A stretch of 64,000 nucleotides of DNA from Azolla caroliniana (Eukaryota; Plantae; Polypodiophyta): positions 1,860,001 to 1,924,000 of the forward strand of contig JBHGNT010000006.1 in assembly GCA_043228905.1 (NCBI GenBank), read 5' to 3'. Below are positions 1 through 64,000 of this stretch, in pieces; the first letter of the stretch is position 1, and each line of letters starts with the position of its first letter. A program made the translations under genes and the position numbers. Under the pieces are notes generated by a model. That model saw only the letters and a program-made list of their open reading frames with translations, was not told the DNA's origin and searched no databases.

Positions 1-457
1 TGGTTGCCCAAAAGCTTGTTAGTTTAGGTTTGCGGAAACCTAGTCACATGGATGGAGGAATCCCCTAAGAACAAAACACCACTCTTTTAAGTACCAGAGA
101 TCATATGTGTCGTGCCATTGGCCGGGAAGATAAAAACCTACTGGTACAAGTCTTCTCGAAGGTAAGTATAAACAGAAGCGGAAGCTCGTGGATTGGCCTG
201 ACCCATCACTAAAAATCCACATTTGTCGAGACTTTATCTAGGTCTAGCCAAGGAAAAGAAGGGTGGTATTGTCTTAGGCATATGAAATGTTGCGACACAA
301 TATGATCAATGAATGTTTGTTTCCGTGAGAGCGAAGAGAGCAGCCTCCACACCAAAGACTAGATGGATCGGAGCCCAAGTTGCGATCCAATTCTATCTGT
401 TTGTCTGTGTGTGCTCTGATGAAATTGCAGAATTCTACTGATAAATGTGTTTCGAAT

Positions 458-840
458 TCTAACACCAGAAGAAAAAGGCAGAATATGGTGCAACCAACTC
501 GTCAGGCTCTGATGGAGAAACAGCGGAGGGTGTAGGATCAGAAGGTGAAGTCGATGGATCTAATGAGGTTTCTGTTGACAATAAAGGCTCCACCAAACCT
601 GTTCTTACAGATGAAGAAAAGTTTGCCAAGTTTAATGAGGAAAGAGAGGAAATGTGTAAGGCAGCCAAAGAACAGGCTTCCAGAATCGTTGAGTACGAGT
701 CAGCAATGCGAAGCCCTTACATCCATGTAAAACCTCTTGATGATGCCCAACTGGCAAACTGGCATAACTATCTGGACTTTATTGAGAAGGGAGGAGATTT
801 TTCTAAGGTGACTTTTTTCATTGAACACTTACCTGAGTGT
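458..840 (+). pseudogene. Duplicated PRP39 exon fragment plus start of the following intron
   Basis: Co-linear with 21051-21431 (about 20 substitutions and a 1-nt insertion at ~475 in ~350 exonic nt, hand count). Retains the AAG|GTGA donor at 807/808, so the copy was made at DNA level. Confidence 0.95.
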
Positions 841-860
841 CAAGCCTATTGAAATAATCA

Positions 861-2753
861 ATGGGTGCATCAAGCCTATTGTTAGGTACTCCCCTGTGCC
901 TACAAAATCAATCACATGAAAGGGGCTATGTGAACACATCATTCTCAGCAAACCTAGATACGTTGAATCTGGATACAATAAAAATCACTACTTGGGAATC
1001 ACTCTCTACTGAAGAGGTGATCAATTTCTTGGAAAAGAAGCATGTGGAACTACCCTCCATTAATGCCCTTTCAAAGATCTTGTATAAATGCAGAAAGGAA
1101 AAGGATATAGGTTATGCAAGGAGAGCGCACAATTATGTTCGGGAAAATGGTCTCGAATGTCATAAATTTCTTGGGAATTACCTCATCCCAATGTTTGTTG
1201 ATTGTGGGAGTTTAGGTGATGCTCAAGATGTGTTTGATCGATTGGTCTATCGGAACGAGTATGCTTGGTCTTCTCTTATCCATGGATATATTACATCTGG
1301 AGACGCCCAACGGGTACTTAACTTGTATGAACAAATGCAAAAAAATGGTGTCTATCCTAGTGCCTACACATTTTTAAGCTTGTTAAAGGCATGTATTAGA
1401 GTAAAGAGTGTGGAAAAAGGTTGGGAATTGCATAGTCAGATTGTTAACTCGGGATATGAAAGGAACCAACTTGTGGGTAATACTTTGGTGGATATGTATG
1501 CGAAATTTGGATCACTCCTGGAGGCTCAATGTGTGCTTATGAGGATCCCGACTCGAGATGTAGTATCCTGGACAGCATTGATAGGTGGCTATGCTGAACA
1601 TGGTCTCGATGAAGAAGTATTAATTTGTTTAGAGCAAATGAAGCTCGAGAATGTATCGCCAGATGCAGCTTTATACGTATGTAGCTTGAAGTCTTTTAGC
1701 AATGCTGGATCTGTAGCCAGAGGTAGGTATATACACTATGAGGTCATAAAAGTGGGATATGAAAATGACCTCCTGATTCAAAACATTCTGGTGGATATGT
1801 ATGCTAAATGTGGCTCATTGATAGATGCATGGGAAGTTTTTCAAAAAATGCCTTCAAGAAGTGTCATCTCATGGACTACTCTCATTGCTGGTCATGCTCG
1901 ATGTGGTGAATGTGAAATGGTCTTTCAGCTGTTCGAAGAAATGGTGGACGATGGCGTTCGTCCTAATGATACCACTTTCCTCATTCTTCTGTCAGTGTGT
2001 AGCCATGTGGGTCTAGTCGAGAAGGGATCAATGTACTTCAATGAAATGGAGAGAGAATATGGTATCAAACCGAGTTTAAAACATTATAATTGTATGCTTG
2101 ACCTTCTCAGTAGAGCTGGCCAACTCAATGAGGCAATGATGATGGTAGAAAACTTGCCTTTGTCGCCTAATCTTGTGACATGGAAAACAATCTTGAGTGC
2201 ATGTAAGAAGTGGGGCAATGTCGGGATTGCCAGAAAGACCTTTGAATGGGCTGTGAAGATGAATGAAAAGCATTCCTCGATTTTTATGCTGATGTCCAAC
2301 ATCTATACTGATGCTAATATGTGGGAAGACTTGAAGAAGGTCAAGGAGCTACAAGCTCATTTGGGTGTTGGTGAGAATATCGAGAAAAGCTGGATTGAGG
2401 AAGGAAACATAGTGCATAGGTTTGTGGAAGGAGACATTATGTATAATTGGGACGACAAGATTTGGTGGAAACTGAATCAACTTCAGTATAGTGTAAAGCA
2501 GAGGCAAGCAATGGATTCATTAAATAACGAAGATAGCCATTTGAGTCATTGTGAGGAGATTGCTATCACATTTGGTCTACTCAATTTCTCTGAGAAAACG
2601 CCTTTACGTGTTGTGAAAAATCTCTGGCTTCATGAGAAGTGCCATGCCTTTATGGCACTTACATCTGAGGTTGAGCATAGAACTATAATTTGCAGAGATA
2701 TCTTCAAATTTCACGTGTTCAGGGATGGGAAATGCTCTTGTGGTGCTCGATAG
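861..2753 (+). CDS. PLS-class PPR protein with E1/E2 and variant (WW-type) DYW domain
   Basis: 630-aa ORF with about 11 L/S/P motifs (VVSWTALIGGYAEHG, LVDMYAKCGS), E motifs, then KSWIEE..VHRF, KIWWKL, HCEE, KNLWLHEKCH and CSCGAR end. Confidence 0.93.
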   Translation: MGASSLLLGTPLCLQNQSHERGYVNTSFSANLDTLNLDTIKITTWESLSTEEVINFLEKKHVELPSINALSKILYKCRKEKDIGYARRAHNYVRENGLECHKFLGNYLIPMFVDCGSLGDAQDVFDRLVYRNEYAWSSLIHGYITSGDAQRVLNLYEQMQKNGVYPSAYTFLSLLKACIRVKSVEKGWELHSQIVNSGYERNQLVGNTLVDMYAKFGSLLEAQCVLMRIPTRDVVSWTALIGGYAEHGLDEEVLICLEQMKLENVSPDAALYVCSLKSFSNAGSVARGRYIHYEVIKVGYENDLLIQNILVDMYAKCGSLIDAWEVFQKMPSRSVISWTTLIAGHARCGECEMVFQLFEEMVDDGVRPNDTTFLILLSVCSHVGLVEKGSMYFNEMEREYGIKPSLKHYNCMLDLLSRAGQLNEAMMMVENLPLSPNLVTWKTILSACKKWGNVGIARKTFEWAVKMNEKHSSIFMLMSNIYTDANMWEDLKKVKELQAHLGVGENIEKSWIEEGNIVHRFVEGDIMYNWDDKIWWKLNQLQYSVKQRQAMDSLNNEDSHLSHCEEIAITFGLLNFSEKTPLRVVKNLWLHEKCHAFMALTSEVEHRTIICRDIFKFHVFRDGKCSCGAR

Positions 2754-5700
2754 AGAGAGAGAAGTGGGGAAGTATTTGACATGGACTAAAACAATCACTA
2801 GTAATATTATGTTTTATTGAACATCTATCATGTAGTCTTGTTCACAAAAATGATACAAAATATTTCCTTTGGGGTTGTTTCTGAATTTATGGCAATATTT
2901 GATCCCTCATCCCCTTCTCACTTCCTTGTCATTGGAAGCATTAACTGCTCAAAATCTTGCTTGCAATGGAAAGCATTCGTGGTGTATCGATGCACAATTA
3001 CATTCCTGTGATAAAGTGGCCTTTGAAATAGGGCCATGTGGGAGAACTTGAAGAAAGAATGGACTGTTGTGTGTCGTCGAGTATATAATTTTATTAATGG
3101 AACTATAATCGTGGAAGGAGTCAGCAGGATGGATTACCCATTTGCAACTTAAAACCATGATGATTCTTGAAGTCCTTTACGGAGAGCCCGTGCCCTGTGC
3201 ATTTTGTGGCAAACTTACACGGAACTTCAGTTGTCCAGCATAATGCTGCATGATAAAAGAGCTCTTAGAGTTAAAGAAAGTTTCACTCTTTGGTAGTACT
3301 CCCGTATTACGATCTTATGTCATAAGACTACAATAATACATCCAATTTCTATCTTTCATTTATTTATTGAGACTGCGTAATGTAATTACACATAATAACA
3401 AGAACATTTACAATAGTTAAAGAGATTCACTAATTTTTGGATTATTTAATGCAGCTTTTCTCATACTTCTCCACATTTGACTTTTACATGTTACTAAAGT
3501 GCAAATCAAATTTATGTTTTCTCCTACTTGTTTTGCGTATATTTATTTTCTATCTAATATAAAATATCATAATATAATAGCATGAGACTAACTTTGGTTG
3601 TACTCTTTGGATTATATCTGCCTTTTGTGGCTTTTGACACCGGTCCCAAAAAAATATTTTGTTTGTCAATAAATTTGGGGCAGTTGAGTGATATGAACCC
3701 ATGTATAGTTTCAAGAGCCACTAACAAGGTTATGGCGTTTTGACAACATTTTCATGCCAACACTTCAAGAGTAATACGATGGATGAGATGACATAGAATA
3801 GTTGGTATCATGAATGATATTGTTCTTGTATGATCTAGTGAAACCAAAGGAACAAGCCCTAAACGGCAAGGAAGGACCACTTTTCTAGCATAGTGTGAAA
3901 ACAAGGAAATGGGATGGAAAGGGATGCATGGGAGTGAGTGCATGCACTTATGAAGGGAAGTGGTGGAAGTGGATCAGAAGATTCTCCACATGCCAACAAG
4001 GGTCTTAGCTTTCAAGAGAAGGCATATAAACATGTAATGGCAAAGGCTTCCTCATCATCACAATAGTATGGGAGGACATTGCTCGAAGATTCTATAAAAG
4101 AACGGAGGCAAGCAAAACAAGAGTAAGAAAGAAAGACTGATATCTAAAATATATTAGAGGTTGAAATCCACCTATGAGACAAATTATTAGTATAAATTTG
4201 GGTGAATTTAAGTTGTACACATTGAAACAAAAATAAAGGCTCTAGGTTTCCTATATATCCATGATAAAAAAGCAAGTTGTAATGGTTCTTGAGATGATTT
4301 TACAAGAATGAAGTGTATAACTACTATTTATTAGATAAGAATGGTAAGGGGTTATAGAATCTAGTGTTGGTTGGTACAATGGAGTGAGACAAGCAAAGTT
4401 CACCAAGTGCATACGAGTGTCCTTGGGTAGATCAAACATGGTCGGCAATTATTCCCGTGATCTAGTTTTGGCATGACATATGTGGCTTGTATCTTAGAAC
4501 TTATGGTTTCCATTGTTGGCAGTGTTCACTTACTTGCTCAATGGAACTCATTGGCACGTTGTCAATGAAGTCATGGGCCTATTCCCTATGCTTTTGAAGC
4601 TCAGACAAGTCTTGGCCAAAGTGGTGTAGGACAACCTTCTCCTTCATCAGTTGATTGATAAGTTGGGCACGTGGAGCCGAAGTGTTCTTAGCTTTTGGGC
4701 TTTCCTTCAAATGACTTGCAAAGTTTGTTTGACCAAGGTATATGAAGTTGTTGTCCTTTCGATCTATGTAAATGAGTACTATGTAGAATGGGGCATGTAA
4801 ATGTCCATGTACCTTAGTCTCTCCGTAAATCCATCCTTTGAGAAACTGATGCAATGACTTTTGTAGTAGATTGTCTTAGTGGGAAGAGAATCCTTTCTTT
4901 TGGGGGAAGAATTTCCATAGGTATTGTCACAATCTTTTGTTTTGTTCATCGTTTTAGAGAGGTGTAGGGTATTGGAAGGGTTAGAAATTCTCAATGTCAA
5001 GCTCATTGTTGTTGAGCCCCGTCATGAACTATGAGTATCACAATCATTCTTCATGGTTTGTTGTCGCCAAAAGTCACTTTCTCCTTCAATGCTCCATACG
5101 CCGTCATGTCATTCTTTGATGTGGGATGATTCAAAAACCAGTTGATGAGGTTCACTATATCGATAATTGAATAATGTAATGGGTGAAACCAATGGTCCCA
5201 CCATATTGATGTAGAAGAGGAGGACAAAAGGCATCCTTGCCTTAAACTTAATATGACAGCACCCCCTAAATCATCCATGTCGAATGCATCAAATGTCCTT
5301 CTCAACTTTGCATGGGGTAGTAGGGGAGACTCTAATGATTGAAGTATGGTGTTTGGTGAGGGACGTTATTCAAGCTTTTTGCATAAGAATCCCATAGTTG
5401 TGGATCCAATGCCCGGGTTGGTATTTAAGGTATTGTAATACATCTCCAAGCAATGGTCAAGGCTTTGCTCCTGAAGAGATAGTATAAATCCCAATATGTT
5501 GCTCTCATATGCACACCCTTACATGGGAGTAACATATTCAAAGCTCAAACATCCATAATGATAGCCAAAGTGTGATTAGATTAGCCAATAATTTGGTCTT
5601 TCACACAAAAACAATCATAAATAAGTCACTTAATCCATGATTGTGTAAAGAAATATTATCACTTTGCTAAAAATGTGCACATTGGAAATCACTAACAAAA

Positions 5701-5899
5701 CTCTACCAGTAACCCTCTTTTGCAACTATTGCAAATTGTTGCAAATAATAAATCTCATTATGTGGCGTGCCCATAAGATGGGAGATGCTTCAAATATAAC
5801 ATGGTATGTACACTAGCAAATGGAACCAATTTGTTGATGGATACATACCATTAACTAGTTAACTCTTGGTTGTGTGTTGGGTTGTGGTCGGAGATTGTT

Positions 5900-6900
5900 G
5901 TTACTAGTACACACTTAATGAAAGCCACATAGGCCAAACTAGTGTGAAAGGAAAGCATGTTGAAGCTCCCTCTTGAGACTTGGGGTTTGGAAATTGGATT
6001 TCCAACAAAAGGGGCAATTCTCACATGTGAGGGTGGTTAATGGGTTTGTAAGAATCAAATAGGCTTGAATAAACCCATAATAGAAGTTTGCAAAAACCAA
6101 AGAAGGATTGTCAATGGGCTTGGATAAACCCAAAATAGGAAGTTTGCAAAACCTAAGAATGATTGAACTTCCTTGACAAGAGTTGGAGGATCCCAAGCTT
6201 GGATCATATTGAGCATCTTCCACAATGATGCCTTCAAGAGAGACTACATAAAAGGAATTTTAAACTCACCTCTAATTTGGCATAGACATTCGCAGAGTTT
6301 AGTTATAGTGAGGCTAACATGTTCGTTGTGATCCTCTCGAGTCTCCAAAAAGATCAAGATGTTGTCTAGATACACCACGATGAATTGATCCATGTACTCT
6401 TGAAAAATATATTTCATCATATGCGAGAAGAGAATTAAGCCACCGGTGAGAGTTAATGGCATAACCATATACTCAATATGTCCATATTGTGTGCAAAAGG
6501 CAATTTTCCACTCATCTAAGACCTCACAAAATATTTATTCCATTTTTTTACGAACAAGATGGCGAATGAGGGACTTGGAGTGGCAGATGAAACATTTCAT
6601 GAGATTTTCATCATGTACATCTAAATAGTCTTGAGCTCAACCCTTGAGAGTCCATCGATTGATCCAAAGAGTAGAGAAGTGCCTTTCTAGAGGTGGATGA
6701 GGAAATTTAAAGCCAATATTCTCACTTACAATCCACATTCTTCTTTTGAACACATTGACAAAATCCTTGTATTTCTGTTGTGAGGGGTTCCTACATATGA
6801 TAAAGACTAGTGTGAGATTACACCATGGCACCTTTTAGCACTACCTCTTGGAGAGGCAATTTATTGTGCTTGAAAGCCTTTGTTAAAAAGTAAGATGTAA
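5900..6900 (-). mobile_element. Degraded Ty3/gypsy LTR retrotransposon pol fragment
   Basis: Frameshifted RT pieces: KYKDFVNVF (6637-6831), IFQEYMDQFIVVYLDNILIF (YLDD motif, 6244-6468), KEVQSFLGFANF (6055-6237). Ends approximate; no LTRs identified. Confidence 0.85.
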
Positions 6901-7014
6901 AAAACTTATAGCTCATGAGACGAGAAAAACTAAATGTGTTTCACATTGGATGCTATTGTAGATTAAATCCCTCTTTGTGAATAATTATAGGTCCTATCCA
7001 TAGTTATCTAACTT

Positions 7015-9032
7015 ATTATCCATAGTCTCTGGGTGCGTTGGATACCCAGGTGGCCTCTCTGATTGCTTCACCAACACCATTGGCGTAAAACAAGGTTGAT
7101 CCCTATCACTGACTCTTTTGGGGATCTACATTAATGAGATAACTGATTTTATTGCTCATAAGGGAGGCAACGGAGTAGCCATTGGGGGCATGCAAGTAGT
7201 CTCTTACTCTATGTTGACAACATCATTTTGCTCTTGGAGTCTGAACACGACCTACAAAAGCACCTTAATGCCCTAGATGACTTTTGCACACAATGAGGAT
7301 TGGTAGTGAATCTAACGAAAACTAAAGCCCTTATCTTTCACACATCGTCTCGAGTTAGGAGTAAGTGTCACCTACTCTCTCATAAACCAGTTGAGGTAGT
7401 TGGATCATATGTATATCTGGGAGTCCCTTTTAGTGCTCATTCAAGTAAATTCTTGATGATCTAGGGAGCCAAAGATAGGCTAACGAGAGGGTATGCATCC
7501 CTATCACTCTTAGAGAGACAATGCCACCAAGCAGACTTTCAAGAGCCATGGACTAAGGGATGGCTCTTCGACTCATTCGTGACCCCTTCACTCATGTATG
7601 CATCAGTAGTATGGGCTCTAGGTCTACCGTCTTTCATGTGGATGCAATTAGAGAGACCTTTGGTGATGATGTTATCACGTCAACTCCGAAGCAACTCAAC
7701 AATACCACATGACATTATTAGAGCAGAGTTTAGTCTACCCCCAATGTTAGTAGAAGCACTCTTCCAATTGGTAGTTTCTATTGCTAGGATAAATAGCCAA
7801 CCACAAGATAGGATATCCCATCAAGCTTTTGAGGCATCCCGATCCCTATATGAGTCCAGAGAGAGTAGCTTTTGGTATAGCATTGTAGTGCGTTGGTTAC
7901 TTGCAAATGGCATAGACATTAATAACCTACCTCCCCTTAAGTACAACCATGGGACAGATCAAACTTTAATCTCTCATGAGGACTATAATAAAGTAATACA
8001 CCAAGAAATATGTCAAATTTATACACGGTATAAATGGATCATCCCACGAAAGTCACTCCCATCTAAAATGTTGTACTATAAGGAACACTTCATGCACTTC
8101 TCTAAGCTAGGTTTTATTACACAACCAAAATATCTAGATACATTCTTGACAAATGCACTAAGGCCATTGGACAACTTAGGATATCATCTAACCAACTTGA
8201 GAATGGTCGTACCAATGGAGTCCCTAGAGAGGAAAGGCTATGTAGGTTATGTCACATAGAGATAGAGGATGAGTATCACTTTACATGCAAGTGTCCAACT
8301 TATGTCGAGATAACGGTGAAATACCAAGACATACTAGGACCCTCTCCCACCCTCTCCAAACTATGATGCAAAAAATAAGATTTCCAACGGCTTTTGCTAC
8401 TCCAACTTTCCCACCCACAAAGACTTTGGATTAGATACCCCGGATATAAAGAGACTAGGTAGGTATATCTTAGAGCTAAAACAACATAGGGAGGAAAAAC
8501 TACAAATTGTTAACCATAATCATTTTAATATTCACCAACATGTAACTAATACAATTTTTCAGGAACAAGGGGAGACGATGAATGTGGACACACCTACACC
8601 ACTCGGCCTCTCTGTTGAGGAAGCAGAAATGCAAAGAACAACCAAACACCCTCGGATGTCGAGCTTCAAAGCAACTCAACGTGGAGTAGAAACAATTAAG
8701 AAGATAAGGGAACGTGAGCTACACCGTCTAGCAGCTATGGTTGCGATATCTTTTACATTGGAACCATGGGCCACCTCCACATCGAAACCCTTTGACATCC
8801 CGGTTCTTTTCGAGAGACTTGGATGGAAATGAAACTAGGCCTAGTATAAAGTCATTTCCTTATAGAACATGGGTTTTTTTTTTGCTAGAACTCCTTTAAC
8901 TTACGTTCGATTTTATTTTATTTTTATTTTTACTTTCGATGAATGGGTAAATACCCCATTTTTATCGTAAACCAATTGTTTCATGGGCCAATTTTGGTTT
9001 TAGAAGATGTTAATATATCTTTCTTTCTTTCT
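7015..9032 (+). mobile_element. 5'-truncated degraded LINE (RT, C-terminal CCHC finger, 3' tail)
   Basis: GVKQG*SLS at ~7082, LLYVDNIILL at ~7203, YVYLGVPF at ~7408, CRLCH..EDEYHFTCKC at ~8240-8295; ends in a hairpin and (CTTT)n tail at 8977-9032. Confidence 0.88.
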
Positions 9033-9178
9033 CACCAATGGTAAGCCAAGTTTTTTTTTCTACTGATACATACACATGGGTTCAAATCTCACTAAATGCA
9101 TAAATTTACTAGATGCCACCGTGGTTTTCTCTCAAGCACACACTTTCTGTGCAAGGATGATAATAAAATATGCCCAGA

Positions 9179-9248
9179 TGGATGTAGCTCAGTTGGTAAG
9201 GTTGCTTAATGGAGACCATGTGGTCATGGGTTCAACCCTTACATTCCA
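9179..9248 (+). mobile_element. tRNA-derived SINE-like head or pseudo-tRNA
   Basis: A box TAGCTCAGTTGG, B box GGTTCAACCC, ends GGATGT..ACATTCC pair imperfectly; anticodon arm does not fold. Confidence 0.6.
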
Positions 9249-9939
9249 TAGTGTCATCTAGTGAATTAAGTATGTACGAAGTATATATGTAATAGAGAGG
9301 TGAGAAAATTGGGATTTGAACCCATGACGTAACAACTTACCACTAGGGTAAGCTAATAATAATAATAATAAATAAATAAATGCCATTCTCACCCTCCCTA
9401 CTACATGCTACACCTTTGTAACGAATCTGATACTATTGGTGGGTATTCCTGTTGTGAAAACAAAGCACATAGCATCCTCCCTCCCGAGTCCCGATACAAG
9501 GATCTAAGCTATGTATATTTTAAGTTTTCAACTAATGGAGTATATTCTTTTTTGGTAAAAAAAACGCACATAGTATCCTCTAATAGCATTTATGGATATT
9601 CGGTCTCAGATGTATTCTTGATCATTTGTATGCAATTTTATTTTATTTTATTCCAAAAAATATCATTTATATGCTTTGCTTATGTTGTTGTCGTGTGCTA
9701 CAAGCATTCTCATGAAAAATACCTTATCTTTATCCTGAAAAAGGGAAGGCTAAATCAAGCGACATCTTACTAAAAATGGCGGAGGGAAAAAGGAGGTATG
9801 GAACCCTTAGAAATAGCCCCACAGATTGACATACACATATGTATTACTCATAATAATACATATTATGAACGGGAGATGGAGGACATATCCAAACTAAATC
9901 TGGGGACATATCTAAATCTAGGGCGAGAATGTTGTTTTA

Positions 9940-10515
9940 TGAATATATTTGTATTTGTATTTGGATGTACATATATGCATACATACATATTATATGTGTA
10001 TGTATTTGTTCCAAATACACATACAAATAAAATACATGCACACAAATACAAATAGCATATCCACACACAAATACATTATCACTACATGTTTCACACACAT
10101 TGCACACAACTACAAATAACACACATACATACATACATGCATGCATGCATACATACATACAAACATACATACATACATACATACACGCAACTACCCACGA
10201 ATATGATCCACACATACACACTAATAAATACAAAGTGTGAGTATATACACTTTATCACTATTTCTTCTTCTTTTCCCAAAATACAATTTACCTTACATAC
10301 ACATCCATACTTGCACACAAACGCTATGTGCCTCAAGTGTATGTAACAAGAATGATGGACACATGATACGACATACACACATACAATACATACATACATA
10401 TATGATATGATGAGTATTTCACATGTATCCTCATGCCACACATACATGCAATGATAGGTATACAATCATACTCACATGTACCACACACAAGAGATACAAT
10501 CATACAAGATATATG

Positions 10516-10546
<31 letters not shown>

Positions 10547-10650
10547 GCATACGCATACGCATACACATACATAATTATACGTTTTACCACACATACTAGA
10601 CATACATCTAGCCATGATACATGTATAGCATACGTGCCTACATACGTCTA
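9940..10650. repeat. CA/CATA-rich low-complexity region with (CATA)n and (CCCATA)n/(CGCATA)n arrays upstream of APX
   Basis: Visible microsatellites, e.g. 10120-10185 and 10516-10563. Confidence 0.9.
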
Positions 10651-10796
10651 TGCCGTATATACGGAGAGGATGAGTACAAAAATGGCTATCCTGTTTTCCT
10701 TCTTCTGGGCCTCGTTTTTTCTTCCTTTTCCTTCTTCTATTCGCCATCGCCAGCTGAAGAAGAAACAATAGAAACAGAGAAAGGAAAGAAGACGCC

Positions 10797-13700
10797 ATGC
10801 CTGCACCTGTGGTCGATCGCTCCTACCTGACCGCCATCGAGAAGGTTCGTCGTGACCTTCGTGCTTTCATTGCGGAGAAAAACTGTGCTCCTTTGATGCT
10901 TCGTTTAGCGTAAGCTCTTCTTCTACTTCTCCTTAAATCATCCTTTCGTTATACTGTCTCATGGGCCAATTTTGGCCTTAGAAGACGTTAATATATCGTT
11001 CTTTCTTTCTAGAATCCCGTTTTGGCGCATACTTCTTTACGCTGATTCTTCGTCAGTCTTACATCTTCTTTGTTATCTTCTCATTTTTCTAATTTATCTC
11101 ATTCACCACCATCATTATCTTCTTCTTGGAAGTGTGCTCCTTTGATGCCATATTTGGTCTATCTTGCTCTTTGATTATTTATTTGGCATAAATTTTCATC
11201 CTTTCATGAAGTATTCATCACCTCGATCATTTTCATCTAACTTCTTTGTCCTCATTTTGCTCATCTTCTCGTTTTCCTCTCTCAACCGTGATCCATCCCC
11301 TTTTGATTGAATTGTGCATCCTTTGAAGCTTCTTATGACATAATTCTTCTCCCATCAGTTTTTGTTTGACATAAGTTCATAATCCTTCACATGTTCATGC
11401 TTTTGGTTTAATGTGTTTCCTTTCAGTCCATCTTGGCCATAATTCTTATCCTTCGATGCTTCTTTTGGCATAATGTTACTTTTTTCATGCTATTTTGACA
11501 TAATGTGTCTCCTTTTGATATATGTTTGGCACAAGTCTTCTCATTCTTGTTGGTTCTGCTCCATTTAATGTAAGTATTTCTCTTCTTCTATGTTTTTGGT
11601 CTATATTCGTAGAGGCATATATATAGATATATTCCCAATCTGATGTTGGTTTCATACATTAATTTTCTCAACCATTTGTATGTGATGCTCGATTTATTTT
11701 CTGTTTTCTGTTTTTATAGTTGGCATGATGCGGGCACCTATGATGCAAAAACTAAGACTGGTGGAGCCAATGGATCAATAAGGACTGAGAAGGAGAGCAG
11801 TCATGGTGCAAATGCCGGGATTAACATCGCATTAGGGTTTTGTGGTATGCCATGAATGAAAAACTTATCGTTGCAATACATCAATGTGCTAGTCTATGGT
11901 GTTTTCCTGAATGCATTGTCCATATAACTTTAATATGAAATGAGAACAAAAACTCCCTGTTCTCCCAGGTTTTTTCTTTATCTCCCAAATGCCTCTGCTC
12001 CAAACCCTCAGAAGGGATGGGAAAATGGGGACGAGTTGATCATATGCTTGTTCAAAATATTACATAAATTTTTGGGTGGGCCATGGTTCTAGGGGGTAAT
12101 GGAAAACCCAACAGTGTTCTGAATTGGTCTGAAAAATCTGTAGAAATTGATAATAGAGCACAAAATAATTTATTTTGTGCACCAATGATTTGGTTTTCAG
12201 TAGTTGTGACGCTATCCAGCTTGTGAAGTCCATTATTTTAGCTGTGGAATATTTCCATAATTGAGTCTCTTCATATTTTTCATCTAACACACTTTCTTAT
12301 GTGCTAGTATTTTCAAATATCGCATTTATATTATTTAAATTTGTTTCACAGAGTCCAATGTGTTCTTTATGAAGCTTAGGAGTTGTTCCTACTATGTTTG
12401 TATCAACTCACGGGGCTTAGATTTACCTTTTTGCATTGATTATCTTAGGCATTATAATAGTCATGTTTCCATTTTTGTTGTAATCCTTCATTGTATATGT
12501 TTTAACCTTAAAATAATACTTCCATTAGCATATAAATTCTTCGACATTGCATCATTTTTTGTGAAGAAAATCATGTGTGATAGTAATGCTTTCATTCACA
12601 TATTAATTCTTCAACATTGCACCATTTTTTGTATAGAGGATATAAAGGCGAAGTATCCTAATCTTACATATGCGGATTTATACCAGGTGTGTAGTCAATG
12701 AAGTTAATGGCGTTTTTAAATAACCATACAGTATTGTAGACAGCATATGTGGGATCTTTTTTGTTTAGGATGATTCTGCTCTTTAAATTCCTCGTTTTTG
12801 CTTTAGTCTTAATATTATCAATTTATAAATGTATTCCAGGATCTTTTTTTGTTTCATACTCATTTGTTTCTTAGGTTCCTTCAGTCTACTTTCCATAGTA
12901 TTCTCCAATAAATGTTATGCATGTTGATTGTAGTTGGCTGGCGTAGTTGCTGTTGAAGTTACTGGGGGTCCCACTATTGATTTTGTTCCAGGCCGCAAGG
13001 TTCTCTAACACTTCTTTTGAACATACAAAAGTATCTTTACAGAGTTTTTTAGCGTCAAAACTATTTTGTAAGATGTTTTTTCCCTGTAACTAAACCTCTC
13101 CTATATCCAGGATTCTATTGCGTCCCCACCTGAAGGACGTCTTCCAGATGCTAACAAGGGTATGCTCTTCGCAATAGCTACATATAAAATGTGCTCAATG
13201 AAAGAATTATTGTAGTTTGTAAACAAATTCAGTGCTAGGTGCACAATATTATAATTGTCAAAAGCACGAGTTTGTTTTGTGTTCAATATTACGTAATCAA
13301 CTTTCAAGTCATTGCTTGTGTCAGAAAGTTAAGACATCCAAATATACAGATTTAGAAATTCCTGATTAACCAAGCTTGTGTTTTTGTTGCCCATTTCAAA
13401 GGCCCGCAACATTTACGGGATATATTTTTTAGGATGGGTCTATCAGATAAGGACATTGTTGCTTTGTCCGGAGGACACACTTTGGTGAGTTTCATCTTTG
13501 TTTTAAGACTTTTATGTTTTTAAAATTAAGTGGCATGGACTTGTAATATTAATTGTGCTATCATATATAGGGGAGAGCTCATAAAGATAGATCTGGGTTT
13601 GAGGGAGCCTGGACTCGACAGCCATTGAAGTTTGACAATTCTTATTTCATGTAAGACATTGATATGTTTCATTTGAGGTTTTCCTAAGCACTGAAGTATT

Positions 13701-14828
13701 TGTATGTGATATATGCATGTGTTGTGTGTATGGTATGTTTGGATATGTAATATGCCATCCAACTTGGAATATAAATTAAATGGCTAAACATTTATGCATA
13801 AATTACCAAAAAAAGGGTAGTATTGAGTCAATCAACTGCTTGACTGAGGGAGCTTGGACTCGACAACCTTTGAAGTTTGATGATTCATATTTTATGAAAG
13901 ATATATTGATATGTTGCTTTTGAGTTTTTTCTAAACACAGTAGTATTTGTATGTGATATATGCATGTGTTGTGTGTATGGTATGTTTGGATACGTAATAG
14001 GACATCCAAATTAGAATATAATGGAAAATTACCAAAAACAGGGTATTGAGTTTTTTTGGGTGTGATTGTAGATGTGTGTATAGTATGATGCAAACAAATT
14101 ATATGCGGAAGGAGTAAGCATTTGGGCATAAATTAGCAAAAGAAGGGTAGTATTGAGTTTTCTTGGGTGTGTTATTGTAGATGCGGGGGTATATTATTAA
14201 TACACATTATATACATTTGTCATCTTTGATTCTTGCATAATTTATTCATGTTACACTAAAGAGGACCATGGGTATTCATTTCAAGCATTTGGGCATAAAT
14301 TACCAAAAGAAGGGTAGTATTGAGTTTTCTTGCGTGTGTTATTGTAGATGCGGGGGTATATTATTATACACACATCATCTTTGATTCTTGCATAATTGAT
14401 TCATGTTACACTAAAGAGGACCATGGGTATTCATTTCAGTGAACTGCTCAAGGGAGAGTCTGAGGGTTTGCTTCAGCTACCTACTGATAAATGTCTACTT
14501 GAAGATGAAGTATTCCGTCCCTATGTTGAATTATATGCAAGGGTTAGTATTGTTACTGCAAAATCTTAAGTTATTGCACAAATTTGGGTATTGTGGCGTC
14601 CTAAAGTTGGGTAGTTATATACAGGATGAAGAAGTGTTCTTCAAAGATTATGCAGAATCACACAAGAAGCTTTCTGAACTCGGGTTTTCCCCAAGTTCTG
14701 CTCCAAAGGACCTTGTCAATAGCCCAACCGTGGTGTTGGCACAGAGTGCTGTTGGAGTAATTGCTACTGCAGTGGTGATTATCCTCGGCTATCTCTATGA
14801 AGCTCGAAGAAATGTTAAAGCTAAGTAG
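10797..14828 (+). CDS. APX3: Peroxisomal membrane-bound ascorbate peroxidase (APX3-like), 9 exons
   Basis: Exons 10797-10909, 11720-11844, 12637-12686, 12934-12999, 13111-13159, 13402-13484, 13571-13650, 14440-14542, 14625-14828. Motifs [16 protein letters not shown] and [15 protein letters not shown]; C-terminal TM helix plus basic tail ([10 protein letters not shown]). Confidence 0.95.
13845..14060 (+). repeat. Partial duplicate of APX exon 7 and following intron
   Basis: Matches ~13600-13830; donor GTAAG has become GAAAG in the copy. Confidence 0.88.
14118..14439 (+). repeat. ~165-bp tandem duplication ending at the APX exon 8 acceptor
   Basis: Copies at ~14118-14284 and ~14284-14439, ending TCATTTCAAG and TCATTTCAG respectively. 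Confidence 0.9.
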
Positions 14829-16970
14829 ATCTATAATATGCATCCATGGTAATGCTTGCCTTATGTGAATTGATACTATATTCTGAAGGATGATACAATT
14901 TATTTCTATTTGGACACATCATTCGACTAAAGAATGGTTATAAATTCCTGGGGCCTAATGATTCTCCATTATAAAAAATTCTTGTTTCTGAAGGATTTGT
15001 GGTCGTAAGTAACTTATGATTATGTATCTGTGTCTGATGGTGATGTATCTTCTCATGTTTCTATTTCTTGTGTTTGATTGATAATATATGCTCATGTCAT
15101 ATTTTCATGTTTCAATTTTATCTTCTAAACTATTTTATCAATATTATATAATCTACTGGCTAAATATGAGATGAGTTTGTACCCACGGGAAAACTTTACC
15201 ATTTTATGATTTGCATCAAACATGTATGCTTGGTTAATTGCCTCGTTAAGAATTAATTTAGCTACTTGTACAAAACTTAGTACTAATTGATGTCTAATTA
15301 GAGTGGGTATTATTGTCTTAATTGGATTATAGTGAAGTGCATTAATCCAAAGAATTAGAAATGTTATGTGCATACAAATACTTTCATGATTATGAGGTTT
15401 GATAATTTTGAACATATTAATTGTGTAATTAATCATATTTAGATGTGAATGTTTACGGTTGCTTAAATTACTAAACTATCAGTACAATTGCTTAAATTAC
15501 TAACTATCAATGATAGATTGTTGAAATTGATCAAATGTACACTCATTTGATATGGACCACTTTGTTTATGATGGAATTAAGTTATTAAACTATCCTCCCA
15601 TATTACATGTCATGGAGGAGCTCCAACATGGTACACATGTCTTTTATCGTTCTGGGTTCCGGGTGGAGTTTATGGTAGTGTAGGTATTGTAATTCTCTAT
15701 TTGTGATATCCTTGTTCCATTAGGTAATGGCTCCCATGAATAAGACATACGGTTTATCGTTTATGTGTGGTGTTGCCATGTTAAACATGTGAAACCATTC
15801 CGTATGTGTGCATCTCTAATTAGAAGATAATATCATGAATAACATCCAATTCGGTACATATCATGAGCATATCATTAATCTGAAGCTCAAGTACATTTCC
15901 TAGGTTAAATTATGAAACCATTTTGCATGCATTGTGTGTTCAATTAAAAGAAGATACTGAAATGATGGAGGTGTTTCACCCCAACTCGAGTGCGTTCAAC
16001 TATTTAAATGATTTGGCCTTTGAAAGAAAACCATCCAATTGTTATAAACCATTCATCAAATGAGCATCAAGTTATTACACCTTTGAAAGAAAAAGGAAAG
16101 TTTATATAACCAATACCTAGGAGACAATAAACGTCATTGTTGTCCTTCGCTTAATCTACCAATCTATAACTTCATGACAAAACCATCAAATGTTACAAAA
16201 TCATTCATTCGAACATTTATCCCTTGAAAAGTTTCACGTTATATTACTTTCATAGTCTCCTTGACACAAAAAGAAGACATTGTCTTGCTCTCACCCATTG
16301 CCTTTTGTGTTAGACTTTTTAAAATAGAGTTTTGGATAAGGTATGTATGTGGATTGGATTATGACTAGAACTCGAACCATTATATTAAAAGCATCATGAT
16401 TGTGATTGTGATTAAAGACGAGGATGAACATGAAGCAAAAGGGAAATCATCATGTGAGAATTGCCTCGGACCCGGTGTGAGATGAGAGAAGTGGTGCAAA
16501 CCGTTGCAAGAAATGTAGGGAAAGGGATTAGAGCATATCGCTATACACATTTGTAGTTAATACGTTTTTGAAAGCACAAAGGGCACTTGGGCGCATAGAT
16601 GGTAGGTGTCGAATAAGTGGGTGCTATGCTAGGGTCATGCCATGCCATGCCATGGAGATGATCATATGGATGGTGGCCTTCATTTTCCTTCCCTTCCGTG
16701 GCATAGAAAATGACTAAATGTGGTGGTGGTGGTGGTGGTGGTGCTAGGGTTTGGGGGGCAAGGGGCATTTGAGAAATAATGAGAAATGAGGGAGGGCATT
16801 TCGGGAAATAAGGAAACTTATGACGGGCATCACCGGGTTAAATAAATAGAGAATTAAGAAAACACGAGAGAGAGGTGAGGGGAGGAGGGAAAAGGAAAAA
16901 AAACCTGCTCTCTCCAACATTCAAGAAGAATCAGAAGAAGAAAGAGAAACCCTCGACTGCCTCCACTGCC

Positions 16971-16978
16971 AAACCCTA
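16971..16978 (+). promoter_or_regulatory. Telo-box in PRP39 promoter/5'UTR
   Basis: AAACCCTA just before the 5'UTR intron donor at 17052/17053; reverse copy TAGGGTTT at ~16745. Motif match only. Confidence 0.45.
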
Positions 16979-18032
16979 GAATCGCAGCTCTTCTTCGTCT
17001 TTCCTCTTCCCGTGGAAATACATCGATTACAGAAGAAGAAAGTCCCTTCAAGGTATTTCCTTCCTCCTTCCTGCATAGATTTGCATTTCCCTCTCCATTC
17101 CACTTTTCGCCTTAACACAGTTCTTGTTCGTTATTCTTCTTATGGAAATTGATCGATTGCAAAAGAAGAAAGCATCTGACGGACATTTCATTATTCCCTT
17201 TAATGTTTTACCTTCCTCTTTTTTCTGTCTTACACATTTTCTCTTCATTCACAAATGTCTACACCCTTCTCCTTTCCTTTTTCGTTGTCCATGGTTTGGT
17301 TTTGCTTTCCTATCTCCGTTCGCTAGAACGAACGCTGTGAATAAGCGCGGATCACTGTTTCATTTATCCCTTTTCCGGTAGAGTCATCATTGTATACAGC
17401 TTCAGTGATGTTATCGTTTTGTTATTTTTCTCTAAGTTAGAATGATATTTTCAACAGTCTTGATTCTTCTTGTATATTTGGCTTCAACTTCTTTAACGAG
17501 ATTTAATTTCTGCAAGCGTCCTTCTGCCTTGTCAAACGGCTTATTGGAATAAATTTTCTGCACTCGTTTTTGCTTCCAGAAAACCATCCCAAGATGTGTC
17601 ATTGTGTCGATTATTTTTATTCCATAGAATTAGTAGAAAGAGTGAAAGTGAAGTTTCTTCTATTTTAGGCGTGACTTTCTTTTTTTATATTTGTAATTGC
17701 CTACAGTACCTGATTTTTCCTTTCTCTGGAGGTTCTGACATTTTTAGTTTTTCATTTTAGTTTGAATATTTCTTTTTTTAATAATTACTGTGTCAAGATT
17801 TCGATTCATAGATTTCCTTTTTAGGCCCATCTTTTCTCCTAACCATGGTTCCTGATAAATCATTCTTCAAAATTTGATTGTCTTATTCATAGATTGAACC
17901 ATGCGTGATATTTGTGGTATTCGCCATCCATAATATTCGAGAATACAAAATGACCCAAAGAATATTAACCATTCGTTTATTTATTTATTGTTTAAAAAAA
18001 CAAATATGATTTATTATTTATTTAACCATTCG

Positions 18033-18366
18033 AGTAAAAAGTGGGGGATTAATGAACCTTTTATTCATTTATTATTAAAAATAGAACAAATACTTGTAAG
18101 TTTGATATATATTATAAAAATATTATTAGTGTGACGTCCCATTTTTAATGTTAGATAAAAATATCAAATTTTGTGGGAAAGTAAAAAGTGAGGAATCAAT
18201 GAACCTTTTATTTATTTACTTATTTATTTATTTTTATTATTTTATGAAAAATAAAACAAATACTTTTAAGTTTTATATCTATTATAAAAATAATATTAGT
18301 GTGAGCTCCCCTTTTTAATAAAAATATCAAATTTTGTGGGAGAGTAAAAAGTGTGGAGTTAATGAA
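18033..18366. repeat. ~150-160 bp AT-rich tandem duplication in PRP39 5'UTR intron
   Basis: GTAAAAAGTG...AATGAA unit starts at ~18033, ~18181 and ~18344 (partial). Confidence 0.8.
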
Positions 18367-18426
18367 AATTGTATTTAAGAACTTTTGAAGTCTTATTTCA
18401 TGTTAAATGCAGACATTTGAGGGATT

Positions 18427-21400
18427 ATGGAGGATCAAATGGAAACAGGGGATGGTTATGGTGGTGGTGCAGATCAGAAATACACAGGAGTTGATGGCTC
18501 TGTAGAAGTCTTGACATCGGGAGTCCCTGCTGTGGTGATGGAATCATCAACTATTTTTCCAGATGATGCCACAATGACTGAGAACCAACCACAATTCGAT
18601 GCAAATAATAGTACTCTTGCTGTCGATACAGGTGTTGAAACACAACCTCATCTTGAAGACCCTACAGGTTTGATTTTATGTTTTTGTATTTGTGTTTTAC
18701 AGCATTTTTTCCATCTGTGTCATGAGTGTTTAGATTTATGGGTTTAGAGTTGTATGTGTGATGTGAAACGTGTCGTTTGGTTGTCAAAAGTTTATTATGT
18801 CATGAGAAATTAGGGAGTTTACTTTGTTATGTGATGAGACCCTACAGGTTTGATTTTAGGTTTTTGTATTTGTGTTTTCCAGAATTTTTTCAATCCGTGT
18901 CATTAGTGTTTAGATTTATTGGTTTAGAGTTGTATGTGTGACGTGAAATGTGTTCTTTGGCTGTCAAAGTTTATCATGTCATGCAAAATTAGGGATTTGA
19001 CTTTGTTATGTGGTGTATTTCTTGTATACTTGGCTATGTTCTGGGCTGCGCCTAGGAAATTAGTTATGCCAACATTGATTTGACTTTTTTCATTAAGAAA
19101 TGATTATGAGAGTGGTTAAAATAAGTAAGCATTTTTATTTTATTTGGAAAGTTGTATTATCTTTTTTCACAGCATTATTATGAAGTGAAATTCATTTTAC
19201 CAACAGCAATTGCTGTATGATACTTTCCACAATGCTGATGAGTATGGATCAATTATAGCCTCTGGAAACTATAAATACCTATCCTCATATGTTTTCTGGT
19301 CCTATTCACATTCCAACACAAAGAACTCTGTCTATAACACAAAGCTCCTGGTGGACTGTTATTCAAAGCAACTGAAAGCTTTATCATTAGTAAAATATAT
19401 CCAAATAAATATTACTTTTTCTATGTCTTCAAGTTTGTCCATGTCCTAACTGTAGTCTTTGGGTTTGTTCTTACAGAGGAGGAGAGATTGTGGAGCATTG
19501 TAAAGGTTAATACTGCAGACTTCACAGCTTGGACTGCACTCATTCAAGAAGTAGATAAATTGGTGTGGCTTCTTTCTTCTATGTAGTATGGATAAAATAG
19601 AGTTGAGATTCGTGGCCGAGTTTCGGCTTGCTGAACATTATATATAAGCCTGGCTGTGTTTTAGTTTATGGTATAATTATGTGTATGTATATATTCATTG
19701 TTGATTTGGAATAAGACTCTCGTTTTATTATGAATCTTGGATGTGCTAGATGTCTCTTGACAAAGTGGTATATAAGCATGTGATGAAGTCTTATTGTGTA
19801 TCTATGTGGCAAATGTCATGATTTATAGGTTATTGTATCTTTTGTTTCTATGCTACTAATATCTGATTTAAAATTTTTCCATTGCAGGATATTATAGAGA
19901 GAATTCAGAGGGTGTATGACACCTTTTTGTCAGAGTTTCCTTTATGCTATGGGTACTGGAAAAAGTATGCAGATCATGAAGGTCGCCTTGGAACCCATGA
20001 AAGTGTTATTGCAGTGTATGAACGAGCTGTTCAGGCAGTCACTTACTCTGTGGATATTTGGACACACTATTGTTCATATGTGATTAGCAAGCAGGAGGAT
20101 TCCAATGATGTTCGCAGGTATACTAGGCAAATTCTCATTGTCTTTGATGTTACTTGGTTTCTTCATTTGCTCATTGGCAGGCATGAAATTGTATTTTGAC
20201 TTCCTATTTGGAAATGGTTCCAAAATCCTTGTATCTTGTTTGGAATGCCTGCCATTCTTTCTAACAAATGGTTGGTATTACTGCAGCTATTGGTTCTTCC
20301 TATTTTGGCTATCAGGCGAGACGGTTTGGCCTATTTGGTTGCTTTAGAACAGTTATTCTTTTCTTTTTGAAATACTTTTTTATGTGTGTTTTTATATATG
20401 TGATGTTATTAGTGCATGTTATGTCACCAAAGTAATGTAGGCTAGTCTTACTTGAATCTATAGAGGGTCTTTTTATATCGGACATACAACTGAACTATGG
20501 TGCTGTGGAAGAACGAACTCAATGATCCAATGAGGCTGTGAACACCATTCCATGTTGCGGATATAGTATATTTGTGCAGGAAGGTAAATGTAGCACATTT
20601 GTGCACATTTTTGGCAGTATCAAACTGATCTTGCAGTGTAAAATTTCCATCTAATCCAACTTGTAATCCAGGCTTTTGTGGTTTGAAACATGCCCTCAAA
20701 CTTTTGCACTAATTTGATCACATCATAGTTAGATAAGTCTTTGCCTCCTTGATTTGCAGGCTCTTTGAGCGTGGCCTTTCGTATGTAGGGACTGATTACT
20801 TGTCCCACATATTGTGGGACAAGTATTTAGAATTTGAGACAAGTCTGAATGACATCAACCGTATTTCTCAAATTTATACAAGGATCATCCAAATTCCCAT
20901 CCAGCAGTTGGATAGATATTACCATGGGTATGTGGCTTTTACTGATGAGTATTCCTTTCAATTGTATGGCTTTTGTCAGATTTATCACTTCATACATGTA
21001 TTGTTTGTTAGGTACAAGCAATTTATATCTTTGCACACACTTGATGAACTTCTAACACCAGAAGAAAAGGCAGAATATGGAGCAACCAACTCTTCAGGTG
21101 CTGATGGAGAAACAGCAGAGGGTGTAGGATCAGAAGGTGAAGTTGGTGGATCTAATGAGGTTTCTATTGACAATAAAGGCTCCACCAAACCTGTTCTTAC
21201 AGATGAAGAAAAGTTTGTGAAGTTTAATCAGGTAAGAGAGGAAATGTATAAGGCAGCTAAAGAACAGGATTCCAGAATCGTTGAGTACGAGTCAGCAATA
21301 CGAAGGCCTTACTTCCATGTAAAACCTCTTGATGATGCCCAACTGGCAAACTGGCATAACTATCTGGACTTTATTGAAAAGGAAGGAGATTTTTCTAAGG

Positions 21401-24400
21401 TGATCTTTTTCATTGAACGCTTATCTGAGTGGCCTAAGTTACCTGATGTTAATTCTGATTGTTTGAGAAATATATTTGCTCGATTTCAGGTTGTAAAACT
21501 GCATGAGCGTTGTTTAATAGCATGTGCAAATTATCCAGAGTATTGGATTCGATACATTCAGTGCACAGATCTTGAAGGAACCATGGAATATGCAGCGGAT
21601 GCATTGTGTCGAGCAACACAAATATTTGTAAAGGTTAGGAGTTGAGCAACTGGTTCTTTTATATTTCTTATGAGTAGAAAGGGATCAGGCTTAATCTTTC
21701 GGTGTTTGCTGATAAATTTCCATTTGTTTGAGCTTGGAAACTCAAAACAATGGTCACTTTGTTGACATAAATTTCAATTGGTTTGGGCTTGAAAACTCAA
21801 AACATTTCAAGGTACCATTCATTTAATCTCTGAGATATTCTAGGAGACAAACTTAGCCCTTTACCCAGCAACCAAGTACTTAATGTGATCTCTGCTTCTC
21901 AAATTGACTCATCTTTATTTAATTTTTGGGAACTTCGAAAGCCTGAGCTATAGGTTTAATGTTTAAAAATGAACAATGTATGATTGATTTTAGAGCCTAA
22001 TCCAGTCAGTGGCTTTTTATTGTAACAAGCTGCATGTCGAGTAAACCTTCTTGTCTTCTAGGTATTGGTTATTGCCTAGTATATTTGTGAGTTGAACACA
22101 ATAGTGTAGCAGCGATACTCTTTTCTGTTTGAAGTATGATCAAGGCAACAATCATGAAGTTTTAAAATTGGCTCGTGTTGATGAACTGAGCAAGAGTATT
22201 TGTTTGACAGAGACGTCCAGAGATTCACTTGTTTGCAGCAAGGTTTAAAGAAGAGCATGGAGATATTGATGGTGCTCGATTTGAATATGAATTATTAAAT
22301 TCAAATTTAGCTCCTGGTCTCCTTGAAAGTGTAGTTAAGGCAGCTAATTTTGAGCATCGGCAGGTACATGATATCCAGTGTATATATAATTTATCATATC
22401 TTCTTTGGAAGCTACAGTTATTCTTATAAGCTTTATTTTTCAGGGTAACACAGAAGGTGTTTGTACAGTATATACATATGCCATTGAGTATGAAAAATCA
22501 AAAGGCGAGTCACGATCTCTACCGTTATTGTTCATTCAGTATGCTCGCTATCTTGATCAGGTATGCAGATCCATAGTATTCTTGCAAGTTAATATCTGGT
22601 GTGGGCATTATTTCTTTTAGGAAATGCTTTAGCATCTATATATGAGCATCAAATAGTAATTGTGGCTATCCATTGATAATTCGGGCATTTAAATCTTGAA
22701 AACAATTCATGAGTCAGATATATCTGATCTAATCCTGGTTTTCTTATGGTTTAGGTAGCAATGAATACAGAGAAAGCTAGGGAAGTCTATGCAGTCAGAT
22801 GTATCTGATCTAATCCTGGTTTTCTTATGGTTTAGGTAGCAATGAATACTGAGAAAGCTAGGGAAGTCTATGCAGATGCGTTGTCTTTGTTACCTCTGTC
22901 AAAGATACTCTGGGAGGTATGAAATCATGCATTTATGTTCATTGCTCAATAGCTATATGCTCAAGTTCTCCTGTTTATAAACTGTGTAAGACAAATTTTG
23001 GTCTTTTGGCCTGTTCACTGATGTTAAAATACTTTTCCGTGTTTTTCATTTCAGGCATTGATTCATTTTGAAGCTTATCGATCAGGGCCAAAAGATATAG
23101 ATCGATTGGATACGCTTATTGAACAAGCTATTAGTGCCTCCAAAGCTGATGCTTTGGTGATGAATCCTATGGACAGAGAAGAAATATCAAGTATCTACCT
23201 TGAGGTGAAGGTTTTTGCCACTTTGCTGTTTCATGTTATGATGGCATGAATAAACTCACATTCTAGTTCTTAAAAGTATACATGGTTACAGTTTCTTGAT
23301 TTTTATGGGGACCTGCCAAGAACAAAAAAAGCAGAAGCTCGACATATGCAACTCTTCCCACTAAGGAAAAGTGGCAAAGAATCAAGAAAACGTTCTTTAT
23401 CTGATGGTGCTGCATCTGAAAAAGCAAAGGTTCTGAAAGCTTATGGCACAGCTGTTTCACCCAGTAATGCGGTAACTCCAGCTCTTGCTAATGGTCAGGC
23501 TCAATGGAGTGCTGCAGCATATGGCCAACAAAGTTATGCTCAGCCACAGGGTTGGCAGCAACCACCTTCTGCTCAGCAAGCCCCTCAGACACAACCACAA
23601 CAATGGAATGCTGGTTACAGTACTCAGCAGGTAGGGGATAAGACAAGCGTAGTATGTGATCAATCAATTCAACAAAATTTATAATGTAACTAGTTATTAC
23701 TTGTCATCCTATGCAAAAGGATTAGGTTACTAGCCATGCATAGTAGCTATGATTAATATACAAAATCTATGATGCAACTAGTTATTGTTGTTATCCGAGG
23801 CTATCACTGATCGGGTTATTTGACATCAGCTATATGATGAATTGAATGAAAGCTATCATGTTGTAAGTTGCTACTGTCATTGTAGGCTGGCTATAATCCT
23901 TACGGAAGTTATGGGACATATCCGCAACAGCAGGCAGTGGCAGCTCCTACACAACTGCCAGCTGCTGCCGCATATGGTAGCTACCCACAGAACTACGCAC
24001 CACAGGTACATTGCATTTTGTCATTATCTGTTGCTTATCAAGAACTAACAAAACTGTGCACTTCAAGATATGATATATGTTCAGATAAAAGAAAGCTATT
24101 CTGCGAATGCCCATGTATGAAGAATATGCACTTTCTTGTTATTTCCATTTAACAATACAATTCATTTATGAAGAATAAACGACACTGCTTTGTTTGATGG
24201 CATGTAGCAATACCTTTTCTTTACCGAGAATACGCAGCATTGTTTATTACATGTGGTATTATAAAGAATACTCTATTTTGTTTGATGGCATGTGAGTATA
24301 CATCATACTTTTCAATAATACACTGGTTTGTTTAGTCATGTTCAAACACTAATTTGTTTATGAAGAAAGTGTTTATTTATTAGAATGTGATGATAATATA

Positions 24401-24567
24401 GTGTATTAATAATTATTCTTTAGTTTGATGGCGAGTAATAATCTGAAGGAATGACATTTGGGCAGGCATTTCCACAGCAACAGAGTTATGCTCAGCAGCC
24501 ATCATATAGCCAGCAACAAGTAGCCCCAGCACAGCAGGGTTATTATGCTGCTCCTTATTATTCGTGA
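18427..24567 (+). CDS. PRP39: Pre-mRNA processing factor 39 (HAT-repeat U1 snRNP protein)
   Basis: Exons 18427-18667, 19477-19562, 19888-20117, 20760-20927, 21012-21399, 21490-21633, 22211-22363, 22444-22560, 22836-22916, 23055-23204, 23292-23630, 23886-24005, 24466-24567. Motifs [41 protein letters not shown]; Q/Y-rich tail. 5'UTR intron 17053-18412. Confidence 0.95.
18657..19015 (+). repeat. 180-bp tandem duplication including the first coding-exon donor of PRP39
   Basis: AGACCCTACAG|GTTTGATTTT occurs with donors at 18667 and 18847. Confidence 0.9.
22712..22874 (+). repeat. 81-bp tandem duplication of a PRP39 acceptor and exon start
   Basis: Near-identical units at 22712 and 22793; acceptors open exons at 22755 and 22836. 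Confidence 0.95.
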
Positions 24568-26375
24568 CAATATTTCGAATCAGAATTAAAACACAAACGA
24601 GATGGGTCTTGGTCCATCTTTATTACATCATAGTGATGCTCTGATGCTCTTTAGTTAGCATGTTTGAGAGAGTTTCAACGTAGATATTTTCTATTGTAGT
24701 GGGATTCTTTTTTATGTTTTGGATGATGTATTGTAGCTAGTGTTTAGCTATATTTCTTCATTGTAGAACGTATATGTGTATCGTGTTTTAGTTTTCAGGT
24801 GGGAAAGGAGTTGTTAACTTAATGTTGCCTAGGTGAGGTTGGGTCCTCTTGTAAAGAAAATCCCAAAACCACTTCTCTGTACCTAAACCAATGATTATTT
24901 TATTTTAATTCATTGACATATGGAGGGCTTACTCTTATGTTAACCTTAATGATTTCATTATGATGACAGTTAAACACCACCCTTTCAGATTTGGCATCCT
25001 TCATGAGACATGATGTAATTAATGTCTATTGTTTTTCTGGGCTGAAATTCACCATAAACATTGTTAGACACTTTCAACTAATGATCAAGGGCCTGGCGGC
25101 ATTTATACTGTTCAGATGGATTCATCTTGTGGCTAATTATTGTGTAATAAATAATTAGCATGCACAGCTAAGATACTGTTTGGTTTTTGTTCTTCACTAT
25201 TATGAACAGCTTTGTAATAGACCCACCTCACTGACAATGTAATAGGACCATTCTAAGATGATTTTGGTAACCTGCCTAATTATATGCATGTGCTTGTAGT
25301 TCCTACCATCATGCAAACGTTTTTAATTATATACAGACCATATCAAATTTGAGATGGCTCAAGAATTTAAAGTAAACGTACTTCCAGTGTCTCATGAAAT
25401 AATATAGTGACCCTCATTGTATTTTTACATGGTTCCTTGATTGTCTTATTGTATACTGGATAGGATTTGGTATTTGTCTGCACAATTGCTTAGGATGAAG
25501 AAAAAAGAATTTGGATTATCATATTGGTTCCTTCGTCCTGAGAAATTGAAAAATAATTGTTTATCAGTCCTCAATTTACATGCTTTACACATCTTCTAGA
25601 CTAGAAAAGGTGAAGTAGGGGCAATCGGAACTCTCTCATTTAGTGTATACTATTTGGATAGGAGCTTTAGCACCAAAATATTTTTGTTTTTATTTTACAT
25701 GGCATATGCAAGTGTGCTTTTTTGGCTGTGTAGCATAGGTTTATCTTGGAGCCGTTGGCCTTATTTATCAATCAACCCTCTCGAAGGTACTTATATTTAC
25801 AATTGGAGAGTCTATTTGGTGATCTACAAAGTTGTTGAACCTTTGTTCCTTGTGCTTGTGAGTCCTTTTTTTATCCAAAACTGTTTCTAACTAAGAATAT
25901 GGTTTGCTTACGTTCTTTTCGCTCTAGGCTCATGTTCCATCAGGAATAATTTGGAAGGGTACTCCAAAGAACCACCATCTCCTATTACCACATATAAAAC
26001 ACTGTCACCATTCAGCTCAAACAAAATTTGGGGGATTTTGAAAGTAGTTAACGTTATCTATATATTGGATATCATGTTGTCTTTGTAGATTTAAGTTATT
26101 TGGAGAAGTGAGAAAGTGATGAACTAACCATAATAATGAAAATAAAAACTCCGTGTTTTGGAGTTATTCCCCATAATAAATAACTACATGTAAACAATAT
26201 ATTATGTGCTGATGTAAATTAGTCACCAATTTACTTCTTAAGGAAAATTCATAAATACCCCTATTTGTTCATTATTTCCCTAATGTGATTGGTGGAGTGA
26301 CCATATAATTGCTTGAATATCGTAGAGAACATAATGAAATAATAGGATCCACAGAAGAAAAAAATTGATTGGAGA

Positions 26376-26652
26376 CATTAACACTACAATACCTCCACTT
26401 GTTCTTACAATTCCCATTAACACTACAATACCTCCACTTGTTCTTACAATTCCCATTAACACTACAATACCTCTACTTGTTCTTAGAATTCCCATTAACA
26501 CTGTAATACCTCCGCTTGTTCTTACAATTCCCATTAACACTACAATACCTCCACTTGTTCTTACAATTCCCATTAACACTACAATACCTCTACTTGTTCT
26601 TAGAATTCCCATTAACATTGTAATACCTCCGCTTGTTCTTAGAATTCCCATT
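26376..26652. repeat. 39-bp minisatellite, 7 copies
   Basis: Unit CATTAACACTACAATACCTCCACTTGTTCTTACAATTCC. Confidence 0.97.
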
Positions 26653-27274
26653 CCTCTGGACAATGGCCAAGGTGCCTATTAATACCCTTTGACAAGCTCG
26701 TGCACATCAACACTTGGCATGCCAATGAATGGGTAACAACAACGTTTCAGTGGGCACCCAATCTGTTCCCTCAGATTGTATAGCCCCTTCACAATGATTC
26801 ATACACATATATGAAAGTCAAGTGTTGGAAAGATAGAGGACTGCAAGGAATTGAACTCCAAACCTCTTGAAACACGTGGGATGCCCATGACCTTACATTA
26901 CGGTGGTTCGATGATATCGGATCATATTCTTTACCCTCAAACCATATAAATTCAATAATCATGGATGCCTTTGATAATAAGAGCCACTCAAGACATAGCA
27001 TTCTCTTTACCTTCAAACCATATAAATTCAATAATCATGGTGAATGTGTCTAATAATGAGAGATACTCAAGACATTGCTATGTGTGTTGCCGGCATCACA
27101 TTGGATGGAAATAAAAGAAGGAACTGAGGGGTGCCATAAGAATTAAGCGAAGTCTTGGGGGGTCATCGATGGAAATAAAGAAAAGGTCGGGGATTAAGCG
27201 AAGGATATGAATACTCATTTCAGTGCGTCCTCTGGTTCTCTCGTTCACACGTCTTCTTCTTTTCTTGTTTGATC

Positions 27275-30200
27275 ATGCAGGGGCTCCATCTTTCCTTTGC
27301 AGTCTCATCTCAGCAGACAGTACTAGACCTCTGCCATAGCCAGCAAGATCAAAGCATTCAACTTCAGGAACACGCACGTCTGTATCAAAACATTGAACTA
27401 CATCAAGATGACTTCGTCATCCTTCCGTCTAATAGGCTTGGAAATTCCCCCTTTCGCTTTGATACATCAGGTGCAAATTTAGAGTTAAGATTTTTCCAGT
27501 TTACTTTGTTTTTTGATATTGTAATCCACAAGTTTACACATATCGTGATCTCTAATTTGTCAAAGTATAACATTTCATGACCTCTAATTACACCTCAAAG
27601 TGAAACATTTCATGCTCTCCATATCCATTTTAGCTTTCCAAATTTGGCACATTTCATGGTTTTGCATTCCATAACCATTCAATTTATAATGTTTCAAATC
27701 ATCCGATCTGTAATTTTGCAGAAATACAACATTTCATGTCATTCAATCCGAAAATTAAAATCCAAGATTTCATGGTCTTCAAATCCATAATAACCCAATG
27801 TTCCTTTTCAAATTCTCACATTTCATGATCTCAAAAACGACACCTTTTCAAACTGCGTCATGTCATGAACTCCAAAGCCATGAACTTTCAACATTGCAAC
27901 ATTTCATGATGTTTAGAATCCATGGAAAGCTACATGCATTTTCTAGTTAACTTTCAATGCTTGGAGTGTCAATGGATGTTTGTAATATGCTTTTATTAAC
28001 CGCTACTGCATAATATCTTTAATGATGGCTTGCTAAACGCCATGCTTTTCAAAATGCAACATTCCACAATGTCCAAATCCATTGTCATGTTCTACCGTTT
28101 GATTTGCTAAAGTTGAATGGGTGTTGGTAATTTCTGGGGTAAGATGTTTTATTAGCATTACGCTCATAGGATCTAGAAGATAGCATTACGGTCATAGGAT
28201 CTAGAAGATAGCATTTAGCTCATAGGATCTAGAAGATAGCATTTAGCTCATAGGATCTTGAAGATTGTAAGCTGAATGCAATGTTTTCAAAGATGACCTT
28301 AATTATCATCTTCATATTCATAGAAAGCCATCTGCATTTTCTTGTTAGATTTTGATTCTTGCAGTTTCAGTGGATTCTGTGATTTGGCTTGTAAAGAATG
28401 AGTTATAATCTTTTAGTAGTTAATATCTTAAAGATGGTAAGGTAAATGCTATGTTTTTTAAAGTACAATATTTCATTGTATTCAAGTCCCTGGAAATCTA
28501 TTTCCTTTTCTTGTCAACTTTTGATTTGTGAATCTTCAATGCATTCTATAAGATGCAGCACAAACTTCTAGCAGATGATATCTTAAACATGCTGAAATAA
28601 AGGCTTTGTTTTTCTTATTTTACTGTCAGACGGAAATGGGGTTTTTCAGCATGCAGGACGCTTGCCAAAAGACTGGCCTCCTGATTCCTCTCAAACCGTC
28701 CATCCCCAAGTATAACTTGCTTTTCGAGAAAAAGAAAAAGAATTTCAAGATGATCAAGTTAAGATAACTTTGCTGAGTTGATCTGACAGTCCTGTAATGC
28801 CTTTCTCAGATTGATTATTCAAACGGTCGAGGTACTGTCAAGAATGATTGCGTCAGTGGACATATATCTGAAGATGGTTTGCATTTCACGAATGCAAAAA
28901 GCAGTGGAAGCCTTGGTTCAGTTTGCTTTCATGGAAATTCAAGCTCAATTAAGGATGTAGACCATCTTATATGGTGGAAAGAAGGCTCATATGTTTGTCC
29001 TCCTAAGCTACAGAACTTAGGTGAGACACATCATAACTTTACACTTGACCTTTCTGTTGATGCAACTCAACTAAGAATTATTAGTGATGCAAAATCTTCC
29101 CCGTTTTGTCAAAACATTGCATTGCCTTTGATCGATGATTATGTGCGTGCTATACAAGAACTTCGAAAAGTAAAGAATTTGCCCTTGGCCATGGATATAT
29201 ACGCACATATCTGTAATTATGGCTTAGAATCTTGCAATTATGTTGGTAACCATGTGGTGCCTATGTTTGTTGAATGTGGAAGTTTTCCTAATGCACTAGG
29301 GGTGTTCTATATCTTACGTTCGCCAAATGAGATTTCATGGACATCCATAATATTAGGATACATTGATTGTGGTCAACCGCAAGTTGCACTTAACATGTTT
29401 CAAAAGATGCAGAACAGTAGCATTCTTCCTAGGAGCTATACACTTGTAACCGCTCTAAAAGCTTGTGCATTTCTAAAAGACTTGAAACAAGGCCAAAAAA
29501 TTCATTCCCAAGCTATGGAAAATGGATTTGAGCAAGATAGCTTTGTAGGGAACAGTTTAATCAGTATGTATGTGAAGTGTGGTTCCATTCAGCATGCACA
29601 AGGGGTTTTCAATAAGCTTCTGGATCGAGATGTTATATCATGGACTTCATTAATATCTGGATACGCTGAGTATGGACCTTGGCATGAAATATCTGTTTGT
29701 CTTGATCAGATGCAAATTGAGGGCATCAGTCCAAGTGTTGTCACAGTTGCATGTAGCTTGAAAGCATGTGGTAAATTTGAAGATTTAGGAAAGGGACGAC
29801 AAATACATATGGATATCACAATGAAAGGATTTGATGAAAATCTTTATATTGGCAATGCGTTAGTTGCAATGTATGGTAAATGTGGATCACCTTCAGAGGC
29901 ACTTGTAGTCTTCACCAAATTGCCTAATCGGGATGTAGTGTCATGGACAGCAGTTATTTCTGGCTATGCTGACCATGGACTTTGGCAGGAATCACTAGAA
30001 TTGTATGATGGGATGCAACTTGAGGGAGTTGTTGGAAATTCTGTCACATTTACTTCCATCTTGAAAGCATGTAGTGGCATGGGTTCTATTCAGAAAGGTC
30101 AAATGGTTCATAAGGAAATAATTCTCAAAGGTTATGAGAAAGATCTTTCAATCAGCAATACCTTGGTGAGCATGTATGCAAAATGTTTTGCATTTCCGGA

Positions 30201-31755
30201 TGCACATCAAATATTTGATTTGATTTTAGATAGAGATGTTGTCTCTTGGACCTCCTTAATTGCTGGCTATGCTGAACATGGACTTGGTCATGAAGCATTA
30301 TCATGTTTTGAGGATATGAAATTTGAGGGCATTAAAGCTGATGCGTTTACATTTGCATGCGGCCTGAAAGCTTGTGCTTCTGTTGGAGATCTGGAAAGGG
30401 GCAGACAAATGCATGTAAATATACTAGATGAAGGTTTAGCTACAGATGTTGCCGTTGGCAACATGTTGGTGGACATGTATTCGAAGTGTGGAGCTCTTTC
30501 AGAAGCACGGGAAGCATTTGATGAGCTGCATCACAAGTCTATTGTATCATGGACTTCGCTAATTACAGGATATGCTGAAAATGGACCTTGCTTAGAAGCA
30601 CTAAGATGCTTTGAACAAATGCAATCTGATGGTATTTCTCCAAATGCAGCCATACTTTCTAGTGTTTTGAGAGCTTGTGGGAGCATAGGAGCGATACATA
30701 AAGGGCAGTCCATACATAAGACACTGTCTCAATATGAATTTGGTAAAGACCCTTTAGTAAGCAATGGTTTGATCAGCATGTATGCTAACTGTGGCTCTCT
30801 TGTCCAGGCCCAAGAAGTTTTTGATCAGATGGAAGTTCAAGATGTATCTACATGGAGTACAATGATAAAGGGATATGGAGTGAATCATGAGGGTGAAATG
30901 GCCGTAAAATGTTTCCATGACATGCTTAAGCAAGGTGTAAGTCCAGACGCTGTAACATTTACATGTCTACTTACTGCATGCAACCACAGTAGTCTAGTTG
31001 ATGAGGGATGGGCATTCTTCAAGATCATGAGACAGGACTATGGTATTGTGCCAATCATAGAACATGATGTGTGCATGGTTAGCCTTCTTGCAAAATCAGG
31101 CCATTTGTATGAGGCAGAGATGTTCCTTGAGAGATTATGCTCCTCCTCTCAGAGGACATGGGCTGCCCTGCTCAGTGCTTGTAAAACATATGGAGAAGAG
31201 CAACTAGCATTTAGATGCTTCCAGCGGCTCGTCCAGATAAATCCGAATATTGCTGCTTGGTATGTTCTCATGGCTGGAACTTATGCAGGTGCTAGCATGT
31301 GGGATGATGCTAACAAACTAGAAGAGCTCAGACGGTATGCGGGCATACTAAAAAAACCTGCAAGTGCTTCCATTGAGGTTAACAATCAAGTTCATGAATT
31401 TTTTGTGGGAAAAAATCAAAATGACAAAATTTCTAAGGTGTTGAGTACGATGAGTTCAGACATGAAAGGCGAAGGACATGTGCCTAATGTAGATTTTGTT
31501 CTAAGGCCATTTTCTGATAAGAGAAAAGAATCATTGCTCTGTGAACATGCTGAAAAACTTGCTATTGCATTCGGACTCATCCACACACCACAAGGAGCAA
31601 CATTGCGTGTGACAAAGAGTTTAAGGATGTGTAATGATTGTCATGATGTAAGCAAAATAATCTCAAAAGTAGAGCACAGGGAGATCATTATACGAGATGA
31701 CTGCAGCCTTCATCATTTCATCGACGGATCATGTTCTTGTGGTGATATGTTTTAA
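27275..31755 (+). CDS. PLS-class PPR protein with DYW:KP domain, candidate U-to-C RNA editing factor
   Basis: Main exon open from 28810 to 31755: about 20 PLS motifs, E1/E2, KKPASASIEV, GHVP, CEHAEKLA, RMCNDCH, CSCGDMF. Upstream exons 27275-27470 and 28630-28709 join in frame (~1073 aa) but are less certain. Confidence 0.92.
28153..28265. repeat. 28-bp tandem repeat x4 in PPR intron
   Basis: Unit TAGCATTACGCTCATAGGATCTAGAAGA with minor variants. Confidence 0.95.
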
Positions 31756-33057
31756 CTGCAATGCTGTCTCAGACTACAGAAATTGATTAGCTCAACATTC
31801 ATCTACACCCATGGTCTCTTGCATTGGCTAAAACAGATTCTCTGTATATATTGAGAGCTTCCTTTGCTCTTGACATTTTATTAATATATCTGAGGCTAAA
31901 GCTATATGGTCGCATTGACTCTATTGGAAATGTTGCAGTACATGGGTTCAAGTGCTTTGAGCATTTTCCACACACCCTGAGTCAAGTTTACTGTACTAAT
32001 AAAATTTAGACATTTTTTTGTGCAAGTTTTTATCATGGAAATTGGCCAGAAATGATGCTAGCATCACAATGACGTTTTTATTGTTAGCACCATCCTCCCA
32101 GTATTCTTGCTTCCTATTATTTCTATTATGTCAACTGGCCTTTCTCTTATTTACTTTATGTGGCAGGATAGTGTCAAGAATTGTTCTTCAAGAACTAACA
32201 TCAGCTTTATCTTGTATTTTTATTGTCATGTCATAGGTTCTATTTTGAAAAGTATATCACTAAGATTATCGCAAGCTTCATTTCACAAAACAAAGAGCAT
32301 GTGCAACACCAAGAAACTACCAAGTTTCTTATTCTCTTCTAGGGCGAATATGGATTGAGAAAATTATGTTGAAGAGGGGAAAGAGAGAATGTATTAAGCT
32401 GAAGTATGTGGAGGTCTATCAATGTGAAATGCTAAGTAAATAAAATGTTGTTAATCTGAGTTGAATGCTCAAAAGCCTGGTTTTCGAATGAACTACACAA
32501 CTAATTGCTTGCATGATGCTCAATACCAGGTACTAGAACATACAATGATGGATTTCTAGATTTATCGTTTTTTATCTCATAGAGACATCAAAACATAACT
32601 TCTTTTAAAGAGTGATACTATGAAGTAGAAAAATGGTGATATTGGCAACATATAGGAGAGATTGACAGTGATCGTCCCTTAGTCATTTGTCCAGAAGAAA
32701 CACCATCTTTTGGTATGATTAGTATTTCTTGCATTGATGTTGTACCAAGTTATTGTCATAGGAAGCTACCAAAGATTCATATGATAGGGATTTCTAGAAT
32801 GTTGTTTGTCTTTCTCACGTCAATGTTGTATTCAGTTAGTGTTGTCCAAGCAAACAACTAAAGGTTCATGCAATTGCTTCCAACACGTGAATGGTAGTTA
32901 AAAGGGTAGTCATGGCTGATTAATGACCACGGATAATAATAATGGCACCATTTATGTATCTCAAGCCCTGATTACACAGATACAACACACATTTTTCGTT
33001 TCTCACAATTAGATTTCTTTGAGTTTAATATTTGACATAAAATTCTTGGGTTGATTA

Positions 33058-33330
33058 CAAAGTTATTATAATGATCTAATCGACCAACTCTACATAATGT
33101 CCCACAGTTAATTCATTCTAATTTAATGCTTCAAGTTATTGATGATCGATTCCAAGACATAATTTCTAGACTGTAACATTGCTACAGAGTCTGATGAAAG
33201 TTATTATAACTATCTAATCGACCTACTCTACATAATGTCCCACAGTTAATTCATTCTAATTTAATGCTTCAAGTTATTGATGATTGATTCCAAGACATAA
33301 TTTCTACACTGTAATATTGCTACAGAGTCT
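33058..33330. repeat. 139-bp tandem duplication, intergenic
   Basis: AAGTTATTATAA...GCTACAGAGTCT occurs twice, 139 nt apart. Confidence 0.9.
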
Positions 33331-34448
33331 AATGTAATTGCTTTTTTCTAGATACAATCTCTACACAATTAGATGCTAGCACACCTTCAATGGACATTAG
33401 AAAAAAGTGAAGACATTTTGTACATTTTGTCGAAGAAAATCGATGAGTCTATTATGAACAAAAAGCCATGTGAGTTTGTAAATGCATACAATCAATCTCA
33501 ACCGTCAATATCATTTCTCGTCACTTTAGATAACTTCACCCATGATCCACCCATACTCGGATTGCTTCTTGTTTATTTTATAACAAAATACCCCATTTAA
33601 CAATGCACCCACATGTAAATACCCTATTCAACATGGTAGTATCTCTAACAAACTCAAAAGGCAAAAACGAAATGCATTATAGAAATTCAATTTTTGATCC
33701 TCACTTCAAACACAACTGAGTTTCAATTTAAATATTCAACATATTTCATTGGATAATATGGAGTAGATAAAGCAATACCAGACTGTAAATCGTATCTAGA
33801 AAGTAAGGGTTAGGAAAAGTTTACCACTACAGTTGAGCCCTAGTACCACAGCAAAAGGATACATTCCAGTGCATGTGACCTCTGAGATGCATGTGACCTC
33901 TGAGAACCGTATATTAAAACTCTTCAAAACAACCAAGGTTAGCTTTGACACCAAATGCTACATCAATGTATATCTCGTATGAGTCTTTACTTGAAATAAA
34001 GAAAAAACAAATTGTATCTAAAATAGGTAGCTTCCCATGGCTTGTTCTTAATAGTTCCATTTTCGTGGGCAGAACAAGGCATACATATGGACATGTGTGG
34101 ACATGTACGTATACATGCATACAAACACACACATGCATACACAATATGCGTAACACATACAAACTTGTGTGCATACGCATGCATATACATATGGCAAACC
34201 ATCACTGTGAGAAATGAAAACCCACAAATGAATTAATTGCATGGTAATAAAATGGGTTTGTTGCAATAAATAGCAACCATTTAGTGATTGCCTTCAGAAC
34301 TTGAAGCATCCGTGTGGATCACTGACAGCAGACACATACATACACACATCTATCTATAGATGCAAATTGTTAAGATTTGACTTTGGTATTAACTCCCTTA
34401 TTGAACAAAGATGTCTTGATTTCTCTCTATCTAGCTTATTAATAGATT

Positions 34449-37400
34449 CTAACGGATACCCTCTTGCCTTTGCCTTTTCACGTGTCTTCTCTTATGACGT
34501 CTCCTTCTGATGGCAATCGCCAAATCATTCGGAAACAGCGTTCCCATGCAGGCATGAAGAATGGTGAAGACAAAAAGGATAAAAGTCGTAACAACTGAAA
34601 TGAGAGATAATATAACCGCAAGAATCTGAGGAATCACATGGTGCACCTCCATTGAGTATTCGATCGTGGCAATGGCTGATGATGCCATTGGAAATGTATA
34701 TGCCCACCAAGCAATTGAAAACCTCGAAACACATGCAAATAATTTATAGCTTCCTTTAAACTTCCATGCAAAACATCACAATGAGAATGATCTTTGATAC
34801 AATAAAAATGAATTTATCAATATGCACAAGGTAATGCTTTCATATAGGTACCGGCAACTCTATCTAATATATGCTTGCAGACCATATTATGCAGACCAAA
34901 TCAATGAAACCTATCATAATTCAATTTGCCAAAGTTATCGTTCATTAGCATATCTGTGACAGTTCTTTTCTTGCATGCCTCCATTCTACACTAGACTTAA
35001 TGTTATATGCACATCATAATGACATCGAGATCAATGTGACACTAGAAAATATAACTACAACCTTACACCAAAGGCGAGCTGTGCATGAGAAAACTGGCTA
35101 GGACAATGATTACCCAATCCGTAAGTTCAAAACAATTGGGGACACATTAATAAGCCCACACTACTAATAGTTACGCCTAATCTTATATCCATTATACTTG
35201 GGGACTCCTGAGAATGTAGTTGTGCATATGTTCATAACCATGGATATGTATTCTGCATGAGCATAGCTTTGTTAGAGATTTGTAACAGAAAATTTATATA
35301 TGAGATTTCAAATATTTGTACAAGGAAATCTACTCAACCCATTATGGAATCCACATAATATTGCCACTATTCATTGACTCCAACGCATATTAGTTTAGGG
35401 TTGGAAACACTTTCACCTGAATCCACAGAAGAAGTTGAATCGAGAAACCTGTTGCACACATCCATCTCGAAAACATTATCAAGCCACTTCCATAAACCCA
35501 ATCTAAACTACAAGCAAAGAGCATACACGCACATACATACAGATTATGTCTTTCTTTAGCTCTTTTCCAAATTAATTATAGTTAAGACACCATAAACAAA
35601 ATGTCGAAACTGAATCTAAATAGGACCAAAGAACATACATTCATACACACATTGTATCTTTCTTTAAAAAATATCCTGATGAACTCACCAAGGAAGCATA
35701 AAGGAACAATGCTATGAAGTATGGAACTCTCGAGACACGATCGAAGCTGCCGGAGATAGCTTTCCATGAAATGCTTGCTGCACTAGGGGCAGCAACAAAG
35801 AGGAAAAATATAGGGTGGAGCTCTTTGGGAAGAAGCTCGGCAGTCGGCAAACGTTGATAAAGAGTTACAAAGACAACCATATAATGTGCACAACCTACAG
35901 CCCATAAGAAGAAACCAGGCTCCTTCCAACCGACCACTGCTGCAAGCAATGCGCTCACAAAATACCCCGCTAGTGAAAGATGAATAGATGGATTTGCTAC
36001 ATTTGATAGCCTCCTCTCTCCCCCTGAAGGCCACTGACCATGTATTTTCAAACTTAATACTAACAATGGTGCCACTAATACACACCAAATAACTGGATGG
36101 ATGGTCGAAGCTATTCTTGGAGGGATTCCCAAAAGTAGAAACATACAAGCTATCCATGGAGAAAATACGAAGTTTACTCTCACCGGATGATAGTATTCAC
36201 GCCGTACTGCCTCGAAATATAATATGCATTTCATAACATATACAATAGAGATGATGACAACGGAAGCAGCAGTGATGCACCATAAAAGGAGGTTCACAAT
36301 GAGAGGTACCTTTAGAAACCTCATGGATGAACTTGTGGCAAGTGACTTCCAAAGCATTGTCTGGCTTCCTAATCCAAGGCATATACCATAACATACTATC
36401 GGAAACCGTAGAAGAAATGGCCACTTCTCATCAGGTAGAAGTAGTGGCTCCTCTGGGTCCTATGAAAATACATAAAACATCATTCACGTGAAACGCTCAT
36501 ACTATAATTAGCAATAAAGGCTGACATTTCAAGTAGAAAACTTATACTACAATGAATAAGATACATTCCAAAGTTCATATCATAATCACCAAGAAAGGCT
36601 GAATAATTCAAATAAGATGACCGTCATACTACAATCAGCAAAAAAGGTTGGTTGTATTTTAGTAAAAAACTCGTACAACAATCAATAAGAAAAGCTTATC
36701 TATTTACTACACTACTAAACAAGATCATAAAACACATGGCTTATGATTACATATTGAAGAAATCCTGTTCATTGATAACTGCAATTCTGATTGTCATTGA
36801 TGCAAGCTATATATGTATCCAAGCAGAATGTGTAATAATCACCTTTACCACTTTCAAAATGAGGGCCCTCCACTGCATCAAGGAAAGTTTTCATCAACAC
36901 AAAATCTGTGTTTCTGTGTGGAATATCACATCGACTTATAGTAAGCTTTAAAACCTAAATAAATCAGGGCCTCCAATAAACCAAAGTCTCATTTTTTTGT
37001 ATCTTATACGTATCTATTGCCAAATGTAATAACTTTAATTTACTACCTAAAAATTGGTGCCTTCCAATGTATTGAGTATCATTTTTCTATGCATATCTAG
37101 TCAGCTTTAATGCATCAACATTGACTCTCACTAATGCGCCAAAGTATCATTTGTATTGAAATACATCCTGACATGTATTTATGCAGAATGTGTGATAATT
37201 TATGGGTTCCTCAATGAATCAAAGTACCATTTCCTGTTGTGCAAGTTTGATATGTATATATGAAGAATGTAACAAATCACTTTCAATACTTCCAATGCAT
37301 CAAAGGATCATTTTCACCGGTGCATGTTTTATATGTATATGCCAGGAATGTAACAAATCATCTTCCATACTTCTGGAAATGTGTCCAAAGATCATTTCAT

Positions 37401-38725
37401 TGGTACAAGTTTGATATCCGTATATAAAGACTGTAATAACTAATCGCCTTCAATACTTCCATTAATGCATCAAATTGTTGTTTTCATCGGTGCATGTTCT
37501 ATATGTATATAATCTCAAGACATAATATTTAATCTTGTTATCTTCCTTTAAAATAAGGACTCTCCAATGCCGTATTCTTTTGATGGATGCATGTTCTCTA
37601 TGTAGCTATGCAGCATGTAAAATGCATTGCTCTTAATACTTCAGAATTGGACATCCTAATGCATCAATTAGTGTTAGTGATGTCTACAACTATCTGTGCA
37701 GAATATCATAAATCACTTTTAATGACATTTAAAAATAGCATCAAAATATCATTTTCTTCAATTCATGTTCTATACATAATGATGCAGAAAATGTAATACA
37801 TCACCTTTCACACTTCCAATGGATCAAAGTACCATTTTTCTCAATGTATAACTTGTAATATAATCACCTTTAGAACTTCAAAGTCGGGGCCCTCCAATGC
37901 ATCAAAGTATCGTCCTGCGGGCACAGAAGACATATTGTCCTTGTAAGGCAATCGAGAGTGCAACCTCTTGCTTTGATTTAGACTTGCCCTTGTCCTGAAC
38001 ATAAGGTAATCCTCTTTCTTTAATCCATTTGATGAACTATGTCGCCATTTGGCAGATCTTGTTCTAAACATGGCATTTTTCTCTCTATGTGATCTATCCC
38101 AATTATGTGAAACACATCTCCGTGCAAGTGGGCCTGAATAAGGAAACCCATCATCCTGTTGCATTATCTGTGAAATTTCAGGTGATTTCAGATGGTTTGC
38201 ATCCTTTTGCAATGATTCCACATGTGCAGAATGATGTTTTATAGGTTTCTGCATAGATTCCACATGTGGAAGATAATTGTCTACACCAATTTGAATAGAT
38301 TCAACATGTCTCTGATGGTTTTGTATTGTCTCAACATCACGTGGATCTTGATTATTCACATCTACTTTCTTAGATTCCGCATGTGGAAGATGGTTTTGCA
38401 TAATCTCCACTTGAGGGGCATGATGATTTACATCTATTTTCCGTGGCAATTCCATTGGTGGGGCATAGTTTTCCGCAGATTCTAAAAGTGTAGGATGATG
38501 TTTAGCATCGTGTTTCGATGATGTTGATGCAGAGTAATTATCATTTTTCAGTGTCCCTGAGGTATTAACAAGCTTCTTCAATTTGACGCAATGATCAGAT
38601 GATTCATCTCCCGAAGAAGAAGAAGAAGAAGATGATGATGATGATGATGATGAAGGGCTATAATATCTTGGAGCCACAACTATGGTTTGCAATGGAGAAG
38701 GCATGATACTCTGCTCAAAAGCCAT
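34449..38725 (-). CDS. SLAC1/SLAH-family S-type anion channel (SLAC1-like), 4 exons
   Basis: Exons 38725-37868, 36459-35689, 35448-35417, 34722-34449. Motifs AGRYFDALEGP, WPFLLRFP, EAVRREYYHPVRVN, LFVAAPSAAS, WWAYTFPM, TLFPNDLAIAI. Confidence 0.93.
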
Positions 38726-41700
38726 GATGGAGTTTCAACCGTGGTAGTTTGATGCCCGAATGGTGGCCAAAGAAACATCATACCATAGTTTTGGTGATAT
38801 TGATTTGTAAAAATCAGCTGATACCGATCATCAGAAAGCGTGGAAGGGAGGAACGGCTCCTGCTTCAACTCATCGGTTAGCGGTAGGGACTGACACAAGG
38901 ATTGAAAGAAGAAGGAACCATGTCTTCTTCTTCTTCTTCTTCTTCTTCTTCGTTAATTTGTATTAGAAAGGAGCCACCGCCCAACAACAGAAAACTAACA
39001 CTCCTTAATTCTCTAGAGAGACATCATTTTAGTTTTCTCACTCGTGTGAAACGAGATGTCTGTCCATGGATCATCAAGAATGGTCTTGGTCCTCCGATTG
39101 GACGGACGGGTCCAACGCTTCACGTTAAATGTATGCATAAACGGTCGGTGTTAAGGGTACGAGTCCACACATGAATGACTCTGAAAAATGTCATCCCTTG
39201 ACCAATATCCCGAAATTGCTCTCGTGCTGAGTTTTGGGTCGCGAGTGTCCCTCCATAAAGGCCATTCCTGTTATTCGGAGACTCGTTTTCGGCCTTCAGT
39301 TCTAGGTTCATACTTTCTGAAAAAAGGCCATCCCTTTTGTCCTAGAATTTCTTTTAGTGCTAGAGTTTGGGCAATTCCATTATCCTACCATGATATGGAG
39401 CATGTCATCTAAAAACATGACACCTTCTTTTATGGCATGCCGGATACAATTCGCTTGAGACCAACATAAGAGTGAACACTTAAATATTTTCATTTTGACA
39501 CGTGATACTAAAAATCTCAAATTTATGGAAATCAATCCACTACATATGTTTGTAGTTTTCACTGCAAGGTTGCTAATATACTATAAACACCATTCGTTCT
39601 AGTGGAAACATAGGTTCTCATGGACAATCATTTAGGAGACATGATGGAGAAGAAAAGGATCGCACTTAAATTTTCAGTTTTATGATTACAAATTTGGCAA
39701 ATCACTTGGAAATGGAAGAATGTGTGATTTGCAAATTTTATTAATGACCTCACGTTAAATGGTGTTTTGCAACATTGACTCGAGGTCATGGGATCAAACC
39801 TAATAACTCCAATATTGACCAGAATGTATTCACATGTTTGCACGAGTTCTTCAAAGTAAAAATAAAAACTATCCCTTCATCGATTTACATTTCACAACCC
39901 TACGGTTGACAAAATTAACATTCCTTCCTTAGGCTTTGCCAAAACAGACTTCTCATACGGAAATTGATTGGACAAGATAATTTTATTCGAATAGATGTTG
40001 TACCTTAGGCTCTATTGGTATTGCATGTTGAAAACAATAACATTTTCCCCTTAAAAAGAAATGCTAATAAAAGAAGAGAAAATGTCTACTCTTAAGGATG
40101 TAGTTTTATCCGAAGCAGGTTACCCCACGATACACATCATACATTGATAAAGACAAGAAAGGAACTCCACCCAAGGTAATATTTTTTCAAAAAGGAAGGT
40201 AGCCCAAGAGTTCCACATCTTAATTAGTTATATCAATTGCTATTGCGGGTTGAAAAAAATTATCTTCCTTGATTAACTTGATTGTTGCATTCAACGGACT
40301 TCGAAGTAACCTTGGTAGTTAGTACTAATATTTGTGTGGCATTATGAGTTGAAAACAATATCATTGTCTTAGGTAACACTAATAAGGAATCGTGAGAATC
40401 TCGCATTTCAAGATGAGATTAGCTCAGTAAGACTCAACATCTTTACCATGATATAGTAATGACAAAAAGAGAGACTTTTTACTTCTAAGTTCTCTCTATT
40501 GTCTACTCTACAATGATTTCCATCATTTATTAAGTTGTTACTCTTCGGTAATGACTTGGTGGTTGAACCATTGCACCAAAGTCATTTCTCTGTACCTCTC
40601 TTTTAGAAAAAACATAATTATATTAATAAATGTGTTAAAAATAGTATAATGGTACCACAACTTAGTGGTGTCATCGTTACATGGGTAGTAGGACTTGTTG
40701 AATCACTAATATGCAAGACAAACACTCCACCGAGGAAAGAATTTCAACTTGCTTGAAAACACTTTCATAGAATATGCTCAAACTCCATCCTTACCATCAA
40801 ATGCAAAACAACTGCACATATCCCAATTATGATTCTCTCCCTCTCTCTTTTATCTTCATAATTTCCTTGGTATAATTTGCATATAACTCCAACATGAACT
40901 ACAAAGTGGACAAAGGCCTTTTAATAAACAACCAAACACACCATGCAATCTAAATTTCCCCTTACTAATTTCTCTTCTCTTCTCTTGATTAATATTTGTT
41001 GTGTAACAATAAACCTTACCAACAACCTAAATCTGTTATTTCCTCTTGTGCTTTATTTACCAAAATGCTTCACATTTCTGAAGTTGGCAAAACATTCCTA
41101 GCACCTTGATAGCTTAGTTTCCAACTTTTACCCTCTTTCTCTTTCTATAATTTCAAAGAGATCTAGCTTTCATCTTTATATGATTTCTGCGATTTGTACA
41201 ACCAAATCTTTAGTGATATGTTGCCATTCTCCAATCTATTTATTGTGACGATCAATTATTGGTACATGTAGCATTTTGTGGGTGTCTTATGATCACTCTC
41301 TCTCCTAATATCACATGTGAATATGCTCCTACTAGTGAATCTTTCACTTGGCATATGGAAGTCATTCACATCATTGCATGAAAATTTGTCCATTTCTATT
41401 CTTTCACTACCATACCAATTTATTTCAACACCATCCTATCTATCGGTTACATTTGGTTTGTTTGTAATCAAACTTAAGAGGATAAAAGTCACTAAAGTTA
41501 TGTGAGCTAAGACTATAGGAAGGAATTAAGTGTGCAATAATGATTATAGATTTACCATGGAGGATGAAATACTTTTTAGAGGACCTGAATCTTTCTTTAC
41601 ATGTTCCAAAGACAAATATAGCCTAAACACTTTTTAGCTTTTAAATGAACTAGAAGAAATGTTTCAACGTTTTTCACCATATTATGAATGAAATTCCAAA

Positions 41701-41743
41701 CTAACAAAGAATGTAACAGATTATTACTCCACAAACAAACAAA

Positions 41744-44700
41744 TCATGAGTCTGTCCTTGTGCTGCCCACCGCTAGATCTGAAATATCTATTTTGGAACC
41801 ATTTTGCCACTCTTGTATAGTTCCACTCAAAGGATTCTCTCCATAACTACTTAATTGCCATAGTTTTTCTTCGACCTCATCCAAAAGTTGTTGCCAGCTC
41901 CAAGCCGAATGTCCTAAGAAAAACCAAAAATCGGAAATATCTAACTTGTTCAACTCTTTAACTGATTGCAAAACTTGCATCGTTGCTAATGTGTCTCCAA
42001 AGTATATACCAGGAACCACCTCTAGGTACCCCTCTACCCCTTTTAACCTAGTAAGGCTTACAAAAGGCTGTCCATTCACAAGGACTGGCCCTCCATAGGA
42101 AAGAACAGTGTTGTTAAAAATCTCCTCTACTACACTATCTACTATATTCCGCAAGAGCTTCCACGATGATAAAGGTTTGTTTAGAATCACTCCTTGGAAC
42201 CCTTCTTGCCCATCTGCTTTAACAATCCAAATTCTCGAATTCTCAAATAGTTTGGATGCATTTGCGTTGAGCTTCTTTGTAGCTACAAGCACCGATCCAA
42301 CTTCTGGGTACATTAAGTTTGTTGAATCATGGTTATTGACAGCAATATTATCACCTTGAGATTCCGAACTCTTAAAAGATGGGTTTTCCTTGGCTGTATT
42401 TGCTGTCAAGTGATATAAATGATGTGCACGTTCTGTACGAGCGTCAATCCAGACTGACTTCGATGATAGAGAAGTGGATGAGGATGTTTGAGATTTCAGT
42501 TCTTCATTGAATCTTTTTGTCCCTACTTAATCGACCACATCCATGAAGTTCAATACAATCAATGTTAAATTTCACCACCAAATTTGCTCACAAAACAAGA
42601 TGCGATAAATGTAGCATTCTACGAATAATTTGACCTGTTTTGCAGCTGAGCTAGTAAAACTCTTGAAATGAACGCACACATATATATACAAACATACAGA
42701 TACATGTAGAGAGAAACATAGAAATAAGAAGGTTACCTTGAAGCATATGAAGGATTTTTATGTCGATATTGCTTTCACGAAAAATAAATTCCAATGCTTG
42801 TTGCACAGTCGGTCCTCCGTTAAAAATGATTTTAGCTTTTCTTTTTGGTGAAAATAATATGATTGAGGGGTACAATTCCTACAAGATAAAGAGGAAGAAG
42901 ATCAGGAATGTTTACATGTAGTTGGTAAAACACACATGACGTGATTACCATCTCATCATCAATTAATAAACCAAGATGAGCATAGACTGTACATTCTATA
43001 AGCCACCATGATAATCTTCCTATGATGACTGTATTCATCCACCTCTAAATGAAAGGAAGGATGAATATTTTTTGCTACACATATGTACAAAGCGATCGAC
43101 AACCTGTTCAAGATCCTTGAAGAATAAACTGCAGTCATTCATCGTACAGTCAATCTGGAAAAGGACAGGAAGCTTGTCTTTCAATTCACACCAGCAATCG
43201 TGCGAATAGCTCACTGAAAGTATATAAATGTCTGAATAAGAAATTAAATTTCAATAAGCAATAAAAATCCACAAAACAAGAGTACGGCATTTCCCAGGGT
43301 TAAAATATGCATATCCTCCAGAGTCTACCGCAATCAGAATAATACAAACTCACAACATTCTTGATTCAATTATAATTTACATTAAAAACAAATTCCATGA
43401 GCAGCATTATCTTTGATTAGAGAATGCAGAGCTCGACAAATTGTCACGCAAACTGTGTTCTACAAGTGAATCTATGTATATATTCCCAGTTTGTTACAAC
43501 TTTATGTGAGTACATGAAATTGGATATATTGGATCTAGGCTTCCGAAAATTCCAATTCTGTGGAGAATGTGTAACGAATCGATATTCTTGTAAAAATGGA
43601 AATGTGCCTAATATTCTCGAGAGTAAATTGCCTTCTAAGTTATAATTTCAAAACCAAAATGTATCTTCAAACCTTTACATTAAGTATTTATGAATTTCTT
43701 CCTCTTATACGCACAATTGTAAAGAGTTTGTTTACAGTTATTTTAAAAAACTAAAACAAATACAGCCTGTGAATGTGTCAATACATGCATTGCCACAAGA
43801 GTCCTATGATTAAATGGCAGAAATCGTCTCACCTTTATCTTGAAATTGATTCCATGCGCCAATAACACAGTCAGGTTGCTTTCCATTTCCATTTTGTCCC
43901 ATGCCTCTGTCTTCAAGATGTGCACCCACATGCAACATTAATAACTGATATATCTCACGAAAGATCAATTCCATTCTCTTGCAAAAACCACATGCAGACA
44001 AGGTGAAGTGTACAAGGATTCCTCGCTTGCTTAAATCTGAAGCATTCTCTATCGGCTGAGAATCAACTAGCATTTCCAACAGAGTTTCAACTGTGATCTG
44101 AGGGACTCCATTCATTACATGGAAGTCCCGATTGACAAATGGAGGTTTGACCCGTTTTCGAGGACTCTGTGGTTCAGACCCTGAATTGTAAACTCTTTTA
44201 AGAGAGCCTCTAGAGAACTCATATATGAATTCCTTTATACTTGAATAGCTTATAGACTGATCAATAGGGAAAACAAAGTGTCCACCTTCAGATGGATCAA
44301 GTATCACAAGAGATGGATAGGGCACATTTTGCAAAAGCATGTCTTTCATTGAATCATCTCCATCTACACAAAAGTATGACAAGGAATGCACATAACTAAG
44401 GTTTGCAGGGTTCTCAGAAACCCTTTCTTCCTCAGGATCAATTGCAGATGACATTTTCATCCTCTGTCCGCTCGATGACAGAGAAAATACAGATCCTATG
44501 TCCACAAGGGATGAAGGAATATAGTCAAGATCAAGTTCTCCGACATGTCTCTCATTCTGAGCCTTATCCAAAACAGCATTACTTTGAGAGACAAGAGCGT
44601 CCTTAATACCTAGAGCTTTAATTTTTTCAGATGGCATTTTCAACAGGCTTGCTTTTAATTGCATTTTTGCATTGCCAAGCAAAACCTTCAAAACTATGGT

Positions 44701-47700
44701 AGTATCATGCCTATCAGCGTCTGGATGTAAATTTTGCTCTCTATCACTTGCATTATCTTCTATAACGTCTGCCTGATGAGTTGACGATTGTAGCACATTA
44801 TCAGTCAAAGTGCCATAGTTTAACGATTCTTTCAACTTTGCTATAGCATTGAGAAGTTCATTGCCATCTACAGATTTGAGAACAATTTTGTTTGCTTGTA
44901 GTTCCTCAGCAACTGAATGTATATCTGTCACCTCAGAATTTGTTGGCTTTTGATACTCTGTGGCAACACTTAAAACTGCCCTTAAAGCATCCCAACTCTT
45001 CTCACGAACTTGAAGGGATGGGGATGTCCTATCAATAAAAAGGACTACAGATGGCGTTCCTTCCATCAAAGAGGAATAATGTTTGGCACTCTCACGGTTC
45101 AACTGGAAAGCAGATGTCAAATCAGATCTTTTTCAATTGTAGAAATTAATTGATAGTACACATATACAGTATATTGATCAGGAAATAATGCTATCTGCAT
45201 ATTAAATTACAGGTTCATTATACACAATGCTCTGGCTCTGTCATGCTTTGCCTTCCAGGCCTGAGGGCTAGTGAATCACTAGTTCTTTATAGCTACAGGT
45301 AAGGTCAGCTTAAACATATCATACAGTAAGAGTTTAGCATTTGCTTGATATCATAACACTAATTACATGATTCTATTATTTTGCATAAGTAAAAGCATAC
45401 CTCTGGCACAAGCTGCGTTGAATCGGATATAAAAGAATCCATGGTCTCGGTTTCAAAGTAGATCTCTGGTGCATCAGGTTGACCCATTGTTTGAACCATG
45501 AGGAACCATGTAAAATTTTGCATTTTATCCATGCCCAGGTCTAAAACCAGGCTTTTATCTCTAATGATACCAAAATCCATGTAATCAGGTGTCAGAACAT
45601 GGGCCCTAGCAATCCTTGACAAATTCTGATAGAGAATTGCAAAATGCTTATAATCCGTTTGATTGCAGCCATGAATTCGATCAAAACTGTTTCTGGTGAG
45701 CTGGTTTGCATGGTTGAAGTTTGTGAGCAACGAAGCACTTAACTGGGAGTCTAGCAGTGGATAGCTACATGAAGTAGAAATCTCAAACTTGATGCTCTCC
45801 TCAAACCTATCACTGCTGTTCTCCAAAATATCTTCAGGCAAAGAAGTGCCACAAGTTCTTGAAATTACCTCTTCATCAACATCAGCTTCTGAAATCTTTG
45901 AGGATCCACTGTCTAAGAAATCACTGTTGTTGTCCAAAAGGTTGCCACTTATAAAAGTTACAGGTGTTTTTCTTGAAACCACTATGTCATTTTCATCAGC
46001 AACTGAAAACTTTGAATTTAGACTGTATCTGAGAATATCCTTGTCCTGTGAAACTATTCACACGAGTAAATTTAAAGCATGCATAAGAATTTCTCACCCA
46101 TGAAAGTGAGGTCATAAAACCAGGAAAAGGAAGAAATTGTATTAAGTTAAGATATTGATTAAAAGGGGGTGCCACATTATATAAAACATACCTATAATCC
46201 TAATGATATATGAACATACCATCTCCTTCCCTTGAAGAATAAGAATGTTGCAACTGAATTTCATGAATATTTGGTTGCAATACTTCGGCCTTCCCCATAT
46301 TATTGCAATATTCATTTCTTTGCTTCTTAGGAAGAGAAAATGATAAGTCTTGATAGAATTCCTTTGGATTCTCCATGCCTTTCTTTACCCATTTATGCCA
46401 GCTTCTTTCACCTAGTTTCTCAGCATAGTTGCAACTGTCATATAATACAACAGCTATTTCTGTGGACTTCAGAAACTTTTCAACATCTGATGCAGACTCT
46501 AGCATTCGAAATGGAAAATGCCCTGAAGATATGGTAAGTCCACGATGCATGGCTGCCAAGATATTTTGAATTTTAAGTGCCCCATTATATTGAAAAAGAG
46601 TCGCATGTAAGTAGAACGTTAATATAGGAGTTTTCTTTCTTCCAATGACAGTAAGCCCCAAGTCCTTGTCAAGATTTACATAGATAACTCGTAGCTGCAC
46701 CACAGCGTACAAATCTCGATCTGCTTCTATGGACTTCACAAGTTCCTTCATGATACTTCTTGACTCTCCACACCCTGAGAAAAAAAGAGCATATTTGATC
46801 TGCTTTTATTTTAGTTTCACCCATATTTGTATTCATCATTTCTATTCATATTCTGAATATTATATATCTGACTTGAGAAACTTACATGTATAGATGACGA
46901 AATTCTTTCGTCATGTCTTAATTCTATTTCTATTTTCTATTTACTTGTTTATTACATAGTTACTTTTATTTGGTTTGTTTTTCTCAAAGTCGAGACAACA
47001 TTTTAAGATATAATCTCTTGTTTGGTCTTATAGGTCATCTTGGCCTCGTAAAAGACATTATTTTCACTTTGAGATTTTTTACTAGAGAGTAATAACCCCC
47101 TTCTTAGGAAGGCATCGCATAGAAGATGATATGTCAATTTGGTCCCGTAGGTCAAATTTGGCATCATCATTGACGATAAAATATCACTTGGTTGGAAGAT
47201 GACCGATTATAAAACACAATTTTTGCACACATCAGAGCATGGATTCATCATCAGGCTATCATCTATCCTATGCGCTACGCAGTGTGGTAGGACAGCTGCA
47301 AGCTTCATCACATCAGAGATTGAGGTAGGCAGATATGCATGAATACCTCTAGAAGAAAGAATTTGCCAATTGTGTCATCAAGGAGTGGGACAAACACTAT
47401 GTTTGTCATTGTAATGCTTTTTATGAATAAGAGGGAGATACAATTGCCTCTTTAAACAAAGCATCGCCCACTAATCAAGGTAATGGAATATGAGGAAACC
47501 AACAGTGCTTGGGGCTTGTCCTAGTAACACTCAAAAGAGATACAGAGAACTTGTTGAGAGACAACGATACAGCCATAAAAGCTTATCAACAAAGAGCATT
47601 CACAACTTTCTTTAGCCCCATCACTCTTGCTCATGCTACAAGTCAATCAAGGGTTACACAAATGGGCTCCCAATCAAGACATTGCAAAGGGATTAAAATA

Positions 47701-49554
47701 GATTGGGCTATAGCATTTGTTGTGCACGTAGAACCAGTTTCGTGGAGCATAATCTCACCACTTTAGTCATCAACAAATAAAAGCCAATATCTCCCACCAT
47801 CTTACTTTGGAGACCTCTCCATTTTGGATCAGCCTATGCAAGAGATCTTTTGAGGACAAAAATTACAATATCTATGACTTGAACATCTTACATGTATAAA
47901 TGACGAGATTCTTTTCTCACATCTTATTCTATTTCTATTTACTTTTTCCTTTAGTTGATTTATTATGGTTCATTCTCAAAGATGAGACAACATTTTAAGA
48001 TGTAATCTCTTGTTTGGTCTTATTGCCATTTTGGCCTCTTAAAAGACGTTCATATTTCTTTCTTTCTTCTTTCTTCTTTCTTCTTTCTTCTTTCTTTCTT
48101 TCCTCTTTCTTTCTTCTTTATTTTTTTTCGTTCTTCCTTTCTCTTTCGTTTGACATGATATGAGTGACATAAATATTGTATGAGCAACTGTTGGGACATG
48201 TTAGGTGTGCACAAGGATTATCAGAGGTAATGACAAGCCCCATTGGTGTGAAGTAAGGAGTACCACTTTCCCCTACACTTTTCAGACTTTACATCGACGA
48301 GGTAGGCAACTTTACCCAACCCTCTTCCGAATTTACATTGACGAGGTTGTGGACTACATCAAACATGGATAGGGTTTTGACATATTAGGTACATCCATTC
48401 ACATTCTTCTTTATGTTGATGATATAATCTTGGTGTTTGAATCTCGTGCATGTCTACAACATCGTCTCAATGCCCTCGAGGCTTCTGCCACAAAGAAGGA
48501 CTCATGATAAAAGCCTCGGAAAGACTGCGTCCAAGATCTTCCACACATCCCCTCTGACTAGCCAACATGCTATTTTCACCATATCATGAGGGCAAGTTAG
48601 ACTAGTGGATCTCTACATGCATGTCTAGGAGTTAAATTTACAAACATGAATTGGTGCTTCTCCATGATCCAAGCTGTCAAGGATTTACAGGGATATGCAG
48701 ATCTAGCCAACCCTTAAGATGGAGATGAATTGTCAAGCTCCTTGATGATCAAGGCTGTACATGCATATATAAAATCATTGGACGTTCATTAAGTTTGGTT
48801 ATGGAATCAAAAATATAGTCATTTTCAGATGCCTTTATTGATGTGCTGTAGGCAGCCCCATCTTGTCAAAGTCTTGCATAGTCACTCTATAACATAGCAC
48901 ATCGTTTTTATTTCAAATCTTGGCACCATTGCCCATCGTCAAAACGGTGCACATTCTAAAATTGAGTAGCAACGCACATGATTTGTACTCATTGACGCTT
49001 ATATAAATGGAATAAGCAACGAGGAGGAAATATATACTTACAGAACTTCATACAGCTTGACACAGCCTTACATTATAAAAAAGGATTTGATATCCCCTTG
49101 CTAGGAAATCTTCTCAATTTGTTTACTATAATTCTTTGAAAAACTTCTTCTTGGATTCTCTGGAAGTCTTTGCTAAATTTATCCAAAGTTATTTTCTCAA
49201 ATGCTTCAAAAGTTTCTTTTGCTGATTCTCGAAATTTATTTTTTTCGGTATTACCCACATTTTGTTTTCTCACATTCTTCAAAAGTTTCTTCCCGAATTC
49301 TTCAGAAGAAGAAAAAAAAATCAAATTTTCCGATAGTTTTTACCTTAATTATTTTCCCTTTGGGAAGATCTGTTTTAAGGGGAATAGCACTTACATGGAA
49401 CTGTAGCAATGGTGACGACGAAAGAATGTCTGTGAATGTCAGAAGTAAAGTTATCTTGCGTGAGGCGTGCCCATTGCACATATGAAACGCATCCAACAGT
49501 CCAGATCAAAATGAAAAACAACATGACTGAGATGAAACGAATGGAAGAAGCCAT
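41744..49554 (-). CDS. Signal-peptide thioredoxin-fold protein with C-terminal DUF179 (YqgE/AlgH-like) domain, At3g19780-like
   Basis: Exons 49554-49395, 46774-46220, 46045-45401, 45102-43833, 43213-43104, 42878-42737, 42522-41744. Motifs VPWCGESR, ACGFCKR, IDCTMNDC, GFQGVILNK, YGGPV, FFLGHSAWSWQQLLDEV. Confidence 0.85.
46868..48070 (+). mobile_element. Two stacked LINE 3' fragments in intron 1 of the thioredoxin-like gene
   Basis: IPLEERICQLCH..HYVCHC at ~47342-47412; homologous ~190-bp 3'UTRs at 46868-47062 and 47875-48065, the latter followed by a TTTC-rich tail. Confidence 0.8.
48180..48720 (+). mobile_element. LINE RT fragment
   Basis: GVK*GVPLSPTLFRLYIDE (~48245-48300) and ILLYVDDIIL (~48403-48432). 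Confidence 0.8.
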
Positions 49555-50697
49555 TCCTTCTTCTTCTTCTGCTTCTGTCCCTCCTTCTCCGTCTTCTTTT
49601 AAGATCTCATTGACAAAGAAAGAACAAACAGCATAGAGCTGAGATGAAACGGCACGTGAGAAGCCTTTCGACTCCTGCTGCTGCAGCTGAAGCTGCTTCT
49701 TAGGGATCAAATTTCATCACCGATGGAAAGCTACCAAAAAGGCTTGAGTTCGAATCTAGACTCCCACAACATGTTTTTCTGAAGCTATAGAGCCTATGCC
49801 ACCACCTCATCAAGTGTGTCGAGTCACCATGGTCTCCATATGGTCGATACGCCCATCTCCACTACAGCCCCCCCCCCCTCTCGCTACTTCTTGTCTCTAT
49901 CTCCTCTTTCTCACTCCTCTCTTTGCCTTTTTGTAAAAATATGTACCGTGTAAAACTTACAATGAGAATAGAGCTCTCCTTATCTCCATAGAAACATCGA
50001 AAACAATAGCCCCCCCCCCCCACACACACACACACTCACGTGTAGGATATATCCTACTTTTCACATTGGATTTCAGGAATTTTGAGTCATGATTGTCGAT
50101 GTGTCGAGAATTTTACGTATGAGCATTGCAATTAAGAGTGCACGTTGTGATTGCGAGAGGAATCTATGTAGGGAAGGAACCAACTTGACAATGCATGCGA
50201 GACAAACTTGAACGCGATCAAAGGTAGATTATCGTATCGAAGTGTGATACATACACTCCCAAACTTCTTTAGCACAACATATACATAACCAACAATTGTC
50301 CTTGCTTGTCCCTTAGGCCCATATTTGCACGAAAGAGACATATGGAATCAATTGTGTGAGTGTCAAACAAACAGATGGGTTTTGTCATGTATCAATGACC
50401 ATGTTTTCCTTGTTCAACATATGGTTATTATTTTGTAGTATCAATGCAATATATGCAACATAAGTGTGTAAAACACGGGCTTTAAGTATATTTCCCATGC
50501 TTGAATTGTTGATAGAATCTGAATTGTTGTTAAATGTCTTTTGGATCCTTTTACTTGTTTCTCATGCAACTATAGGTTTTGGTTTTGTCTTTTAAACCTA
50601 AACACATACTCAACAACCCTTCCCATGGTTGTCATCTCAACAAGGTGTGATTCAGTGTCAATACATTTATGGAGTTTGTGGCTCATAGTTAAATAAA

Positions 50698-51006
50698 GGG
50701 AAAAGTACCATGATACCCATGGAAGTTCGTCTATTTACCATAATGCCCCTGCAAGTTCCAATTTTACCAAACTACCCCTATGTCCAAAAAATTACACTTT
50801 ATAAAGTATACACTCAAATCTTTGGTAAATAGGGCTAGTTCGGGTCCATTTCTTCCATCTTTGCTAAATAGGGCTTGTAGATTTGAGTGCATAAATACTT
50901 TATAAAGTGTACTTTTTTGGACATAGGGGTAATTTGGTAAATTTGGAACTTCTAGGGGCATTCTAGTAAATAGACGAACTTACAGGGGTATCCTGATACT
51001 TTTCCC
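50698..51006. mobile_element. Mutator-type MITE, 309 bp
   Basis: ~125-bp imperfect TIRs (GGGAAAAGTA...TACTTTTCCC) flanked by a perfect 9-bp TSD TTAAATAAA at 50689-50697 and 51007-51015. Confidence 0.95.
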
Positions 51007-53718
51007 TTAAATAAACTTCATAAGAAAGTGATTTTGGTCATTTCCAAACTCCTCCTAAGCGGACTTAGGGATGCTAGTACCCCATACTTTAACCCTCGTA
51101 AAAAAGCAACATTGCTACTAATGCGTCGATTAGGCATTTCTTGAGAATCCAATAACTACTTTAGTAAACTTGGCATATGTTATTAGATGCACAATTACCC
51201 CTCCTCCCCACCTCCATGTGCTCTGTAGCACACTCATTCCATCTATATGATCAAGTAGAACCTCAAGTTCGCAATATTTGATATTTTTAAAGGTTTCAAG
51301 TGGCTTCTTAGTGTTAAAAAGCGTTGTTTATCCTTACATGTTTTTACGGGTCTTCACAACTTTAACCTTCATTTTAGAGCTATTTACACTCAATTATATC
51401 ATATTGTCACAAACTTGTAGGCATATTGTCAAGGATTAGGAACCCCCCCCACATCATCCATGTGTAGCCAAAACATGTTAAGTACCTATCATATGTTGTA
51501 TGACCTATGTAGAGGCACTAAAAGTATGAGAACAAGAAAAGGGGAACACAACAAAGTGGAGTCTATGCCTAATGTTTTCCCAATGTGAAAGGAGACCATC
51601 CAGATGTAAAATAGCTATTGAAGTCACTTTTTGTGCCTTTTTTAGCTTCTTTTAGAATATTTTGTTTTCTTCTCCTATTAATCCAAGCTAGAGCTCTCTT
51701 TACACCCTCCCCCCTCTCTACCCCCCAATACTCGTAAATTGAATGATTGTGTTGAATTCTATCTAGCTAAACCATATTTATTCCTCCTTTTTGTGTATGT
51801 TGTGGTGACTTTTTTATATCTTATTTAATGATATGTATTATGGCATGAATATATATAACTCCGATGACACAAAGACGTACGATCGACAAGAACACCTTGA
51901 TGACATACCAAATGATAAATTCTTTGATGCCTTCTTGCTTCTTAGACTCATAAACCATTTGTTCTAATTCATTGATGCATGAACTAAGGAGAGTTGGTAA
52001 CAATGATTATCCTTCTTTGACATCGATGATGATAATGAAAAAGTAGAAATTTCATATCCTATACGCACATGGCTCATAACTAAAATATTTGGTAAGGAAA
52101 CCATGCTCAAAATATTAGACCTAAATCAAATACTATAGTTAAGTGTTAAAATGATGAGATCACAATAAAACAAATGACAATGTTTCCATTGATTATAATT
52201 GCACTAATTATAGGTTGCGCTTAAATCCTTCAATTTGTCATAGGCGTGGGTGATATAGAAGAGACCAATCACATTTGTAAATGTGCCTATTGTATAAACA
52301 TAGAAACTCCATTACTTCAATTTGCCTTCCTGAATATGTGAAGATATATTGCCAAAGAATTAGTGTCGAAGATCATGGCCCTAGGCTTTCTTATATAGTA
52401 GTCATCTTGGAGGCTAACGACATGACTAATTAAACTCTATAGGGTGTAGTGAGTGTCATGCTTAGAAGTCAAGGCTAGTGCATTTTTCTCAAGGTAAAAA
52501 ATGTGTCATGGAGCACTTACATCATGCACATGTTTGTAAGGAGCATGATGGTTGTATTTTTATTAGCTTCATTCACGAAGTAAAATATAGAGTACATATA
52601 TACATGTGTTTGTTTGCATCTATATGTGTGTGAACATGCCTATGATACAAGAATAGTTTTTATTACCATTCTCCATGATAATATCCAAGAAAATACATGT
52701 GCATGTGTGTGCTTAAGAGCAGAAGAAATAAGAAAGGTATTAGTGTCTACATCATAAAGTCGGATTACGGTACATATCACGATTACAATATATGGTTGAA
52801 TTCAAGTTATCTATATTGAAACAATAATTAAGATACGTAGGTTTACCAAGGATTCACCATAATGCATGTAATGGAAATGATTATTGAGATTGTTTACAAA
52901 AATTATTTGTATAAATAATATGGATGGGGAGAGCAATGGTTAAGGGACATGGTTTTTGAGGTTGAGCAAGCTATATTAAAGTTCATTGAGAACATATGAG
53001 TGTCCTCGTAGAGATTGAATATGGGCAATAAAAATATCCATGAACTGGTATTTTTATGCGCCACGTGTATTGTATGGCGATACTTATAGTCTCTATTGTC
53101 ATCGGTATTCCCATGCTTGGTCTACGATTAATCCTTGATGCTTTGCTACTTAACAATAAATAGGGATAATAAAAGAGGGACTTTGGGGACTTGACACTAC
53201 TAAATTTTTATAATAAATGTATAACTTATAAGTATTCGTTTTATTTTTAATAAATAAATAAAATAAAATGAAGGCTCATTAATTTCTCACTTTTTATTTC
53301 CTCAAAATTTATGGACATTTTTATCTTGACATTAAAAATAGTACTTCAAACTAATCATATCTTCAAAGTTCATACTAATTAGTAATCATATTTGTATAAT
53401 AAATATAAAAATATTCGTTTAAAAAAAATTAATTAATTAAAATAAGTTTCATAAACTCTCGTCACACTATAATCTATAAATGAATAATTGTTTTTTTTTC
53501 GAAATACATTTATTTAAATAAATAAATATTTGTTTTATATTTATTTTACAAAACGAATGGGTTTTTTTAATATTCTTGGGGTAATTTTGTATTCTCGAAT
53601 ATAGAGAATGTTGCGCATGAAGAATATCACGAATATCACGCATGTGTCAATCTATGATCAGGTAAAATGGGTTTTAGGGTTTAGTGGAGCAGCAGCAGCA
53701 GCAGCATATTTCTCAAGG

Positions 53719-54494
53719 ATGTATTCCTCACTAATTTCTTCCTTTCTTTCCACGTCTGATTACCTTCTTCATTCAACCGAGAAAAGCCTGCAGAATACGA
53801 GAACGTCTCTCTGTTCCTATTATTGTAACTCATACAACTCCCCCCTGCTCAGTTCTAGGAAGAATCTCAATTTCTCCTACCCGTCGAGGAAATGTCTCTT
53901 TACTCAGCATCAGACACAGAAATTAACTCATGAATCTTCTTTACTTGGCAGCTTATTTACGAGTACTAGTACTACCACAACACTATGTTACCAAGGTTCT
54001 GTTGATTTTGGTAAGGAGGAAAACCTGAAGGAAGAAGAAGATCTAATCGGTGATAGTAAACACGATGATGCCCATCAAGTTATGCAAGAAGGCAATGAAA
54101 ATGGTGTAACTATAACTCTAACTGCAACAGAGACTATCTTGCGTGGGGAGGCATTTATTCGTCCTCACTTGCTAGAGTTAGCTCCGTACACACCAATTGT
54201 CCCTTTCGAGGCAAGTTAATTTTTTTAGAGAGATAATGACATAATATGGTGATATGACATACTAAATCTAGAAAGAAGTGTTATGAGTACCTCTCATCTT
54301 TCACTGGTGTAGGAGCCACAGGTGTCTCATGCAAATATTTTTCTTTAGGTTGAGTAATTGATTACGAGTAGCATTGTTGAATGAGAGAGAATAGAATAGA
54401 TGTTCAATCGTCCATAAAGAGGCCAAATTTGACCAATGGGATCAAATCAACATATCAGCTTGTATGTGATTCCTTCCTAGTGAAAACTCTGTAG

Positions 54495-54565
<71 letters not shown>

Positions 54566-57500
54566 ACATCTAGTAGAAGCCAAAATCATTCTATGAGATG
54601 AATCATGATTGCGAATGGGTGAATTCATGTCATATCCATACTATATAACAAATAAAACCTATTGGCTTCCCAAAGCTTCATGATCATTATCTTAATGCAT
54701 GTGGTTTGAATGATTGTGGATATGGTTTACGAGCATCAAGAGTATAACAGTTTGTATGTTGAAGTAGTGGTGAGGAAACATTGTATCCGAGGTTGGTTGG
54801 CTGGCGTGATGAAAAGGTTTATGACAAAGTTGGTGCATCTGTGTGTCCTTGTGCATGTGGACATGGGAAGCAATGATCTCCATGATTTAGTGATTGTATG
54901 GCCATGTGCCTTATATCCCAGTACTCCCAGTCTCCGGTTGTTATCAGCATTCCTCATTGCACTCTGTAGAAAGTCCTTGGCACTTTGTCAGTAGAAATGT
55001 GGAGCAATGGAAGAAATCAGTGATGTGCAATTGGCACTGCATATTCAGGAGAAATACTGTGAAATATATGTGAATACAAAAAGGAGGGAAATATGCAACA
55101 TTCTTGGTTCTCGGACTTCTATCACTGCATTTATTCATGCTTAGATCATGTGGTTAATTCATGTTCTTCTATATGTTCTAAATGCTAGATTCTGTCGGCG
55201 AAACTCGGAAGAGCACCACAGGATATTGTGAAGCTTGATGCAAATGAAAATCCATATGGGCCACCTCCTGAGGTACTCTTTATTGGATATGATGCATAAA
55301 TATCGTAATATCAGACTCTGTTTAGTTTTATAATAAAATGTAACCAATCTTCCAAGGCAGGAGTTTTTTATGATGATGATGATGACAGGTTTTGGAGGCT
55401 TTAGGAAACATAGAATTTCCCTATATATACCCGGATCCAGAGTCTAGGCGCTTAAGAGCAGCACTTGCAAAAGATTCAGGTTTAGATGCAGAGCATATTC
55501 TAGTTGGTTGTGGAGCAGATGAGCTAATTGATCTTATAATGCGGTAAACAAAACTATGCGCTAAGTGCAGTTGGTATCGATGATTAAATGCACATTATAT
55601 GCTCTGTTTCTCTTTCAATAAACTTTGGTAGGTGTACGATTGAGCCGGGCGATGCAATAATAGACTGTCCCCCAACATTTACAATGTATGTATTTGATGC
55701 TGATGTGAATGGAGCTAAAGTTGTAACAGGTGCATTTGTGGATTTCCTTCGTTATCTTTCCTGAATTTGATTGAGATCTTTCTGATCCACATTTGCTCCA
55801 TTGGTTAGTTCCACGCAAGTCAGATTTCAGTCTGGATGTTGATGGTATTATCAGGGCAGTGAACCAGCATAGTCCAAAGGTTATCTTTTTGACATCTCCT
55901 AACAATCCAGATGGCAGGTGTAATGTCTAAAGAAGTCTACACGTTTCCTAATTAAAGCAGAAATTCTCGATATTGAATTTGAGATTAAGATTTGCTTGTG
56001 AACAGTCTGATAAGTGAAAGAGACCTCATGGAAATTTTGAAGCTTCCAGTTTTAGTGGTCTTGGATGAAGCATATATAGAGTTTTCAGGAGAGCCATCTC
56101 GTATAACCTGGGTGAAAGACTATGAGAATCTAATTGTGCTGCGCACCTTCAGCAAACGGGCAGGTTCGCATATAAAATAGTTCAGATAACTTGCATGGAA
56201 CTAATAAAACTTAGAATTGCGTGTTTTGTGGGGACATAATGCTTAATCTGTCAATTCTTTCCAATTCTTTATCTACAAGTCTTAGCATCATAAAAGTATT
56301 GTGAAAAGAATTAAACCGTAGGGACATTTGGGTGGTGGTTTTGCTTTGTCAATGCTTCCTGATGAGTATTATTAACTCGAACTATTCTACACCAAATCAT
56401 GACATAGCTTTAAATTTGATTGACAATAGGATATAATTTAGCGTATCCATGAATGTATGCCAGACCAGTCGTTTGTCTTTTTGGATTAGTGGCTGTAGGT
56501 CTTTGAGACTTTGTCATGTTGTTGCTGCATCTTTACTGATGAGGTGGCATAGATTCCAACATCTCCTGCTAGGCACATTGCTTCTCTTTGTGGCAGTCCT
56601 CATTGGTTTGCATGCAGCTCCTTCTCAGTGATCTCTTTGTTCATTGTATCATCTGGTTTGGGCCATGATAGGAGAGCTGCTGAACAAAGAGGGCTGGATT
56701 ATAATTGAGAGCTGGATGATAAATGCTTGAAGGGTCTGTGATACACTGTACACTACATAGATTTGGGTGAGAGATGTTTGAAATGCCTCCCATATTCAGT
56801 CCATCCTTCCTTGAGTTACCGTTGGCCAGAAACCTCTGGATCCTCTAGGTCATGTTTAAAACAGTGAAGTCTGAATCATGAGGGCCTTTTGGGGCTAAAG
56901 TACAACAATATGTTATGTTCACGTTGCAAAAGAGGGATCATAGCTTAGGAACATTGTTGGGATGAGGGGTGCAGTGTTGGGTGGGCATGGTTTGTGTGAC
57001 TGGTCACTATTAAAGAAGGCGAAAGCCTCACTTATGGTATGATGGCCACCACTAGCTAGAGAGCTAACATAGAGCCCCTGATGTTAGGATAGGTTAAGGT
57101 CATCCTAATGAGGTGAGGGTGGGTAGTAGGGAACACGATCATACAATTGCTATACCATGTCGGGGGATGCTAGGGCCCCAACATGGAGGGGCTACTGAGC
57201 AGTGGATATGGTTGGGAAGCCCATTCAGATTATGGTCCTAGCAGTTTTGTAGTGAGGGGGTACCTTCGGGTTTGTTTCAGTACACGACTACCTTAAATCT
57301 CTCTCCTCTTACTTTCCACCAGTCCTCTTTTAGTTTGCTCCTCTAAGGGAATCAGCATATAACCATTGTAGGAGGATATAAGATTTGCTAATATGGGGGA
57401 TATCATACTATTATATGACTTCAATGCATGTACTGGGGATCAAAAGATTACTCTGTTTGACACAAATGAGGCCGTTATATTGCAGCAGAAGAAAGTTGCC

Positions 57501-60500
57501 TAAAGTGACAATCTGAGGATATGGGAGAAATAACAGAATGATGTGTTGTTTTGTTGCCAATGGCACATGATGGTTAACCACCTCCAAAGCAAGTAATTAT
57601 CTATTTAAAAATGTTATTTTCATGTGAAGGTGAAGACTGAGTTCCAAACTCAACATCCTTCTTCCTTGACGGAATGTAAATATCACTAGGATAACTATTT
57701 TCTTTGTTAAATAAATATATGCTGAAAGATATAATCAATATAATCATTGTATGTAAGCTAAAGCATGCGTGCTATAAGTGGCGACATGCTCTTAGCGCTG
57801 AATGCATGTGAGACTCTATATAAAGGGTCTCTCATCTTATGCAAAGGGGGGAGGAGAAAAAGAGGAGGGGAAAAAAACCGTATCTATGTGTCGGGGAGAA
57901 TAAAAGAGCAAAGTGCCCCAAAAATTCTAGTAAGGAGGGTTGAAATCTAAGGTGTAAGTTCATATCTATTAATACAATCACATACTGTTTCCATTTGAGG
58001 ATGTTTTATGGGAAGTATTGAGTCATAAATTAATAGCTATATATAGATATATATAACATATTTTATTTAAATATATGTTGTGGTTTATTAATGGAAATGA
58101 TTTAATCTGTCATGAAGTTCTCGGGTTCAAGACTAACTTGGCAAAAATAATCTTTATGAAGTATCTTTTTGCTCCTCAATCGCTACCTGTGGATATAGTC
58201 CTGGTGCTTGTCCGCCCACAGGCAACTTCATGATATCGTATCTATGCTTCAAGGTGAAGTATGTATATGATGAGAATGGGACTAGGCATATCTATAGCAC
58301 TCTTGCATTCTTGCATTAGTGTATAATTAGTCATAAATTTACGGACATGAACAAGAGTTTTAGATGTATTGGGTTAAGTTGATCCAATCTGGATATTTTG
58401 TTGAATCAAATAGATTGTTATTGATTCAATTTCCACATCAATGGTTTCCTTTGAAGTTCATGTAGTATGTACTTTATGGCAGTCCTTGATTCTCTACGAA
58501 TATAGCATGAAGTAAAACTAACTATTAATAACAAGAAAGCTGAATTCATTTTCTGTTAGCTAATTTAATTGCATATTGGCTTCACTGTGACTACTATAAA
58601 TTTTGAATATATCATAAAGTTTGGGAGACAAACTATTCTGATTTAGACTAAATAGTAGGGTTGACCATGTTCTTTCAAGGAGTCTATACTCTAATAAAAG
58701 AGGTTATTGTGGACTTATTGCTACATAAAACATGTGAAGAGTTTAGGTGCGCTTTAAAAGCAATAAGATAATGGTGTGGATGTTGTCATATAAGTGATAG
58801 TCATCAACAAGCTTTCATGTCACGTCAGTAACCATGCGAAGAATTATGCATTAGCAGAAAGCCCTAAAATTTAGAAATTCTGGATACTCAATAATGTATT
58901 ATTAAAAAGCCCTAAGGTCTGTCTTTCTTGAATTTTTGTTAGGTCTCCAATAATGATCTCAATTAGAATTATAGTTACAGATAGAGGAGCCACAGCCACA
59001 GCCACATTCTTCATCCTTCTTACGTTGTTGATTTTGCAGCATCCCAAGATGGCAATAGAGAATCCACAGAGTAAATATATCACCATAGCCTACCACCGTT
59101 GTACTGCTCTATTCTTCCATTCTGAATAACTTTCTCTCCTTATCTATTTTTAGTCACCAAATTCCCTATGAATTTCATTATCACTGTTTGTGGCTTTTGT
59201 GAAGCGAAGACAATTATTCATATTGAATAACATTGATCTGTTCAGTTCCATAAAATTGGATAATAAAGGAATGTGGAGCAGCCCCGCTATGCCTCTAGAT
59301 AAGAAGCCCCACCTTCAGGCCTACCTTTTACCTTCTCTCACGATGGTCTTATCATCAGGTTCTCTTATATGGATGTACTCTTTCTCATGCGATTTATAGT
59401 GCAACAAGGAAGTTTGCGATATCTTCACATCAGTTAGAGAATAAGACAGGTGGATGTGCATGCTAAGTTATGGAGGAACAGATCTACCAATTGGGCCTTT
59501 GGGATGTAAAATTAGAGGAACACTCTTGCCTCTTTGTGAAATAAAGGGGAGATACATTGCCTCTATGAGCAAGGCTTTGCGCCACTGACAAGGAAATGGT
59601 TATTACTAGAAATCAAGAGATGCAAAAAAATAAATACAAATACATAACCTTGTCTTCAAAGAACAATAAGAAACTTCTTTAGCACCATCATCCCTTCTTC
59701 CCCTGCTACAAGTCAATTAAGTGGTACCCAAGTAGAGTTTCGTTCACAACATTTGGAAGGGGTTATTATAACCATGTATAGAATCCATGGCCGTCTAGAC
59801 TATTGACTCGCCCAAGGTTGTTAGGTACGGTATGGATACCATACGTATTTAACGTATTAATACCCGTATAGTACCACCCAATTTAAAAATATGTTAAATA
59901 CGTTTTCTTAATATGTTAAATACTTATAAAATGCGTATTTTACATATAGCACGTTAAATACTTCTAGAATTTGAAAATTATTTACTTTTCAAAAAAATAT
60001 CTATAATATTGTAAAAAACATCTATGTTTACACAATTTTGTGATGTACAATATAGTTCTACATCCTAAAATGCATATAAGACATTTGAACATTTCACATC
60101 CTAAAATACTTGTAGTAATATGGATGTTGAGATTCCCTTATTCTATAAATCAGTGTAAGTGTGTATCACAATGTTCTACTTCAAATTGTAATTATTTACA
60201 ATTATACCTTCATAGATTGAGGTATCGTCTACGATTATCACACTCATTATAGGTTTCTCTTTTCTTCGTTTTCTTCTTCTTCTTCTTCTTCTTCTATCTT
60301 TTGTGAATGTCTTCTTTTCTCAATTCTTCTTCTTCTTCTTCATCATCATCTCTTCTATTCTTCTTTTTCACTAAAATCTTTTTTTTTATCATCATCTCTT
60401 CTATTCTTCTTCTATCTTTTGTGAATGTCTTCTTTTCTCACTTCTTCTTCTTCTTCATCATCATCTCTTCTATTCTTCTTTTTTTTCTTTTGCTTTTTGT

Positions 60501-63357
60501 TAGGGTTTTACTTTCATTTTCTTTATAAATACGTATTATACCTGTTTTTTTATAAATACGTTAAATACCTTGTATTGAAAATCTCGTCATCTTGGATTGT
60601 CCCATGTAGGAGGTCTTTTGAAGGTAGGGGTTTTAGTGCACCAAAGTTCAGAACATTACATGCTTAGCTAATGGGAATATCTAGCATGTCAAGAAACTTT
60701 AATATTCTAGTTATATCTATTTTGCTTTATTCTCCAAGATGAAAACAAAATTTGAAGATGCTATCTCACTTAGGTCTCATAGGCCATTTTGGCTTTTTAA
60801 TAGACATTAATGTCTTTCTTTCTCTACATCTCATCTGAGCTGGTCTCCATTTCCTGTCCATTGTCTTCTTGTCTTGCTCTACTATTTATGCTTGTGTGTG
60901 TTGCCCTCTGTTTTAAAACTTGTCATTATGCTTTAATTGGAGGTTTGAAATGGTTTACCATTGGCTGATGCGGCACACTATTTTGAAAGATGGCAAAACC
61001 AATATGTGTATTGGGGGCATGGATGAGCATGTGCATAAATTATGGGCCCCTAGGATTATTTTTGAACCCAGCTTGTCTAGATTCTGCATGTTGAAGTGTC
61101 ATGAAATTCTGGCAGGCCTAGCAGGCTTACGTGTAGGATATGGGGGCTTTCCACTTGGTATAATCAAGTACTTGTGGAGAGCGAAGCAACCATACAATGT
61201 CTCTGTTGCTGCAGAGTTGGCTGCATGTGCTGCCTTGGAGAATCCTTCTTACCTCGAGGTGACTTAGAAGCTATTATCTTTTATTAAGTTTTAAGGTCAC
61301 TTAAAATTTCATCCTAATCCAGTAATCATTTACTTTGTTCATAACTATCTCTTGGGCAAAAGAAAATTCCAGTCTTACAAAGGTGTTTATAGATTATCCT
61401 AATACATGATAATATGCAACTGAAAACAGATGGTGAAGGAGGCTTTAGTTACTGAAAGAGAACGATTGTTTGGGCTGCATTCCTTGTGTTGAAAATCTCG
61501 TCATCTTGGATTGTCCCATGTAGGAGATCTTTTGAAGGTAGGGGTTTTAGTGCACCAAAGTTCAGAACATTACATGCTTAGCTAATGGGAATATCTAGCA
61601 CGTCAAGAAACTTTAATATTCTAGTTATATCTATTTTGCTTTATTCTCCAAGATGAAAACAAAATTTGAAGATGCTATCTCACTTAGGTCTCATAGGCCA
61701 TTTTGGCTTTTTAATAGACATTAATGTCTTTCTTTCTCTACATCTCATCTGAGCTGGTCTCCATTTCCTGTCCATTGTCTTCTTGTCTTGCTCTACTATT
61801 TATGCTTGTGTGTGTTGCCCTCTGTTTTAAAACTTGTCATTATGCTTTAATTGGAGGTTTGAAATGGTTTACCATTGGCTGATGCGGCACACTATTTTGA
61901 AAGATGGCAAAACCAATATGTGTATTGGGGGCATGGATGAGCATGTGCATAAATTATGGGCCCCTAGGATTATTTTTGAACCCAGCTTGTCTAGATTCTG
62001 CGCGTTGAAGTGTCATGAAATTCTGGCAGGCCTAGCAGGCTTACGTGTAGGATATGGGGGTTTCCCACTTGGTATTATCAAGTACTTGTGGAGAGCGAAG
62101 CAACCATACAATGTCTCTGTTGCTGCAGAGTTGGCTGCATGTGCTGCCTTGGAGAATCCTTCTTACCTCGAGGTGACTTAGAAGCTATTATCTTTTATTA
62201 AGTTTTAAGGTCACTTAAAATTTCATCCTAATCCAGTAATCATTTACTTTGTTCATAACTATCTCTTGGGCAAAAGAAAATTCCAGTCTTACAAAGGTGT
62301 TTATAGATTATCCTAATACATGATAATATGCAACTGAAAACAGATGGTGAAGGAGGCTTTAGTTACTGAAAGAGAACGATTGTTTGGGCTGCTTCAACAA
62401 GTACCCGTGTTAACTCCATTTCCAAGTCATGCGAATTTTATTCTGTGTGCTGTAAAGGATGGCAGTATGGCTGGAAAGATCAAGGTAAAAATTCATTCTT
62501 TTTCTTTTTCACTTAATATGTGCAACTGAAAGGGAAGGCGATTCAAACTATAGGCGTGTGAAACATTAGTGTGGTTTAAAAATACTAGTCAATAGAGGCA
62601 TGTGTGGTTTAAAAATACTAATCAATAGCCCCAATCTGGGTTGAAATCTCCCATACTTGATTACATGGAAATGACCAACATGCTTAAGATTTAGAAACAT
62701 TGAAGAGAGAGGGCATCCACGATATGATGTGAAACACTACATGCATGCATATAACCTGCACTGACAGAGACATGCATATAAGGTTTTTGTTTCCTAGTAA
62801 TGCATTATATTACTGGTGGAAAACTTCAACCTGAGGTGGAAGCCTACTAAATATGATTACGACTTACAAGAAAAATGACCAAGTTGTCATTGCATTAAAT
62901 CTGTCTTTAGGTCTTATCATGTGAATCATAACAAGCACATATAGAACATTCACTCCCAAATCCTAGACACAGTTTTGGATCCCTTGGGTGAATCCCACTA
63001 TGTTTGGAATGAAATCAATGTAATTGTTTCAAATGTATCTTTGATAAAGATATAAATTTTAGTCTCAAAGGATTTATTTAAATCTATTCATTGAGATTTT
63101 TCTAATGATATGTCATATGAGATACAAATTACAATCACATTATTGTAATGCATTTTTTAAGTCGGTTTATATATTGGTTGGGAATTTCTAAACTCCGCAA
63201 CTTTCTAATATGGTGTTTTTAGAATGATCTTGTGGAGGAAGGAGTCATGGTACGCCACTATAACAAGAAAGAACTAAGTGGGTTTATAAGGATATCTGTG
63301 GGGAAGCCGCAACACACCGATGCATTAATGAAAGCCCTTGAAAAAGTTCTGAGGTGA
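53719..63357 (+). CDS. HISN6: Plastid histidinol-phosphate aminotransferase (HisC family)
   Basis: Exons 53719-54210 (GC donor), 55189-55272, 55389-55543, 55632-55729, 55809-55917, 56006-56163, 61116-61258 or 62030-62172, 62344-62484, 63223-63357. Motifs [41 protein letters not shown]. An in-frame upstream ATG exists at 53608. Confidence 0.95.
54497..54562. repeat. (GA)n microsatellite in HISN6 intron 1
   Basis: About 33 uninterrupted GA units. Confidence 0.98.
57280..57540 (+). mobile_element. Degraded LINE endonuclease fragment
   Basis: YFPP-like stretch at ~57310 and [12 protein letters not shown] (GDFNA-like motif) at ~57400-57437. Confidence 0.5.
59440..60825 (+). mobile_element. LINE 3' fragment interrupted by an AT/TTC-rich insertion (~59813-60572)
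   Basis: 59545-59600 resembles 47430-47487; 60580-60625 resembles 47812-47855; ends with the hairpin and CTTT tail at 60773-60825. Confidence 0.65.
60568..62392 (+). repeat. 914-bp tandem duplication containing HISN6 exon 7 and the first 49 nt of exon 8
   Basis: Copies 60568-61478 and 61482-62392 differ at about 8 positions by hand count. Confidence 0.97.
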
Positions 63358-63562
63358 AGAAAGTATCTCTATATTGATACTTTTACTAGAAAATGCTCAA
63401 AGATGAGCTCCAAGAGCATTTGTATAATTATCAATGAATGAATTTGATTTAAAGATCGGAAAGAAGACCTGATTTTATATGTTACGGATGATTTAGTTTT
63501 ATGTCATTGAGGGGAAGGTTTAAACTTTAAAGAGTTCTCTTTCCTAAAGAAAATGAGAATTT

Positions 63563-63914
63563 ATGTTTTGAGTAAAATTCTTGACAAAGCTTGTTAGGGC
63601 TTTATTCATCTTAAATAAGAGCCACCATTTTGTCATGGTTTACTTTGCTTGAATGATGGATCTAAGGTTTGCATTGTTGCATTGTTTTGCAACAACATTG
63701 TATCGTTACTTTTTTAGGGCTAAATAGGTTGGTGTGCATGTTTTGAGTAAAATTCTTGACAAAGCTTGTTAGGACTTTATTCATCTTAAATAAGAGCCAC
63801 CATTTTGTCATGGTTTACTTTGCTTGAATGATGGATCCAAGGTTTGCATTGTTGCATTGTTTTGCAACAACATTGTATCGTTACTTTTTTAGGGCTAAAT
63901 AGGTTGGTGTGCAT
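63563..63914 (+). repeat. 175-bp tandem duplication downstream of the HISN6 stop
   Basis: ATGTTTTGAGTAAAATTC starts at 63563 and 63738; copies are near-identical. Confidence 0.95.
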
Positions 63915-64000
63915 GAATCCAGGCTATGATCATAAAATGATTTTGTTTACTTTGCATGATAGTGTGTATAATCTCAAACTAAAAATCTGAGCAAACTAAC

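Follow-up and report, generated by a model that had tools for sequence, protein, structure and literature searches.

The window, that is, the whole stretch of 64,000 nucleotides that was analysed, carries a fern nuclear gene that is intact, transcribed and spliced and whose product is an RNA-binding repeat protein with a KP-variant deaminase. The gene is composed of three exons, and spliced transcript contigs of it were found in four runs from four studies. Its parts are as follows.

27248..27470, forward strand: exon 1, covered by contigs of runs X1, X2 and X3 from 27248, 27265 and 27275, respectively, to 27466, after which they cross the joint; 27248 is where the contig evidence begins and not a mapped 5' end
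27471..28629, forward strand: intron 1, 1159 nt, GT..AG; raw joint 27466>28626 in 4 of 4 runs
28630..28709, forward strand: exon 2, 80 nt, coding
28710..28809, forward strand: intron 2, 100 nt, GT..AG; joint observed in runs X1 and X2
28810..31755, forward strand: coding part of exon 3, 981 codons and the stop codon (31753-31755)
31756..31995, forward strand: 3' UTR, minimum extent; contigs reach 31995 (X14) and 31946 (X3), and the depth is about zero past 32016

The splice joints in the transcript contigs, 27470>28630 and 28709>28810, both have GT..AG ends; for intron 1, these ends were obtained by shifting the raw joint by +4. The depth of the transcript contigs was zero over intron 1 and in the flanks of the gene. 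A short tandem repeat is located inside intron 1 (approximately 28157-28262), and one contig from the related organism C extends into intron 2 as far as 28755.

The start codon (ATG, 27275-27277) is located in exon 1, with an in-frame stop 25 codons upstream. From this ATG the joined frame is open over the whole coding sequence of 196 + 80 + 2943 nt, which encodes 1073 aa; the frame of exon 3 is open for all of its 981 codons, from 28810, the first base of the exon, to the stop codon. The initial annotation had described the interval 28810-31755 as coding for an intact protein. Since the start codon lies in exon 1, the word is correct for the gene, while the interval itself is short of the first 92 codons, which are encoded by exons 1 and 2. 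The first in-frame ATG of the exon 3 interval is found only at 29191. This ATG was rejected as the start codon because another 131 open codons precede it in frame and because conservation with P0001, a protein of Pteridium aquilinum (EP00250_P013580), starts 27 codons before it. In exon 2, the two ATGs (28636 and 28651) were likewise rejected, as neither is in the frame of the PPR ORF. The exon 3 product was used as the query in the homology searches, and the joined three-exon protein served for the reading-frame check.

The encoded protein begins with an N-terminal region of about 200 aa without PPR motifs, after which come the PPR motifs, E1, E2 and a DYW domain.

29131..31152, forward strand: PPR tract, 20 motifs (fixed-length parse, gapless against P0001; Pfam PPR families)
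31153-31254, forward strand: E1, and 31255-31353, forward strand: E2 (parse; Pfam E_motif; alignment to E1/E2 of the synthetic PPR-DYW protein 9kfx)
31354..31752, forward strand: DYW:KP domain, 133 aa (Pfam, clade profiles, structure-sequence alignment, tree)

The fixed-length parse resolved 20 PPR motifs in the order L-S-(P1-L1-S1)x5-P2-L2-S2, with E1 and E2 after them, in agreement with the "about 20 PLS motifs" and E1/E2 of the initial annotation. The layout is that of a PLS-class editing factor: the P1-L1-S1 triplets (35/35/31 aa) end in P2-L2-S2-E1-E2, and the parse required zero indels. In the Pfam analysis of exon 3, numerous PPR repeats were found together with an E motif, and DYW_deaminase (PF14432) matched at E = 2.8e-36 over profile positions 1-92 of 93. 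The first 30 aa of the protein contain no basic residues, and a transit peptide is therefore not evident.

The KP box, HAE, the xHP deletion, Lys88, Met92 and a divergent tail have been named as hallmarks of DYW:KP domains (PMC9478123, PMC11845758, PMC11332814). Because of a deletion of 3-4 aa, domains of this class comprise 132/133 aa, as compared with 136 aa (PMC11845758, PMC9478123). The corresponding landmarks of the present domain are located as follows.

31354-31359, forward strand: KP box (KPASASIEV; KKPASASIEV from 31351)
31546-31554, forward strand: H65-A66-E67
31615-31617, forward strand: Lys88
31627-31629, forward strand: Met92
31630-31641, forward strand: C93xxC96
31744-31752, forward strand: tail D-M-F

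At the PG-box position, a Lys-Pro pair takes the place of Pro-Gly. HxE is HAE, not HSE, and HxE(x)nCxxC is intact (CEHAEK ... CNDC). The xHP is deleted, with a three-residue gap relative to PG domains and to PDB 9kfx at the shp position, giving the length of 133 aa. Lys88 and Met92 (for Val95) are both present, in TKSLRMC. The C-terminal triplet is divergent with the Asp kept (DMF), and GDMF is also the ending of 11 of the 19 nearest fern KP proteins. The domain thus differs in all four canonical DYW:PG marks, namely the PGxSWIE box, HSE, xHP and the terminal DYW. Its motifs read EGHVPN, CEHAEK, LRMCNDCH and, at the tail, CSCGDMF, and those listed earlier (KKPASASIEV at 31351, HAE, GHVP, CNDC and GDMF) were all found where they had been placed.

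In the maximum-likelihood tree of the domain, which was built without hornwort sequences, the query fell inside the fern HAE/133-aa KP clade (UFBoot 100 / SH-aLRT 98), apart from the separate PG clade (100/98); the clustering with PG domains that would have contradicted the annotation was thus not observed. Scores of the query against our clade profiles, which are distinct from the published Gutmann HMMs, were 229 bits for KP-HAE, 181 bits for PG and 169 bits for KP-HSE; the KP profile thus exceeded the PG profile by 48 bits. The nearest relatives are ferns, and all of the named KP-type relatives are from ferns (Pteridium, Ceratopteris and Adiantum). With all hallmarks present, the sequence comparisons support the proposed membership of the domain in the DYW:KP class, which is linked to organellar U-to-C editing.

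The protein forms an orthogroup (SH-aLRT 100 in the full-length tree) with P0001, P0002 (a Pteridium aquilinum Logan transcript) and P0004 (Ceratopteris richardii KP509_04G095300). These three are annotated solely as hypothetical proteins or carry no annotation. They have the same motif count and the same HAE/133-aa domain, at an identity of 54-61%; they differ in the box (EPASAL, as against KPASAS here), in the tails (GDIF, GDLF and GDNF, as against GDMF) and in the N-terminal regions, which do not align with that of the present protein. The alignment to the orthologues showed zero gap columns in the PPR tract and no indels through the DYW domain (874 aa), and the BLASTP alignment with P0001 was gap-free across 881 aa. 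The P/S specificity residues are identical to those of the orthologues at 22 of 26 positions, at only 52-58% overall identity, while other KP paralogs share 14-19 of the 26. The retention of these recognition residues, together with the gapless alignments, implies a conserved target.

These data also bear on the possibility that the gene is decaying, i.e., an expressed relic with a dead deaminase. Fern PPR families are rich in degenerate members, one of which, with its CxxC pair lost, lies in the same window at 861-2753, and the window has private substitutions relative to the transcript contigs, such as His for Gln at 29685. The frame of 1073 codons is nevertheless open over three exons, the catalytic and zinc-binding residues are complete, expression and splicing of the gene were seen in four studies, and the orthologue alignment is gapless. 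In addition, pN/pS was about 0.24 against contigs of a related species, a rough value for which 36 of some 115 differences were used and which possibly includes paralogue contigs. We therefore regard decay as very improbable.

On the basis of its sequence, the product of this three-exon fern gene, a PLS PPR protein of 1073 aa, is probably a site-specific organellar U-to-C editor. The protein would enter an organelle, where its PPR tract would bind about 20 nt just 5' of one target uridine, S2 being placed over position -4. Conversion of the target U to C would then take place in the zinc-dependent KP-type active site (His65, Glu67, Cys93 and Cys96). Read from the fifth and last residues of each motif, the element at positions -23 to -4 is predicted to be 5'-nYnnURnUA(g)UG(g)YA(g)UGnn. 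The PPR code is degenerate, and the prediction fixes only 11 of the 20 positions, too few to single out a target. We infer organelle import, target identity, and the direction and completion of the reaction from these features.

It is worth noting that there are two other interpretations of a functional gene. The protein may be a bidirectional or mainly C-to-U editor, in which the KP site still deaminates its target. This is what is seen in KP6, a designer consensus of a fern DYW:KP subclade (Ichinose et al. 2022, PMC9478123; 2025, PMC11845758), which edits both C-to-U and U-to-C in human cells (PMC9478123). KP6 was built from the same fern subclade as the present domain, and its C-to-U activity has been observed in vitro as well as in human cells. 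The deamination residues His65, Glu67, Cys93 and Cys96 are all present here, and the domain aligns to PG-type structures (E = 2e-59). On the other hand, Lys88, which restrains C-to-U and is needed for U-to-C in KP6, is also present. So are E64 and F133, the mutation of which moves the activity of KP6 toward C-to-U, and the distribution of the KP clade follows U-to-C editing. We think it quite unlikely that the protein is a bidirectional or mainly C-to-U editor.

In the other interpretation, the protein acts mainly in trans as a catalytic donor, its DYW:KP domain being recruited by the many DYW-less PLS/E+:KP proteins of ferns for the editing of many sites and its own PPR tract being secondary. 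Full-length DYW:KP proteins in ferns are far fewer than U-to-C sites, and it has been proposed that trans action predominates. In known donors, for example Arabidopsis DYW1, there are few or no PPR motifs, whereas this protein keeps 20, and its specificity residues are more conserved across ferns than the rest of the tract, which speaks for its having its own target. A role mainly as a donor appears unlikely, although the two roles can coexist.

The reading as a U-to-C editor with its own target can be extended. The orthogroup may be ancient with a conserved target, and the native protein may, as a site-specific U-to-C editor, finish the reaction to free cytidine alone, unlike the stalling consensus designs. 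We put this extension forward only tentatively, and it could well be wrong. With synthetic KP enzymes, the reaction halts at an RNA-protein crosslink, and U-to-C editing has not been reproduced in vitro. The remark of the initial annotation that the amination mechanism is largely unresolved is too strong, since a Lys88 Schiff-base/crosslink model has been published (PMC11332814, PMC11713852, PMC11845758). It has been suggested that native sequences under selection may not behave as the designs do (PMC11332814).

Studies of reverse (U-to-C) editing have until now relied solely on DYW:KP proteins of consensus design. Enzymatic or editing characterisation of native DYW:KP proteins has not so far been possible in ferns, and no native fern factor has yet been paired with a site (PMC13263110). 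The present locus offers a complete, expression-verified native gene model and an orthogroup that extends to Ceratopteris richardii, and the conserved recognition code narrows the search for the target; it should be useful as a reagent and as a lead that can be tested. Since Ceratopteris is a model fern, the locus might, if the extended reading above is true, yield the first pairing of a native factor with its site in reverse editing, as well as a natural enzyme with which the amination chemistry could be resolved.

Compared with known systems, the gene is a good natural specimen of an already known family and not a new kind of system. Catalogues of such genes already exist for fern transcriptomes and genomes, and the locus is no conceptual novelty. 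The DYW:PG editors (OTP86, 7o4e; DYW1, 7w86; the synthetic PPR-DYW, 9kfx; PpPPR56) belong by sequence to the same fold family (E = 2e-59 to 4e-27) and have the same zinc ligands, catalytic Glu and PLS-E1-E2 scaffold. From these editors to the present protein, PG is changed to KP, HSE to HAE, V95 to M92, xNRF to DCSL and DYW to DMF, and xHP is deleted.

A second fern subgroup (P0022, P0023, P0025 and others) also has KP at the box position and was sister to the HAE clade within a non-PG group of support 98 in a quick tree. Its members have a WKKPAKAFIE box, keep xHP, and show HSE/HCE and odd tails. They differ from the present domain in their length of 136 aa, in the mostly Ser/Cys residue in HxE (HAE in P0060) and in the lack of a GD[MLI]F tail, and it is against their profile that the query scored 169 bits. 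The DYW:KP proteins of hornworts (Anthoceros, DRH and GRP subgroups) have in common with this protein the KP box, HAE and the association with U-to-C editing, as far as described in Gerke 2020 and Gutmann 2020 as cited in PMC9478123. According to the same account, their tails are DRH/GRP, as against DMF here, and tracheophyte KP domains form a separate clade.

Of the DYW:KP proteins, only the designer proteins KP2, KP3 and KP6 have been tested so far. The 133-aa numbering of KP6 fits the present domain exactly, and the P2-L2-S2-E1-E2-DYW layout is common to both. They share the KP box, H65-A66-E67, E64, K88, M92, D116 and the terminal F133. At the positions discussed in PMC11845758, the present protein has S6, I113 and L119, where KP6 has L6, L113 and I119. 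Unlike the designer KP6, it is encoded by a natural gene, and its 20-motif PPR tract is its own.

The interval 28810-31755, which the initial annotation had taken as a full-length gene, was indeed open as a frame of 981 codons ending at the stop codon 31753-31755. The first in-frame ATG in this interval is at 29191. This ATG was rejected as the start codon, since another 131 open codons precede it in frame and similarity to the nearest relative begins 27 codons before it; the start codon must therefore be outside the interval. Logan contigs from four runs of four studies were placed on 26500-32400. A splice joint 27466>28626 was present in contigs of all four runs and conformed to GT..AG once the cut was moved 4 nt to the right, so that intron 1 is 27471-28629. 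A second joint with GT..AG, 28709>28810, was found in contigs of two runs. The contig depth was zero over intron 1 and both flanks, and exon 3 was covered without a break to ~31995. The joints and this depth pattern show that the runs are RNA and establish both transcription and splicing of the gene. The three exons (196 + 80 + 2943 nt), joined by a script with a frame check only, gave a single open frame of 1073 aa from the ATG at 27275, with an in-frame stop 25 codons 5' of it. The start of the initially annotated interval, 28810, coincides exactly with the start of exon 3, and exon 3 was the query of all searches.

Intron 1 contains about four tandem copies of a ~27-nt unit at ~28157-28262 (…cataggatctagaagatagcatt…). 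One contig from X3, an RNA run of a related organism (organism C), does not stop at the exon 2 donor but continues through 28710-28755 of intron 2. This suggests intron 2 retention, which would add in-frame stops, or another donor in organism C.

The following features were found elsewhere in the window:
861-2753, + strand, second PPR-E-DYW gene, 630 aa with an ATG start
20749-21645, + strand, exon-sized ORF, Pfam hit to PRP39 HAT repeats
35641-36357, - strand, exon-sized ORF, Pfam hit to the SLAC1 anion channel
41744-42409, - strand, exon-sized ORF, Pfam hit to AlgH-like DUF179

The three Pfam-matched ORFs place the KP gene in an ordinary gene-rich nuclear region. The DYW domain encoded at 861-2753 is degenerate (box EKSWIEE, HCE as HxE, first CxxC Cys replaced in LHEKCH, tail CSCGAR), and this protein is probably non-catalytic.

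Besides numerous PPR repeats and an E motif, Pfam analysis of the 28810-31755 frame showed a DYW deaminase domain (PF14432, matched over positions 1-92 of the 93-position profile with E = 2.8e-36). In a fixed-length parse the layout was L-S-(P1-L1-S1)x5-P2-L2-S2, with an E1 of 34 aa and an E2 of 33 aa after S2; these 20 PPR motifs agree with the approximate number annotated initially. The sequence motifs reported there were likewise recovered in place: KKPASASIEV starts at 31351, and the domain, counted from KP at 31354 through the last residue, is exactly 133 aa long and contains EGHVPN, CEHAEK, TKSLRMCNDCH and the terminal CSCGDMF. At 29685, within a P1 motif but not at a specificity position, the genome has T (CAT, His), whereas the contigs agree on A (CAA, Gln) in each of the four runs. 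The T seems to be either a private allele carried by the individual that was sequenced or a mistake in the assembly. At 31619 (DYW position 89, adjoining Lys88), the genome encodes Ser. Asn (TKNLRMC) is the majority residue here, both among the fern KP relatives and among the contigs, a part of which may stem from paralogues.

DYW:KP domains are marked by KP for PG, HAE for HSE, loss of xHP (132/133 aa vs 136 aa), Met92 for Val95, a variable C-terminal triplet with Asp retained, and a conserved Lys88 that is required for U-to-C editing (PMC9478123, PMC11845758, PMC11332814). All of these marks are present in the window protein, which has S6, E64, H65-A66-E67, K88, M92, I113, D116, L119 and F133 in the numbering of KP6, the designer consensus protein of the fern DYW:KP subclade. 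Among solved structures, the domain matched the synthetic PPR-DYW 9kfx (E = 2e-59), DYW1 (7w86) and OTP86 (7o4e); compared with the PG type in this alignment, it has a three-residue gap exactly at 'shp'.

When E2-DYW was used as the query, 20 of the top 21 proteins carried the same signature. The named proteins among the top matches were all from ferns (Ceratopteris, Adiantum), and seed-plant PG-type proteins ranked after these top matches. In an IQ-TREE analysis of 62 DYW domains, the query fell inside the fern HAE/133-aa clade (UFBoot 100 / SH-aLRT 98), apart from the PG clade (100/98); a quick tree of 120 rows gave the same picture. Clade profiles made without the query scored it at 229 bits (KP-HAE), 181 bits (PG) and 169 bits (second fern group). 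The query thus does not group with the PG clade, an outcome that would have spoken against the original KP assignment, and this assignment is supported. The second fern group, sister to the HAE clade, has WKKPAKAFIE, a retained xHP, Ser or Cys in HxE (HSE, HCE) and tails that vary strongly (proteins P0022, P0023, P0025, P0027, P0041-43, P0057, P0060, P0062, P0065 and P0067).

The best full-length match was P0001, a Pteridium aquilinum transcript in EukProt (61% identity over 881 aa, zero gaps). KP509_04G095300 of Ceratopteris richardii, P0001 and the Logan transcript P0002 grouped with the window protein in one clade of a full-length tree (SH-aLRT 100). Within this clade, 22 of the 26 specificity residues (two per motif in 13 P and S motifs) are identical and the differences are conservative (TR/TK, TS/TC, NS/NT), against an identity of only 52-58% over the whole PPR tract. 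For other fern KP paralogues, 14-19 of the 26 are shared. A rough pN/pS of 0.24 came from 36 listed of ~115 differences from related-species contigs, to which paralogue contigs may contribute. The established PPR code, reportedly due to Barkan in 2012, predicts nYnnURnUA(g)UG(g)YA(g)UGnn as the target element at -23..-4 when S2 is set at -4. The element is a lead rather than a finding, because only 11 positions are specified and the degeneracy of the code makes site assignment unreliable (PMC13263110).

The best-supported reading of the window protein is a site-specific organellar RNA editor. After presumed import into an organelle, the PPR tract would bring a single uridine under the KP-type zinc site. 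According to the current model, C4 is attacked by Lys88, and hydrolysis of the resulting Schiff base yields cytidine (PMC11845758, PMC11713852, PMC11332814); the window protein may act in this direction and to completion. Confidence is limited because KP6 edits in both directions (PMC9478123), because U-to-C editing has not been reproduced in vitro and synthetic KP proteins stall in the form of crosslinks, and because full-length KP proteins in ferns are far fewer than U-to-C sites, action in trans being proposed for some (PMC13263110).

DYW:KP proteins are an already described class with catalogued members in the transcriptomes and genomes of ferns, and orthologues of the window protein are in public databases as hypothetical proteins. 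To these the present analysis adds a verified three-exon model, expression evidence and a conserved-code orthogroup reaching Ceratopteris.
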